Assembly (NCBI GenBank): GCA_965645245.1
Contig: OZ287070.1
Coordinates: forward strand, 1,674,001-1,738,000
Direction: 5' to 3'
Length of the DNA: 64,000 nucleotides
Origin: Massalongia carnosa
Taxonomy: Eukaryota
This document shows positions 1 to 64,000 of this stretch, one piece after another. A model generated the notes under the pieces. It was not told the DNA's origin and made no database searches. It was given only the letters and a program-made list of their open reading frames with translations. Positions within the stretch are counted from its first letter, which is position 1, and each line of letters opens with the position of its first letter. The position numbers and the translations under genes are program-made.

Positions 1-1255
1 TTGACCATATTATGAGTGGGGAAGAGGAAAGATCGGCCGTAGGGTTCCGTTTAAGCGCCGACCTCTCTGTGTGGAACGGCGGCTTGCAGATAGAAAAGAC
101 AAGGTATAAGTCGCATAGTTCAGTGCATACAGAGTACTTTGTACGTCCAATTGAATTGATCAATCACGTCAAGCAGTTGGATATTGTTGTTTCTTCTGTG
201 TGCAGTGGCTTGCATCCAGGCGCGCGAGGTTTGCCAATAACCTTTGCAGCTGACTGCATACTGCATAAGTCAAGTGTAAATCTTGCGATGCAGATCATGT
301 CTTGTAGGGGAATCGAAAAAGCCACAGAAAAAAACATGAATGATTATTATGAGGGAATTAGTTAAGTTGATTTAGGAAACTAATATAGAAGTCTGAATCG
401 AGTTGAGTCATGACAATAAATGCTTTGAAACTAACTGGGATAGCAAACAAAAAGTTGATACTATGAAGCTCAAAATACTCTCAAAAGACAGGAAATGCAT
501 AACCAGTGTGCAGAGTGCTTGGTAGATCCAACGAGTTGATGGTGCTCACTCTGTACTCTGTACTTCGCGACCAAAGGAGAATGGCTGTATTAAACCTTAC
601 TCTACCATATGAGTATAGTTTAGTATAACTAAATAACCTATAACCACGGGAAGTCACACCAAAACGTGTTAGCATCTCGATGCTGAAACAGTGACTTTGG
701 GGCATTTATACAGGCAATCTACAAACTTTATATCCAGCCGGCAGCAGGAATGTCTAGATTGAAAAGCGAGTTGCGAAACACTTATGGATGTCCTGCGGAT
801 CTCACAAAAGTACCTTGACATTTTCGTAAGCCTCGTGTGGGATGGATGTCTATTTCATATCTCCTTTCTTCAAACTGGTGAAACCCTTATCAATCCAAAC
901 GTAGAAATGAAAATAAGAGATGGCCTCACACCCCAAGCAGACAATCCTTCCGGATTCTTATTATACCTCTTTATTGCCTAGTTTCTAGCAGAGCCAGGAA
1001 CAGTCAGGCAACTAAGTACAATGTTTTTACTGACCAGATTGCCTTTCTGAATGTATTTGCGAAAACTAGAGCGCCAGTTATAAACTCGTTCGACTGCAGT
1101 CCTGTATGGGTACTACATATTTCAAAAGGAAAATGATGATGACTATGTTGATTGAATATGCTCGCAACTCTTGCTGTGGGGTATCAAATGGTGAACGCTC
1201 AAACGCCTCCAATGCTCAAAAGCCATACATTTAAACTAATATCTTAAAGCAAACT

Positions 1256-1919
1256 CTAGCCCCCAGCTCGCTCTCCTCCTTGCTGCATCACAGAGATCTG
1301 CTTGCGTAGCTCCAGGAAGAAGTCCTTGCCGCTCCCCATAGCATTTGCTGCACAAGCTTAGCTTGAGCGTTAAAAATTCCTCTTGAAAAGAATGACATAC
1401 CCTTGGACGCCCACGGTCCACCGGATTTCACACTTTTTGATTGAGGTCCTGAGGCTTTATATTTCAGCTGCTTCCCGTTCTCCGCTGTCACGTCGTTGTA
1501 TGCTATAAAGGTATTAAACGCTGATAGCAAAATTTTCTATAGCTTACATACAGTTTCTGAGGGCTTCTCGCACCTCCATGGCGTTGAAGCCCCTCACAGT
1601 TATGTGTTGCTCCTGAGGTAAGCCATGGGAAGCCCAATCCCTGCACTTTATTGTTACTATTTAGCCTGTCGTTGTTCGAAATTAGGTACGAACCCTTGTC
1701 CACCAGCATTTTGCTTGCCCGGGGGGGTACCACTTTCACGAGAGGAGTTCTGTCGCTGTTGTTGATTGTTGTGACGATTTTGCTGTGGTGGTAGAGGATT
1801 CTGTTGTCCCCGGGGAGTGCGCCAGCTATGTATGAATTAGCCACAGTAACAGTTTATGTGTATGAATTGAGATTCATGAGTTTAAATGTCACCTACCGCT
1901 CTTCACCAGTGCTGCTCAT
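1256..1919 (-). CDS. Small 5-exon hypothetical protein (~145 aa), not recovered by the ORF track
   Basis: Exons 1919-1897, 1825-1694, 1640-1552, 1502-1401 and 1347-1256 are joined by four 48-71 nt GT-AG introns with consistent phases (438 nt total). Translation: MSSTGEERWRTPRGQQ...EQHITVRGFNAMEVREALRNSY...SGGPWASKANAMGSGKDFFLELRKQISVMQQGGERAGG*. Confidence 0.8.
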
Positions 1920-2286
1920 TGTGGACTCTCGGAGATCCTTTTGTTGGAGTTGGGAATCTGAGAGTTATAATTTCTACAGCTTACCTAACGCAGATCCCAA
2001 CACGTGAAGCGCTAACAACGATCTAGAAGTTTATCCCTTCCGGAGTGAATTACAGGGGTGTGACAACCTCGAGCCCTGCATCTTAACCTCATCTCATCGA
2101 TCAGTACCATTTGCTCATCTCCTACATCTCCCTAGAATCTAGCTCAAGCGCTCGACATTTACAGCAAAACAACCAAATGCAAATCGCACATCTATGGCGT
2201 TTGTGCCACCGAAGTTCTTTCGAACTTACTAACGGGTGATTCCCCCACCTTGAACACAGCGCCCTAAGGTAGTGGTTTTGAAAAAA

Positions 2287-5200
2287 ATGGCCCCAATGTC
2301 TTCGGTCAGCCGAAGACCTTTCAATACCCGTGCGAGAAGTTCACGAAGGTCTCGTGTACCAACGCTTGTAAGTGAGGGTCTTCTGAACGCCGAACCGCCA
2401 CGAAAGAAGCGGAAATACGTTCCGGGGGGTCCTGGGGGTGGTGGGAGGTATGTAGATACAGATGGCACGGAAATACCAGTAGGAGGTACAGGCCCTGGAG
2501 GCTACAACTACATTGGTCCTCGAGGTAGAATAGGACGCGAAAACGCGGCCAATGGCATTCAGCCGGTCGTCTATCAGCGGCCGCGTCGGGAAAGTCGAAG
2601 GGAACGACCTGCAAGGCCTCGATTTAGCTCCGCGGCTGCAGCAACAGCTGCTGTGGTACAAGGTGATGGGTTCAAGCCAAGGGAAGAGAGGGGTTGGGAG
2701 GAATTTCATCAAGACCTTGACATCGAGGCAAAATTTCCAGTTTTCAGCGCAGATGAAGTTGATGGAGTTACAAAGCCTAGCGCTGCTCCATACGTGAAAG
2801 AAACACACTTGAATGGAGTCTTTGGGGTGGAACAAGATGGTGTACCCTCTGCAATAGAGCATCATTCTGTAGAGCGCAAGGAAGCTCTAGAGAACGCGGA
2901 AAATGTCAAACCATCATCACCAAGTGACGGAGCACCTTCATCTAGCCAAGGGGGAGATGAAATGCTTCTAACGCCCTCAAGGAGACGCCCAGGACGCCCT
3001 CCTCGTCGGCCTGACTCCATGCTCAAAGGCATCGGCACACCCGATGTCCCTAAGATTGTTCCTCTTCCGGGCCCCAATCCCCGCGAAAAGCTCACATTGC
3101 CGAAGCCCTCTTTTCGTCTCTCGGATCCGTTCGTATCCTATGAGCAGAAAGCAGCCGGGCAGCTTAACTATGTTGATCGGACGATGGCAAATGTTGGCTA
3201 CCAAGAGAGTGATATTTATATTCGCCCAGAGAAAACCTTAATACGAGTTACGGAAGGTAGTATTGAGGAAGATCTGGATATCGTACCAGGGACGAAGAAC
3301 GAGGGGGAGAGCAATGCAGCAATCGGTGGCGTCGGCGTCGGCAGGGTGGAGTATGACATGGATGAGCAGGACAACAAGTGGCTTGAGTTCTACAACCTGC
3401 AAAGGAAGTCTGAACAGATCGAGCCAATTAAACCTGCGATTTTCGAAATCACAATGACCAAAATAGAAAAGGAATGGCATGCCCTTGAAAAACGAATACC
3501 AAAACCTAATGCGAAGCCTCCTCAAACCCATCGGCCGAGATCTAGCTCTGCAGCGGCCGTCAACGGCGAGACGGCTGCTCCAGGAGAAGAGCAGGACAGC
3601 AAGTGTGCTATTTGTGACGATGGTGATTGTGAGAACACAAATGCAATTGTCTTTTGCGATGGATGTGACCTAGCCGTTCATCAAGAGTGTTATGGTGTAC
3701 CATTCATTCCAGAAGGACAATGGCTTTGCCGTAAGTGCCAACTGATCGGTCGTGGTACCCCAACCTGTATTTTTTGTCCAAATACAGATGGCGCATTCAA
3801 GCAGACGAATGCGTTAAGATGGTCCCACTTGCTTTGTGCGATTTGGATTCCTGAAATCTCATTGGGGAATGCCACGTTCATGGAACCAGTGATGGATGTC
3901 GAAAAGGTTCCTAGGCAGAGATGGAAATTAACATGCTATATATGTCGGCAAAAAATGGGTGCTTGTATTCAATGCGGAAACAAGAATTGTTTCGTGGCAT
4001 TTCACGTTACTTGCGCTAGAAGGGCAAGATTATTCTTAAAGATGAAGTCGACCCATGGTGATCCTGCAAGCTTTGACGCTAGCGTCCTTAAAGCGTACTG
4101 CGATAAGCACGTTCCGTCTGAATGGCGCAGGGAACATGATGTTGATGCAGCAACCGCCGATGCAATTGAATATTATCACTGGACCATGCGAGGTCGCCGA
4201 TGGGCAGATAGTCAGCAGCCTGCACTCACCTTGACTGCAGCGAATGCATACGAAGCTCCCGTTCCAGAACCAGCAGACGAAGCGAGCCCCCCTAAGATTA
4301 GCCTCATATTGAATGTTAATAAACGGAAACGCATACAAGCACCGAAAGCCGTTTGGAGGCTACCTTCAGGAGCGCCTGTCATCCCAGCAGCGGTTTACAA
4401 TTCCGTAGAGAGCTCCCTCCAGCGGTTCACTATACGAAAACGAAAAGAGTATGCTGCTGAAGCTTGCAAATACTGGACTCTCAAGAGAGAAGCTCGCCGA
4501 GGAGCAGCTTTGTTAAAGCGATTACAGCTGCAAATGGAGACATTCTCATCCATGGAAATCACTCGCCGAAACTTTGTGGGCATGGGAGCAGGAGGCAAAG
4601 CGCGATTACAGCGTCGCATAGACTTTGCTGAAATACTACAACAAGATGTTGAAAGGTTAAGGGTTTTATGCGAGGAAGTCAGGAATAGGGAACGAGAGAA
4701 GCTCAACGATGCAGAGATGCTCAAAGATCTTATTGATACAGTTTATTTTCCAATTGCGCCACTTCTATGGCCAATATTAGAAAGAGCGCAAGCGTGAGTC
4801 CGCAATGTATCAACTATTGAGGCAAGAGCTGACACCTATCTAGTCTTGATGGCAGAGGAGTCTTTCAAGATGGGTTTTCCAAACTCCGCGACAAGCTCGG
4901 GGTTCGTTATTACACTTCCGTCTCTGCATTCTCTGCCGAGTTTGGTGCTGTCTTTAGCGCTGTCATTGGGCTGCCGGCTGCAGTTGACACCGCAGAGGTC
5001 CAAGCCCAGATTAGCAGTGAGGCATCATCTAAAGGCTCGACTACAGAGTACAAGGAAAAGAGGAAGCTTGCGAAACGTATCATTAAGGCTGTACAAGGCT
5101 CACTCGAAGATGCTTTGCGAAATGAGGGTGAGCTATGTAGGAAACCATTCGAAAAGGAGCTACGAGACCTTGATTTGCTTCTAGAACACAGCTTCCTATC

Positions 5201-5930
5201 TCGGCGTGACTCTTTGGCCAACTCCTTAGGATATGATAATAGTGATGTTGAAGGAGCCAATCCGAAACTCTTGCTTCGGGGAAGTAGCCCTAGCGAACAC
5301 TTGCAAAGGGAGGATCTAGATGCTACAACGGATGGCCATCCTACAAGGGCGGAGTTGGTTTTTAACGAATCTGGACCTGACATTAGACCTCTTGATCCAG
5401 CATTCCACAACGGGCATCCAAACGGAAGCATTTCTACACCATCGAAGGAACTCATTGGCCCAGGACCAAACACGCTGGCTTTTGCAACCCAACGTTCAAC
5501 TCCTGAAGACTCAAGTGCTATTACAAATGGTCAAGGTCAAGGTGAAGGATTGAAGAAGATTGCCGAGACTGTCTCTCTACGGCAGAATGGTGCATCGTTG
5601 AACCACGTTGAGCCCCCGACGCCGCCGTTGAGTGCTGAGGGAGAGGCTCATCCTCTTTCTAATGGGGGCATTCCATGGTACATGGAACCATTTGATCCAG
5701 TCGGCACGACTGTTGAAGAGGAACGATGGACTGGCCGTGAACTTGTGCGGGGGATGAGTGAAGAACTGAGTGACATGGACGAAGATGAGCTTTCCGGTTT
5801 GGTAGACGTCGAAAGGAGCGAGGCTCCTAATGTCGCTACAGATGGTACGTTGCATCCGGAGTCTGCAGTGGCAGGCAGGATGCGTCCTAAGGCTGTTTCT
5901 AAACGACGGAGATGGCGTGGGTATCGTTAG
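2287..5930 (+). CDS. NTO1: NuA3 HAT complex subunit Nto1-like PHD/ePHD protein (BRPF family)
   Basis: EPL1-like VEYDMDEQD motif, PHD finger CAICDDGDCENTNAIVFCDGC..H..C and an extended PHD (PZP). Intron 4794-4843 (GTGAGT..CTGAC..TAG) joins in frame to the ORF ending at 5930. Confidence 0.9.
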
Positions 5931-6616
5931 GTCTGCGGAGTTTATCATTATGAAAGACTTTTCTCATGCTCTGAAAATCTGCAGAGCTGTATGATTGATG
6001 TAGATATGTCAAAGGCGTCAGGGATATGCTAGGATCCTCCTTCTTGCGGCCTTCATATTTGAGGGTAAAGATGCTGGAAAGCTGCGCTCGAACCGCTTTT
6101 TTTTTCTTTCTTTTTTCTTCTTCAAACTCCTTTCGCTTTATATATTACGTCTATAGGTGGTTGCGGATAGAAAATTTGGTATCTCAACTGTAGAGACGCA
6201 CAATCTAAGGAACTAGATGAAAGAAAAGTATAGTACCTTTAGGCTGCCCTCTGTCTGGCCGTGTGCGTCAACAACGTCTGACTTGACATGCACACGTGAC
6301 TTAACCGTTTGCGGCTTAGGGTGGTAGGCAGATATGTTAGCCTCGTTACATTGTAGATAATTTTAAAATTTCCAAATCTATCCACACCCCTTGCAACCTT
6401 ACCTACTACACAACATACATACCTTCAAATTTTCTTGCGTTCTGCGGAGAATCTATCACTACTATCACCTTTGGTAAGACCCCATCCTCCTAGATCTACT
6501 AAGGAGGTCCTGAGTCGACATCGCAATCAGCTTATCAACTCCCAGACTCCGTTCAGCGCAATTCAGTGTTGACACATTTCGCCTTGGAAGTTCAGCTCAC
6601 TTCAACATTGCTTCCA

Positions 6617-7708
6617 ATGGCGACTATGGAATATGAGAATGAGAATGGCCGCTATGACGGTATGCTTTACCTTTCTATACTACATTGTTTCTTCCTAGAT
6701 TCTCAGAAGGTAAGGGTTATCAAAGTTGAAGCTGACGCTGACGACGCGTAGAAGAGCCACGTTACGAGCGCGATCGCGATCGTAGTGCTTCTCCTCGGCC
6801 TGCCAAGCGCGACGATAACTATCGTGGAGGGCGAGATCGAAGTGCATCTCCCAACGGGCGCATGGGTTCTCGGTATTTGTTCTCGGCCTATATTGATATT
6901 TGTTCTTCTTTAACCTCAAACTAGAGGACCACCTCCCGATAATCGCAATACAGAGGACCGAGAAGCTGCTGCTCGTAACCCTGGTTCTAACCTGTTCGTG
7001 ACTGGCATTCACCCCCGGCTTTCTGAAGGAGAAGTATCGCATCTTTTCGAAAAATATGGCGATGTTGAAGGGTGCTCGATCATGAAAGATCCCCATACTC
7101 AAGAGTCCCGTGGCTTCGGATTTGTGAAAATGGTTACTGCTGAGCAGGCTGATGCAGCCAAGGAAGGTCTTCAAGGCGAAAACATCGAAGGGCGCACCTT
7201 GAGTATTGAGAAAGCTAGGCGTGCTCGCCCTCGTACCCCTACGCCTGGGAAGTACTTTGGTCCACCCAAGCGAGGTTAGCTTAATCTTCTCCGCATCACT
7301 TCTGAGTGCTGACTTGCATTCACAGATGATGAATTCCGGGGGCCATCACGTGGCGGTCGTTTTGAGCGTTTTGACGATCGTCGTGGAGGCGGGTATGGCG
7401 GAGGCCGCTACGATGACAACTACCGCGGTTCTTCTCGTTATGATGATCGCGAACGTCGCTCCTACGGACGGCGTGACGACTATGGCTCCCGTGGCATTGA
7501 TCGCTATGCCTCCTCCGGTCGCGATGATCGGTACAGCAGCCGCGGAGATGATCGTCGGGGTGGTAATGAATACTATGGTCGGGACACCGGGCGGTCGAGC
7601 AATTCCGCTGCGTATGGCGAGCCGGCGCCATCAAGAGAGGCCCGAGATCCGTACGGCGGAGGTAGAACTCTCGACGACCGTCCTGATGATAGGTTCTCCC
7701 GTAGATAG
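6617..7708 (+). CDS. RRM RNA-binding protein with R/D/G/Y-rich tail (SR-like/Tra2-like)
   Basis: RNP2 NLFVTGI, RNP1 RGFGFVKM and a RARPRTPTPGKYFG linker typical of Tra2-like RRMs. Introns at ~6660-6751, ~6873-6924 and ~7275-7325; unspliced stop TAG at 7706-7708. Probable 5'UTR intron from 6474. Confidence 0.85.
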
Positions 7709-10407
7709 ATTGCTGTCGGCTAATCTGCTCAGGTGCGGAGCGCTCTGCCAAATAACACGCCTAACGCCTGCCAGCTGCTCACAAGCTTCAGATCGTCAGC
7801 ATTTCAGCCGGGCAGCCTAATGGTTTAGCTGATCTTGTACTGGTGCTCTTGCGTTCTAACAGGTTCTATCGTCGTTTTCTCGTTGCTGCGGCTGCTCATC
7901 GGAGTCGAGAAGCAAGATTGGAGGAGACTGTCTCTTCCTACTAAGGCTCGCGACTTCATGTCTTTTTCAGCGGCGAGGCGAGGCTAGGATGGATCATATG
8001 GTCAACATTTCGGCTCCGTTGCACGGTCTGTGTTACTCGGCGAGGGTTGTCGGAACTACGAAATTTTCATTTCTTCTCATGGCGATCGATCTCTAGGCTT
8101 CGATGCAGAACGCTACAAACATCTTCGAGGTCATCCTGATCAACTTTTCCCCCAGCCTGTAAAATAACGCCTATCAACTTCGTCTGTTCGGCTTCGTCTT
8201 CAAACAACGACCCACGAATCCTTAATCGATGGGTATACTCAGATCAAATACTTTGACCCGCCATTCTTTTCCGTAGTTGCCACACCATTTCAGCCATCAG
8301 ATCCTAATCAAACTCAGCCACTACCTTTGTACATTTGTTCGGCATCAAACGGTAGGGTACCATGCATCGCTCTAGAGTCTTCAGTGAGCCGAAATACGAA
8401 AACTCCATAAACAGCACATTGTCGATCTGCGTCTACTAAAGATCACTTACATTTTGTTTCCGCTTGAGTGTATACCGCTTCTACAAGATTGCATTACTGA
8501 AATGTCACGCATGCTGGTCCAAGTCTACAAATCTAGAAGGCTCCGCACCTGTCCTCGTTGTACCACCAATTTATCTTCATTCAGTCTTTCAATTCAAACC
8601 TGCATCAAGCCAGCTTCAGTCTCACACCCAAAGACAATGGAATTTATTGCTCGCAGCCTCCACCTAGTACTCTCCCAATAAAGAGCCTATAAGCTACGCA
8701 TTATTTATTCTCCTAGCGCTTTATCGTTGTCACTCATCCAGGTCAGTTCTAATATTAAAGCCTTATTATTTTGACTTCTCCATTCTAACTGAAGAACTCT
8801 CCGAAAGCGCCTTTCACCTTATGTCGCATTATATTCATGTACATTACGTAGACATTCAATATGGTCCTTTCAGGGCTTTGCCGCCTTTGTACGGCTTCCA
8901 CTCGGCAGAAAAGCCACATGCCCTACAGATAGTTCTCACATGGAATTTGCAACGTGTCTTGCGTCCCGAAATACGATGTTAACATCCCAGGGCGTAGATC
9001 GACCGTACGCGTGGCTTGAGTGTGTACTTATGTGGATTCTAGCATTCCGTCTTTTTATCACCTATGGTCCAAACCCTCCGAACCAGGAGCGAGGCAAGAT
9101 TATCGCCGCATTTCTCATCTCCACATTTCCTAGGAGCTGAAGTTACATGGCAGAATTCTAGATTGTGGTGCTTTCAGCTCAGTTCTTGGCTCCCTTTCAC
9201 CACGTACGGCTCGATGTGATTGGGTTGCTCCACGATAACTTACTCACAAGTATACAATGGTATGCCTTCTACTTTCATGTGCAGTCATCCATCCGCTTTT
9301 AACATTTATGTTATTCAAGATTATGCAAGAACAAGAGATGAACCCACCTCCTCAAAACAAATGGGCATTACTTTGCTTTCTCGACTTTCTAGGAAATCCA
9401 ATCTCGAAAGGTAGGGGCGATAAATGACGGGAAATAACTACTAGGGCAAGGCGTTTGCACCGCGGAGTTTTGTTCGTCATTGGTGGACCTTGAGTCGTCG
9501 ATAGAAAGTATGGATTCTCGAGTTGGTATCGATAACCAAGGAATCATCCAACCTCAATCAAGAAATACAACAATGGAAAGCTTTGAAGCGCGTCTGAAGA
9601 GTCTTCGTCTTAGCATACCCATAAGCCAAGGCAGATAACACCACGTGCCTTTTCCATCAGACTGTTGAACAATCAGAAGTGTGAAGTAGCAACATTCCCG
9701 AGTGTTGCTTTTAGGGGCGGAATCAGAGGAGAATCTTTTTTGGTTGAGGCTGGTTGTACGTCTGTTTACAGTAGGTAGTCTTAGGTACAGAATACAACGG
9801 GTTTATATCACCAAAGAAGCAGCTATTCTGGAGTCTGTAGTCCCGATAAAACCACCGTTTGATGCTAGTAAAGTCGAAATTTCCTATCTTGCAACTTAAA
9901 TCTCTGACAACCTCTAACAGAGTATGTCTCTATTGCTGAGAAATCTTAAATGCGTTACTATGTGTGAACTCCGTACGGCGTGTATTTCTAAAATTACGTT
10001 CACAAAACCACTAGCGTCGATATTAGCGTTATCATTCATCATGACACACCCACATGTGCAATAACCATTACATAGTGTGATAGTATACTCATTCTCGACC
10101 TTGCAAACATACTTCCACCGACAAATACTCTTCCATCAAAAACAATTCCCCTCAAAAAATTGTCGTTACTCGATCCTTTGCCTAGGGATGTGTTGGCTAG
10201 TCTAACGCTTCGCAGCTCTTGTGCAAGCTTTGTCTCCGTAGCTTTATCCTCTCAATACTCATTAAGCCCAGTGAACGCTCCAAAAACCCACAAGAGATAA
10301 CCTCACCCACCCTATTACTCTAAAACTCATTCATACATCCTACCTCCCAATTTCTCGAGGGACGGATCGAATATACACATCGAGAATTAAGACCGATTGC
10401 CTACAAA

Positions 10408-12756
10408 ATGCTTCAACACCCACCAGTAGCCCCACCAGCGGGGCCCAAAATCCCACGATCGGGTCGTCAACCAAACCGTGGTGGGATCCAGAAACGAAAA
10501 GGTGCAGTACGTACGGATAGGGATGGCGATCTGGACATGGAGGAAACTGGAGGAGTCAAAAAGGCTCGTGGACGTGGCCGAGTCGTTCCGCCCCTACGGG
10601 GGAGTTTTGGCGCCGTCTCTACTCGCAACCCAAAGGCTTCACGCCCTGCAAGAGCTAGCTTGAATACTTCGGCAATGCAGAAAGCTATACTGCGTGGCAT
10701 GGGCGCTGACGAGACCATTGCAAGAGGCCCCAGACACACCCCACGAATCACAAGGCAGCCAGGCCGATCTTTGGGCAGGGAACAGGATCTGAGCCAAGGG
10801 AATGGACTGGAACAAGTGATTGTTCGAGGCCTCAAGCAAAGCAAAGCAGCCTCAAATCCGGACGGAGGCATCAGCGATCTTCTTGGATTCCTAGAACGCA
10901 AGGCAACCGTCCCCGACGCAGCTGCGAGGGATGTGGTAAGGATCAAAAAGGTATGTTTGAAACTGTACACTCCTGGTTCCCGGTGGCATCGCGAATTCGC
11001 CCTCTCTGGTCTGCTCTCGTTTCAAGCCAAGCTCTCAGAACGACGACCGAGATTATCGATCCTTGCTACTTCCTTCCACGGGTGACATGCAACTTCAAGG
11101 TTTATATACCTTGCTAACGTTGTGTAGTCACGACTTGATGGTGACGCTCTTATCGTATTCGTTCGAAAAGAGGATGTCATGAAGATATTGAGATTGGACA
11201 AGTTTTTATTTGCCGGAGCGACTTTGCATATCGAGTTCCATCAGGGAAAGGACATTGATCCGCAAGGTGAGGGGGGTGGGGCGACAAACGAAATTTCTAT
11301 GATGTTGAAAGCAGTACTTTCTCGGCGGTATGATCCTGTCACCAAGCTGTTGGACCTGTCAAACCTTGGGTCCGACCCCGAACTGGTCAACATGGGGATG
11401 TTTAGCACAACCGCGAGGGAGTCAAAGTTCTTCCCTGCACTCATGAAAGTCTGTGATAGCAACTTTACAACCGCCCACGAAAAGGCCGAAGCCATCATAA
11501 GTGTTTCTCTAGCTAGCAATGCGCTTACATCCATTGCCTCCGTCACCTCGCTGGCCCAAACTTTACCTGCCATCAAGAATCTAGATCTTTCAAACAACCA
11601 ATTCAGGAATCTCAGCGCACTCGAAGGATGGCGGTGGAAGTTCCGGCACCTCGACCACCTCATTCTCTCTGGGAATCCCCTAGAAACAGAGGAGCCGTCG
11701 TATGAAAATGACATCATCAAATGGTATCCCATTCTTCGCACGTTAAACACCATTCAAGTTCGGACCTTGGACGAAATTAAGGCGGCTACAAGCACCCAAA
11801 TGTCAATTCCAGTACGTGGTCCCAGTTTCCGAGACGAAGCCAATATTGGCGAAACATTTGTCAAACAATTCTTCCCCGCCTACGACTCAGACCGTGTTGG
11901 CCTCGTTAATGGATACTACGATGCGGAATCTATGTTCTCACTAAGTATCAATGTCTCCGCCCCAAGAGGAGCCGAAGCCGTTGACCAGAAAGCACCGTGC
12001 TGGGATGGCTATATAAAACGAAGCCGGAACCTTGTGAAAGTAACGCAAACACCGGCAAGAATGTCGCGTCTGCATACGGGCCCGGAGAGTATTCAGCAAT
12101 GCTGGCTCACCCTTCCCAGCACCCATCACGTCGATCTCCTGAGAGAGCCTCAGAAGTGGTGTATCGAGTGCAATTCCATTCCTGGTCTCCCAGACCCGAC
12201 AGGCCAGTCTCTCGGCGGGGTGGGCGGGCTGATCGTCACTGTTCACGGCGAGTTCTCCGAGGTAGACGTATCCACTGGACAAATGAGGAACAAGCGGAGT
12301 TTTGATCGTACCTTTGTCCTTGGACCTGGTGCTGGAGTTGGAGGCGTCCGGGTCTTGTGCGATACACTTGTGCTCCGAGCGTGGGGCGGTTCCGATGCTT
12401 GGAAACCGGATTTGCCTATTGATAACGGTATCTTATCGTTGACAGCTCCCCCGCAACAACCTTACTCTGTCCAAGTCCCCTTGGGTTTCGGGGCGCCGGT
12501 CCCGGGCAAGACGGAGGAAGATGTACGCAAGGAAATATTGGCCATAGAGCTGAGCAGGCGAACGGGCATGACGTTGGAATATTCGGGTATGTGTCTTCAG
12601 CAGAGTGGATGGAATCTGGACGGGGCTGTAGTTGCATTCGAGCAAGTTAGAGTACGTGTTACATGCAGCTTTTCATGAAATGTTGAGAGCACTTTACTTA
12701 CTAATCTTTCTGTTTAGGGAGCCTTACCAGCTGACGCCTTCTTTGTCGCGACATGA
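10408..12756 (+). CDS. MEX67: mRNA export factor Mex67 (NXF1/TAP orthologue)
   Basis: LRR region (LDLSNN, LILSGNPL), NTF2-like domain (VHGEF..RSFDRTFVLGP) and C-terminal UBA/TAP-C (TGMTLEYSGMCL..GWNL..LPADAF). Exons 10408-10950, 11128-12651, 12718-12756. Confidence 0.92.
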
Positions 12757-14606
12757 GCGCCTACATCTTAGTTGAATTGGAGCAATGATATCAAAAGTAT
12801 GAAGCAAGGATTCCATGAATCTGGCTGGAAATCTGTTAGGGTTGGAAGGGAGGAAGAGGACACATTCAATGGCGGAAGACCAAGGACTTTTCTCGTCTTG
12901 TTATCTCTTACACGTATTCTTCCTTTTCCCATCATGTCTACACGTTTCATTAGCGGGAGCTGAGAGTACATAAAGACAGGCGCCAATCAAACCTAGAAGG
13001 GGTTGAAAGGGGTTTCGGAATCCATTGGCATTTCTGGGGTTCTGCAAGTCTCGTGACCCGGTTGCGGGGGTGGGCTTCTGAATTTTCCTTCCCCATTATG
13101 GGACGGGGAGCGCAAGAAATGGACGAGGATGGGGGGATATTGGAAGTTCGGAGTTGCGATAGGCGGGAGAAAGGGGGAGGGGTTTGATACGCTAGATGAT
13201 GGGATGTTCTGTTTCTAGATAGAACCCGCCTCGGTCCTAGCTTACCGTCTCGAATACAAGGTATGACTTGACATGATTTGACATGGCATGAAATTCTGAG
13301 CGTTTTCGCTTGATTGCTTGATTCCTTGCTGGCTTGCTTGCTTGCTGTGTGCTACGCTATTGCGACCGGGAGGGAATGGTGGATGGGTGATTGAATAAGA
13401 TAGATGGATTTGGAAGAAGGGATGTTTAGATATGTGATTTCTCGGAAATTTCTCGTTTTCGAGTGGTGAAAACTCTTAATGTTTATTTGATTTTTTGTTA
13501 CCTTCCCCCCTCCCCCCCCCCTCTCAAAAAGAAAGTGGGATGAGTGGATGAAGGGATGGAAAGAACAAATATATAAACTCAGGCTAGGCTAGGCTGGATA
13601 TTGATTACGTGGGGAATTTACCCGGAAGGGGGGGACGGGGGTGAGAGAGGCGTGAAGTGCGAAGAATGGATGGGGAGGTTTAGGGATGGGGATGGGGATG
13701 GGGATGATTTGAAGTCTGGCAATGATGATATATGGTTCAATATATATTCTCTCAACCATCTACCTATCACCACCGGAGTGATCAAAGGCCAACACTGAGC
13801 AATGCTATGAGAAACGGTTCTCGAGTTCTTCCATTGACAGCTTTCCTATCTATTCTACGAGAGAATGAGAAGAACCTAGTAGTTTCCAGGAAGAAAGGAC
13901 GAGAGAGAGAGAGAGAGAGAGGAGAAGATAGTAGTAGCGTAGGTGATACATAGGTGGTAGAGAGGGTAGAGAACGGCTGGAGTGAAAGAAGAGGTGGTTT
14001 TGAAGGTCCGGGGGGAGGATTAGTCGGCGGTGGAAAGCTAGGATAAAAGTTTTCATGGAGATTGTGATGTCTAAGTCTGTTTGTGGCGAAGGTAGGCATG
14101 CTATCGATTTTTAAGGTCCTCAATAGAGTAAGGGCGCGAAAGGATGCATTCGGCGTTCTACTGATCAGCCAATCTTTGGCGGTGGCAACAGGACCATGAA
14201 TCCCTAAAACCTTTGAGTAAAAACCATTAGCGGATTGATTCTCAACGAGGATGGGTTATACAAGAACAGGAGAGCGGAGAAGCGTCATTAAAAAATTAGA
14301 GTGTTTATTGTTGCTTTTTTTGTCTCGTCATGGGAGATCGGGGTTAAAAAGGTATAATCATTCGCCTTAAGGGTAAAATGCAAGGAAGAGGGAAGGTGAG
14401 GCTTACGTTCTCGAGAGATAAGCAGGCAAAGCTGCAGGGAAAACATATATCCATGAAGGAGTGAAACATAATTAGTGTGCAGGTAGCTTTCACATATAGA
14501 AGCAAGGTTTTATGCATGGCTTCCATCGTCTGTATTGCTTTCTATTCATTGGTAAAAATCCTAGCCATAGCACGGATTTGTGCAACGAAAATCGCCTACT
14601 CATAAT

Positions 14607-15748
14607 CTAATCAAAAAGACCACCAAATCCTGGAAGGCATTAGCATGCAAACTAATGAACCAAGGGGAATACTAACCTTCATCTCCGCTTTCTTCAGCTT
14701 CGGACTCTGGCTCCGGCTTCTTATCATCCTCTTCAGGTTTCTCGGCTTCGCCTGTCGGAGCCGAAGGTCCGACCGAAGCATACGCGTCGGGGTTCGCGAT
14801 GCGATCTTTGAGTTCATCAATACCTTCCCAGCTATAATCCGTCTCGATGGCAACGGAAAGAACTTGTTTGTAACCATTGATTAGAGAATGTACAATAGAT
14901 GGTAGGGTGGGGTAGTTTGTAGCAAGGGAAATCGTGGTGATGGTCTGAATGGCGGAGTTCAACGCCGCGAGCAGCTGCTCCTCCTTGATGTCGAGAACAC
15001 TAGGGCTGAAGACCTGACCGCTGTCATACACCTGAGAGATGCTCATGCCGTAGGTGAAGGGCGAGATGTTGAGCATGTTGAGTAAAGTCGCTTCGGAAGC
15101 ACCGACTTTGGTGCCTGCGTCGACGAGCTTCAGGTCCGTCGTGATTTCAATGGTGCCACGCGCGATTTTGGTAGGGACGCCCAGCGCTTGGAAGAAGGAC
15201 GTCTTGCCGGGTTCCATGCCTGTGTTTCCTGCTGGAACGAAGACGTCTGCGGGAGCTATGGCGCCTGCTCTTGCAGGAGCGGCGACCTTCTCGGCTAGGA
15301 TGACATCTCGGGTCTTGTTGAGATCCGCGTTGGTGAAGATGAAGCCAACATTGCCTGTTGCGCATTAAAAAATACCTGTATTTCCGAATCCTCGAAAGAC
15401 GAATGTACCTTTTACGTGGGGCAACAGACGTTCATATTCAGGGAAGTCGCCGAGAAAACCTTTGATAGCTCTACGCACCTAGGACTCTTATAATCAGTAA
15501 AGCGCCGTCTCTAGGTGGGTTTCAAAAGTCATTGTAATTAGCTCATAGCAGAGTCATCTCACCATGGTATTCTTGCCCATAAGAACAACACCCTGCACCT
15601 CACCCCCTCCCCTCAAACTTTTCCGGATCTTGTGCATTTGCTGAGAGCTGACATTGTCCACGGTAACTATGAAGATGGATTTGTACTCCTCGAGTAAGCC
15701 CTTGAGCTTGTCAAAGTAGGCCGCTTTATTGCTGGTTCTGCCCCCCAT
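14607..15748 (-). CDS. RPP0: 60S acidic ribosomal protein P0 (uL10)
   Basis: [19 protein letters not shown]...[29 protein letters not shown] and acidic tail ESGDEGFGGLFD*. Three introns. Confidence 0.96.
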
Positions 15749-16010
15749 TTCTTCTTGGAGTTGAAGATAGGATATTTAAGGGTCAGAGATGCGAAAACGA
15801 GGGTTTGGAGAAAGCTGAGGAATCGTAGATGTAGCCGTTGTTTTCGGTTTTTAAGATTGAATTAACTAATAAATTATCCGTGGGTCTCGCTTGCGCTTAG
15901 TTAGTTAGGTAACTCTATAATTAATGTTAATTAACTCAATTACTCTAGGACAAATCAACTTTCCTGACCAGAATGTAATCAGGTATCTATAAATCAAAGA
16001 ATCTCGTACA

Positions 16011-17781
16011 ATGCTACGTCCATTTCAATGTCTTCTGTGTTATGTTCATGAAAATACTGGCATTCTGCTGGCAGCGTCTGGATCTTCAATATACTCCTTT
16101 GACCTCTTCAAAGGAAATCTCCTATCCAGATGGCCGCATAATCGAAAGAATGAGTCCACCCCGGAGGACGCTTCGAATCCTGATACCAATAACTTCGAAG
16201 ATGACGCAGTGGAGGCTAACGAGCAGCAAGAACTGGAACGCCCACTAAAGCGCCTGAAAAACTCTCCTAGCAGAGAAACTCCCGGGGACATCCCTATAGA
16301 ATTCCTTTCAAGTGATGAGCTTGGTGATAACTCAAACATAGTTAATAGTGTTATCTGCCAATCTACCGTTATCAAACTTGCTGGCCCTACCAAAGGTCGT
16401 TTTATTGTTGCTGTTACAGGAGACAAGAGCATCCGGGTCCTACATTTATCCTTAGAAGGTACCTTGAAACAGCTGAGTGAGAGGTATCCCTTCTTTTCCC
16501 GGGTAGATGATATGTCAAGTCACTAATTACAGACGTAGGCCCATGCCAAAGAGACCTTGCTCAGTGGTCTTAACGCCAGATGAAAAGACTATCCTATGCG
16601 CTGATAAATTTGGTGACGTCTATTCGCTGCCTTTGATAGTTCCGTCACTTGAAGTTCTTTCCAGTGCCAAGGGGATTCTTGATTCCGAGTCACATAGAAA
16701 GCCGTTTGTTCCAGCTGCAAACTCTCAGACTGTTCATACTCGGCGAAACCAGATTGCACTTCAAAATCAACAGAAACTAATAAAACAGACTTGCAAGAAG
16801 AAATCTTTAGAGTTCGATCATCAATTACTTTTAGGTCATGTATCGCTTCTAACAGATTTGAAATGTGTGAGTATAATTGATAGATCTCGTCACTATCCAA
16901 TACATAAAACATATATTCTCACCTCGGACCGAGATGAGCACATTCGTGTCTCTCGAGGTATTCCCCAAACTCATGTTATTGAAGGATACTGCCTAGGCCA
17001 TACCGATTTTGTGAGCCGACTATGTATCCCAAGCTGGAATCGAAAGATATTGATCTCGGGTGGAGGTGATGACTTCCTAGTAGTTTGGAACTGGATTTCG
17101 GGGGAAATACGACAAAAAGCGGATCTGAAAGATCCTATCAACTATTTTAAAAGACAGTTTGCTTCAAACTTCAGCAGCTCAGCTAACAACGAGGTTTCTC
17201 CATCCAATGTGATTCTATCGTCCAGAGGAGACTATCAAGAAGAACATATTGCCGTCTCCGGTATCTGGGCGTTGCAAATATCAATCTCAGAATCAAAAGA
17301 AATACGAGGGGGAGTAGTTGTCGCTTGTGAAGGGTAAGTCATGGTCTCTAAAGTGAGTGTTTCCTGCTAATGAACTACCCATAGTCTCCCAGCTCTGTTT
17401 ATTTTCTCTCTGGACACTGAGTGTAACTTACTGTTTGTCAAATATTTCACTCTTCCTGGTAACGTTATTGATGTGACTGTTCTACCCGAAAAAGCAATGC
17501 TCATCTACTCGCTCGACAACTACCATAAACCATTCTCAACTACAGCTGCCACAAGCGCCTCTGAACAGTTATCACGGCCTATGATTGGATATTTGAGCGT
17601 TGATGAATTGGGTGATTGGAAAGATGTCTGTGATGTAGAAGATGCTATGGAATGCATGGAGCGGAGCGCCAAAGCAGAACAGCCTGCAGTGGACCCAGGC
17701 TCGGAAAAGGATAGACCGCTGGGAGAATTATTATATGGGATAGAAAATCTTAGAAAACGAGGCCAGGAAGAACAAGACTAG
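16011..17781 (+). CDS. TRM82: tRNA m7G46 methyltransferase non-catalytic WD40 subunit Trm82
   Basis: Motifs MPKRP, ADKFGDVY, LLGHVSLLTD, ILTSDRDEHIRVSR and YCLGHTDFV. Two introns; divergent from RPP0 across 262 bp. Confidence 0.9.
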
Positions 17782-17968
17782 GAATTCTCCTATCAATATC
17801 TACAGTTCTCTAAAATTATCGTGAAACCGTAGCTTTTGAGATCTCATATATAAATTTACGATTACCAAGTAATATCTATACATGTTCAACAACAGGGTAC
17901 TCCCGATATATTTGATAAGTGATATTTAGTTTGACAAAGATCACACGGTGATCGCTATTTGCTCTGGG

Positions 17969-19216
17969 ATGACGGACTTTGCACCTCTGAAGAATGACTT
18001 GCTACTGCGAACAGCGCGGGGTATGATGGCATTAAATTATTCAAGTAGATCGAACTAATGAGCATATATAGGTGAACGTGTTGAGCGACCTCCAGTATGG
18101 GTTATGCGCCAAGGTACTCCTTACCTCGTCCGGCGGAGAGCAATAGCTAAACACTTGTAGCTGGAAGATATCTCCCAGAATATCACAAAGTCAAGGGCGA
18201 ACGTGACTTCTTTGAGTGCTGCCGCTCTCCAGAGATTGCCTCTACTCTCACCCTACAGCCTATTGAGCGGTATGAAGGCCTCATCGATGCGGCAATAATT
18301 TTTTCCGACATACTCGTTATCCCTCAGGCGATGGGGATGACGGTGGAAATGGTCGACAAGAAAGGGCCACACTTCCCCAATCCTTTGAAAAGCCCAACAG
18401 ACGGACAGTATGAGGAGCTATTGGAAAGAAATGTGGATGTAGAAAAGGGACTGGATTATGTCTACAGCGCTATAACTCTGACGAGACAGAAACTTCAGGG
18501 CCGAGTGCCCTTGTATGGGTTTTGTGGTGCTCCGTGGACCCTATTCTGCTATATGGTTGAAGGTGGAGGAAGCAAGCTTTTCATACAAGTCAAGACATGG
18601 ATCTACAAATACCCTCATGAGAGCAGAAGACTGCTAGACAAATTGGCCAAACTCTGCGTGGAATATCTCGCACTTCAAGTTAAAGCTGGCGCACAAATTG
18701 TTCAAGTTTTCGACTCCTGGGCAGCAGAGCTATCCCCTTCCTCGTTCAGGGACTTCTCGTTGCCATACCTACGGTATATTTCCAAATATTTACCTAACCG
18801 CCTAAAGGCTCTACAACAGAAGCAAGTTCCCATGGTAGTGTTTGCAAAGGGTGCTTGGTATGCTTTGAATGATCTCTGCGATTCTGGGTATCAAGTTGTT
18901 GGTCTGGACTGGCTTCAAGACCCAGCAGATGCAATGAAGATCGCCAAAGGTCGAGTTGTGTTACAGGGTAACGCTGATCCCGGGGTTCTTTATGGCGGTA
19001 AGGAGGCAATCACCGCTGTTGTACAGGAGATGGTCAACGGTTTTGGGGGGGGAAGGCAAGGATGGATTGCAAATTTGGGGCATGGTGAGCAGTGCGAACA
19101 TCATATAATGGCTAAGTATTTATGGACAAATAGGTATTACGCCGTTCGTCAATCCCGACGACTTGAAGTTCTATTTCGAAGAGATACATCGGCTGACAAG
19201 CTCCACCGCCAAATGA
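17969..19216 (+). CDS. HEM12: Uroporphyrinogen decarboxylase
   Basis: [51 protein letters not shown] and ANLGHG|ITP across 4 exons. Confidence 0.95.
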
Positions 19217-19298
19217 ACAATGATGGGTTAGCATGCGGTATGCGTTGATAACGATACATAACTAATATAGGTTAAATGTACCATAACAGACTGCTACC

Positions 19299-19860
19299 TC
19301 ATTCCCCGATGTCCTCGTTCCTGTTAATGTGTTGGTCTGATGATAAGATGACCACCGAAAAGGGCTACTTACCAAACTTCTGGCTTCTCTGTTTTGAATT
19401 TCTGCATTATGGCCCGACATTCTGCATTGTCAAGCACGACTACTTCAATACCTCTTTCCTTAAGATAAGCCTCGCCACCAACGAATGTCTGATTCTCTCC
19501 AATAACGACCCTTGCGACTTTGTATAAGATACACGCTCCTGTACACATATCGCATGGCGAAAGCGTTGTGTACAGAGTAGCGCCCCTGTAAGCCATAGCT
19601 GGGAGTCTACCAGAATGCTCCAATGCTGAGATCTCAGCCTAGGACGGTCAATAGGAGTCAAATTATAGAAACATCCCAGGCAGCAAAGACTATCGCCGTA
19701 CATGAAGAGTGGCGCTGCCTCGTTGCACCCGCATGTTGTGGCCTCGACCAAGGATTTTTCCATCTCGCGATACCAAGCAGGCGCCAATGGGTACTCCCCC
19801 CTCCTGGGCTCCAATCTTAGCCTCTGCTACTGCATCAGCGAAGCCTAGATCCTGCTCCAT
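19299..19860 (-). CDS. FCY1: Cytosine deaminase
   Basis: EGGVPIGA..GRGHNMRVQRGSATLH|AEISALE (HxE), SPCDMC (PCxxC) and W|NEDIGE*. Two introns; convergent with HEM12. Confidence 0.93.
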
Positions 19861-20180
19861 TATTCGTAGGCTGAGGGAAAGTCGGAGAGGTTTTACGGTG
19901 AGTCAGCGAGAAAGTACAAGTTCTGCAGGGCTGCTTTGCTCGTTCTCGCTTCTTTCCGAATAGGCAAGCATCTAGCACTAAATGTAGTTAGCTCTATTTT
20001 TAGCGTCAACGGCCATGGGCCTGTATACCGTAATTCAACTTGAATTAATTCTCGATTTCAAATATATTCGCTTCAGATCAAACCGATTTCGCGCATGGTT
20101 TCTTAGCTTCATCAAACCCGAACAGAGAGCCTAAGACAAAAGCCTCACATGGCATGTAAGGCTGCGGAAATTGGAGCCTC

Positions 20181-20205
20181 GGAAGGCTGTAGAAGACTTT
20201 AGAAA
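20181..20205 (+). promoter_or_regulatory. Candidate step-type heat shock element upstream of YDJ1
   Basis: GAA at 20182, 20192 and 20202 (exact 10-bp spacing) upstream of an Hsp40 gene, a canonical Hsf1 target class. Confidence 0.5.
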
Positions 20206-20605
20206 TCCGAAACCTCATTCTAGGTTAGCGCAATCGATTTGCAAGCCGAGCAGTTTATCGATTTTCGACTATATTTTATTTAACTTTAACACATTTACAG
20301 CTGTAAACCTTTTGTGTTTTAACAAAGTGGATCACTTCTATTCCTTGACAATCTTGAAGGCATTCACTATACTCTATATCTCATCTCAAAACTTCCAGGT
20401 GCGTTCACTCTAATCCCAAAAATCCTCTGCGAACGGACGAGCCGGGATTATTATAGCCTGCAATGTTCATGCACATGCTGATCTTGCCTCCCCACAGCCT
20501 TAAAGTGCCCTACTTGTCCTTAATATTTCGCGATAGTCCAGCACAAGATTCAACGCGAACACACTCAAACACTTGAATCCTTTTGATCTGAGAGAGTCGG
20601 CAAAA

Positions 20606-22022
20606 ATGGTCAAGGAGACCAAGTTCTATGATATTCTGGGGGTGAGTTTTCCAGCGTTTGTGGCAACTATGGGCAAGATGATTGCTAATATTGAAATTTC
20701 CTTAGGTTTCCCCAAATGCGACAGAACCCGAGTTGAAGTCCGCATATAAGAAAGGAGCTCTTAAGCACCATCCAGGTATGGCCCTTTTCAATCTTTCAAC
20801 GCCACCGAACTAACCACGTGTTTGCAAAAGACAAAAATGCACACAATCCCGATGCCGCAGAGAAATTCAAGGATTTGTCACGCGCCTACGAAGTCCTTTC
20901 GGACACTCAAAAGCGTCAGATTTATGATCAGTACGGGGAGGAGGGGTTAGAACAAGGTGGAGGTGGCGGAGGTATGGCAGCTGAGGACCTTTTCGCTCAA
21001 TTCTTTGGTGGTGGAGGTGGAGCCTTTGGTAGCATGTTCGGTGGTGGCATGCGCGACACTGGCCCCAAAAAAGCAAGAACGATTCATCACGTACACAAGG
21101 TTACGCTAGAAGATATCTACCGAGGAAAGGTCTCGAAACTTGCGCTTCAAAAGTCGGTCATATGCCCTGCTTGCGACGGGCGTGGTGGAAAAGAGGGTGC
21201 GGTCAAGACGTGCAACGGCTGCAGTGGTGCTGGAATGAAGATGATGATGCGGCAGATGGGTCCTATGATCCAACGTTTTCAGACTGTGTGCCCGGATTGC
21301 AATGGAGAAGGAGAGATTATCCGGGATAAAGATAGGTGTAAGCGTTGCAGCGGAAAAAAGACTGTCATCGAGCGAAAAGTGCTCCACGTTCACGTGGATA
21401 AGGGAGTTAAGAGTGGTCACAAGATTGATTTCCGTGGAGAAGGTGACCAGTCGCCAGGGATCCTTCCGGGTGATGTGCAGTTTGAGATCGAACAAAAACC
21501 CCATCCTCGCTTCCAACGCAAGGACGACGACCTTTTTTATCGTGCCGAAATTGATCTCCTTACCGCACTGGCTGGAGGTGCGATATACATTGAGCATTTA
21601 GACGATCGATGGCTCACGGTGAACATCGAGCCTGGAGAGGTCATTAGTCCTGGTAAGACATTGCCATGCCTCTATATCCTCTGGCGTAAAATTAACTTTG
21701 TATAGGCGAAGTTAAGATGATCCGCGGGCAAGGAATGCCTTCCATGCGGCACCACGATTTTGGAAATCTCTACATTCAGTTCGAAGTCAAATTCCCACCC
21801 CAGATGTTCAACACGCCTGAAAAGCTTGCATTGCTCGAAGATGTTTTGCCGCCTCGTGAACCTACCAGTCTGCCTCCACCTGACTCGATGAATGATGATT
21901 ACTCGCTGGAAGAAGTTGATCAGAGCGGACAACGACGTGCACAAGGTGCCACAACTACGGACGAAGACGAAGAGGACGGGGTGCCACATGGAGCTGAGAG
22001 GATGCAATGTGCATCGCAGTGA
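20606..22022 (+). CDS. YDJ1: Type I Hsp40/DnaJ (Ydj1/Mas5)
   Basis: J domain [18 protein letters not shown] region, four CxxCxGxG-type repeats and C-terminal CaaX (CASQ). Three coding introns plus a probable 5'UTR intron at ~20399-20497. Confidence 0.95.
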
Positions 22023-22600
22023 TTGTGATGTAAGGGCCTCACGATGGACGAATGAACGCAGCCTAAAACCAAGAATACTAGGCGCTATTAGGTTTATCTT
22101 AGCATGGCTCTTGATTTTTCCTCTTCTGTATGTGCTTCTGAAGGCCCGCATTCTTATTAAATGTGCGTTCACGCCAGCTTCTGCTCCTGCACAAATGGCT
22201 CTACGGGACTCAAAAGGATACGCCATCATTCTGTTAATCCCCGGAGACTGGGGTCTCTGGAGTCTGGGTGGTATCTGGGCGTGTGTCGAGCACATCTAGT
22301 TGATAGATTTTCCTGCCGGCGATGTTTCATAAACCATTGTGTTTCTAGACGCGCGCCCTTTATGATACGCAAGGCGTTAATAGAGTGCTTTAGATGAAAT
22401 ATCGAATAACTGTTTTGCTTGGGTTCATCCTGATAAAGTATCCGGAGGGGTTCATTAATAACACAAAGCTTTCGAGCACTGGTAGATTAAATAAACCTAT
22501 GGCGCTCTGGTGTGACAAACCCCTATTCCCCAGCTAGCTTCAGCCCTATGGATGGCATCCCTCGCGTCGCGTCAATCCCGTTGTTAACGTCGTATCAAAC

Positions 22601-25600
22601 ATGCGTTATGTAGCTACTCATAAATCATGCTTACAGGTTGTAAGAGCACTGGTTTCTAAAAATGTACGTATCGGATTCACCGAGAGATCAGTTCATATCA
22701 AGGTGCGTCGTTGGAGGCCATGGCAGTGTACCTATTCGAAAATCCAAATCCATATCAGAGGAGCAAAATCAAGGGCGACGGTGCAGCTCAAGGATCTTCC
22801 GCAAGGGGTCCTTGAGTCTGAGCACGCGGTCAGGGAGAAAGAAGACGATGGACCAGCATATCCCATGATGATTCAACAAGCCCGGAACAACATGCGGAAA
22901 TTTGCAGACTATGTTTTATTGACGAGAGTTGGAGGCTTCTACGAGGTGAACTTGGAAGTTTCACATCTTCTGGTATTGAATTTAATCAATTCTTAGCTTT
23001 ATTTTGAGCACGCCGACGTATATGGCCCTTTGCTCAATCTCAAGGTCGCGCAAAAGAAGACAACGGCCGGGTTGGTCTCAATGGTACATGGCTCCTTTTC
23101 ATTCTTGCTCATTGAAGGTTTTTCATAACTTATCATCATTCAGGCAGGATTTCCGTTCTTTCAGCTAGATCGTTTTCTCAAAATTCTAGTACAAGATCTC
23201 AGCAAATTTGTGGCTATCAGTGAGGAATTTGCCAACGATGCCTCAGGCAAGATCAAATCTGGAGGATTGATTTTTGATCGCAGAGTCACCAGAATTATTA
23301 CGCCCGGCACTTTGATTGATGAAAAGTTTATGGATCCTTTCGAGAACAATTTTCTCCTAGCCATACGCCCAGGCAAAGCACTACCGGAGGAAATTCCACC
23401 CCAAGATATGCCTCAGGAGCTAAGGATTACGACCGCATTATCAGCATCAGTCTCAAAGCCCATTGGTCTTGCCTGGCTAGACCTCTCTACTGGCGATTTC
23501 TTTACGCAGACCGTCGAGGTGGGAACTCTTTCATCAGCTCTTGCACGGGTAGGTGCCAGGGAGACAGTCCTAAGTAACGATATCACCAGCCCTTTACAAC
23601 AAAGTATATTGCATATACTCGAACAGGATCGCTATCTTGTGACACGTCACTCTATCGAGCAAGAGGTGCTTCCAATTTCGACTTGGTCATCCATGCTGGA
23701 AAGAGCAGTGCCTCCTGCCGAGGAATCTTCTTTTACAGAAGAAGAGATTGCCGCCGGTGGTTTACTCCTTGGCTACGTCAAGGAGAATTTACAGGGATTA
23801 GGAATAAAGTTACAACCTCCAAAGCGACGACACAACAACGAAAATATGGAGATTGACAAAAACAGCTTGAAGGGACTTGAGGTTCTAGAAACAGCAAGGG
23901 AGGGCTCAGGAGGGGGCAAAGGAAGTTTACTGCACTCTGTGCGCCGAACTATAACGAAGAGCGGTACGAGATTACTCAAAGATTGGATAGGTATGTCTCT
24001 TTCTTACATTTCAGCAACCATGGATATGCAGTTACTACATTCCCACCCTTGGTCCAAGGCTCTCAAGACGTTCAGGAACTATCATGCAACTAACATGACT
24101 AGCTTCACCATCAATGTCTCTACATGTCATTAATTCAAGACTTAATCTTGTATCTCAATTCTGCACGGACCAAGCTCTGAGAGAGAAAATCACTCTGTTG
24201 CTCAGTCGCAGCTATGATAGCCAGCGCCTTGTCCAGAAGTTCTCCATGGGTAGGGGTGATGCTGATGATCTGGTCAGCCTGCTCCGGACTATCGAGGCCA
24301 CGAAGGAAATAGCTAGTATCTTGAAGAAGCGCATTTTTGCGTCGTCAGCAGACACGGAATTAGTTGTCCCGGACTCGGCGGCTTCTCAGCCGCTTCAGAA
24401 TCTAAGCGACCGACTGTCGCTTGAGGGACCGAATGCGCTTGCTCTTAGCATTGCAGCAGCGATTGACGAGGATGGCTTGATGCAAAGTCATCGTATAGAA
24501 GAGAACGCTAGTGCTGAGATGGTTTCACTTGCTCAGGGCATTTTACGTCATGAGGGATCCATGGAAGACAAGGATGCCATGTCAAGGGTCATTCGCACCA
24601 AAACTGCAAACAAAAAGTCTGCGGAACAGGAATCTGAAGAAGAAGATACATGGATCATGCGTACAAAGTTCGTATTGGCACCTTTCTGAGAACTTAGAGC
24701 TGATCAACCGCATGTAGTGCGAGTTCCGTTTTGGAGGTACTGCACAACAATCTAGATAAATTATATCAGGAAAAAAAGCAACTGACTTCCAATTTGCGAG
24801 ATCAACTAGGTATATTACTACAATATACTTTACATGAAGTAATAGCTAAAATTTAGATAACAGGAGCACAGAGCTTGAGCTTACGTTGGAATCCAGGTGT
24901 AGGACATATATGTCATATACGAGGAGTAAAAGATGTTCGCACCTCCTTACTAAGGCCTACAAGCACAAGGGATACAAGATCTACAAAATCAACTCGATCA
25001 TTTTACCATCCCGAATGGAGTACTCTAGGAGGCAAGATTGACCAAACCAAGCTTCAAATCCGAGTAGAGGAGCAACGCGTTTTCCAAGAGCTTCGCGAGC
25101 AGGTTGTGCTGCAGCTGGTAAGGTTACGACGCAATGCCGTTGTACTTGACGAACTCGATATCGCATGCTCCTTTGCGGTGCTCGCCCAGGAGCAAGGGCT
25201 TGTTCGACCGGTTCTGAATTTAACTACAGACCATAAGATTATTGGTGGGAGACACCCGACTGTCAAGCTGGGTCTGGAAGAGCAAGGGAGGGCATTCATT
25301 AGTAATGATTGCTTTGTTGGTGGGAAGGAGCGCATCTGGCTTATCACTGGTCCGAATATGGCGGGAAAAAGCACTTTCTTGCGACAGAACGCATTGATCT
25401 CCATTCTTGCTCAGGTGGGCTCCTTTGTGCCTGCTGAGCACGCTGAGATCGGTCTCGTTGATCGTATTTTCACCCGGGTTGGGTCCGCTGATAACCTATT
25501 CCGCGATCAATCCACCTTCATGGTGGAAATGCTTGAGACTGCGGCCATATTAAATCAGGCAACATCGCGTTCGTTTGTCATCATGGACGAGATTGGCCGT

Positions 25601-26003
25601 GGCACGACACCAGAGGATGGTATTGCCGTAGGGTTTGCCTGCTTACACCATCTGTATCATAAGAATCAATGTCGAGCCCTATTTGCGACGCACTTTCATG
25701 CTCTAACAGATATGACGAAGGGCTTTGAGAACTTAGCCTGCTTTTGCACGGATGTAGCGGAAGGATCGGACGGTTCCTTTTCGTATGTACATCGCTTGCG
25801 AAGGGGGGTAAACCGTCAATCTCATGCGTTGAAGGTGGCACGCCTAGCTGGTAAGACGCTCAGTTCAAAGGCAGGAGACAATCTCCTAATTATTCGCAGG
25901 TATACCGGAGTCAGCAATCAAAACTGCGCAGCAGGTATTAGAAAGCCTCCGCTCCCGAGCGCCGCTCGTAGAGAGCCCGATACTTGGTGGTGCGAAAGCA
26001 TAA
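22601..26003 (+). CDS. MSH1: Mitochondrial MutS homologue 1
   Basis: LTRVGGFYE mismatch-binding motif, GFPFFQLDR, Walker A ITGPNMAGKSTFLRQ, STFMVEM, MDEIGRGT and FATHFH. Multi-exon; basic N-terminus compatible with a mitochondrial presequence. Confidence 0.93.
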
Positions 26004-27304
26004 TACGCTGAACCAAGGCCTATGCCATCGCGCCGTTTCTTCAATTGTGGTCAAGCCTTTAGCTCCTCGTTCCCTATCAGACTCGGCGCAGGTGGATCAG
26101 CGTAGTATTATATTTTGGTCCCTGTCGTCTAGCTCCATGGGATATACACATGTTTCACGGCGTGGAATGCAGGATTTCACCTCGAGGCTCCCCAGCCTAA
26201 TCGAGTGAAGCTGCCAATAGGGTTACTCGAATGAGCTGAACATCCCCTCACAGCACAGTGGGGGCTACAGAGTTTGGTGATGACCTTCCGTACACTCAGG
26301 GGCGTACGATTTCTGAACGTTAGACTTCGGTGAAATAAACGCCGCTATGAGTTGCGCTTCGCACATGAGGAGTGATTGCGGTGAGAAATGGTGCTAGCAT
26401 TACCATTGGGGAATTGGTGAAATAGGTTTATATTTTATTCAGCGCCAATCGTAGAAATGCGAGGACGTTGACCTTAGTCGCGGCAGAAGCCGTTGAGGTT
26501 TGGGGCGCAAATACCAATGCCGTGGCTCTCGGAACCTCCAACACGAGGGAGTCTCGTAGTTGAGCGAAGAAGCCTGTCCGGGTTGGAGCCAACGTGCAGC
26601 TAGATAGGAGAGTTTTGGTAGTCTTGAAGTCATGTGATCTTTAGCGACGAGGCTGAGTCGAACGTCGTTGGGTGAGACGCACCAATCCTTCTGCTGAAAC
26701 CTGAAGATGACAATTGGTTATTTTATGGCTTACTCAACCATTCTCCCGCTGACTGCATGTATGCCCTACCTCGCTGTAGTTTTCACCTATTTTAGTCATC
26801 ACTCCGTCTCCTTTGATCGAAATGCTTGCAGCTCACTGGCGAGTCTAGATCTTTTGGCTGATAGAATCTAGCATGGAGAGGGGTCGGGAACGACTCTTCA
26901 ACCATTCAGAGGAGGGCTCTAAGTGCGCTGAGCCCTCCACCTCCATTCACCAACCAGATGTAGTTTTCAAGCTGTCCTGATATGTCATCTGTGTGAACTG
27001 TGAGGTTCAGGCGGACGACAACATGCCTAGCCCGTAGCTTAATCACACTAGGAGATTTCATGGGTAGAGGCACAGAAACCCAAGATCAGAGCAGAGGGGT
27101 CAGTCTTTTTGGAACAGATGTTCCAACGCCTCAACTCAATGCCTCTGATGACTAGCATCCTACTATGTCTTCGTTATCTTTCATGCATTGTCTTCTCCTC
27201 CGTCTTGCATTCTCTCAGCATGAGCTTTTCCATCTCATCTCGTTGACTTTGTTCGTTGGCGTGCTTGGAGCGCGAAGGCAATAGCCAAAGGTCCATTGCT
27301 AGCC

Positions 27305-29499
27305 ATGGCCATGTTTGCTCTCATAACAGTTGTTACAGCTACTCTACTGAGCTATGCAGTTGGTGCGTCTGCTCAGCAAATTGATCCAATCAAGAATATG
27401 TGTACTCGATTCGATCATCAATGTAGGACCTTGGTTCAGATCGCTAACCTATTTTCTACCTTTGGATCTGACCTTGAATAGCAATCGTCAAGAAAAACAC
27501 ACTTTATATCGATGGAGGCAAACAAACATTTATTGATCTGAACACCAAGGGCAAGCAAGTAGGGAACATTACTGTGGGATACAGTAAGAGCTTTCTGTCG
27601 CTTAGCAGCGATTGAGAAACTGATTGAGTTCGGTAGATGAGTATTTACTGGCAATTGATCTAAGCCAATCTTGGGATTGGAAGACGAATATTTCCGAAAA
27701 AGTAGTTGTGAAGGGCAAGAACCCCAAGACAGGTACCGCTCCACCGCTTGTCTCCCGCGGTGCTCTCTATCAAGGTGCTGATGATGACGACAATTTTTAC
27801 CTGTGGGGAGGAACGACTTCGTTCACCAACACCAGCTTTCCAGGTTGGGTTCCACCGAGCCCAGCTACATATTCGCTGTGGTCATACAACATCAACTCAA
27901 CCCAATGGGATCAGTTTGATGTTCGTGACAAGGTTCCTTATCGGCCCAGCAGCGCATCATCGGCCGAGGCGCCGGATCAAGGGCTAGCTTTTTACTTCAA
28001 TGGAGAAATCGATTCAGGAAGCTCACAGCAGACCCAGGACCTCGGGAATGACGATAAGCTCTTCCTTGAAGGTATGGTCGTTATTGACACAAGGAATCAC
28101 ACAGCAAGGAACCTTTCCACCAGCGCTGTGAGCGGGAATCTCCCAAGATCCCGTGGGCGTATGCAATATGTTCCTGGAATCGGGGAAAAGGGCATTTTAG
28201 TTCAGATTGGGGGAAATCAGAAGCCAGTGGACGAGATTCAAAACACATATGTCGGAGATCTAGTACGTATGACGAATCAATGTTCGATAGCGTGGAGTTG
28301 TCGCTGATCAATCACCACAGGTTCCCATGAACCAGATCGACATCTTCGACATAGCATCCATGTACAACTCTAAAACGCCAAATGGAACCTGGTACAAGCA
28401 AACGGCCAGCGCTGACGTCCCAGCTGGTCGTCTCGACTCCTGCCTCGTTCTAGCCTCCGCGCCGGATAATTCCAGCCACAACATGTAAGTCTATTGAGTG
28501 AAGCTGACACCGCGAAAATCCTTGCTAACAGATGAGCTCTAGCTATATGTATGGGGGTCGTGGCGACAATGGCAAATACTTCGACGACATGTACGTCCTA
28601 TCGCTGCCTTCCTTCACCTGGACCAAGCTTTATTCAGGCTTTAGCCCGCGTTTCGCTCATACCTGTCACCGCGTCGGATCCAGGACCTTGCTCACCGTGG
28701 GCGGAATAGTTGACTTGAACTTCACCGAGGGGTGCGATTGGGAGTACAGGGGCGTCGGTGTGTTGGATCTGTCAACCGTGACCTGGGGCAGCGTTTATAA
28801 CGCCACGTCGGAGCCGTACGAAGTTCCAACAATGGTGGTCAAGACCATTGGCGGCACGTGAGTTTAAAGTTCCTCCATCTTCTAAACCCAAACCTGATCC
28901 TTTCCTCCGGAACCAGAACAAAAGGCAACGCTACCAAAAGAAAGCCCACCACAGGCTTCTCATCCCCCGCCCTCGCCGCCCTCTTCACCCTCTTTTACCC
29001 CCTTCCTCCCCCTCCCCCTCGCCGCCCCTCCATCGCCACCATCGCAGGTGCGGCGGGCGCTGGCTCAGCCGTTGTTCTTGGCTTGCTCGGCACCTCGCTC
29101 TACCTTATGCGGCGGCGCATCGTGCGCTTCTTCGCCGGCGACGACGCGAACCACCCCCTCGAAATTGGCGAAGGCGAGCTGGTGATAGGAGAAATTATGG
29201 GCCATGAGGTTTTTTGTGAGCTTGAAGCCGGGGAGTCGAGGAGGGGATCAGGGGGAAGGGTAATGGCACCGGGTGGAGGTGGAGGGAGAGAGCCGTGGAG
29301 AGCGGCGGAGTTGGAAGGGACGAAGGATTGCAAGGGGGATAGGGGTGGAGGGGTGGAGAACAGGGTGGAATGCGTGGCGGAGCTCGGGGGCGGCGGGGAA
29401 GAGAGAGCTGAGAAGTGGGTGGCGGAGTTGCAGGGCATGTCGAGGGGAGAGGTGGTTGTGCCGCCGGTTGGAAAGGGAGGAGGGGGGGATCGTGCTTAG
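27305..29499 (+). CDS. Kelch/galactose-oxidase-like beta-propeller single-pass membrane protein
   Basis: Signal-like N-terminus, Kelch-type motifs (LYIDGG, YLWGG, YMYGG, YVLSLPSFTW, RFAHTCH), a TM segment (IATIAGAAGAGSAVVLGLLG..RRR) and a tail with repeated ELxG motifs. About 5 introns. Confidence 0.8.
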
Positions 29500-31665
29500 G
29501 GAGGGGCAATGGTTTTAAGCTTGGGAGGGGTGTGTGGTCAAATCTAATTCTTGGGCGAAAGATAATAATAGCCTTGATGGTATTTTTTGTCGAATTAATA
29601 ATCCTATTCCTTTCAATTCTATGCCTTCTCTATTATTATTATTATTATTATTTCCCCCTTTTTTCCTTTTCCTCGTCTCCTCTTCTTTCGCACTTTTAAT
29701 CTCCCTTTCATCACATAGGTATCATTTCCTTTTTTTTTTCTTTCTTCTTCTCCGTCATTCTAGCAATCAACAAGTCAACCAGTCAACACCGCACGAACGC
29801 ACTCATCATGCACAAGAAACCCACTCATCCATCCCATTCCTTCATCCACCACCCTATCCTACTACAACAACACCCAGTATGCATGCATGTACATACATAC
29901 CTCCTATTTCACTTTCGTGGAAACAACTTTGACCTTGCGGAAGAGGAGAAGAGATGTATGTAGCGTCAGAGTAAAATATAGAGTAACCCCACCCCCCACA
30001 AAAAAAGAAAGAAAAGAATTATAGTAAACTAATCTAGAAAATGGGAAACGGGAGGGAGATTTTTATTTATTTTGGTTTGATTTGATTTGAATTGAATTGA
30101 TTTTGGGGGCGGGGAGAAAATGTTCGTGCCTTTTTTCCTGTCTTTCTCATCATGATTATCATCTCAATATTTCTTCTAATAATCCGTCGTTTTCCCCGCC
30201 GGTCGAGAAAACGAACGGTTGGCAGATTGGGGAAGAAGAACGAACCGAGTTCTGCGGAGAAGGCGGTAAACTAGTAGTAAGTAGGTAGGTAGTCACTGAA
30301 TGGACGGGAATAGGGAGAGTTGGTTGCATTGCGTTGCTGGTTTTTTTTTGGGGGGGGGTTTTTTTGAGAATAGGTTGGAAAAGAAAAGACTTGCATGCAT
30401 GAAAAAGAGAGGGTTGGATATGTATAGTTATAACGGGAGGGAGGGAGGGAGGAAGGGGTGGTAGGCCTTTGGTTTTTGAGGTTGAGTTTTTGTTTGTTTG
30501 TTTTCTGGCTGTAATTTGAATTGAATAACTAAATCCGATTAAATCTTTTCCCCTCTTTTCGTCCGTTTCTGTCCCGAAACTCTAAAGAAAAAAAAACCGA
30601 CCGCAGATCCCAGCCCTAACAGGGACAGGAGTCGGAAAGGGGAAAGAGCTGTGGGATATATGCCCGAACACCCCCTTTTCGTTCTTCTCACTTAGATACC
30701 TATTATAACAGGTCCAACAATAAAAAGTAAAAAAAAAACGCAATGAGTACGACGGAATCGAAAAGCCCGAGCAAAAATACCTATGTATTTGTTCTGTCAG
30801 TTTCTCGCTCGGGATGATCAATCTAGCGAACTCTCTATCTGTTTTTCTCCAGCCCTTTTCTTCGTGAATAGTTATATTTGATCAACTGACGAAATAGTAT
30901 CAAGAGATGGACTTTTTCGAGAAGGAAAAATAAAGGAACAAAATTTTTTGACCTTTTGCCCCGTTTTTCCTTTTTTCAGGTAGAGTATGTCTCTTACGTT
31001 CGTTAGATTTGCTCGGTATCTTTTTTTCTTTTTATTTATGTTCTTTTTCCTTGGGAAGGGAAGGGGGTAAGGATTATAGAATAGTCTCCAGTTCCTTCTG
31101 GACTTTGGAATATGAGAAGAGATAGAATGATTAGGGCTTGGTTTTGGAGTAAAAGGGTTGTTTGTTTCGGTTTCTCTAGTTTTTCTATTGGCGGAGAGTG
31201 TCGTGTGCTTGGAGAGATCATGCTTCTTGTTGGTTCAAAAGCAAAAACCTTTGTTGTCATGTTCTCACTATTTAGGTAACTGTTCCAACAAAAATGCATA
31301 GATGATTCTTACGCCTGAGGTTTTTTCATCTGTCAAGAATCCGAAGCGATAATTCAGCGCTACGAGGATCGAGAAAAGACATGCCAAGATTCGTCATGAT
31401 TGAATAAAAGGGTTTTTCACAATGAAACCGTTGGGCAGAATCCGATAAGAGGGTGGATGGCTTTAGGTGCTTGGCTGGAGACGTGGAGTGCAATTATCAT
31501 GAGAAGTGGCCAGGGGAGTGTATTTGACCGCTGAGGTACTAAATAATAGATTAGCCATTGGATGACTGAGACACCCTACTTATTTTCACCGGATCAAATC
31601 GGCGAACTAGGCCAAAGCGTACTAGGTCCAAGGTATCAGGTTCAGATCGAAAGAAAAAACACGAA

Positions 31666-32545
31666 TTACTTGTTGATAAATCCATCTTCCATTTCCATAT
31701 CGCCATCTCTCCTGGTGGCTCTTGCAGAAAGTTTTCCGGTCATTCTCCACACTTGTTCCGTAACTCGTTTTCGCAGCCAGATAAGGCACCATACCACACC
31801 ATAGATAATGCAGATGGCCACCAGGATACCAAAGACGTAGCCAACCACGCGGCCTTTGCCTGAGCCGGGGTCGAGAAAGTCATAGGTGTAGAAGCCTTGA
31901 GTGGCATGAGTTATGTAGGCGAGGGCAAGGTAAAGGGCTAGGAGGAGGATGAGGAATGCAAGATGCAAGGGGGGCGGGGTCGTGGTTCGAGGAAGAAGGA
32001 TTTCCAAGAGGGCGAAAAGGGAGTTGAGCGCGTGCTGCGAGGTCTGTTCCGAGGTTAGGTCGGCGAAGGAATTCAACTGGGAAGGGTTGGTGGAGGAGGC
32101 TTACGTTCGACCACGCATTGAACACCACGGGGAACCAAGGGTTCGAGTACAGAATAACCCAATACACGATAGTCACCAGGATGGGGAACGTCACCACGGT
32201 GGTATAGAAAATGGCGTGTGCGGCCTGCAATGGAGGTAGCCAGCTCTGTAGCCACGATTTGCCGGTGCGAGCGTACGAGAGAGTATGCGCGCCACTAACG
32301 AGAAAATAAAAGGCCAAGCCCCAATAGGTCAAATTGGTGAAGTAGGAAAAGGATTGACGGGAGAGCTTTGCGTCATGATGGGTACCGTGCCAACCAAAGA
32401 TGACGAATATGGTGATGAAGGCGTAGAGAGACAGGAAGAGGCGGAGCAGGGCGAGGATGGTAGGTGGGAGGAGCCATGAAGTTGTGAAACGATGTGAAGG
32501 ATCAAAGGGGCGCGAAACGCCGAGGGCGGTGTAGAACGAAGGCAT
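31666..32545 (-). CDS. Multi-pass membrane protein (FAR-17a/AIG1-like)
   Basis: FSYFTNLTYWGL, WSN|..QHALNSLFALLE and FYTYDFLDP motifs with 5-6 hydrophobic helices. One intron around 32105-32045. Confidence 0.75.
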
Positions 32546-32756
32546 TCCTGTGGTGAGAGAGGCGTAGATAGGTGTATAATATCTATAATATATGTTGATG
32601 GTCTCCGAATCTTCGAGGAGAGAATTGGCTTGTATAGCCGCGAGTTCTGCGCAGACGTTGTGGTTGGCAGTACTCTGTATTTATTCGCAACTTGCAGCAT
32701 TCGGGGAAGTGCAGCTAGCTCGCCAGTGTCGTCTCCAGACTTTGGAGGATTGCAAG

Positions 32757-32781
32757 TAGGGTTAGGGTAGGGTTAGGGTAG
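32757..32781 (+). repeat. Short telomere-like (T)TAGGG array
   Basis: TAGGG TTAGGG TAGGG TTAGGG TAG. Confidence 0.7.
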
Positions 32782-32891
32782 AACTGGAACTTCCACACAG
32801 CTTCGGTAGTTTTTTTGCCGGGAGAACACGGTCTCTTCACGGTACGGCGCAGTTCGGGTCGAAGCATTGGCCACGTGAGGAGAAATGCTGT

Positions 32892-32933
32892 GAAATGTGA
32901 AATGCGAAATGCGAAATGCGAAATGCGAAATGC
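32892..32933 (+). repeat. Heptamer tandem repeat (GAAATGY)x6
   Basis: Read directly, with one extra copy at 32882. Confidence 0.85.
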
Positions 32934-33178
32934 AACCTGATCCTTGAGAGACTGGTGGCAAGCAGGTCTCAATGATAGATCGAACGATACACGATGCTCA
33001 TGACCTGAGTTTTCAAATTACATGATCGATGTGGTGGATGATAGGAGGGTCACGGGAAATCAGCGCAATCGATGGAGATGGACGAAGATGGAGAGAAGAT
33101 GAATAAGGTTCGTTTGGAGGGTCGAGCTTTCATGAAGGCTTCTGCGACTAAGCTGCAAGAAGAAAGGCGTGATGAGTA

Positions 33179-34882
33179 CGAAGGATGACGCTGAAAGTCC
33201 TTGCTAACGCTAAATATGCAGCTAAAAAAGCCACTTTACATGGGTATATTTGCATGGATAGATATTTATTACATATCAATCAATCGAATAATCGCATGAA
33301 ACTATTTAGAGTTACCACCTCCATCATCTTTATCACTCACATTCATCGCTGTCAGTGCTTTTTCGTTTGAGATGAGCGCGATGATATCGAAAACGGCGAT
33401 CTTCTTTATTATACGGTCGTACGACTCCGATCTCTCTACCTTCTCTATACTCGTTACCTCCGTCCAACAATATCACCTCGTCAACATGTCACTTTATACG
33501 TTCAATCCAGGACTGAATTCTTTTCTGCCTCAACTCCTCCGTCCAGCACTTTGTCCAGGCCTTTTCAGCCTCAATACGAGTCCGCGGAGCACCTAATCGA
33601 GTGGTTCTTCGCTTCATCCAGAACCAACAAGGCTCGATCATGTTCAGATCAGGAGAATTTCCAGGCCATAACAGACGCATGACGTTGAAATCCATAAAGA
33701 TCAGATTTTGATGTTTGGATGCGTGACTGGGGGCCTTGTCTTCCTGTACGATAGTGTTTGGTCGATCTATCATACATTCTTTTGCAAACGGAAGAAGCTT
33801 AGGAATTAAGACGAGTTTTGATAACGATACCAGTCCACACCTCCCTTGCCATCTCGAACGACTTTACCGTGTGTTTTATCCCATTTCCAGATAGGTTTTC
33901 GATCTCCTGGATTACGTAGCTTCATTCGTCTCATGCTGGTTTCTAACTCCCAATTCTCTTTAGCTTCTGATTCTAAAGTCTCATTGAGTTTATCTAACTC
34001 AATTTGAGCCTCTCTTTTCTCTTTTGCAGTCTCTGTTTTCCAGATATGAAAAGGTCCTTTCTTTTCGTACGAAAAACAGCCCCAAAACAAAAACTCGGAG
34101 CATCCTTTCCATCTACGTCGAATACACGTTTTAGCATACATTTCTTTCGAGGTACGCCACTAAGTCTTCTTCCACGTCTAGAACCCAATATAATGCTTGT
34201 TTCGTCAGTCCATATAACGTTCTTCCAATCATCAATAGTCCAGTGCTGATATCGCAAACAAAATTACAGACGAGCCTCTTTCATGATCGAATCTAGACCT
34301 GGCTTTTTCGTGCTTTTACAGGGGCGAAACCCATTCTGTTTAAGCGTACGAAGTATAGTAGTGGAGGAGAGTTTATGATCAAAGCCAATCATAGCTGATG
34401 ATTTTTCTCTGCTATTTCGATCTTGCACTACATTATTCAATATAGCTTGCTCTACCTCCGGTGTAACCTTTTTGGGTCGTCCTGAACGAGGTGCATCTTC
34501 TATGTATTCTACTTTTAAAACACGAGATACAGCAGGATCATATCCACGCTGTCGTGCTTTGATTTTGAGAGCTGAAATCGATCTTGTGGAGACTCCAGTC
34601 ACTTCTTGCACGATTTTCGCCACAATTCCGTGTTCTACAAGCGCTAAAGCCTGTATTCTTTGTGCAATCGTGAGACTATTGCTCTGTGCATTGGGCATGA
34701 TAATGATGATGAATAAAACCTTCTACTGAATATCAGATGTAGTAGTACTGTCTTTTTGACGAAGAGAACAGAAGCAATTCGAGATTTTCTAGACTATTTT
34801 AGTACTGTATTCCCCTTGTAAGCTAATAAACACTAATGCACGTCTCATGTACGCTAGCAAGGACTTTCAGCGTCATCCTTCG
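33179..34882 (-). mobile_element. Tc1/mariner-superfamily DNA transposon (DD34E), full-length but inactivated
   Basis: 28-bp perfect TIRs CGAAGGATGACGCTGAAAGTCCTTGCTA (33179-33206 and 34855-34882), with TA on both flanks (33177-78 and 34883-84). Confidence 0.95.
33334..34698 (-). pseudogene. Tc1-like transposase pseudogene
   Basis: HTH with PRSGRP, WTDET, and QEDKAPSH...SPDLNMIE (34 aa between D and E). Broken by TAA at 34264, TGA at 33489 and frameshifts near 34150 and 33815. Confidence 0.9.
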
Positions 34883-35932
34883 TAGTCTCCGTGCATCCCT
34901 ACAAGTTTCAATACCATCTACGGAGTACTTACTTACATAATCCTTGCAAAATAATTGCCTGCCCTCCCTCGCCTTCTTCCATCATCGATTGCATGAGAAA
35001 CCGTGACCCAAAGAGGACTAATTTCTCACTAAGCCTTAAAGAGAGACTTCAAACGAAAGAGATTTCCGTTCTTTCATTCCACTCGATTCGTTCATACCCT
35101 AATTCCCACCATTCCACCAATCATCCATCACGACACTTTGTGTATCAAATTGTCCCTGAAGCCCTGAATGAGTCCTGTGCCAATAATAAACTCGGTTCGG
35201 CCGCCTCCCACCACTCAACCCAACCCGACAATCTGCCACTATCCCCGTATTCTGTGCTCTGTATTTCCCCCCTGTACTCCGTACAATCCCCCGTACAGAT
35301 TACTCCGTATTGTCAGCCAACTCCGTACCGTGTGTGAACGAACCAAACATACAGAGTACTCTGTGCTCGCTATCGCCTCTAACAATCTCCCCCGCGGGCT
35401 GTCTCAACTCACCCCGTACGTATCGCCTACTCCTTCACTTGAGGGCGGAGAGGGAGGAAACCGAACATCCTTCACCTATACAATACGAACCCAGTTGCTG
35501 CACTACCATCGTCATCGACTTCACCTCGTGCTAACATACAGTCTTAATGCGAACCAACGACGCCCGCGTGATTGCTTCCCTCTGACCGTGCTAGAGGGCT
35601 GCGCATCATCGTATCTACTTGGTGCCTCCTTCATTTCATAATTCTCAGCGTCTCCGTGATTGATTCTCCATTCCACAATCTTGTTCTCGATTGCTGCGCT
35701 TGTACAAATACGAGACGAATCAAATTGCCCCCCATAGAGGGAAAAAAAAAAGAAATAAAGCAGCGCCAGAGACTACCGGTCATTGCGCTTAAACAGGAAA
35801 CCACTCGAATTGCGCCTCCGTCCGTGAACGTTTACCCCCCGTCCAGCGAAATTCATGCCGTGGCATGTGAACTCTTTGACATCGCTTCATCACCAAGTCA
35901 GTCGTACTGCCTCTTAAACCATCTGTATCGCC

Positions 35933-38225
35933 ATGTCGGCCCATCCAAACTTCATCGACTTGCGATCGAAATCCCACGACACAATGCAATCAGACACTCC
36001 TTCCCTACGCGGGCTACCTTCGCCGCGAGTCAACCACGTAACTGGTGATATCGCTAAGACATTGTCCCCACTTGATGCGTTCAGAGCGCACACCGAGCTG
36101 CTGGCAAGGCAACTAAATGATAGCAAGAACGGTGGCCGTCGAATCAGCCGCTTACCGCCCGTCGCAGTTGCCAATTCACTTGCGATGATCGGACCGCGGT
36201 ATGCCCCATCGAGCTCGCCCGATGTGGGAAGAGCGGATTCGGGGAGAAATACACCACCGAGGGATGAAGGTGAGCAAGGGAATACGCCGGAGTTGGAAAA
36301 TCTAGAATTCCGTCCGCAATCGCATTACGTGCGAATGAGCGGGATGACGTGGGGTTTAGAAGTCCCTCGCTCTCGCCCCTCGCCCAACGACCAAGTGTTT
36401 GTAACGCCTGCAGAGAGTAGACCCCCTCATACAGGTGACTACTTCTCCTCTGCACGAACGGCATCCCCAGAACCTTTGGTGAATGGACGTAGAGGTTTGG
36501 AGGATGGAAAGCGTCCGACACCCCCCCTGAACCTCCAACGCAGCTTCGACTCCGGAAACCGCGGAGAAGATACCCCTCATGGCCAGCCCGCAACGTCTGG
36601 CTCTCAGAAAAGTTACGACTCCAGCACGCTAGCGCCGCCCATGTCACCCATGTTCCGCCACGGTGGAAGTATTAGATCGATTACTGTCGACAGCTCGGAT
36701 GACGATCTAAGCGGGTCCACGGGGGGATCATCATTCTCTCAGCAACGAAAACTATCGTCGTGCAGCGGCGTATCGATGCCGCATTCGCCGCTTCCTCAGC
36801 CATACGCGCGTTCACCTTCTATCAACTCGGAATACTCGGCTGGTGGCACTCTGGTTCGACCTGCCTACAACAATTTCTCGAGACCGCTGAGCAGGTCGAG
36901 TCGGCCATCGATCGAGCCCGCATCTCGTCAGCCGTCGTTTGATAGCCGACCTTCTCTAGATTCGATTTCGCGGCAACCGTCCTCCGATAGCCAACGCCGT
37001 GTCTTGGCCGACGGTCCTGCACATACCCAAGTCAACCTTGAGCCAGAGCAATTCCATGAATCAAAAGAATATCAGCCCGCTGCGGCTCCTTCCTACGTAT
37101 ACGCTAAATATTCGCTACCTCGGGGGAGATTGCTGCTCCGGGATTCCGTTGGTCCCGATAAAGAGATAATTCATAAATTCAACTGGGACCAGGCTTCCTT
37201 ATCGCCAAACGCCAACGCCGGGACATCATCAACAGAAGTCGAAACGTCGCCAAAATCATCTCCCCCTTCCACATCCCACTCCAGCGTCGAAACCGCGCCA
37301 TCCTCCGATAGCCCATCGACCGAACAGAACCAATTGACGCAGCCCAGACCGCCTCCAACCCCGATCTCAGACCATAAACCAACACAGTCATCGTCGTCGA
37401 TGCGTTCAGCGAGCACCATCAAGGCACGCTCCCAGCGCACCATTGTTCCCTCGAAAGAGGTAACCGCAGAAGAACACCTAGCCAAGGGTGTAGCATTGCA
37501 CGAAGGGGGATCGTTGAAAGAATCGACATATCATCTCCGCATCGCTGCCAGATCAGGACTTCCAACGGCCATGCTGCTGTACGCGTTGGCGTGTCGACAC
37601 GGCTGGGGCATGCGTCCAAATCAGCAAGAAGGCGTGCAATGGCTACGAAAAGCCGCCGACTCGGCCAGTCTGGAGATAGCGGACGACGAAGATCCTGCGA
37701 ATGAAAAAGACGGCGTCGCTACCGACCCTCTGGAGCGCAAGACTCGTCGAGCGCAGTTCGCGCTGAGTATCTACGAGCTCGGCGTTAGCCACATGAAAGG
37801 TTGGGGGATCGAGCAGGACAAGGCGTTGGCGCTGCGGTGCTTTGAGATTGCCGGCAATTGGGGCGACGCCGACGCAATGGCGGAAGCGGGCTATTGTTAC
37901 GCGGAGGGAACCGGCTGCAAGAAGAATCTGAAGAAGGCAGCCAAGTACTATCGGATGGCGGAAGCAAAGGGCATTAGCATGGTTGGCAACAGCTGGTGTG
38001 TTTTTTCCTCCGTGCTCTCCTAAGGGCATGGATTGTCTCCTCGGGTCTGACGTTAACATCCCATGCTCTAGGATCTACAAGCCTAAATATGCTGACGAAG
38101 TCAACGATCGCCCAACACGAAGCCTCACCGCCAAATCGACCGCCTCGGATAAGACCTCGCGGGATAAGTCCCGCACGCGCACTCTCTTCGGACGGAAAAA
38201 GTCTGTTGGCGCGAAGGTCTCGTGA
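35933..38225 (+). CDS. Sel1-repeat protein (Dsf2/Nif1-like)
   Basis: Long S/P-rich N-terminus (LSPLDAF), then Sel1 repeats ESTYHLRIAA..MLLYALACRHGWG and YELGVSHMKGWG..GNSW|IYK. One intron at ~37996-38071. Confidence 0.85.
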
Positions 38226-38501
38226 TGGCTGGTGCTAAAAATAGTTCTTTATTTCTTTTGGTGCTGTGTATTTTTCCTTTGACAGCTGCTCTTTATACCC
38301 TTTGCTTTCCTCTCCTCTTCTCTCTACGTTAGCGGCATAAGGCATATGGGATTTTGCATGGTCCCTCGAGCGTGGCGGTTCCCACACACCTTTTTGATTC
38401 CCCATTCCGCCCAATAGCGAGTTGCGGCTGGCTTCTTGGCGCACGGCTTCCACCTTGCCGGTGCTTTGTTTTCCTACCAGGTGTAGCCGTCTTTTCGAAT
38501 C

Positions 38502-38552
38502 GGGCTGGGCTGGGCTGGGCTGGGCTGGGTTTGGGCGGGGTTTGGGCGGGGG
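38502..38552 (+). repeat. (GGGCT)n/GGG-tract array with G-quadruplex potential
   Basis: Ten G3+ tracts separated by 1-3 nt loops. Confidence 0.8.
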
Positions 38553-39398
38553 CTTTTCAATTCCGGAGCTTTTCATGATGGCTGCTACCCAAGAGGGGAG
38601 GGCGACATATACGTATGTAAAGCGAAGAGTTCCTTTATTGTAGAGGGGGGAACGAGTTTGCGGGCGAGAGTGCTTTGATCGACACATCAGGTAGAGATGG
38701 ATTACATGCCTTTGAGATATCCTAGCAAACAGTAGATTAGATATACCTATTGAGGATTCATCGCCCTGACTTGGTTAAAGTTATGTACTTACATAACCCT
38801 CCCCACGCCGCGGGGGAGGGGGCAAGGGCCAACGTACCCACGTGCCTGGAAAATCTCCCCTAACTACCTATTTAGTTTTAAAAAAATATCTTGGCACACC
38901 TTCCTCCATTCGGCACTTTGTCACTTACGTAATCCCCGCCCCACCCTTTTTTTCTCCGCCCCTTGTCCGCGTTTATCCCCCTCCAATCGTCCCGCACGCT
39001 ATTACCCCATCCCATCCTCTTTTTGGGGGACCTGCCGGTGCTGGCTGGCACTTTTTTGCGTACGTGCGTTGGTTAGGTTAGGTAAGGTTTTTGGTTGGTT
39101 GATTAATTGGGTTGGTTCGTTAGCATGGCAAAGAGAGAGGAAGAGAGAGAGAGTCTCATGACGACGGGGGGGTACCGAGTCATCGAGTGTTGGACGCGTG
39201 ATGTAGGTAATACGAGTTCGGTGGATGGATGGAAGGATGGATGACGCTGCTTTGCTTTGCGTGACTAATTAAACTTCTTACCTACATGCCTACCCTACGG
39301 AGTATAGCTATATAGATAGGTAGAGGTAATCCGGCTGGCTCCCGCGAAAGACGACTTTTCGCCGTATCCTCCCAAACCCCTTCCACCCCCTACCCAGC

Positions 39399-40753
39399 AT
39401 GTCAACAACAACAACAACAACAACAACAACACCGCCAATCGCCTCCCTCCCGGCCGAAGTCCTCTTCCAGATCCTGCACCGCGCCGCCCTGCTCGCCCTC
39501 CGCGAAAATCCCACCTACACCTACGGCCTAAGCCGCTGCTCGGCAGGCCTGGACAAATCCCCCGTCGCGCATCTGGTGCTCGGGGCGGCGCCGAGCCCGG
39601 ACGCTCGGCGCTGGGCTGCGACCGGTGCTATCCGCCGCGTGAGCCGGTCTTGGAGTGCGTGGGCGTGCCGCTGGGCTTTGGGGACGCTGTTTGTGTGCAA
39701 GGGGAAGGGGGGTGAGAGGTTCGTTCGTACCTATCTACCTGCCTGCCTAGCCAAAACCCCCAGTCTCCGTTCTTTCGTTCCTCTCTTGCTGCCTGGGAAG
39801 GGAGAATCCTGGCGAGAGCTAACGATGAATTGGCAAAACTCCAAAGATGGCTCGAGGCGCCGCTGCTGGCTACTTTGCGAACGGAGCCGGTGGGGATAGC
39901 CGTCTACCGCGACCCCTGCGCCTCTCTCTGCCGGACCGTGCAGGTTTTCTCCCAATGCCCGCAATTGGCATCGTGCGTGCGCAGGGTCTGGCTGGATGGG
40001 TCGTTCCACAGCTTCGATTCCACCGTCTTGATCTTCCGTCTTCTCCTCTGCTTGCCATCGCTGCAGACTCTCACTCTTCCATGGACCGCGCTCCGTCACG
40101 GCACCGCCGAGCAATGGCGCCAGCTGCTTGCCGCCTCCCTCACATCCCTCGAGTTCCTCGCCATTGACGTAAAAGTCTCGCCAACCGCCCGCACCAATAA
40201 CGAGCAAATCGACAACCACCCCCTTGAGTCGCAAACCCTCGATTTCGCGCCCCTGCGCCGCCTGAAAATCCACGGCGATTCCAACCATCAGCCACTCTGC
40301 GACGCGGACCTCCTCGCCATCGCCCGCACCGCGCGGAACCTGCGCGAACTGCATGTTACTGCCACCGCATCGGTGAGCATCGAGGGCATCATGGTTCTCG
40401 TAGATGCCTCAGCCGCGACTTTGCACGTTTTGGAGTACTCCCCTCCTCCTCCTCCTCCTCCTCCTCCTCCTCCTCCTCCTCCTCCTCCTCCTCCTCCTCC
40501 TCCTCCTCCTCCTCCTCCTCCTCCTCCTCCTCCCTCGCTCGAGCCCTCGGCCGGTGCTGGCTTCGGCAACGCATCAGGAACGGACGCGGAAGGTCACCTG
40601 TGCGCAAGACTGCGACGGTGCGACCGGCTAATGGAGCTAATTGTGCCGCTTGCTTTGATCGGTGCTGGAAGGGAGGGAGGTGAGGGCTCGGCGTGTAAAG
40701 GGCAAGGGTGTTTCGGGGATGGGGGAAGGGGCGTGAAGGTTTTTCCTGGTTGA
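39399..40753 (+). CDS. F-box-like/LRR-like hypothetical protein with poly-Thr and poly-Pro tracts
   Basis: N-terminal IASLPAEVLFQIL (F-box-like) and LRR-like repeats (LPSLQTLTLPW, LRRLKIHG, LRELHVT). Probable intron ~39719-39846. Confidence 0.65.
40442..40531 (+). repeat. (CCT)30 microsatellite, in frame, encoding poly-Pro
   Basis: 90 bp of perfect CCT followed by CCC, giving 31 Pro. Confidence 0.95.
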
Positions 40754-41618
40754 GCTTGGGGAAAGGGGGATAGTTGGGTTGTAGGTTAATGACGAATATG
40801 AAAGAAACTAGAATTATAGAGAAAATGTGTGCTCATGTCTAGAACAGAATGAAATAGATTTATGTAATAGGGAGTAATTGATGATGCTAGCGTGTTGTGC
40901 TTAACCTTTTCGTCCTCTTGTTCCCCTCCATGACCAACTCAAATTCCGCCACTCACGCCATGCTCATTCAGTCATAAACGCAAAAGGAAAAAGAAACCCC
41001 CCTCTCCCAGAACCCGAAGGTTTATAAAATCAAGCTGTACCTACATACAGAGCAACCACGTATGTACATACCCGTCTCCAGCCGTCTCCAACCGAGAAAG
41101 TGGGCTATGTACTCTGTATATTGAAACATACGTATCGATCTCAAGGACCAGGGAGTTTTAGTTATCCAGAAGCCACTCAAGAGGCGACATGTGGGATGCG
41201 GGGTGGTTGGGTTGAACAGTCAAGGTCGGTGGGTGGCGGGATGAGGGTCATCGATGAGGATGGCAGTTGAGGCGATTCGTTGACGGGCATAACCCGAAAG
41301 GAAAACCGTTGAGGTTGGTTGGGGGTAGGGCTCCGATTTGAAAAGAACACTGAAAGTTTGCCTAACCCGATCGGGCGAAACTTTCACTGTCATCTTCATG
41401 AGTGAAACTTTCATGGATTATTTACAGGGGGGGAGGGGGTGGGTAGGGAGGTGCGGAAAGGGGGAAAAGCGGGGAAAAGTCAGCAAATAGTAAACTTAAA
41501 AAGTACGTAATTTTGCCGGTCATCGTCATACAATTAATTGTATGTATTTCTACTTATTCAACCCATGATCTCGCTGAATCGCCTCCTATTTCTTGACTGG
41601 CCGGACATTTCGATGACG

Positions 41619-43552
41619 TCAAGGACTCCTGAATGACAATTTCATCCTGCAGCAATCTGTCTTCCATTTCACATAGATCGCTTTCGTCAATGTCGATGCC
41701 AGCAAATTGTAACTTCTTTTTGATATCCCAGGTCGGTTGAGGGTACGCTCATTCATGTAGATAAACATGAGTTTATCTACGCTTATCGAGCTCATGGAAT
41801 TGCGCGTTTTATTCATGATCAGATTCATTACCGACCAGCTTCTTTCGGCCAATACCGAATTACCAGGAAGTTTCATCACCTTTCTGGCTAAGCTGCTAAG
41901 GGTTGATGCAAAATTTCTGCTGAATGTCCAAAACAGCTCCGGATCCATTTGATACGTCCAGCATTCGGAGCTTGTATGAAAGCCATCTTCTTGATCGCGA
42001 AATGCGAGCCATTGCTTCATGGCAGTAGCTGCCTCTGCACTAGTCAGATGTTGATTGAAAAATCTATGCATTAGCGGAGCAAATGTCGGCTCCGTAGATA
42101 CGCCAAGCACCTTTATAGCATGATTCTGAGGAAGCAAAAGAGCTGCTACCACATGAAGCTCAGTAATCTGACTGAGATATCTGTCTTCCCAAATCACCTG
42201 AGCAATGTGATTCAAATCCGTCTCGTCGTCTTCATTGGCAGCCATTGAATATAGATGAGATCGAATCTTATTCCAGGTGTTGGCTATGGTATAAAGTTTA
42301 TGCTCTTCGGCCTCGGACATGTATTGAAACTGATGTATGGGATCCATCACTTTCTTGACAATGGTCAGCTTTTTCCAAAAAGAAAAGTCATTGACGAAGC
42401 TTCTCAAAGAATTCTTTCTTCCCTGATCAATGCCGGGATTCTTTTGTTGAAAATAATCCAATAAGGCCTGCTGATTCCTGAGGACTGAGTTTAATAAGCC
42501 TATCGTCGTTCCCCATCTGGTAAGAACGTTAAGAATCAATGAACGACGTTGTTGATAGGCCTAGAAGTTTGATCATCAGAAAGGTTGGTCATCAGAAAGT
42601 TTAATAATTCAAGAATTTGGCATACCTTCATTTGATAACCCCTTAAAATGGACATTTCCTTATTCGACCCCCGAAAGCTGGTTACTATCAATTGTGCCTT
42701 TTCTATAACCTCCGAAAAGAATGGAAATTTCAGTATGTCTCCCATCAGCAATTGCAGACCATGACTGTCGCAGGGAACGAAAAACACGTGTTTCATCTCT
42801 GGAAATTTTGCTATCTCCGTCCACATAGCCTTCATGGTTGCACACGTATCAGTGGCAATGCAATTGATTCTCCAAAGCTGATCGTTGGTTGCTTCCCTAC
42901 AACCTTTTATCACCCATTGAGCTTGAACGACAGCACTCATCTTCTCGGCAACACCAGCATCAGCTTTCAATTGAAATCCTCCTCCATTGGAGGTGGCGGA
43001 CGGGGGAACATGACAACAGAGATTTATAACACGTTCTTTTCGAATGTTGGCTGTCTCGTCAGTGAAGAAGTTCAGGTAATTAGAAGCATTCAATTCCTTG
43101 ATAACTTTCGATTTAACGATGCCATAGATTTCGTCCAACAGCTTGCCAGCAACAAGGCCAGAATGAGGAGGTTTATAGCCCGGATTAAGTGCCTGATGAT
43201 GAGCAATAACGTACGGATTTTCGAAGTGGTTAAATGGCAGATTTGTCATATAGACAGACATCGCAGCTGCTCGATGTGCTGATGCAATTTGGGCTTGATT
43301 AAGGGGACGAATCAACGTAGTGATGGGCAGTTGAATAGAGGCATTACTGAGAATACCCTTCTGTTTTCTAGCTTTCTCTTTTTGATAGGCATCACATTGA
43401 TTTAGATGCTGTTGTCCCCTAGCAGCATTTCTGGTTGATTGATGACCGCAATGAATGCATTGATGTTGAGGATTTTTTAAGCCCTCAGTAATGATATCCT
43501 TGAAATTCTCATCTACCAGGTGATTTTTCTGACGTCCACCTCGTTGAGACAT
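41619..43552 (-). CDS. hAT transposase (2 exons)
   Basis: BED-like finger QCIHC..HLNQC, FFTDET, ATDT, CDSH (CxxH), TRW and AERSWS. Phase-0 intron 42625-42561 (GTATGC..TAG) joins the two ORFs. Confidence 0.88.
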
Positions 43553-43637
43553 AATAGATGATAATAGAAAGATTCCTGATTATAAGTGCAATTACCTAGT
43601 AAATCGAGGTACTCCGATATTCTACTAATTGTCGTAT

Positions 43638-45802
43638 CCCTCTCGCTGTCATTCTAGCACCCCCCTCCCAAGCTAATCTATATTGGACTAGCTTCCGCAC
43701 CGATGAGTCATCAGAACATTAGTTTTCTCTAGAGTGTTTGCGCGTTTGTTTACTTTTCAAAGAATACTATTCGGTCATTCAATCAAAATAAATCACATAA
43801 ATTACTATTCTTCTAGCTTCGGAATTGATATTATAAGTATGACGCTCAATGAAGAAGAGATCCCGAGTGTATCAGACAAATCTCCCATTTCAGCGAAGCA
43901 ACATAAAATAAATCGCAAAAGAAGTGTTCGGGATATTTTAATCGACCTTCCCCCTATTTCCTCAAAATATACCCCCATTCGGGTTGAAAACAGGCCTTTT
44001 GTTCCGCTCGTTGAAAACGATTCTCGAAATCCTTTGGGATTATTTCGGTTATTTATAACAAGGCAGCATTGTCGTATCATCGCAAATCATACCAATATCA
44101 AGGCAAATAACTACATGGAAAAGGAGAAGGAGAACAATCATCGGGTTTGGACTGACACTACTGACTCGGAAATTGAGGTTTTTTTGGGCATATTAATTCT
44201 TATGGGACTCGATCATCTACCTGCTACAGAGGATTATTGGAATCAACGTCCTGACAAACCAGTTATCATGCCTATTCTGTCCGCGATGTCGCTTGGTCGA
44301 TTTCAACAAATCAAACGATTTTTGAAAATCAATAATGGACAGACTGAGCCTATCGGACTTGGTCAAGGACCTGATTGGTGGAAGAAACTGGAACCGTTGG
44401 CTACTGATTTCCGAAAGACTTCATTGAAACATTGCAGACCAGGAAGTATGATATCTATAGATGAACAGCTGGTGTTATTCAAGGGCCGTTCTCGACATAC
44501 CTTGCAGATTACTACAAAAAGTGCCCATAAAGGATTTAAAATCTACAGTCTCTGTCAGGATAATTATCTGTTGTCATTTATGTTTGCCTCGAAGAGTAGC
44601 AGAATAAGTGAATTGAAAACAGTCAGACAATTGGGATTTTTGCCAAAAGATAAACTAACTCCTAGTGCTTTGCTAGTGATTCAGTTATGTAAAGAACTTC
44701 CATCCTCACTGAATTATCATCTTTTCTGTGATAATTTCTTTACTAGTACGAAATTATTCAAGGCACTTCGATCAATCGGAATAGCTGCCAGTGGAACTGC
44801 TAAAAAGGGCTCGGGCTTTCCAGAAGAATTGTTGGCCATACGGGACGTCACTTCAAAAGGAAAAGACTGGGGTCTTCAGGCCCATATGGTGGTCGACGAT
44901 AAGGTGCTTTGTATGGGCTGGGTGGATAATAATGGTGTGCAGTACATGACCACCGGTCATTCTCCTCAGGACTTGTACGAAATGCACTATATAAATCCGC
45001 ACAAGAGATATGGAATTCCCGAGACCTCTCTTCAACCTATTGTATCGTATTTCCCATCAACTCTGGCTCACTCCATTCCCTTGCTCAATCAAGAGGTTCA
45101 ACGGCCCTTAGGATTACCGATACCAGCCCCAATCAAAGAATATAATCTTCATATGGGGGGATCGGATGGAAACGCTCAGCAACGAGCGATTTACTCATAC
45201 AATCGTCGAACGGATCGTTACTGGTGGCCTTTGTTCATTTTTATTTTAGATGCAGCCGGATTGAATGCCTATAAACTTTACTCGCTGAACTCTTTCGATT
45301 CCGAGGAGATAAAATTTACTCGTTCTGAATTTCCTCGTCGGATTGCTCTTGAACTGATATCAAATCAAGCGGGCATCAGGCCCGGCTCATCAAAGATAAG
45401 CATCAATACCACGATTGATGCTTTAGTACCATCTCCCATTCATCATTACGTTCGTCTTGAAGGCAGAAAAAGATGTGTGCAATGTAACGCCGAGAAAAAA
45501 CGACCTTCAAAGCGGAAGGGAGAGCCACTGGCTGAAATAAGTGTCGATGGGCGTAAAAGAAGGCGAAGGGGTGCTCAGACTATATGGGCTTGTGGAGGAT
45601 GTAATCCAATCAGGCCCTGCTGTAAGAAAGCCAGCTGTTGGGAAGCTATTCATATGATAGGGGACGAGTAAATAGGTATCTGATACTCCGTACAACTTCT
45701 TGTGAATAGGAATAACATTGATTGGTCAAAAGTTTAAGGTTTAGCGCTTTCTAACCAACAATGGTTTAGCTTGGGGGGGGTGCTAGAATGACAGCGAGAG
45801 GG
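43638..45802 (+). mobile_element. piggyBac-like DNA transposon nested in the hAT 5' region
   Basis: TIRs CCCTCTCGCTGTCATTCTAGCACCCCCC (28 bp perfect, extending imperfectly to ~38 bp) at both ends, with CCC..GGG termini. Flanks are GTAT and ATAA, not TTAA. Confidence 0.9.
43839..45671 (+). CDS. piggyBac-family (PGBD-like) transposase, intact, 610 aa
   Basis: DDD triad motifs SIDE..FKGR, DNFFTS and YNxHMGGSD, then RYWWPLF and a Cys-rich C-terminal domain (CVQC..CGGC..CC..C..H). Confidence 0.9.
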   Translation: MTLNEEEIPSVSDKSPISAKQHKINRKRSVRDILIDLPPISSKYTPIRVENRPFVPLVENDSRNPLGLFRLFITRQHCRIIANHTNIKANNYMEKEKENNHRVWTDTTDSEIEVFLGILILMGLDHLPATEDYWNQRPDKPVIMPILSAMSLGRFQQIKRFLKINNGQTEPIGLGQGPDWWKKLEPLATDFRKTSLKHCRPGSMISIDEQLVLFKGRSRHTLQITTKSAHKGFKIYSLCQDNYLLSFMFASKSSRISELKTVRQLGFLPKDKLTPSALLVIQLCKELPSSLNYHLFCDNFFTSTKLFKALRSIGIAASGTAKKGSGFPEELLAIRDVTSKGKDWGLQAHMVVDDKVLCMGWVDNNGVQYMTTGHSPQDLYEMHYINPHKRYGIPETSLQPIVSYFPSTLAHSIPLLNQEVQRPLGLPIPAPIKEYNLHMGGSDGNAQQRAIYSYNRRTDRYWWPLFIFILDAAGLNAYKLYSLNSFDSEEIKFTRSEFPRRIALELISNQAGIRPGSSKISINTTIDALVPSPIHHYVRLEGRKRCVQCNAEKKRPSKRKGEPLAEISVDGRKRRRRGAQTIWACGGCNPIRPCCKKASCWEAIHMIGDE

Positions 45803-47681
45803 ATAAGTTATGTGTGCTTAGGTAATTAATTTCCAAAAATTCAGGGTCCATGTCAGCACGTGATGAATTTTTCGTGTCATCTTGCGAAATTTTCGGAGCC
45901 CTAGTTGGGGGAGAGGGAGCGACAACGGTTAGCCGAGAAGTGTTAGGTTGGAGACGGGTCAGGTGACTTGATATTTCCCGCTAACTCCAGTACAGAGCCA
46001 GTCTCCTTGTGTCTCGTTTAACCACCGCCACCGCCGTCGCCGTCGCCCGAAGTGGAAACTGTGGGCTTCTAGGTTCGGTGACCTGAGGCCTCCGCCTCAG
46101 CTCCTCGAACAATAGCTCCTTAGGAAATATCGATGGCCTATAACCTTCATGATGATGCTAGAGAAGATACAACCCAAATTCCGTCCATATACTGTCGATT
46201 AACCATCGTGTCGTGGGGAAGCCCATCGGGAAGCCTCTTGCTCCTTGTTCGATGCTTCAGTTGAGCTATCTGGTCCCTCACGACCTGAGCGACATTCTCC
46301 GATCGTGTCTCCAAGCCGGTCATTTTCTCCCATCTCTCCGTAATATATTAGTTTATGTGGAAAGGAAAATCCCGAGTTTCTGGTCGATTTGGCGGTCGCT
46401 TTGCGCCGCTGCGGGAGCCGGGGGTTCCGGTGGTTCTTTTCCTTTGTTCATGCGTATGGAGACTGCCCTAAGTGACTGCCGGGGGCTTGTGGATGGCTTT
46501 TCTAAAAATCGGCTATGGGCTCTTGGCGCGGTCGGTGGGCTTGGGAGCAAGCGTGTGGGCGAGAGTGAGGAGCCCAGAGACATCTTAGTAGTGTGTGAAA
46601 GATTGTTAAGAGAGAATACTATGCTTTTGAGGGAGCTAAAGCGGACATTTGAGGAGTTTACAGGCCGATGATAGACGACTAGGTAAGGGTCTGGTCATTG
46701 TCCTGATAGGATGCTATGCTTCGATGGTATTCAAGCAGACATTTGGGCGGTTTATATACCTTTTGGATGCCAGCATGGCAATACTGGTGTGGCTTGTGGA
46801 GCCGTGAATCCCACTCCGAAAAAGTCGTCCGTGGTCACAGCATATCATTCACTCCTTCATGCTACGAAATGACTTGCACGATCATCAGCCTACTCCATTC
46901 ACTAGAACATGGACTATTTCCCACGCCCCATACATCGGCAAGTTCTTGATCCTAGAGCTAGCTCTATTACCCCGGCTTTATTTCTTTTTTAACGGTGAAA
47001 TACAGTAAAGGGGCTACATGCAGTGGATAAGAGATTGCGCCATGGGTTCATGGGAGCAATACGAAACATCGTATTAATGGACATACAGGATCCTTGATCT
47101 TATAGTGGAAGGTTCATCTAACGATTATTTGATACAAAGTCTTATGGGTTGAAAGATATTATCCAGGATTGAGGTTTGACGAAAGAGCAGAGCAAACATC
47201 AAAAAGCTATGAAATCTGGTCGAGAAAAATCCTGATTTAACAGGGGGGGTTTTTGGGGAACTTTGGTCTGGTTTGCTTGTCTACAAACTCGTCTCATAAT
47301 CAACAAATCACTTCAGAGTCTTTTAAATATGGTTTGATAGGTCAGACCTCTAGTTTGAGTAAAAAGCAACCGTTCTGAACAGGATTTTCTAGCTAGGGGT
47401 TCTTTTTTTTACAAGCATGACCAAAATATAATCTCGGGTGCTATGGTCCACCAGGTTGTCTATAAACAGTTGACAACTTAACACCTTGTTGGAAGAGACC
47501 GAAAGCAGAACATCATCGCCTACAAAACCAAAGCTGCTCCTCACATCCTTAGGTGCTTTCCGGTTTGAAGTGGTTCAGGGAGCTATAGGGTAATGCTATT
47601 TTCGGTGGTATTCTTACTAAATTTTAGCTCGAATCTATGGAGTACATATTACTCCATCGCATCTTTCCTCGTCCAAGAGGT

Positions 47682-48119
47682 TTATATCACCTTAGTTCTA
47701 ATGAGATCCCTTCGCGTTTTGGCTGCGATACATTAGCCATCTTTGAAAATACTACATTGGCCTTGACTGTACAAACCTCGAGTGGAAATAGCGCCGAGGG
47801 TTTCAACCCAATCGGTTATGACTCGGGAATGCTCATTTATGGTACTTCTCATCTGAGCTTGCATAGCTATAAAGTTTTGCCTTAATTCATCTCTAAGAGG
47901 AGATATTGCTGCTAAGTCCGCAGGAACATAAGTGCCTAAAGTCCACGCGTTATGGCACGCTTCTTGTATGGGATGAAGCAGCGTCTTCAGGACTTTGCAG
48001 CTTGCTACAATGGCATCTAATTGGTCTAGGCGCCCTTTGGTGTCTACCCAACTGTCAACCATAGTCTGGATTTCGCCGAAAAATTCGTCTCGGAGAGCCA
48101 CATGTAGCTGAGCCGTCAT
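47682..48119 (-). CDS. Small orphan protein (~127 aa)
   Basis: 128-codon ORF with TATATAAA ~180 bp upstream (~48298-48305, minus strand) and a plausible 54-nt intron at 47776-47723 (GTTTGT..GCTAAT..CAG). No recognisable domain. Confidence 0.4.
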
Positions 48120-48992
48120 ACCGGTCGAAGGCTTTAGGGTTCAAGTTTTGTAGAGTGAGGGGGATGAGGTTCTCTCAGTATCGTATGTGCTTTCTCGAAG
48201 ACTTTCTCTAGGGGAAGGGAGAATGATAGTAGGACTTGGAAGATGGGAAGGATGATCGACGTATAGAGCAAAGTTTCGAATAACAACAGCTAAGGGTTTA
48301 TATATGCCTTAACAACGCTAATCTATCATCACTCGTCCAGAAATCGACAACCCGGAATCCATGCATCACAGGCTTCAGGTGGCACAGTTTCGAGATTCAC
48401 ATCACTGTGTCCCATAGGCGTGTGTGAGATTGTCAAAGCGCTCAAGATTACCGAGTTTTTTAGCCAGAGCAACGAGTCGACGAACTTCCTGCGCAACTCC
48501 TGTTCCATGAATTCCATGGTCAGATGATGAAATCAGTGGACTGCAGCAACGAAAGAGAGAGGAGGAGAGAGCTGGCACGGTTCCTAATTGATGCTGATTA
48601 ACCGAACGGACTTGGAAGACGCAATTCTACAGGCTTAATGTACGGGTCTCTCCACCAGGGAACCCACGGTTTTCGAAATCTGCTCTCTTTGTGTCTGATG
48701 ACTGATACTAGCTCTAGCTACCTAGATGAATCCTGCGCACACGCTGAATTCACACACCACACGGCAGTAGTCCTATCTCCACCCCCACAATTCACCTTAC
48801 AAGAACAGTCAATTCGCCACCTCGATCCGATCCAACCCGAACATATCCAATGCAACCAAGAACTACCACCTGCTAGCAAACGCCTTGCCGCAAGTCCACA
48901 TCAACCTACCACTACCGTCCATTCACCCAGAACGAGACAACTGCCTCCCCTCCCCTTAAAAAAACCGCGCAGCCTCCGCCACTAAACCACTA

Positions 48993-49412
48993 TCAGCAAA
49001 CCCTCTCCCAACCCTTAATCCTCATCCCACCAGACCATTGCAAAAAGATTAACTCACCTCCCAACTCCGCTAGCCGCCTACACTCCTGCAACGCCACCAA
49101 GTTCCTCCCAATGTCCGCCAACTCGGCGGTGCTCCGCGCCAGCATCGAGTCCGTCATGCCGGCGAAGATCCGATGCGTGCCTTCGGCCAGCCCGCCCATG
49201 GCATCCAGCTTGGCGCGGTAGGTGCGGCTTTCCAAGATCGTCCGTGCCGCGAGCGCGTGGACTTGCTGGCACGTGATGTAGGCGGCGGTGCAGCGCTGCA
49301 GGAGGTCGCGCAGGGCCGCGAGCCGCTCTTCCGGGGTGAAGGCTAGGCTGGTGCGCGTGAATTCGATGACGATGCGGAGGTTGGATTCGCTGGGGATGGT
49401 GACTTCGGACAT
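48993..49412 (-). CDS. Small orphan protein (139 aa)
   Basis: GC-rich ORF within low-complexity flanks, with an amphipathic-helix-like pattern. No recognisable domain. Confidence 0.4.
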   Translation of the reverse strand: MSEVTIPSESNLRIVIEFTRTSLAFTPEERLAALRDLLQRCTAAYITCQQVHALAARTILESRTYRAKLDAMGGLAEGTHRIFAGMTDSMLARSTAELADIGRNLVALQECRRLAELGGELIFLQWSGGMRIKGWERVC

Positions 49413-50561
49413 GTTGGGTGGTGGTGGCGATGGTGGTGGCGGTAGGAAGAAAAGGGGCTCAGGGAATTTTTCTGGGTGGAGGTGGAGGTGGAGGTGAGGT
49501 GGTGGAGGATCTTGGATACTCGAAAGCCAAGGTTGAAAGAGATATGTCTTTTAGTTATTATCGCTGAGCCCTTCCTTTTGTGTGTGTACATGTGTGTGTT
49601 CCTAGTTGTACGAGTGTGGCGGAACCCCGGTTTAAAAAGATGTCAAACCACCAGTTGGGTGAGTGAGTTCTTCTCCCCTAGAAAGTATCTTCTCTGTTTT
49701 TGCTGCTGCTGCTGCTACTGCTACTGCCCTTTCCCCCGCTTCTTCTTCTTTTCTTTTCTTTGCCTGACTCATTTCCTTCTTGTCCGACTCAATCCTTTCG
49801 AGAGAGAGAGAGAGACTGTCCTTCACATCCCTGTTTCTGTTTCCGTGGTCATTTTCGTTTTCTTCTTGCGTTAGTTCGTTGGTGGATGGATGGATGGATG
49901 GAGAGACACGTGATCCCGTCAACTAATCAACCATTACTTGGTGAATGAATCTGATTTGGTTTATAGACAGACCTAGATATTTCCAATTTCCAGTTTTCGC
50001 GAACCCCAGCATCTGGGGGTTCTTGTCCATAGACGTGTCGCTTTGCTGTTTGTTCGCAACCGGGGGGGGGGGTGGCTCTCACTTCTTTTTGCCCGTACTC
50101 TCTTTCGTGGTTTGCGAGGTGGGAGTTAGGGGGTTGGTTTAGTCAACCACTGGCTCACTCACTCACTCATTCATTCGTTTAATTCAATGCTATTCAGGTA
50201 AGTATGTATGTAGTATGTATGTTCACAGCGTTATTTCGTATTCACATCTATTCACGTTTTTTTACATGTCATGTCATGTTGTGATTTCTTTTTCTTTTTC
50301 TTCTTCTTCTTCTTCCCTGGGTGGTTAATGTTAGATTTCCGTCTCGCTCTTTTTGCCTTTTTTCTTTTCTTTCAGGTCCTCGGTTTCTCGATCTTTTGAA
50401 ATTTTTTTTAGACCCCCCCCCCTCCTATCAAAATCGAATAATTCCTTAGTCTCAAAAAAGTTGCAAAAACGAAAAAACATTCATCAAAGATATTAGGAAA
50501 AAAAAAGGAAACCTTCAATGACTCGCTTGTCCATCTGTCTGTTTTTTTTGTTCCACTCGAT

Positions 50562-50597
<36 letters not shown>
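50562..50597 (+). repeat. (TGA)12 microsatellite
   Basis: Read directly. Confidence 0.9.
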
Positions 50598-50602
<5 letters not shown>

Positions 50603-52129
50603 GAATGGCAGATATGTATGTAAAGCGAAGAAGAAGAAGAAACGTGCTTTTATGAAACGGATTAATGAGTTGAGTTGATGAATGAACCAAAGAAAGATAA
50701 AGGGTACAAAGCACATTAATGTCGAAGGTGGAGACAGAATGAGAGAGGAGAATCGAATCGAGAAGAACGACAAGAGTACAAGAGGAAACGAAAACGAAGT
50801 CAAGAAACCCCCCCCCCCCATTTTCATCCCCCTTCTTCTTCTCTTCTCATAATCAGCTAGCTAGTTTAGCCAACGCGTATGCATCCGGAGACGACTCGCG
50901 AAAGGGGAAACTTTATTTTGGGGTTTTTTTGGCTGAGGTTTTTTCCTGAATCTGGAGATTGGAATTTGAAAGAAGGGGAAGAATGAAGAAAGACAAGAAA
51001 GGACGGCTGATGTCGATAGATAGATACGCAGATAACCATTTTTCTGTACATCTCGTAAATTTTCCCAATTCGTTCATCCATTCACCCATTCACCTCTCCT
51101 TGAACAACAACACCCCCTCCTCTCTTCTTCCCTCGCTTGTTCCCTATCTATAAAAGAACCGATCTGCGTTTTGCTCAACCTAAAGGAACAAGTTCCACGA
51201 AATCTAATATCTAACTGACTTACCAAATTTGAATTCAAGTTAAATCTAGGGGGAGTTCTTGTTCCAAAAGCCTAGAAGACTGACGGGGTTTTCCGGGGTT
51301 TATTCCTATTGTTTGCTTTATGTATAAAGTTTTTAGATCTGTATGTTTTCGCTACTCCCTCTTTGTTTATGGACTTCTCCAAACCTTTTCATCCTTTCAT
51401 CCATCCTCTTCAACCTCACCCTATTCCCAGTTTCTCATTCGTCAATTTTTTTTTAATTATATATATGCATTTTTTAAAAAAAAAATCAAGTTACATATAA
51501 AACTTATACAAAACCACAAAAGCATGTATCCATTTCCCCGAACTCTCTGTCTCTCTCCCGAATCAACAAAAGTCCCCTCTCAAAAAAAGGTCAAACTATA
51601 TAACCTGTTGCAAATATCCCAAGAAGCCTCTCGCTCAATCGGTCGGGAGAGGAAGCTTTCGTACATTTTCGCCCCCTTCTCGCAAGCGGATGAGTGGAAG
51701 ACGTGATGTGATACCTACTAAGGTAACAAATTGACAACGGCAAATGGTAAGGGGGTGGTAGGGCATAACGAACGGTGGACGAACGGATCGAACAAGGGAA
51801 GAAGAAAAGGACGTGGGGTTGGAGGATAGCTTTGAGGGGGGAGGAGATGGGGGAAAAGGAAAGGAAGGACTGGTGAAGAGAATAGTTACGGAAAAAAAAC
51901 GAAAATCGGGAAAATTTTTTAAAATATGAACGGCTTGATTAAAAGTTGCTACTGGAAGTGGGGAAGTTAAGTATATAGGTGCTTAGATAGGTATACTCGC
52001 TAAACCGGATGCACGGAGCAGATAGATTGAAAAACCTAACTTGGACGAATCTTCCAATCCAGGTTGATGGGGGGGAAAACGCTCAAGTTCGCTGCTCCTG
52101 TGACACAACATCTACCTCGCCGGACCGCC

Positions 52130-54837
52130 TTAAATCAACTTCGCTCCATAATCCTTGCTTTCCGCCTCTTGTCTCCTCTCCGCGTTGGCAATGGCGCTCT
52201 GCAGCGCGCTGGTGAGGTCGATGTGGAAGAACGGACGGTTGAGGCCGTGTACGAGGGCAATCTTTGGCCCGCGGTTGGCGTACGCCTTGCTGGTGCCTAA
52301 CTCCTTGCCCAGGTCGTTGTTGGACGAGCTGGTGGCGCCGTGCGAGATGTTGTCGCTGACGGTGAGAGACTTGGATCGTTGCTCCTCGACGTCTTGCGTA
52401 TGCTGGCGGCGGAGGCGTTTCTCGTTCTCGCGCTGCTCGGCGATCTCGGCGGCACTGGATTGCCCGCCGATTTCGGCCACGCTGAAGACTGGCTTCCAGC
52501 GCTCAAAGGCGCCGGAGCCGAGCGGGGTCGGATAGCCAAAGCCGGCGGAGACGAGAGCACGCTTAGTCCAGCGGTTGTTGATGCAGGAAATATGCCAGTC
52601 CACTTGGCCGGGCGCGGCGTAGCGGTCGAGTTGGTTGCGGACGTCGATGAGATGTTGGATGGACGTGACGTCGACGTTATTGACGGAGGAGAAGTCGAGA
52701 ATGATGGCCTTTAACGTGGGACGGCCCGAGTGATCATCAGCGAGTTTGCCGCGGCGCGGACCAGGGTCGTTCCACGGTCGGTCCTAGCGGGATGTTAGCA
52801 CGATGGTCATCGAACGAAAACGTTGCAAGACAACGACTTACTCCGAGCCTCCCGTACGAGTTTGGATTTGTCCTGCGCGTCTCCTTGAAGATGCCCGCCA
52901 CCATGTAGTCCAGGTAATGGTTGGCGTTGGGATAGTTGAACCCTTCGGAGAAGCGATAGATGAAAATCCCGGGATAGGGAGACTCCACCACGATTTCGGG
53001 ATTCGACCCGTCATTGTGCGAGATGGGAAGGAAAATGTTGCGGTGTGCTTTGTCCGGGTCGGTGGCATTGAGCGGCCCCTGGCCGTACTTCCTGTCGTCA
53101 TCCAAGAGGTGGTCACCCACAACGGAATGCACCTTGACTCGGCCGAGGAAGCGGCCTCGTGCTTTGACCAGGCGAAACAAAAGGATTGCCAGGGACGTGC
53201 AGATGGTTGTGTAAATGCCATTCTCGATGCTCGAGAAGATGGTGACCAACACCCCCGCGAAGAAAATAAACACCTCCAGAGGGGAGATCAGCCAGAATTG
53301 ATACACCGTGTTTGGCGGAGTGATTAAATCTAGCACCGCGTGGATGATGACCGCGGCGAGCGAGGCGTTCGGGATGTAGAAGAAGACGGCAGGCAGCGCG
53401 TAGATTGCCAGCAACACGACGAGGGCGGTAATGACCCCGGCGAACGGAGTTCGCACCCCGGCTTTGGACTTGATGGCCGTCCGGGAGAAAGAGCCTGTAG
53501 CCGGATACGCTCCAAGAAAAGGGCCCAGCAAGTTCGTCACCCCAATGGCTACCATTTCCTGAGAGGGGTCGATGGTATAGTTGTTGATGCGCCCAAAGGA
53601 CTTGGCAATGGCGATATGCTCAATGAGCAAAACGATCACCGAGGCTGGCAGCTCGCTCGCAAAAGTTTTGATGATGGACTTGCTTATCTTCGGAACCGCG
53701 GCATTTTGAAACCCTGGCTGGAGTTAGCGTTTTCCCTTGCACGTTTGGTCTACATCAGGCGTACCTCGGGGAACTGGCCCGGTAATTTTGAACTTGTTCT
53801 GCTTGGTCGCACGATGATGCCGGTTGACCAACCAACTGATCATGGTGTAAAGCAGGATCACGAAGGCCGTTCGAAGAGTGGAGAGGAAGAAGAAGAGCTT
53901 GGCTTTGCTGGGCACTTTCTTGGCGCTAAAGTTACAAACGGCTCGGATGGCATAGAGCATGAACAAAGCGGTTACACCCATGGCGGCGTCGAGGTTACTT
54001 CGTCCGAGATGTTTGAGGATGTTGATGACCACTTTGTACGTGGATTGTCTCGTGTCGAATCCGGTGATGCCCATCAGCGTTGGGAATTGACCAACGGCGA
54101 TGTTAATTGCAGAACCCGTCATGAACGCCGAAATTGCCGCCAACGAGATGAAGTCAACGATCCAGCCCATTCGGATCAGACCGATGAAGGCAATAATCGC
54201 ACCGCAGATGATTGCGAGAGCTGAAGCTACCACGTGAGGCGCAATCTCCGGATGCGTCTTCTCCACTTTCAGCACCACGTTGCCCACGATTAATGACATG
54301 ACAGCCACGGGCTACAGGCTGTTAGCTCCGACTCCTGATCCAACACTTGCGACGATACTGACTCCGATGGTGATATCTTTGGAAGTCGCGAAAAACCAAT
54401 AGATCAAGACACCCATGAACGACGAGTACAGGCCAAACTGCACCGGAAGCGCTGCCAGTTTCGCATACGCCATCGACTGAGGCACCACCACACACCCGAC
54501 CGTGATTCCTGGCACGAGATTTAGTCATCTTCTTGCGCCTCCTCAAGCGCCTAGCGGACTTACCAGCAACAAGATCTCCGAACAGCCACTGCACATTGTA
54601 CCGGCTAATCCAGTGGGTAAATGGAAACAATCGGTATGCCCAGCGGCCAATTCCATGCCCGGTAGGAGTAATTTTCCGAAGCCATTCAAAAACCGACGGT
54701 TCCTCTTCCACGTAGGTGTCAGCCGTCGAGACCGAATAGTTCGACTCTCCCCGAGTGATTTGTTCGCCCGTAGGGTTTCGGTAGTTCAACTTGATGCCTA
54801 GGAGCTTGACCAGCACGGGCCCTATCTTAGCCGCCAT
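52130..54837 (-). CDS. Sulfate permease (SLC26/SulP family with STAS domain)
   Basis: GDLVAG|ITVG..VPQSMAYAKLA, YWFFATSKDITIG, EHIAIAKSF, ATGSFSRTAIK, GIFIYRF and STAS motif IILDFSSV. Four introns. Confidence 0.93.
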
Positions 54838-56628
54838 CACTCACGCGTCGGCCTGATAGATGCCCAACGCAACTGCAACGAGGTATTTGGGGATGGGGAT
54901 TCCGAGAAGCTTCGAACACACCCGACGGTAAAGGGGCGAGAGCGATTCACGTCGGTAAACGAGCTTACTTGCCGGCGTGAGCAACGCTCCAAGGGATCGA
55001 GCTGGGTCGGGACGGATTACGGGAGAAAGTCAAGACATGAAATTCCCAGCGAGTAAACGAGATCTGTCGGGCAACCTTAATACTGCGGAGGACGATGGAT
55101 CTGCAGATGTATAAGTTTATAATTTCCCTTCTCGGCTCGGGGTCAGACTGTTCACGGTAGGGTTCACGCGAAGGTGTCAACGTGTCGAGGCATGATCATC
55201 GAACGTCATCGTGCTGAGAAGGACCGACAAGAGATTTCTTATTGGGCATGAGCATAAAGAAAGAGAAGGAGGACAAGTCGGGCGCAGGATTGGGATAGTC
55301 AGCCTCTGGGCCAGGCCAGGCGGACGAGATAAAAGGAGGGAGGGTGGCACAAGGCATGACCATTCTCGATCACTTTCCTTTTTCCCTTTTTCCTTTTTTT
55401 CCTTTTCCTCGTTCCCTTTTCTAGTGTCTCTTTTCCATTTCTTTTTGTCCCTTGGCATACGCATCTGCTTTCATGATCGAGGTGTAGCGTGAGGGAAAGC
55501 CGATGGCGTGCTTTTGTTGATATCAGCGAGCTTCTATAGTGTATTCCTGGATGCAGTTAGTGCGCGGGCTTGGCAGGGAAGCCCGATCCGACTAGACCCA
55601 ACCTGTTTCCGAAAACAGCTGCGCCGGCTAGTGAAACGTGAGTTCGCTGTGTTTGCTGTTTGCAACGTGTCAAGCTCGACTGACGTGCTCGGCTCGTAAA
55701 GCACGTCAGATTTACCCGAGGACCCGAGTGAGACCTTCCCCCGTTGATTGGTTCAGGATGACTCCTGTATCGTGGATTTCTGTCCTCAACACTCGTGAGC
55801 GTGAAACGGTTCCACGCAAAAGTTCCACGCGAAAGCCCTAACCAACTCCCTCCGCACAATGGCAAGATCCGGCGCCATCACTGGGGAGGTCTGCACGCGA
55901 CCATTCATCGTCGTCAGTCCATCGCTCTCGGTGGACAACCCCTATCTGGGTGGTATTGTACAGAAGAGAATCCAAAGAACAACCGAGGAAAATGGGGACA
56001 GGCTGTCCACCCACGATCTGAGGCTCCTACTCTGTACTCCGTACTCGATGACAGAGGTTAACGTACACCACCATGCCGAGTGTGGAGTGGCATATGCACC
56101 CCCGGCGTTCCGAAAGGGTTGCAAAGTTCACCGAAGGGAGGGCACCTGCATCCCCCACCTAAGTTACCCCGAACCAATCTCAACTCTACGCGCGTTAAAG
56201 CATGCACTCGAGCTGAAGGCAGAGATCCCCCGTGTCCACTGGCAGCCCCATGTTCACCTTCGCCTCTCTCTTTGGCATATATTGTGAACCTAAGTGATGA
56301 TCTTAGGTGGTGGCTCAGGGGCCTGAGGGATAGCATGGCCTTATTAGGCCTAGTGTGGGCTAGCTCGCCGCACATAATGTAATATTAGCTACTGAGATAG
56401 AGCTTTCCTTCTAGACATTCATATTATCAAGAGTTCACCTCTATTCACGAACCTCACTAGGTTCAACAGTTATGAGCCCGGATTGATCTGCAATCAATTC
56501 ATCTTTCTATTAAATTCTGGAGATGCCATTAGCCACGTTTAACATTGCCACGATTAGTCCTAAGGTTAGGACTTGGCCTGAGTTTTAAACAGCGAAAACC
56601 TCCATTTTTAACAGCCATTATTTTAGCA

Positions 56629-57567
56629 ATGGCTGCTTCTTTTGACAACAAGCATAGGCTCATCCTTAACGACCCCAAGGATTGGGTTGGGTGGCTTTCT
56701 TACATCAGGAAATCCGTCAACGGCGAGACCTGGAAGCTGGTTGACCCAGATTTGCCAGAAAGACCGGCAAGGCTTCAAATGCCAGCTCTTCCAGCAAAAG
56801 CCACCGTTAATGCGGAAACTGGGCGGATAAGCAGTGCTGATTTAGAAGTATGGAAGATGAACAAATTATATTACGACGAGGAAAAGCATTTGTATGAAAA
56901 GCAGGACAAAGCATTGACCAGGGTGCATACCCTTATTCTCGAGTCAGTTTCAGCACGGATGGTGAATCATACGGCCTATACGGAACAGGACCCATACGAC
57001 ACCCTCATAGCTCTGAAACAACGGCTTAAACCTTCTAGCGCAAGCCTTTCTCTCGAAGTGGAAAGGAAGTTCCATCGTCTGGCCAAAGGACCTGGAAATC
57101 AGAACATAGAAGCTTGGCTAGATGAGTGGATAGATATGTATCATGAGGCCAAAAGGCGAAAGATTTTCGAGATCACTGGCGAAAGGGCCATCCGCGATTT
57201 TTTGCTAGCTGTCAAGACCTTCAACCCTTATTATGCTAGCAATCGACGGGGATTTCGTAAGAACATCGAGATACAGAACCAAGGAATGGCCGAGAACCCA
57301 ATTCTAGGCCTAGGCCGTCAACAACAAAAATTCACCATGGAACAGGAGATAGAGAGCCTGCGAGAGGATTATCGCGAAAATCAGACCTTAGCATTAAGAA
57401 ACCCGGCCGCCCTAGCAACTCAGGCAAAACCTACGCTCAAAGGCAGAGATCAGGAAGGGAAGGACAAGGATAATAAATGCAGGGAAGGGAGGGGGCCCAT
57501 GTGCCTCTGTGGTGATAAGATGTTTTATCCAATTGTCCCTACCTCGTTCCTAGCAAAGCACCACTAG
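56629..57567 (+). CDS. Copia Gag
   Basis: ORF following the PBS, ending in a partial Zn knuckle CLCG that continues in the -1 frame. Confidence 0.8.
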   Translation: MAASFDNKHRLILNDPKDWVGWLSYIRKSVNGETWKLVDPDLPERPARLQMPALPAKATVNAETGRISSADLEVWKMNKLYYDEEKHLYEKQDKALTRVHTLILESVSARMVNHTAYTEQDPYDTLIALKQRLKPSSASLSLEVERKFHRLAKGPGNQNIEAWLDEWIDMYHEAKRRKIFEITGERAIRDFLLAVKTFNPYYASNRRGFRKNIEIQNQGMAENPILGLGRQQQKFTMEQEIESLREDYRENQTLALRNPAALATQAKPTLKGRDQEGKDKDNKCREGRGPMCLCGDKMFYPIVPTSFLAKHH

Positions 57568-60500
57568 GATGGAAGGAAGACCCAGAGAAAAGGAAAAAGG
57601 TCGATGAGGCATTAAAAAATAAAGAAACGAAAGAAAGGGTCGAGGGCTTTCTGAAACGTCAGGCCGAAAAGTCAAAGGCATCTTCATCGTCTAAAACAGC
57701 CAACACTCCTACAATTGCATCAAGGACTGAAGGTGGTGGTGCATTCGTCACGACTGATAATTCTGCATTTGCAACAGACGTTTCTGGCATGGAGTCTCTG
57801 CTAATTCATGACGCGGCCTCATCAGTGCACATTTGCAATAGGTGGTCGGCCCACCTCTATAAGAAAATCAGGGACTCACATAGCGATGAGTATCTGCAAT
57901 CAGGAACTGACAAGGTCAGAATCGAAAGCTGGGGGGTGATGCACACCGCCTTTGAGACACCTAATGGACTCTATGGAGCATCTCTTCAAAACGTGGCCTA
58001 TGCAGCAAATTTTATGACGAGTATTGTTTCAGGTGCTCTTTTAGAAAGCAAGAACGTAAGCCTAAATTCCAGAGGACCTCATTTGTTCACCGGCGACGAC
58101 CCTACTAAAGTCGGATTTTGCCTCCATCGCCATGGATCAGACCTTACTTTCTCGGCCACAGGACTCCCACATCCATTTCCAGAGGGGGTTGCGAAAATTG
58201 AGCCGGAACCTGAATCAACAGCAACCAATCCTTCGGCCTACGCGACTGAGGCTATACGGAGCAAGGCTACAGAGGAATGGCATAGGATAATGGGTCACCC
58301 ATCTGGTGAAACAATCAGCCACTTGGAGAAATCAACAGAGGGAATAAAAGTCCTGGAGTCGGAAGTCCCTAAAACAAATCAATGCGAGACGTGTGCGTTG
58401 ACCAAAAGTCAACGAATAATCTCTCGATCCACCAACAAATCAGAAGATAAAACGGAGCCTTTTCATCGTATATCTATAGACCTGATGCCTTTCGAGACGT
58501 CATTAAATGGGCACGAATGGGCGACCCACATAGCCTGTATGGCTACTGACTTCAACATTTTAGAGACTCATCGCAGCAAGTCTGACTGCAGAGAGTTCAT
58601 TTTGAATACGATCGCTATGATAAAACGGAGGTTTAAACGCGACGTCGTGTTCATACGTTCTGACAACGAGGGTTCTTTTAACACCGCTTTCAGAGATGAA
58701 ATCAAAGGCCTAGGAATCACCTTGGAACCTAGTAGTCCTGATACGCCTGAACAGAACGGGCATGCGGAACGCAAAGGCAAGATGTTGGCTATAAAGGCAA
58801 GGGCATTGCGGATAGAGGCCGAGTTGCCTCACTACCTGTGGGTTGAGGCTATTCACACTGCTTGCTATTTAGCAAATCGCACACCTATGGCGAAACATAA
58901 CTGGAAGACGCCTTACGAACTAGTCACCGGCCAAAAGCCTAATTTATCACATTTGAAGGTCTACGGATGTAAGGCCTACGCGTTGAAACATCACATACCA
59001 AGGAAGCAAAAACTGGAACCTAGGGCCCATATAGGATATTTGGTAGGCTATGATTCAACAAACATCTTCAGAATTTGGATACCATCAAGGCGCAAAATCA
59101 TACGATCAAGGGACGTCCTTTTCGATGAGGACGAGGTCCATAGCCTTGTTGACCCACCAGACCTGTTGCATTTCCTCTCTACCACCGGAGATAATGCACC
59201 CTACATCATTACTGATCGCATGCGAAATGCACTAGCTGAGTTAGATGCTGAGGACGAAAAACATCGTAGCACCTTTGACGAATTATTTGCAAATTCACCT
59301 GCTATCGCGGAAAAGCCTGTTATAACGGAAAAGCCCGGTATAGGACTTGATGGGCCATCTAGAAAGAGGCCTCATGACACAGCACCAAACATCCTTCCTA
59401 CACCTACACCGTCCCTTAGTCCCTCACCAAGCACACTGGGGGGTGATGGTGATGATGCTACAGGTCTCCCACCGATAATGAGGCGTGCACGTGCTATGAG
59501 GCCATTGAGGTCAAGGGACATAGCACCACAGGCTCAAACGATTTCAGCAGACCTAGACGACGACCACATCTTACCTGAAGGGTCAAAACGGCAAAGAACC
59601 ACGCGTCAAAATGTGTACGCAACACAGTTGGAGGAAGTTGGTCAAGGATCAACAGACCCTTTTCACGCCTCATTTGCAGCCCTCACCATAGGTTCGGCCT
59701 ATCGTCCAGCTTTAGCATTTACGACCAGGATAGCCTCATCCTCGGAGCGACCTCATACTCGTCCACATCGAGACAATATGCCAGCCGCGCCGAAAGGGTT
59801 CAAGGAACTAGCTAGGCACCCATACTGCGAGGCGTTCAAAGAGGCAATGCGGGTGGAGATAAAGGAATTACAACGCAAAGGTACGTGGGAAGAGGTGGCT
59901 AAGGATGAGGCCATACACAAGCAATCAGTTCCTACCATGTGGGTCTACAAGTATAAATTTGATGAGGACGGCTGGCTTGTTAAACATAAGGCGCGTTTGG
60001 TGGCTAGAGGGGACCTTCAACATACGAATTTCGATACGTATGCAGCCACATTAGCTGCACGCCTGTTTCGATTCCTGATGGCCCTCGTCGCATCATTTGA
60101 CCTAAATACGAGGCAGTACGATGCAGTGAATGCATTTGCTAATTCACTAATCAACGAAACAACATACTGTAGGCTTCCACCAGGATGGACTGGCAATTCG
60201 AACGTTATATTACGTCTTCTCCGGGCCCTATACGGGCTAAAACAGTCACCAGCACTATGGCACAACGATTTATCAAGCACTCTAATAGAGCTAGGGCTAG
60301 AACCTCTCCCTGGGGTCGAATGCATTTACACCAACAGCTATATGATAGTGTTTTTCTTCGTAGATGACATATGCGTCATCTATGATAAACGCTACTCGGC
60401 ATACGTTGATGCTTTCGAAGCAAAACTCTTTAACAAATATGAAATGAAGGCCTTAGGTGAAATTGAGTGGTTCTTGGGCATACGGGTCACTAGGGATAGG

Positions 60501-61394
60501 GCCTCAAGGAAACTGTGGCTATGCCAGGACAGTTATATCGACAAAATAGGTGCAAAGCTCAACATCACCGGGGTCAATGCAAAGGCCTCGCCGCTACCAG
60601 TTGAAGATATTCCCAAATTCAACGGCATCGCCACTGCACAAGACATATTTCAATACCAAACGAAAGTAGGGCACGTCAATTTCCCTGCGGTTATTACAAG
60701 GCCTGATATAGCAAATTCGGCCTCCAAATTATCAGAACATTTAAACAACCCCTCACCCAGACACATCGAGTTGGTGAATAGGGTGATTGGTTACCTCGTT
60801 TCAACAAGGACCTTATCAATCATGTTCGACGGTCGCATAATCATACCAAGAGAAGTCATACCAAAAGAAGTCCTGATAGTGAGCAGCGACTCCAGTTTTG
60901 CAGACGACCTGCAGACTAGGTACAGCTCGCAGGGCTACGCAATGAAGCTATTCGGAGGCCTAATAGACTGGAAGGCCAACAAACAGAAGACGGTTACGCT
61001 ATCGTCAACTGAGGCTGAATTGCTGGCTATTTCTCAGACCGCGAAAGAGACTATATGGTGGTCCCGTCTGTTTGAGTTGATTGAATTTGACCTAGGAAAT
61101 GATCTCACCATTCAATGTGATAACCGTCAAACTATCAGAGCCCTAATATCAGAAAACCCCCGATTCTCGACTAAGCTAAGGCATGTGGATATTCATTCAC
61201 ATTGGCTACGGCAAGAAGTGATCAATAAGAGGATCTCTATCAACTGGGTGCCATCAGCTCAGATTTTGGCCGATGGGTTCACTAAGGCCCTACCCATTCA
61301 GCGGCACAAAGAATTCATCAACCTACTAGGACTAGTCAAGGCAGAAGGGCCTAAACAGCCGTCTCAGGAAGGGCCTAAAAAGGAAGGGCCTTGA
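57531..61394 (+). CDS. Copia Pol frame (protease, integrase, RT, RNase H)
   Basis: Open from 57531. Protease-like IHDAASSVH, WHRIMGH..CETC, RSDNEG..EQNGHAER, KARLVARG, LYGLKQS, FFVDD, SSTEAE and ADGFTKAL. Confidence 0.93.
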   Translation, partial: NCPYLVPSKAPLGWKEDPEKRKKVDEALKNKETKERVEGFLKRQAEKSKASSSSKTANTPTIASRTEGGGAFVTTDNSAFATDVSGMESLLIHDAASSVHICNRWSAHLYKKIRDSHSDEYLQSGTDKVRIESWGVMHTAFETPNGLYGASLQNVAYAANFMTSIVSGALLESKNVSLNSRGPHLFTGDDPTKVGFCLHRHGSDLTFSATGLPHPFPEGVAKIEPEPESTATNPSAYATEAIRSKATEEWHRIMGHPSGETISHLEKSTEGIKVLESEVPKTNQCETCALTKSQRIISRSTNKSEDKTEPFHRISIDLMPFETSLNGHEWATHIACMATDFNILETHRSKSDCREFILNTIAMIKRRFKRDVVFIRSDNEGSFNTAFRDEIKGLGITLEPSSPDTPEQNGHAERKGKMLAIKARALRIEAELPHYLWVEAIHTACYLANRTPMAKHNWKTPYELVTGQKPNLSHLKVYGCKAYALKHHIPRKQKLEPRAHIGYLVGYDSTNIFRIWIPSRRKIIRSRDVLFDEDEVHSLVDPPDLLHFLSTTGDNAPYIITDRMRNALAELDAEDEKHRSTFDELFANSPAIAEKPVITEKPGIGLDGPSRKRPHDTAPNILPTPTPSLSPSPSTLGGDGDDATGLPPIMRRARAMRPLRSRDIAPQAQTISADLDDDHILPEGSKRQRTTRQNVYATQLEEVGQGSTDPFHASFAALTIGSAYRPALAFTTRIASSSERPHTRPHRDNMPAAPKGFKELARHPYCEAFKEAMRVEIKELQRKGTWEEVAKDEAIHKQSVPTMWVYKYKFDEDGWLVKHKARLVARGDLQHTNFDTYAATLAARLFRFLMALVASFDLNTRQYDAVNAFANSLINETTYCRLPPGWTGNSNVILRLLRALYGLKQSPALWHNDLSSTLIELGLEPLPGVECIYTNSYMIVFFFVDDICVIYDKRYSAYVDAFEAKLFNKYEMKALGEIEWFLGIRVTRDRASRKLWLCQDSYIDKIGAKLNITGVNAKASPLPVEDIPKFNGIATAQDIFQYQTKVGHVNFPAVITRPDIANSASKLSEHLNNPSPRHIELVNRVIGYLVSTRTLSIMFDGRIIIPREVIPKEVLIVSSDSSFADDLQTRYSSQGYAMKLFGGLIDWKANKQKTVTLSSTEAELLAISQTAKETIWWSRLFELIEFDLGNDLTIQCDNRQTIRALISENPRFSTKLRHVDIHSHWLRQEVINKRISINWVPSAQILADGFTKALPIQRHKEFINLLGLVKAEGPKQPSQEGPKKEGP

Positions 61395-62165
61395 AAGCAT
61401 CAAACTTCACGATAGCATCAGAACTCAGCAAATAGGATCAGAAATCAACTTCTACACTGATCGCATAGAAGCTGAAGGGGTGTGTGAACCTAAGTGATGA
61501 TCTTAGGTGGTGGCTCAGGGGCCTGAGGGATAGCATGGCCTTATTAGGCCTAGTGTGGGCTAGCTCGCCGCACATAATGTAATATTAGCTACTGAGATAG
61601 AGCTTTCCTTCTAGACATTCATATTATCAAGAGTTCACCTCTATTCACGAACCTCACTAGGTTCAACATATATCACATAATACCCTACGATGTCCTCCTT
61701 CCATTCACCTACGGACGCTACCCCTTAACGCTATTGCCCCCCCCCCCCCCATTCCTCCCCTTCATCGAGACCAATGGCAACGAGCTAATGGAAAGCTTGC
61801 TACTATCGCCATTACGTTACTACACGTCTGGACACGTTCTGGGCACGGTGGAGGAAACAGGACTCGGCAGCTTCATTCAACTGGCTTGGGCTCGGGCTCG
61901 GGCTCAGGCTCAGGGCCGTGTTCAACGTGCTTGGGTTCTTCTACAAGTACAGACGAATACAGGCCGAGCCAACGAAACCTCCCGCTGATCCGATCCCCCA
62001 TCGCATCCGTGGTATCATCCATCCCATACATGACTCCTATCCTTCCCCTCTAGTAGGAACGCCGCAACCCCGTTATACGTGTCCCTTCACAGATATAACA
62101 CCGATCCCTCGCGATACGCCCCAAGGAGATTCGGGGGGAAACTATATAAGCCAGCTATTCGTTAA

Positions 62166-64000
62166 TCAATGCAGTAGATTGCGCAGCGAAGGACTTGCGC
62201 TCGCGCCGTTCGTCATCTGCCCATCGGCGCCAAGCCACCCTCCACCGCGCCCAAGCCCATCCGGGGGCGTCTCAGGTCTCTCGAAATTGCCCCGAGGGCT
62301 GCCGTATATGCCTTGGTAGAGCTGCCGTGGAGGAGAGTGTGATTGGTAAGGTATAACAAAAGGGTTCTCTGCCGCTCGAGGTGGTCCATGTGGCCCCTGC
62401 GTATTTTGATCATGCATGGGAGGCGAACGGATGGGAGGTGGGGGAGCAGGGTGGGCGCGGATGGCATGTGGCGGATGAGGATGTGGGGTGTGCTGGGTAT
62501 TTGAAGGGTGTGAATGGTGAAGCGGATATGGAGTAGGTACCATGTGCGATGGATGATTCCGTGGCGGAGGATATGGAGACGGTGCCCCGTTGGGTAGGTG
62601 TTGCAATGGTGCTTCATGGTGTTGTTGTTGTTGTGGATGGCCATAACTAGCTGCATGATATTGGGCCGAGGGCCCGATGAAATGCGGTTGTAGCGGTGGC
62701 ACGGCAGCGGGAGGTGAATGTGAAACGCCGTTAGACATGCGTGGACGACCGTTAAAGCGCGGTGTAGGTTGATTCCCCCATCCGTGATATGGATCATGGC
62801 TTGGCATCCCCAACGCTGGAGGCCATATTGGTTGTGCTAACTGTGGAGGAGTGCCTGGTTCTATGATCTCATCATGCAGGTCCAGCAGGACGGGATCAGG
62901 TTCAGAAGAAGTACTTCTTCGCGGAGTTGGCTCTCGAAGTTTTCGCAGATGGCATTTGTGGCAGAGAAAGTCCGGAGAAAGAACTGCCCCGATAGGAAGC
63001 TCCAATCCAACCTCGGTTGTTGTGGTGATTCCCGGAGCACTGGCGGTGTGAATCAATGGTTCGCTTGAGATATCTTTGCTTATCCCATTATTGCCATGGT
63101 TCGTAGATAAGTTTTCGGGTTGCGCAGCAGCGAAGCGTGTAAGAGAGTCGTCTGATTTGCCAATGACATCTCCATTCGCTTGACCACACGAGTCACCTAC
63201 AAATATCTGACCCGGGGCTTCGGGAATATCAGTTCTCAAAAGGGGGTCCGCTAATGGCGGCGGCGGCGCTTCGATGATCTGAGGAATTGCTTTATGCCAT
63301 TTGGGACTTGTGTCGGTGCCACATACGGTACATTCCTTCGTACTTGGTTCAGTAACAGTTGTTTCACTCAGGTGTACTACACGGTCTCCATCGCCATCAA
63401 CTTCTTCCGACTTGATAGTGACCGTTGCGGGTGATACCCTCGAGCTCCTCGTAACTGGCCCCGATATCGAGTTGCCGGAGGGGACACTATTCAAGGTCGA
63501 CGTAGAGCTGCGGTGAGTAGCAGAAGCACCGGTAACGTGTGTGACTGCCTTCGTGGATGAGTGAATTAGCGCTGCCTTGCGAACCGTGCCAGTCATGGTC
63601 AGGTCGGCTTGCTTGAAGTTACGCGCGAACACCTGCAGGGCGTTGAGAGAGCTCTCCTCCACAGCCTCATGCATTGGATGAAAACTTGACTTGATCGAGT
63701 GCTCTCGACAAAATGCAACTGCTGAGATGATGCCAGTTTCGCCCCCGAGTGTTGTAGTATTCGCGACCTCCTTACGCGAGCTTTTAACCGGCGTCACATC
63801 AAAGCCAAGCGAGTAACCGTACTGTTGAGCACAGCTTACATGAAACGGGGCCGCGCAGTGATGGCAGGATATGCAGACGCCCTTACTAGTTTTGCAAAGC
63901 TTGCAAAGCTGTTCGTATTTAGCCGAAGGAATGGAGGGAACCCCTTCAACGGAATCCAACAGCTTTGCATTGCCCAGACGTATCTCGGGGTTCCAGAGAG
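62166..64000 (-). CDS. SNT2: 3' part of an Snt2-like PHD/ePHD protein (gene continues beyond the window)
   Basis: ePHD CKLC..GVCISC..FHVSCA..FCREH, FARNFKQADL..GTVRKA, CTVCGTDTSPKW, a Pro/His-rich tail and terminal GASASPSLRNLLH. Confidence 0.75.
   Translation of the reverse strand, partial: LWNPEIRLGNAKLLDSVEGVPSIPSAKYEQLCKLCKTSKGVCISCHHCAAPFHVSCAQQYGYSLGFDVTPVKSSRKEVANTTTLGGETGIISAVAFCREHSIKSSFHPMHEAVEESSLNALQVFARNFKQADLTMTGTVRKAALIHSSTKAVTHVTGASATHRSSTSTLNSVPSGNSISGPVTRSSRVSPATVTIKSEEVDGDGDRVVHLSETTVTEPSTKECTVCGTDTSPKWHKAIPQIIEAPPPPLADPLLRTDIPEAPGQIFVGDSCGQANGDVIGKSDDSLTRFAAAQPENLSTNHGNNGISKDISSEPLIHTASAPGITTTTEVGLELPIGAVLSPDFLCHKCHLRKLREPTPRRSTSSEPDPVLLDLHDEIIEPGTPPQLAQPIWPPALGMPSHDPYHGWGNQPTPRFNGRPRMSNGVSHSPPAAVPPLQPHFIGPSAQYHAASYGHPQQQQHHEAPLQHLPNGAPSPYPPPRNHPSHMVPTPYPLHHSHPSNTQHTPHPHPPHAIRAHPAPPPPIRSPPMHDQNTQGPHGPPRAAENPFVIPYQSHSPPRQLYQGIYGSPRGNFERPETPPDGLGRGGGWLGADGQMTNGASASPSLRNLLH

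Follow-up and report, generated by a model that had tools for sequence, protein, structure and literature searches.

The principal receptor for mRNA export is Mex67/NXF1; we know of no account of how its level is controlled in filamentous fungi. In Saccharomyces cerevisiae, splicing of the export-factor gene YRA1 is inefficient through a large intron and non-consensus splice signals. Control of export-factor genes through their own introns has been described for YRA1 (in the sections of PMC11585973 used here) and for intron 10 of vertebrate NXF1 (in the sections of PMC4338338 used here). In YRA1, intronic modular elements and Mex67 take part in the fate of the unspliced RNA, according to the same sections of PMC11585973 and to the title of Dong et al. 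2010. NXF1 intron 10 is retained in an alternative mRNA and contains a constitutive transport element (CTE), a 94-nt region found in 36 mammals as well as in zebrafish and coelacanth, which is unusually conserved for introns; PMC4338338 does not mention fungi, yeast or invertebrates. Our literature search found no published description of a conserved element in the first intron of mex67.

The window (the whole stretch of 64,000 nucleotides of Massalongia carnosa DNA analysed here, with all features below on its forward strand) contains a gene which, judged by the LRR, NTF2-like and TAP-C/UBA domains and the N-terminal RRM of its product, is that of the nuclear RNA export factor Mex67/NXF1; the best named homologues carry the Mex67 annotation. 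Exon 1 (10408..10950, 181 codons from the ATG at 10408) encodes a disordered, R/G-rich N-terminus and the first part of the RRM. According to Pfam, the open reading frame and the homologues, exon 2 (11128..12651, 508 codons) encodes the remaining RRM, the LRR, the NTF2-like domain and most of TAP_C/UBA (Pfam matches PF24048, PF22602 and PF03943), and exon 3 (12718..12756) encodes GALPADAFFVAT followed by the stop. Between them lie intron 1 (10951..11127, 177 nt, phase 0, GTATGT...CTAAC...TAG), which is within the RRM-coding region, and intron 2 (12652..12717, 66 nt), which served as the within-gene control. The end of exon 1 was aligned to orthologues ending in ...KIKK, and annotated orthologous proteins are continuous over the junction (...KIKK|SR.EGD...). 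In two orthologues the Pfam domain RRM_9 straddles this junction: in P0028 the domain covers 150-216 and the junction follows residue 180, and in P0002 it covers 119-175 and the junction follows residue 139. On its GT...AG ends, branch consensus, restored frame and contiguous orthologues, intron 1 is a U2-type spliceosomal intron; we take CTAAC at 11114..11118 to be the branch site from the known fungal consensus, and the 3' splice site AG is at 11126..11127. On a Logan contig of 2.9 kb, the 657-aa reading frame of P0002 passes the junction unbroken; thus, this relative probably splices intron 1 out. Contigs from four sequencing runs, which look like DNA, cover the locus together with the intron and show no joints. 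The preliminary description of this locus, made from the window alone, was right in its gene model (a 177-nt intron at 10951-11127). It had also called the intron oversized, which holds against intron 2 of mex67, the one comparison made.

Orthologous introns were sought in 63 related metagenome loci, of which 44 were inspected at the junction; these yielded 42 introns in addition to that of the window, and 28 were distinct. All but two of the 28 are 168-206 nt long and occupy the identical phase-0 site in the RRM-coding region. The taxa with the long intron are Lecanoromycetes, to which the window and its closest loci belong, Eurotiales and Dothideomycetes. For locus L027, identity is 75% with Aspergillus mexA and 78-79% with Paecilomyces and Rasamsonia, and L034-42 and L023-26 cluster with Cladosporium and Aureobasidium, respectively. 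Many loci come from one lichen-metagenome set, and L015-21 and L032 are perhaps paralogues, so that the lineages are not all independent. Across ten lineages, intron 1 measures 168-193 nt and intron 2 51-85 nt. The intron is only 52-53 nt long in L033 and L047, and L043/44 are intronless at the site. The 5' splice signal GTACAC was found only in Aureobasidium-like loci, GTATGT and CTAAC being the consensus.

The preliminary description folded intron 1 into a hairpin of about 110 nt and proposed it as a CTE-like regulatory element. All of the pairings that it listed exist where they had been placed; the hairpin as a whole (10975-11085, 111 nt) has a z of +0.67, with 150 of 200 shuffles as good. 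The MFE fold of the entire intron (-46.3, z -1.76, 10 of 200 shuffles as good) retains the inner stems and lacks the outer CCCGGTGG/CCACGGG stem, and the mean whole-intron z of 20 orthologous long introns is -0.36. The outer stem and the ATCG/CGAT stem are not conserved, the segment being missing altogether in L001, L004 and L007. Covariation gave the proposed hairpin no clear support against shuffles. For the whole group-A structure, seven pairs changed on both sides were matched by 95 of 500 shuffles, and three other covariation measures by 0-3 of 500; RNAalifold of all 23 sequences jointly predicted zero consensus pairs, as the aligned sequences diverge too much beyond the core described below. 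In the 207-nt fold of the window, the end of exon 1 pairs with GATCCTTGC over 9 bp, but by eye this pairing was not conserved in orthologues. Among the outcomes named in advance as counting against the proposal were a folding energy no better than that of shuffled controls, which is what was obtained for the hairpin, and a lack of conservation, which was not obtained, the intron sequence being conserved.

Retention of intron 1 leads, as the preliminary description had read from the frame, to an in-frame TGA at 11083..11085 and a product of 225 aa. This product has no LRR, no NTF2-like domain and no UBA domain, as Pfam places LRR, NTF2-like and TAP_C only in exon 2; it ends inside the RRM, and no Pfam domain was found in it. 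In the Massalongia carnosa window the intron frame stays open for 44 codons. An element of the CTE kind, in which Mex67 would bind the hairpin, the unspliced mRNA would be exported and a functional short isoform would be made, as for vertebrate NXF1 intron 10, could draw on this open frame, on the same gene family and on a conserved intronic element. Furthermore, an NXT1/p15-like partner is present in A. nidulans, where no Mtr2 homologue was found (PMC3192866, in the sections used). However, the retained frame is not conserved and stops at codon 3 in L006, 26 in L027 and 30 in L032, and the hairpin is neither stable nor covarying. The NXF1 CTE is a stem-loop of about 53 nt with a conserved 6+6-nt inner loop that binds Nxf1 (PMC4338338, in the same sections as above), whereas the fungal hairpin is weak and its predicted loop is 5+1 nt. 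Thus, we regard a functional equivalent of the CTE as very improbable.

The conservation of intron 1 is concentrated in blocks. A core of about 57 nt (10999..11056, module A) is supported by the covariance model R1 and by pairwise identity. Sequences from ten lineages, compared pairwise, share 0.62-0.83 of positions in the stretch of intron nt 51-100 and 0.69-0.96 in that of nt 131-170. For the flanking exons the values are 0.38-0.49 (third codon positions) and 0.58-0.74 (first and second positions); the core is better conserved than the adjacent codons. In the same genes, the mean identity is 0.64 for intron 1 versus 0.27 for intron 2, which is short and unconserved. An ordinary intron with chance pairings would be consistent with a proposed hairpin no better than shuffles, but conservation above that of coding positions across three classes, with an unconserved control intron in the same gene, leaves this explanation scarcely credible. 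R1 scores 76.9 bits at the core of the window. Its 35 matches with E <= 2e-9, in 443 kb searched on both strands, are all in mex67 intron 1, with one copy per orthologous intron matched, and the only other match in the same 443 kb has an E of 0.55. Some Cladosporium-like loci and L022 have a decayed core, and L006/L009 have one that an insertion has remodelled; these six loci gave no match to R1.

A possible weak hairpin in the core pairs TCTC (11003-06) with GAGA (11049-52), GGTC (11008-11) with GACC (11045-48) and TCGTT (11017-21) with AACGA (11039-43), leaving a loop at 11022-38. In the window the core alone has a z of -0.73, with 51 of 200 shuffles as good, and across lineages its hairpin shows no stability beyond shuffles (z -0.98 to +0.66). 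Five measures of covariation in this hairpin were all reached by shuffles (87 to 431 of 500), and the core is conserved mainly at the sequence level. A coding function of the core is ruled out by frame-shifting indels and early stops (L006, L027 and L032), and a poison exon was rejected, since no conserved internal splice sites were seen by eye. An Rfam scan of 10300-12900 at E <= 10 found nothing in the intron, its sole match being a chance CRISPR-DR in exon 1.

Conservation of sequence without covariation resembles that of guide regions. One conceivable explanation is that intron 1 hosts a small stable ncRNA, snoRNA-like or of an unknown class, which would be processed after excision, so that mex67 would merely be the host and the core the guide or protein-binding part. 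The element is single-copy and the length of the intron is kept at about 170-200 nt, both of which would suit such an RNA, and intron-hosted snoRNAs are frequent in Pezizomycotina (PMC8216456 and PMC5640933, in the sections used here). However, neither conserved C (RUGAUGA) and D (CUGA) boxes nor H (ANANNA) and ACA boxes were seen by eye in the A2 and A3 alignments; in the same sections of these two papers, ACA is defined as lying 3 nt from the end and H/ACA RNAs as having two hairpins. The absence of any Rfam match in the intron and the decay of the core in some lineages also argue against a hosted RNA. Moreover, the conserved blocks extend into the branch site and the 3' splice site and on to the first bases of the exon, for which a hosted RNA would have no need, and we consider this explanation unlikely.

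The 3' part of the intron forms a predicted hairpin over the 3' splice site (11080..11131, module B). Its 5' strand GGGTGACATGCAACTTCAAGG (11080-11100), in which the TGA of the retained frame is located, pairs with CCTTG..GTTGTGT.G|TCAC (11109-11131), and the apical helix consists of CAAGG (11096-11100) and CCTTG (11109-11113). In the predicted fold, CTAAC is unpaired in an internal loop, and of the AG at the 3' splice site, the G is base-paired in the basal helix, where the A forms a bulge. The segment 11080-11133 of the window is more stable than expected by chance (z -4.12, 0 of 200 shuffles as good). The hairpin also appears in the 207-nt fold of the window and is predicted by RNAalifold with exon flanks; 87.9% of cells pair in it across 11 lineages. 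In ten lineages its z values are -4.12, -3.89, -3.12, -2.80, -2.79, -2.30, -1.76, -1.56, -0.94 and -0.87 (mean -2.4), compared with +0.82, +1.62, +0.79, +1.42, -0.30, -0.29, -0.58, -2.05, +0.92 and +0.60 (mean +0.3) for equal-sized 3' ends of intron 2. In L007 and L032, where the 3' strand or the exon start is altered, the 3' splice site is still paired, in another register. The hairpin occurs in Lecanoromycetes and Eurotiales, whereas five introns of Dothideomycetes lack it (z +0.92 to -1.12). Its covariation amounts to three pairs changed on both sides, matched by 44 of 500 shuffles. The GTCAC of the splice junction (G|TCAC) recurs, in five of ten lineages, within an upstream GGTCACC motif.

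Because the core is conserved as sequence, with neither covariation nor excess stability, a DNA-level element could be considered, either an enhancer within the intron or an internal promoter from which a transcript would start in intron 1. The consensus folding energies are alike in sense and antisense, as such an element would allow; this similarity neither favours nor disfavours an antisense reading. However, the thermodynamic signal of module B is strand-specific and linked to the splice signals, and G-U cells exceed A-C cells 56 to 12 in the consensus structure, which was itself predicted on the sense strand. As an element in DNA would also leave the hold of intron length near 170-200 nt unexplained, we think it quite improbable.

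An alternative possibility could be that the structures present the splice sites of a long intron correctly, without any regulation. The splice signals are consensus, with no intrinsic weakness like that of YRA1, a relative apparently splices the intron out, and intron 1 may be spliced constitutively. Meyer et al. are said to have described, in 2011, intron structures that affect 3' splice-site use in yeast. However, a paired 3' splice site should hinder splicing, and such an aid would explain neither the conservation of the core sequence nor the retention of the long intron in evolution, as 52-53 nt suffice in L033/L047 and L043/44 have no intron there. The probability that the structures serve in this way is small.

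We favour, with moderate confidence, the explanation that intron 1 is regulated and that two conserved RNA modules, acting in cis, control its splicing. The core of module A would most likely be the binding site of a trans-acting factor, for which Mex67/Nxt or another mRNP protein is a candidate. In module B, the strand without splice signals is complementary to the stretch from the branch site to the 3' splice site and to the first four bases of exon 2; therefore, when module B is folded, the 3' splice site would be hidden and the branch site flanked by helices. Together, the two modules may set the efficiency with which intron 1 is removed. The unspliced RNA would run into the premature stop and would encode the disordered N-terminus and roughly half the RRM. 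Hence retention would reduce the output of Mex67, the unspliced RNA probably being degraded or kept in the nucleus, and would not make a useful short isoform.

A more specific, and rather doubtful, form of this control would be a feedback device of filamentous ascomycetes, in which Mex67/Nxt, or an adaptor acting as a reporter of export capacity, binds the core, supposed to be invariant, and shifts the balance between the hairpin and an alternative pairing, tuning Mex67 through retention. The GGGTGAC block would then pair either in the hairpin that masks the splice site or with the upstream GGTCACC. If such a device exists, the masking hairpin could make the switch temperature-sensitive, and the device would date back at least to the ancestor that Dothideomycetes, Eurotiomycetes and Lecanoromycetes have in common.

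As far as sequence comparison can tell, the conserved blocks point to an undescribed control of how mex67 is spliced, and not to a copy of the animal CTE. A single-copy, deeply conserved element in three classes, among whose members are relatives of Aspergillus, Dothideomycetes associated with plants, and lichen fungi, suggests that the same logic of export-gene control arose there in a different form. The predicted hairpin masking the splice site, kept over a very long time, would be a clean example of its kind. The element is short and precisely delimited, and it is likely to be present in genetically tractable Aspergillus relatives; thus, the hypothesis is directly testable.

Conserved intronic or UTR elements across Pezizomycotina, to which the mex67 element is comparable, were reported as structured RNAs from genome-wide comparative screens by Li & Breaker 2017 (PMC5640933) and by Gao, Jones & Rivas 2021 (PMC8216456). 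The terms mex67, mexA, NXF and 'export' are absent from the main texts of both screens and from three supplementary files of Li & Breaker, and the 15 motif headings and 17 structures that these screens list include no entry in mex67; the supplement of Gao et al. may list sub-threshold candidates. In the autoregulatory pre-mRNAs of the ribosomal-protein genes RPL30 and RPS14B, RNA structures span a splice signal and splicing is reduced on binding (PMC11585973), and in SUS1 an intronic structure modulates the expression of the export-linked Sus1 (PMC4691836), in the sections of these papers used here. These structures cover the 5' splice site or exon 1 and have known binders, whereas that predicted for mex67 covers the 3' splice site. 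The likeness to the NXF1 CTE is that of a conserved non-coding element in an intron of the NXF1/Mex67 gene itself. In the sections of PMC4338338 cited above, however, the NXF1 intron follows the RRM and LRR exons and measures 1.8-4 kb, whereas fungal intron 1 is inside the RRM and is about 0.18 kb long; a CTE of the NXF1/MPMV type is located between the LRR- and NTF2-like-coding exons, where mex67 intron 1 is not. The same sections describe a short vertebrate product that keeps the RNA-binding domains, which the fungal 225-aa product would not. What survives of the CTE-like element first proposed is that it is conserved, selected and probably regulatory; it departs from the CTE in its intron, its loop geometry and a truncated product that ends inside the RRM. 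YRA1 is alike in that an export-factor gene is governed by its own intron and the unspliced RNA is non-productive (PMC11585973, in the sections used); mex67 is likewise an export-factor gene with a long intron (177 nt versus 66 nt for intron 2). The two introns have no sequence relation, and in place of the suboptimal splice signals of YRA1, mex67 has the consensus GTATGT/CTAAC; the hairpin at the 3' splice site could have the effect that the weak signals have in YRA1. If the feedback device proves true, the first intron of mex67 would be a convergent fungal counterpart of two introns, that with the CTE in vertebrate NXF1 and that of YRA1 in yeast.

On the + strand of the window, positions 10408-12756 form a gene for a Mex67/NXF1-type mRNA export factor, consisting of exon 1 (10408-10950, with the ATG at 10408), intron 1 (10951-11127; 177 nt, phase 0, GTATGT...CTAAC...TAG), exon 2 (11128-12651), intron 2 (12652-12717; 66 nt) and exon 3 (12718-12756). 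Exon 2 matches the Pfam NXF LRR, NXF NTF2-like and TAP-C domains, and the nearest named homologues are Mex67 of lichen-forming Lecanoromycetes (Alectoria, Psora and Trapelia; 57-64% identity). The locus was also found in a lichen metagenome run. The exon 1/exon 2 junction is unbroken in annotated orthologues (...KIKK|SR.EGD...). The database protein P0002, a 657-aa ORF on a 2.9-kb Logan contig, is contiguous over this junction and is therefore probably translated from a spliced transcript of a relative. The junction falls within the RRM coding region, as placed by Pfam RRM_9 in the orthologues P0028 (residues 150-216, junction after residue 180) and P0002 (residues 119-175, junction after residue 139). 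The intron coordinates, pairings and TGA (11083-11085) listed in the preliminary description are all correct on the sequence, as is the predicted 225-aa read-through product, which contains no Pfam domain. An intergenic C-rich homopolymer-like tract (C runs broken by T) occupies 13490-13525, some 750 nt past the stop codon of mex67.

Searching metagenomes with a Mex67 alignment gave 63 loci. Of these, 19 were partial or distant matches (25-47% identity) and were left out, and the exon 1/exon 2 junction was inspected in the other 44. Two loci (L043 and L044) have the site without the intron. The remaining 42, together with the window, gave 28 distinct introns, all at the same phase-0 site. Many of the loci derive from a single family of lichen metagenome assemblies. 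Twenty-six of these introns are 168-206 nt long, and those of L033 and L047 are 53 and 52 nt. The best named matches, together with a quick maximum-likelihood tree, served to assign taxa: Lecanoromycetes comprise the window, L001, L004 and L007, with L015 and L032 as long branches within that clade; L027 belongs to Eurotiales (78-79% identity to Paecilomyces and Rasamsonia, 75% to Aspergillus mexA); and among Dothideomycetes, L034-42 and L045 cluster with Cladosporium and L023-26 with Aureobasidium. L010-14, L005/6/9 and L022 were placed in no named class, and the scan recovered no loci of Sordariomycetes or Leotiomycetes. The three classes split roughly 300 million years ago. The older Saccharomycotina-Pezizomycotina split is put at 590 My in PMC8216456. 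Eight lichen metagenome assemblies carry a second, far more divergent Mex67-like gene (L015-L021 and L032, e.g. L015:2822-4533; 47% identical to the window and placed on long branches within the Lecanoromycete clade), which in at least some assemblies co-occurs with a normal Lecanoromycete mex67. Its intron 1 has the top-scoring copy of the core described below (78.5 bits) despite the strongly diverged protein; the gene could be a paralogue or derive from a second fungus in the lichens.

In 10 lineages, mean pairwise identity was 0.62-0.83 in nt 51-100 of intron 1 (the core) and 0.69-0.96 in nt 131-170; in the flanking exons it was 0.38-0.49 at third codon positions and 0.58-0.74 at first and second positions. 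Over the whole intron it was 0.64, versus 0.27 for the control intron 2 (51-85 nt) of the same lineages. Lecanoromycete, Eurotiales-like and L010 loci have intron 2, which lies close to the end of the TAP-C/UBA domain; it is missing in Dothideomycete loci (L023, L025, L035-L037, L041), where the coding sequence continues without a break to the stop. A coding reading of the conserved blocks was rejected, as loop indels shift the frame in L010, L023 and L027. In-frame stops are present in 25 of the 26 long introns, early in L006, L027 and L032; the exception is L022, whose 206 nt would shift the frame. The 579-aa database protein P0094 starts with the translated 3' half of intron 1, in another frame, and continues into exon 2; thus, on fungal contigs, gene calling in the prokaryotic manner reads through intron 1, and further orthologues carry the conserved element.

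The core (10999-11056) was modelled from 19 sequences as the covariance model R1. R1 was run over both strands of 443 kb and gave 35 matches (E <= 2e-9), one to a locus and all in intron 1, plus a single further match at chance level (E 0.55); as all matches are seeds or near-duplicates, this shows uniqueness to intron 1, not independent discovery. Six long-intron loci (L006, L009, L022, L034, L036, L045) had no R1 match. The core can form stems TCTC/GAGA, GGTC/GACC and TCGTT/AACGA around a 17-nt loop, with 87% of cells pairing. However, no covariation measure exceeded shuffles (each reached by 87 to 431 of 500), and changes in L004, L005, L017 and L037 disrupt the hairpin; the core is accordingly taken to be a site recognized by its sequence, possibly displayed on a weak hairpin. 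The z of this hairpin ranged from -0.98 to +0.66 across 10 lineages. In Cladosporium-like loci (protein branches of about 0.03), the core is largely decayed in L034 and L036/L045, where a short CGACGAC motif is retained, and intact in L035, L037 and L039-L041; thus, constraint appears to be relaxed in part of this genus.

The approximately 110-nt hairpin proposed previously did not withstand shuffling: the 111-nt piece 10975-11085 had z +0.67, with 150 of 200 shuffles as good. The whole intron (MFE -46.3 kcal/mol) had z -1.76 (10 of 200 as good), and 20 orthologous long introns averaged -0.36. In the group-A consensus structure (13 sequences), 88.5% of cells pair, compared with 25-45% with partners slid, seven pairs are changed on both sides (reached by 95 of 500 shuffles), and three other covariation measures were reached by just 0-3 of 500, figures biased towards the structure, which was derived from those same sequences.

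The decisive result emerged once exon flanks were included in RNAalifold folding. GGGTGAC..GCAAC..CAAGG (11080-11100) is complementary to CCTTG-CTAAC-GTTGTGT-AG|TCAC (11109-11131), giving a predicted, interrupted 18-bp hairpin (11080-11131) whose basal helix takes in the 3' splice site and first four exon bases and in which an internal loop contains the branch site CTAAC. Its z was -4.12 in the window and -3.89 in L007 (0 of 200 shuffles each), -3.12 in L032 (1 of 200), -2.80 in L001, -2.79 in L005, -2.30 in L006, -1.76 in L004, -1.56 in L027, -0.94 in L015 and -0.87 in L010. The mean of these 10 lineages was -2.4, versus +0.3 for same-size 3' ends of intron 2 (+0.82, +1.62, +0.79, +1.42, -0.30, -0.29, -0.58, -2.05, +0.92 and +0.60). 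The hairpin was not seen in five Dothideomycete introns (z +0.92 to -1.12). The Aureobasidium-like loci L023-L026, also without it, have the non-consensus donor GTACAC (e.g. L023:2830), whereas nearly all others have GTATGT. In 11 lineages, 87.9% of cells pair versus 19-41% when slid; covariation was not above shuffles (44 of 500), as both strands are nearly invariant and power is low. The strand without splice signals is conserved because it must match them. In L007 the 3' strand is altered to GTTACCTAG, whose partner in the shifted register is CTGGGTGAC, and in L032 the exon start TCTC pairs with GAGG upstream; in both register shifts the 3' splice site stays paired. Without exon flanks, RNAalifold pairs the GGGTGAC block instead with a GGTCACC lying upstream, which occurs in full in L004, L005, L006 and L027 and in part in L032. 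Because this motif has the same sequence as the splice junction (G|TCAC), one may speculate about a two-state switch. The last bases of exon 1, GTAAGGATC (10936-10944), form 9 bp with GATCCTTGC (11057-11065), just past the core, in a 207-nt fold, so that the 5' splice site is enclosed; as L001, L004 and L007 lack the latter segment, the pairing is probably species-specific.

The best reading is that the elements of intron 1 most likely constitute a cis-acting splicing-control module. The core, common to three classes, would probably be bound by a putative trans factor, and the predicted hairpin of Lecanoromycetes and Eurotiales would mask the 3' splice site. As retention would bring a premature stop and a predicted product ending within the RRM, it would likely lower Mex67 output, not provide a functional short isoform. 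Rival readings of intron 1 are an element acting at the DNA level, a constitutive folding aid and chance. It might also host a small RNA, but neither the boxes of such an RNA, sought by eye in the alignments, nor an Rfam match (E <= 10) was found in it.

Full-text searches of the openly accessible literature turned up no account of a conserved mex67/mexA intron element in fungi. The terms mex67, mexA, NXF and 'export' are absent from the main texts of two genome-wide fungal structured-RNA screens, and the element is not among the 15 motif headings or three supplementary files of Li & Breaker; the supplement of Gao et al. may hold sub-threshold candidates. In Aspergillus nidulans, mexA (AN2737) is a non-essential gene whose null strain is affected by temperature, and the partner of MexA is the NXT1-like NxtA; the available part of that paper does not discuss the mexA intron (PMC3192866). 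The vertebrate NXF1 CTE, in intron 10, folds into a stem-loop of 53 nt whose inner loop is 6+6; it lies in a 94-nt conserved region and is documented from mammals to fish, and fungi are not mentioned in the part of the paper available (PMC4338338). The CTE-like export element proposed in the preliminary description fails as an account of intron 1 on position, geometry and product. An intron-containing transcript with no known role is likewise reported for Drosophila sbr (PMC8151460), and yeast YRA1, RPL30 and RPS14B are autoregulated via their own pre-mRNAs (PMC11585973).
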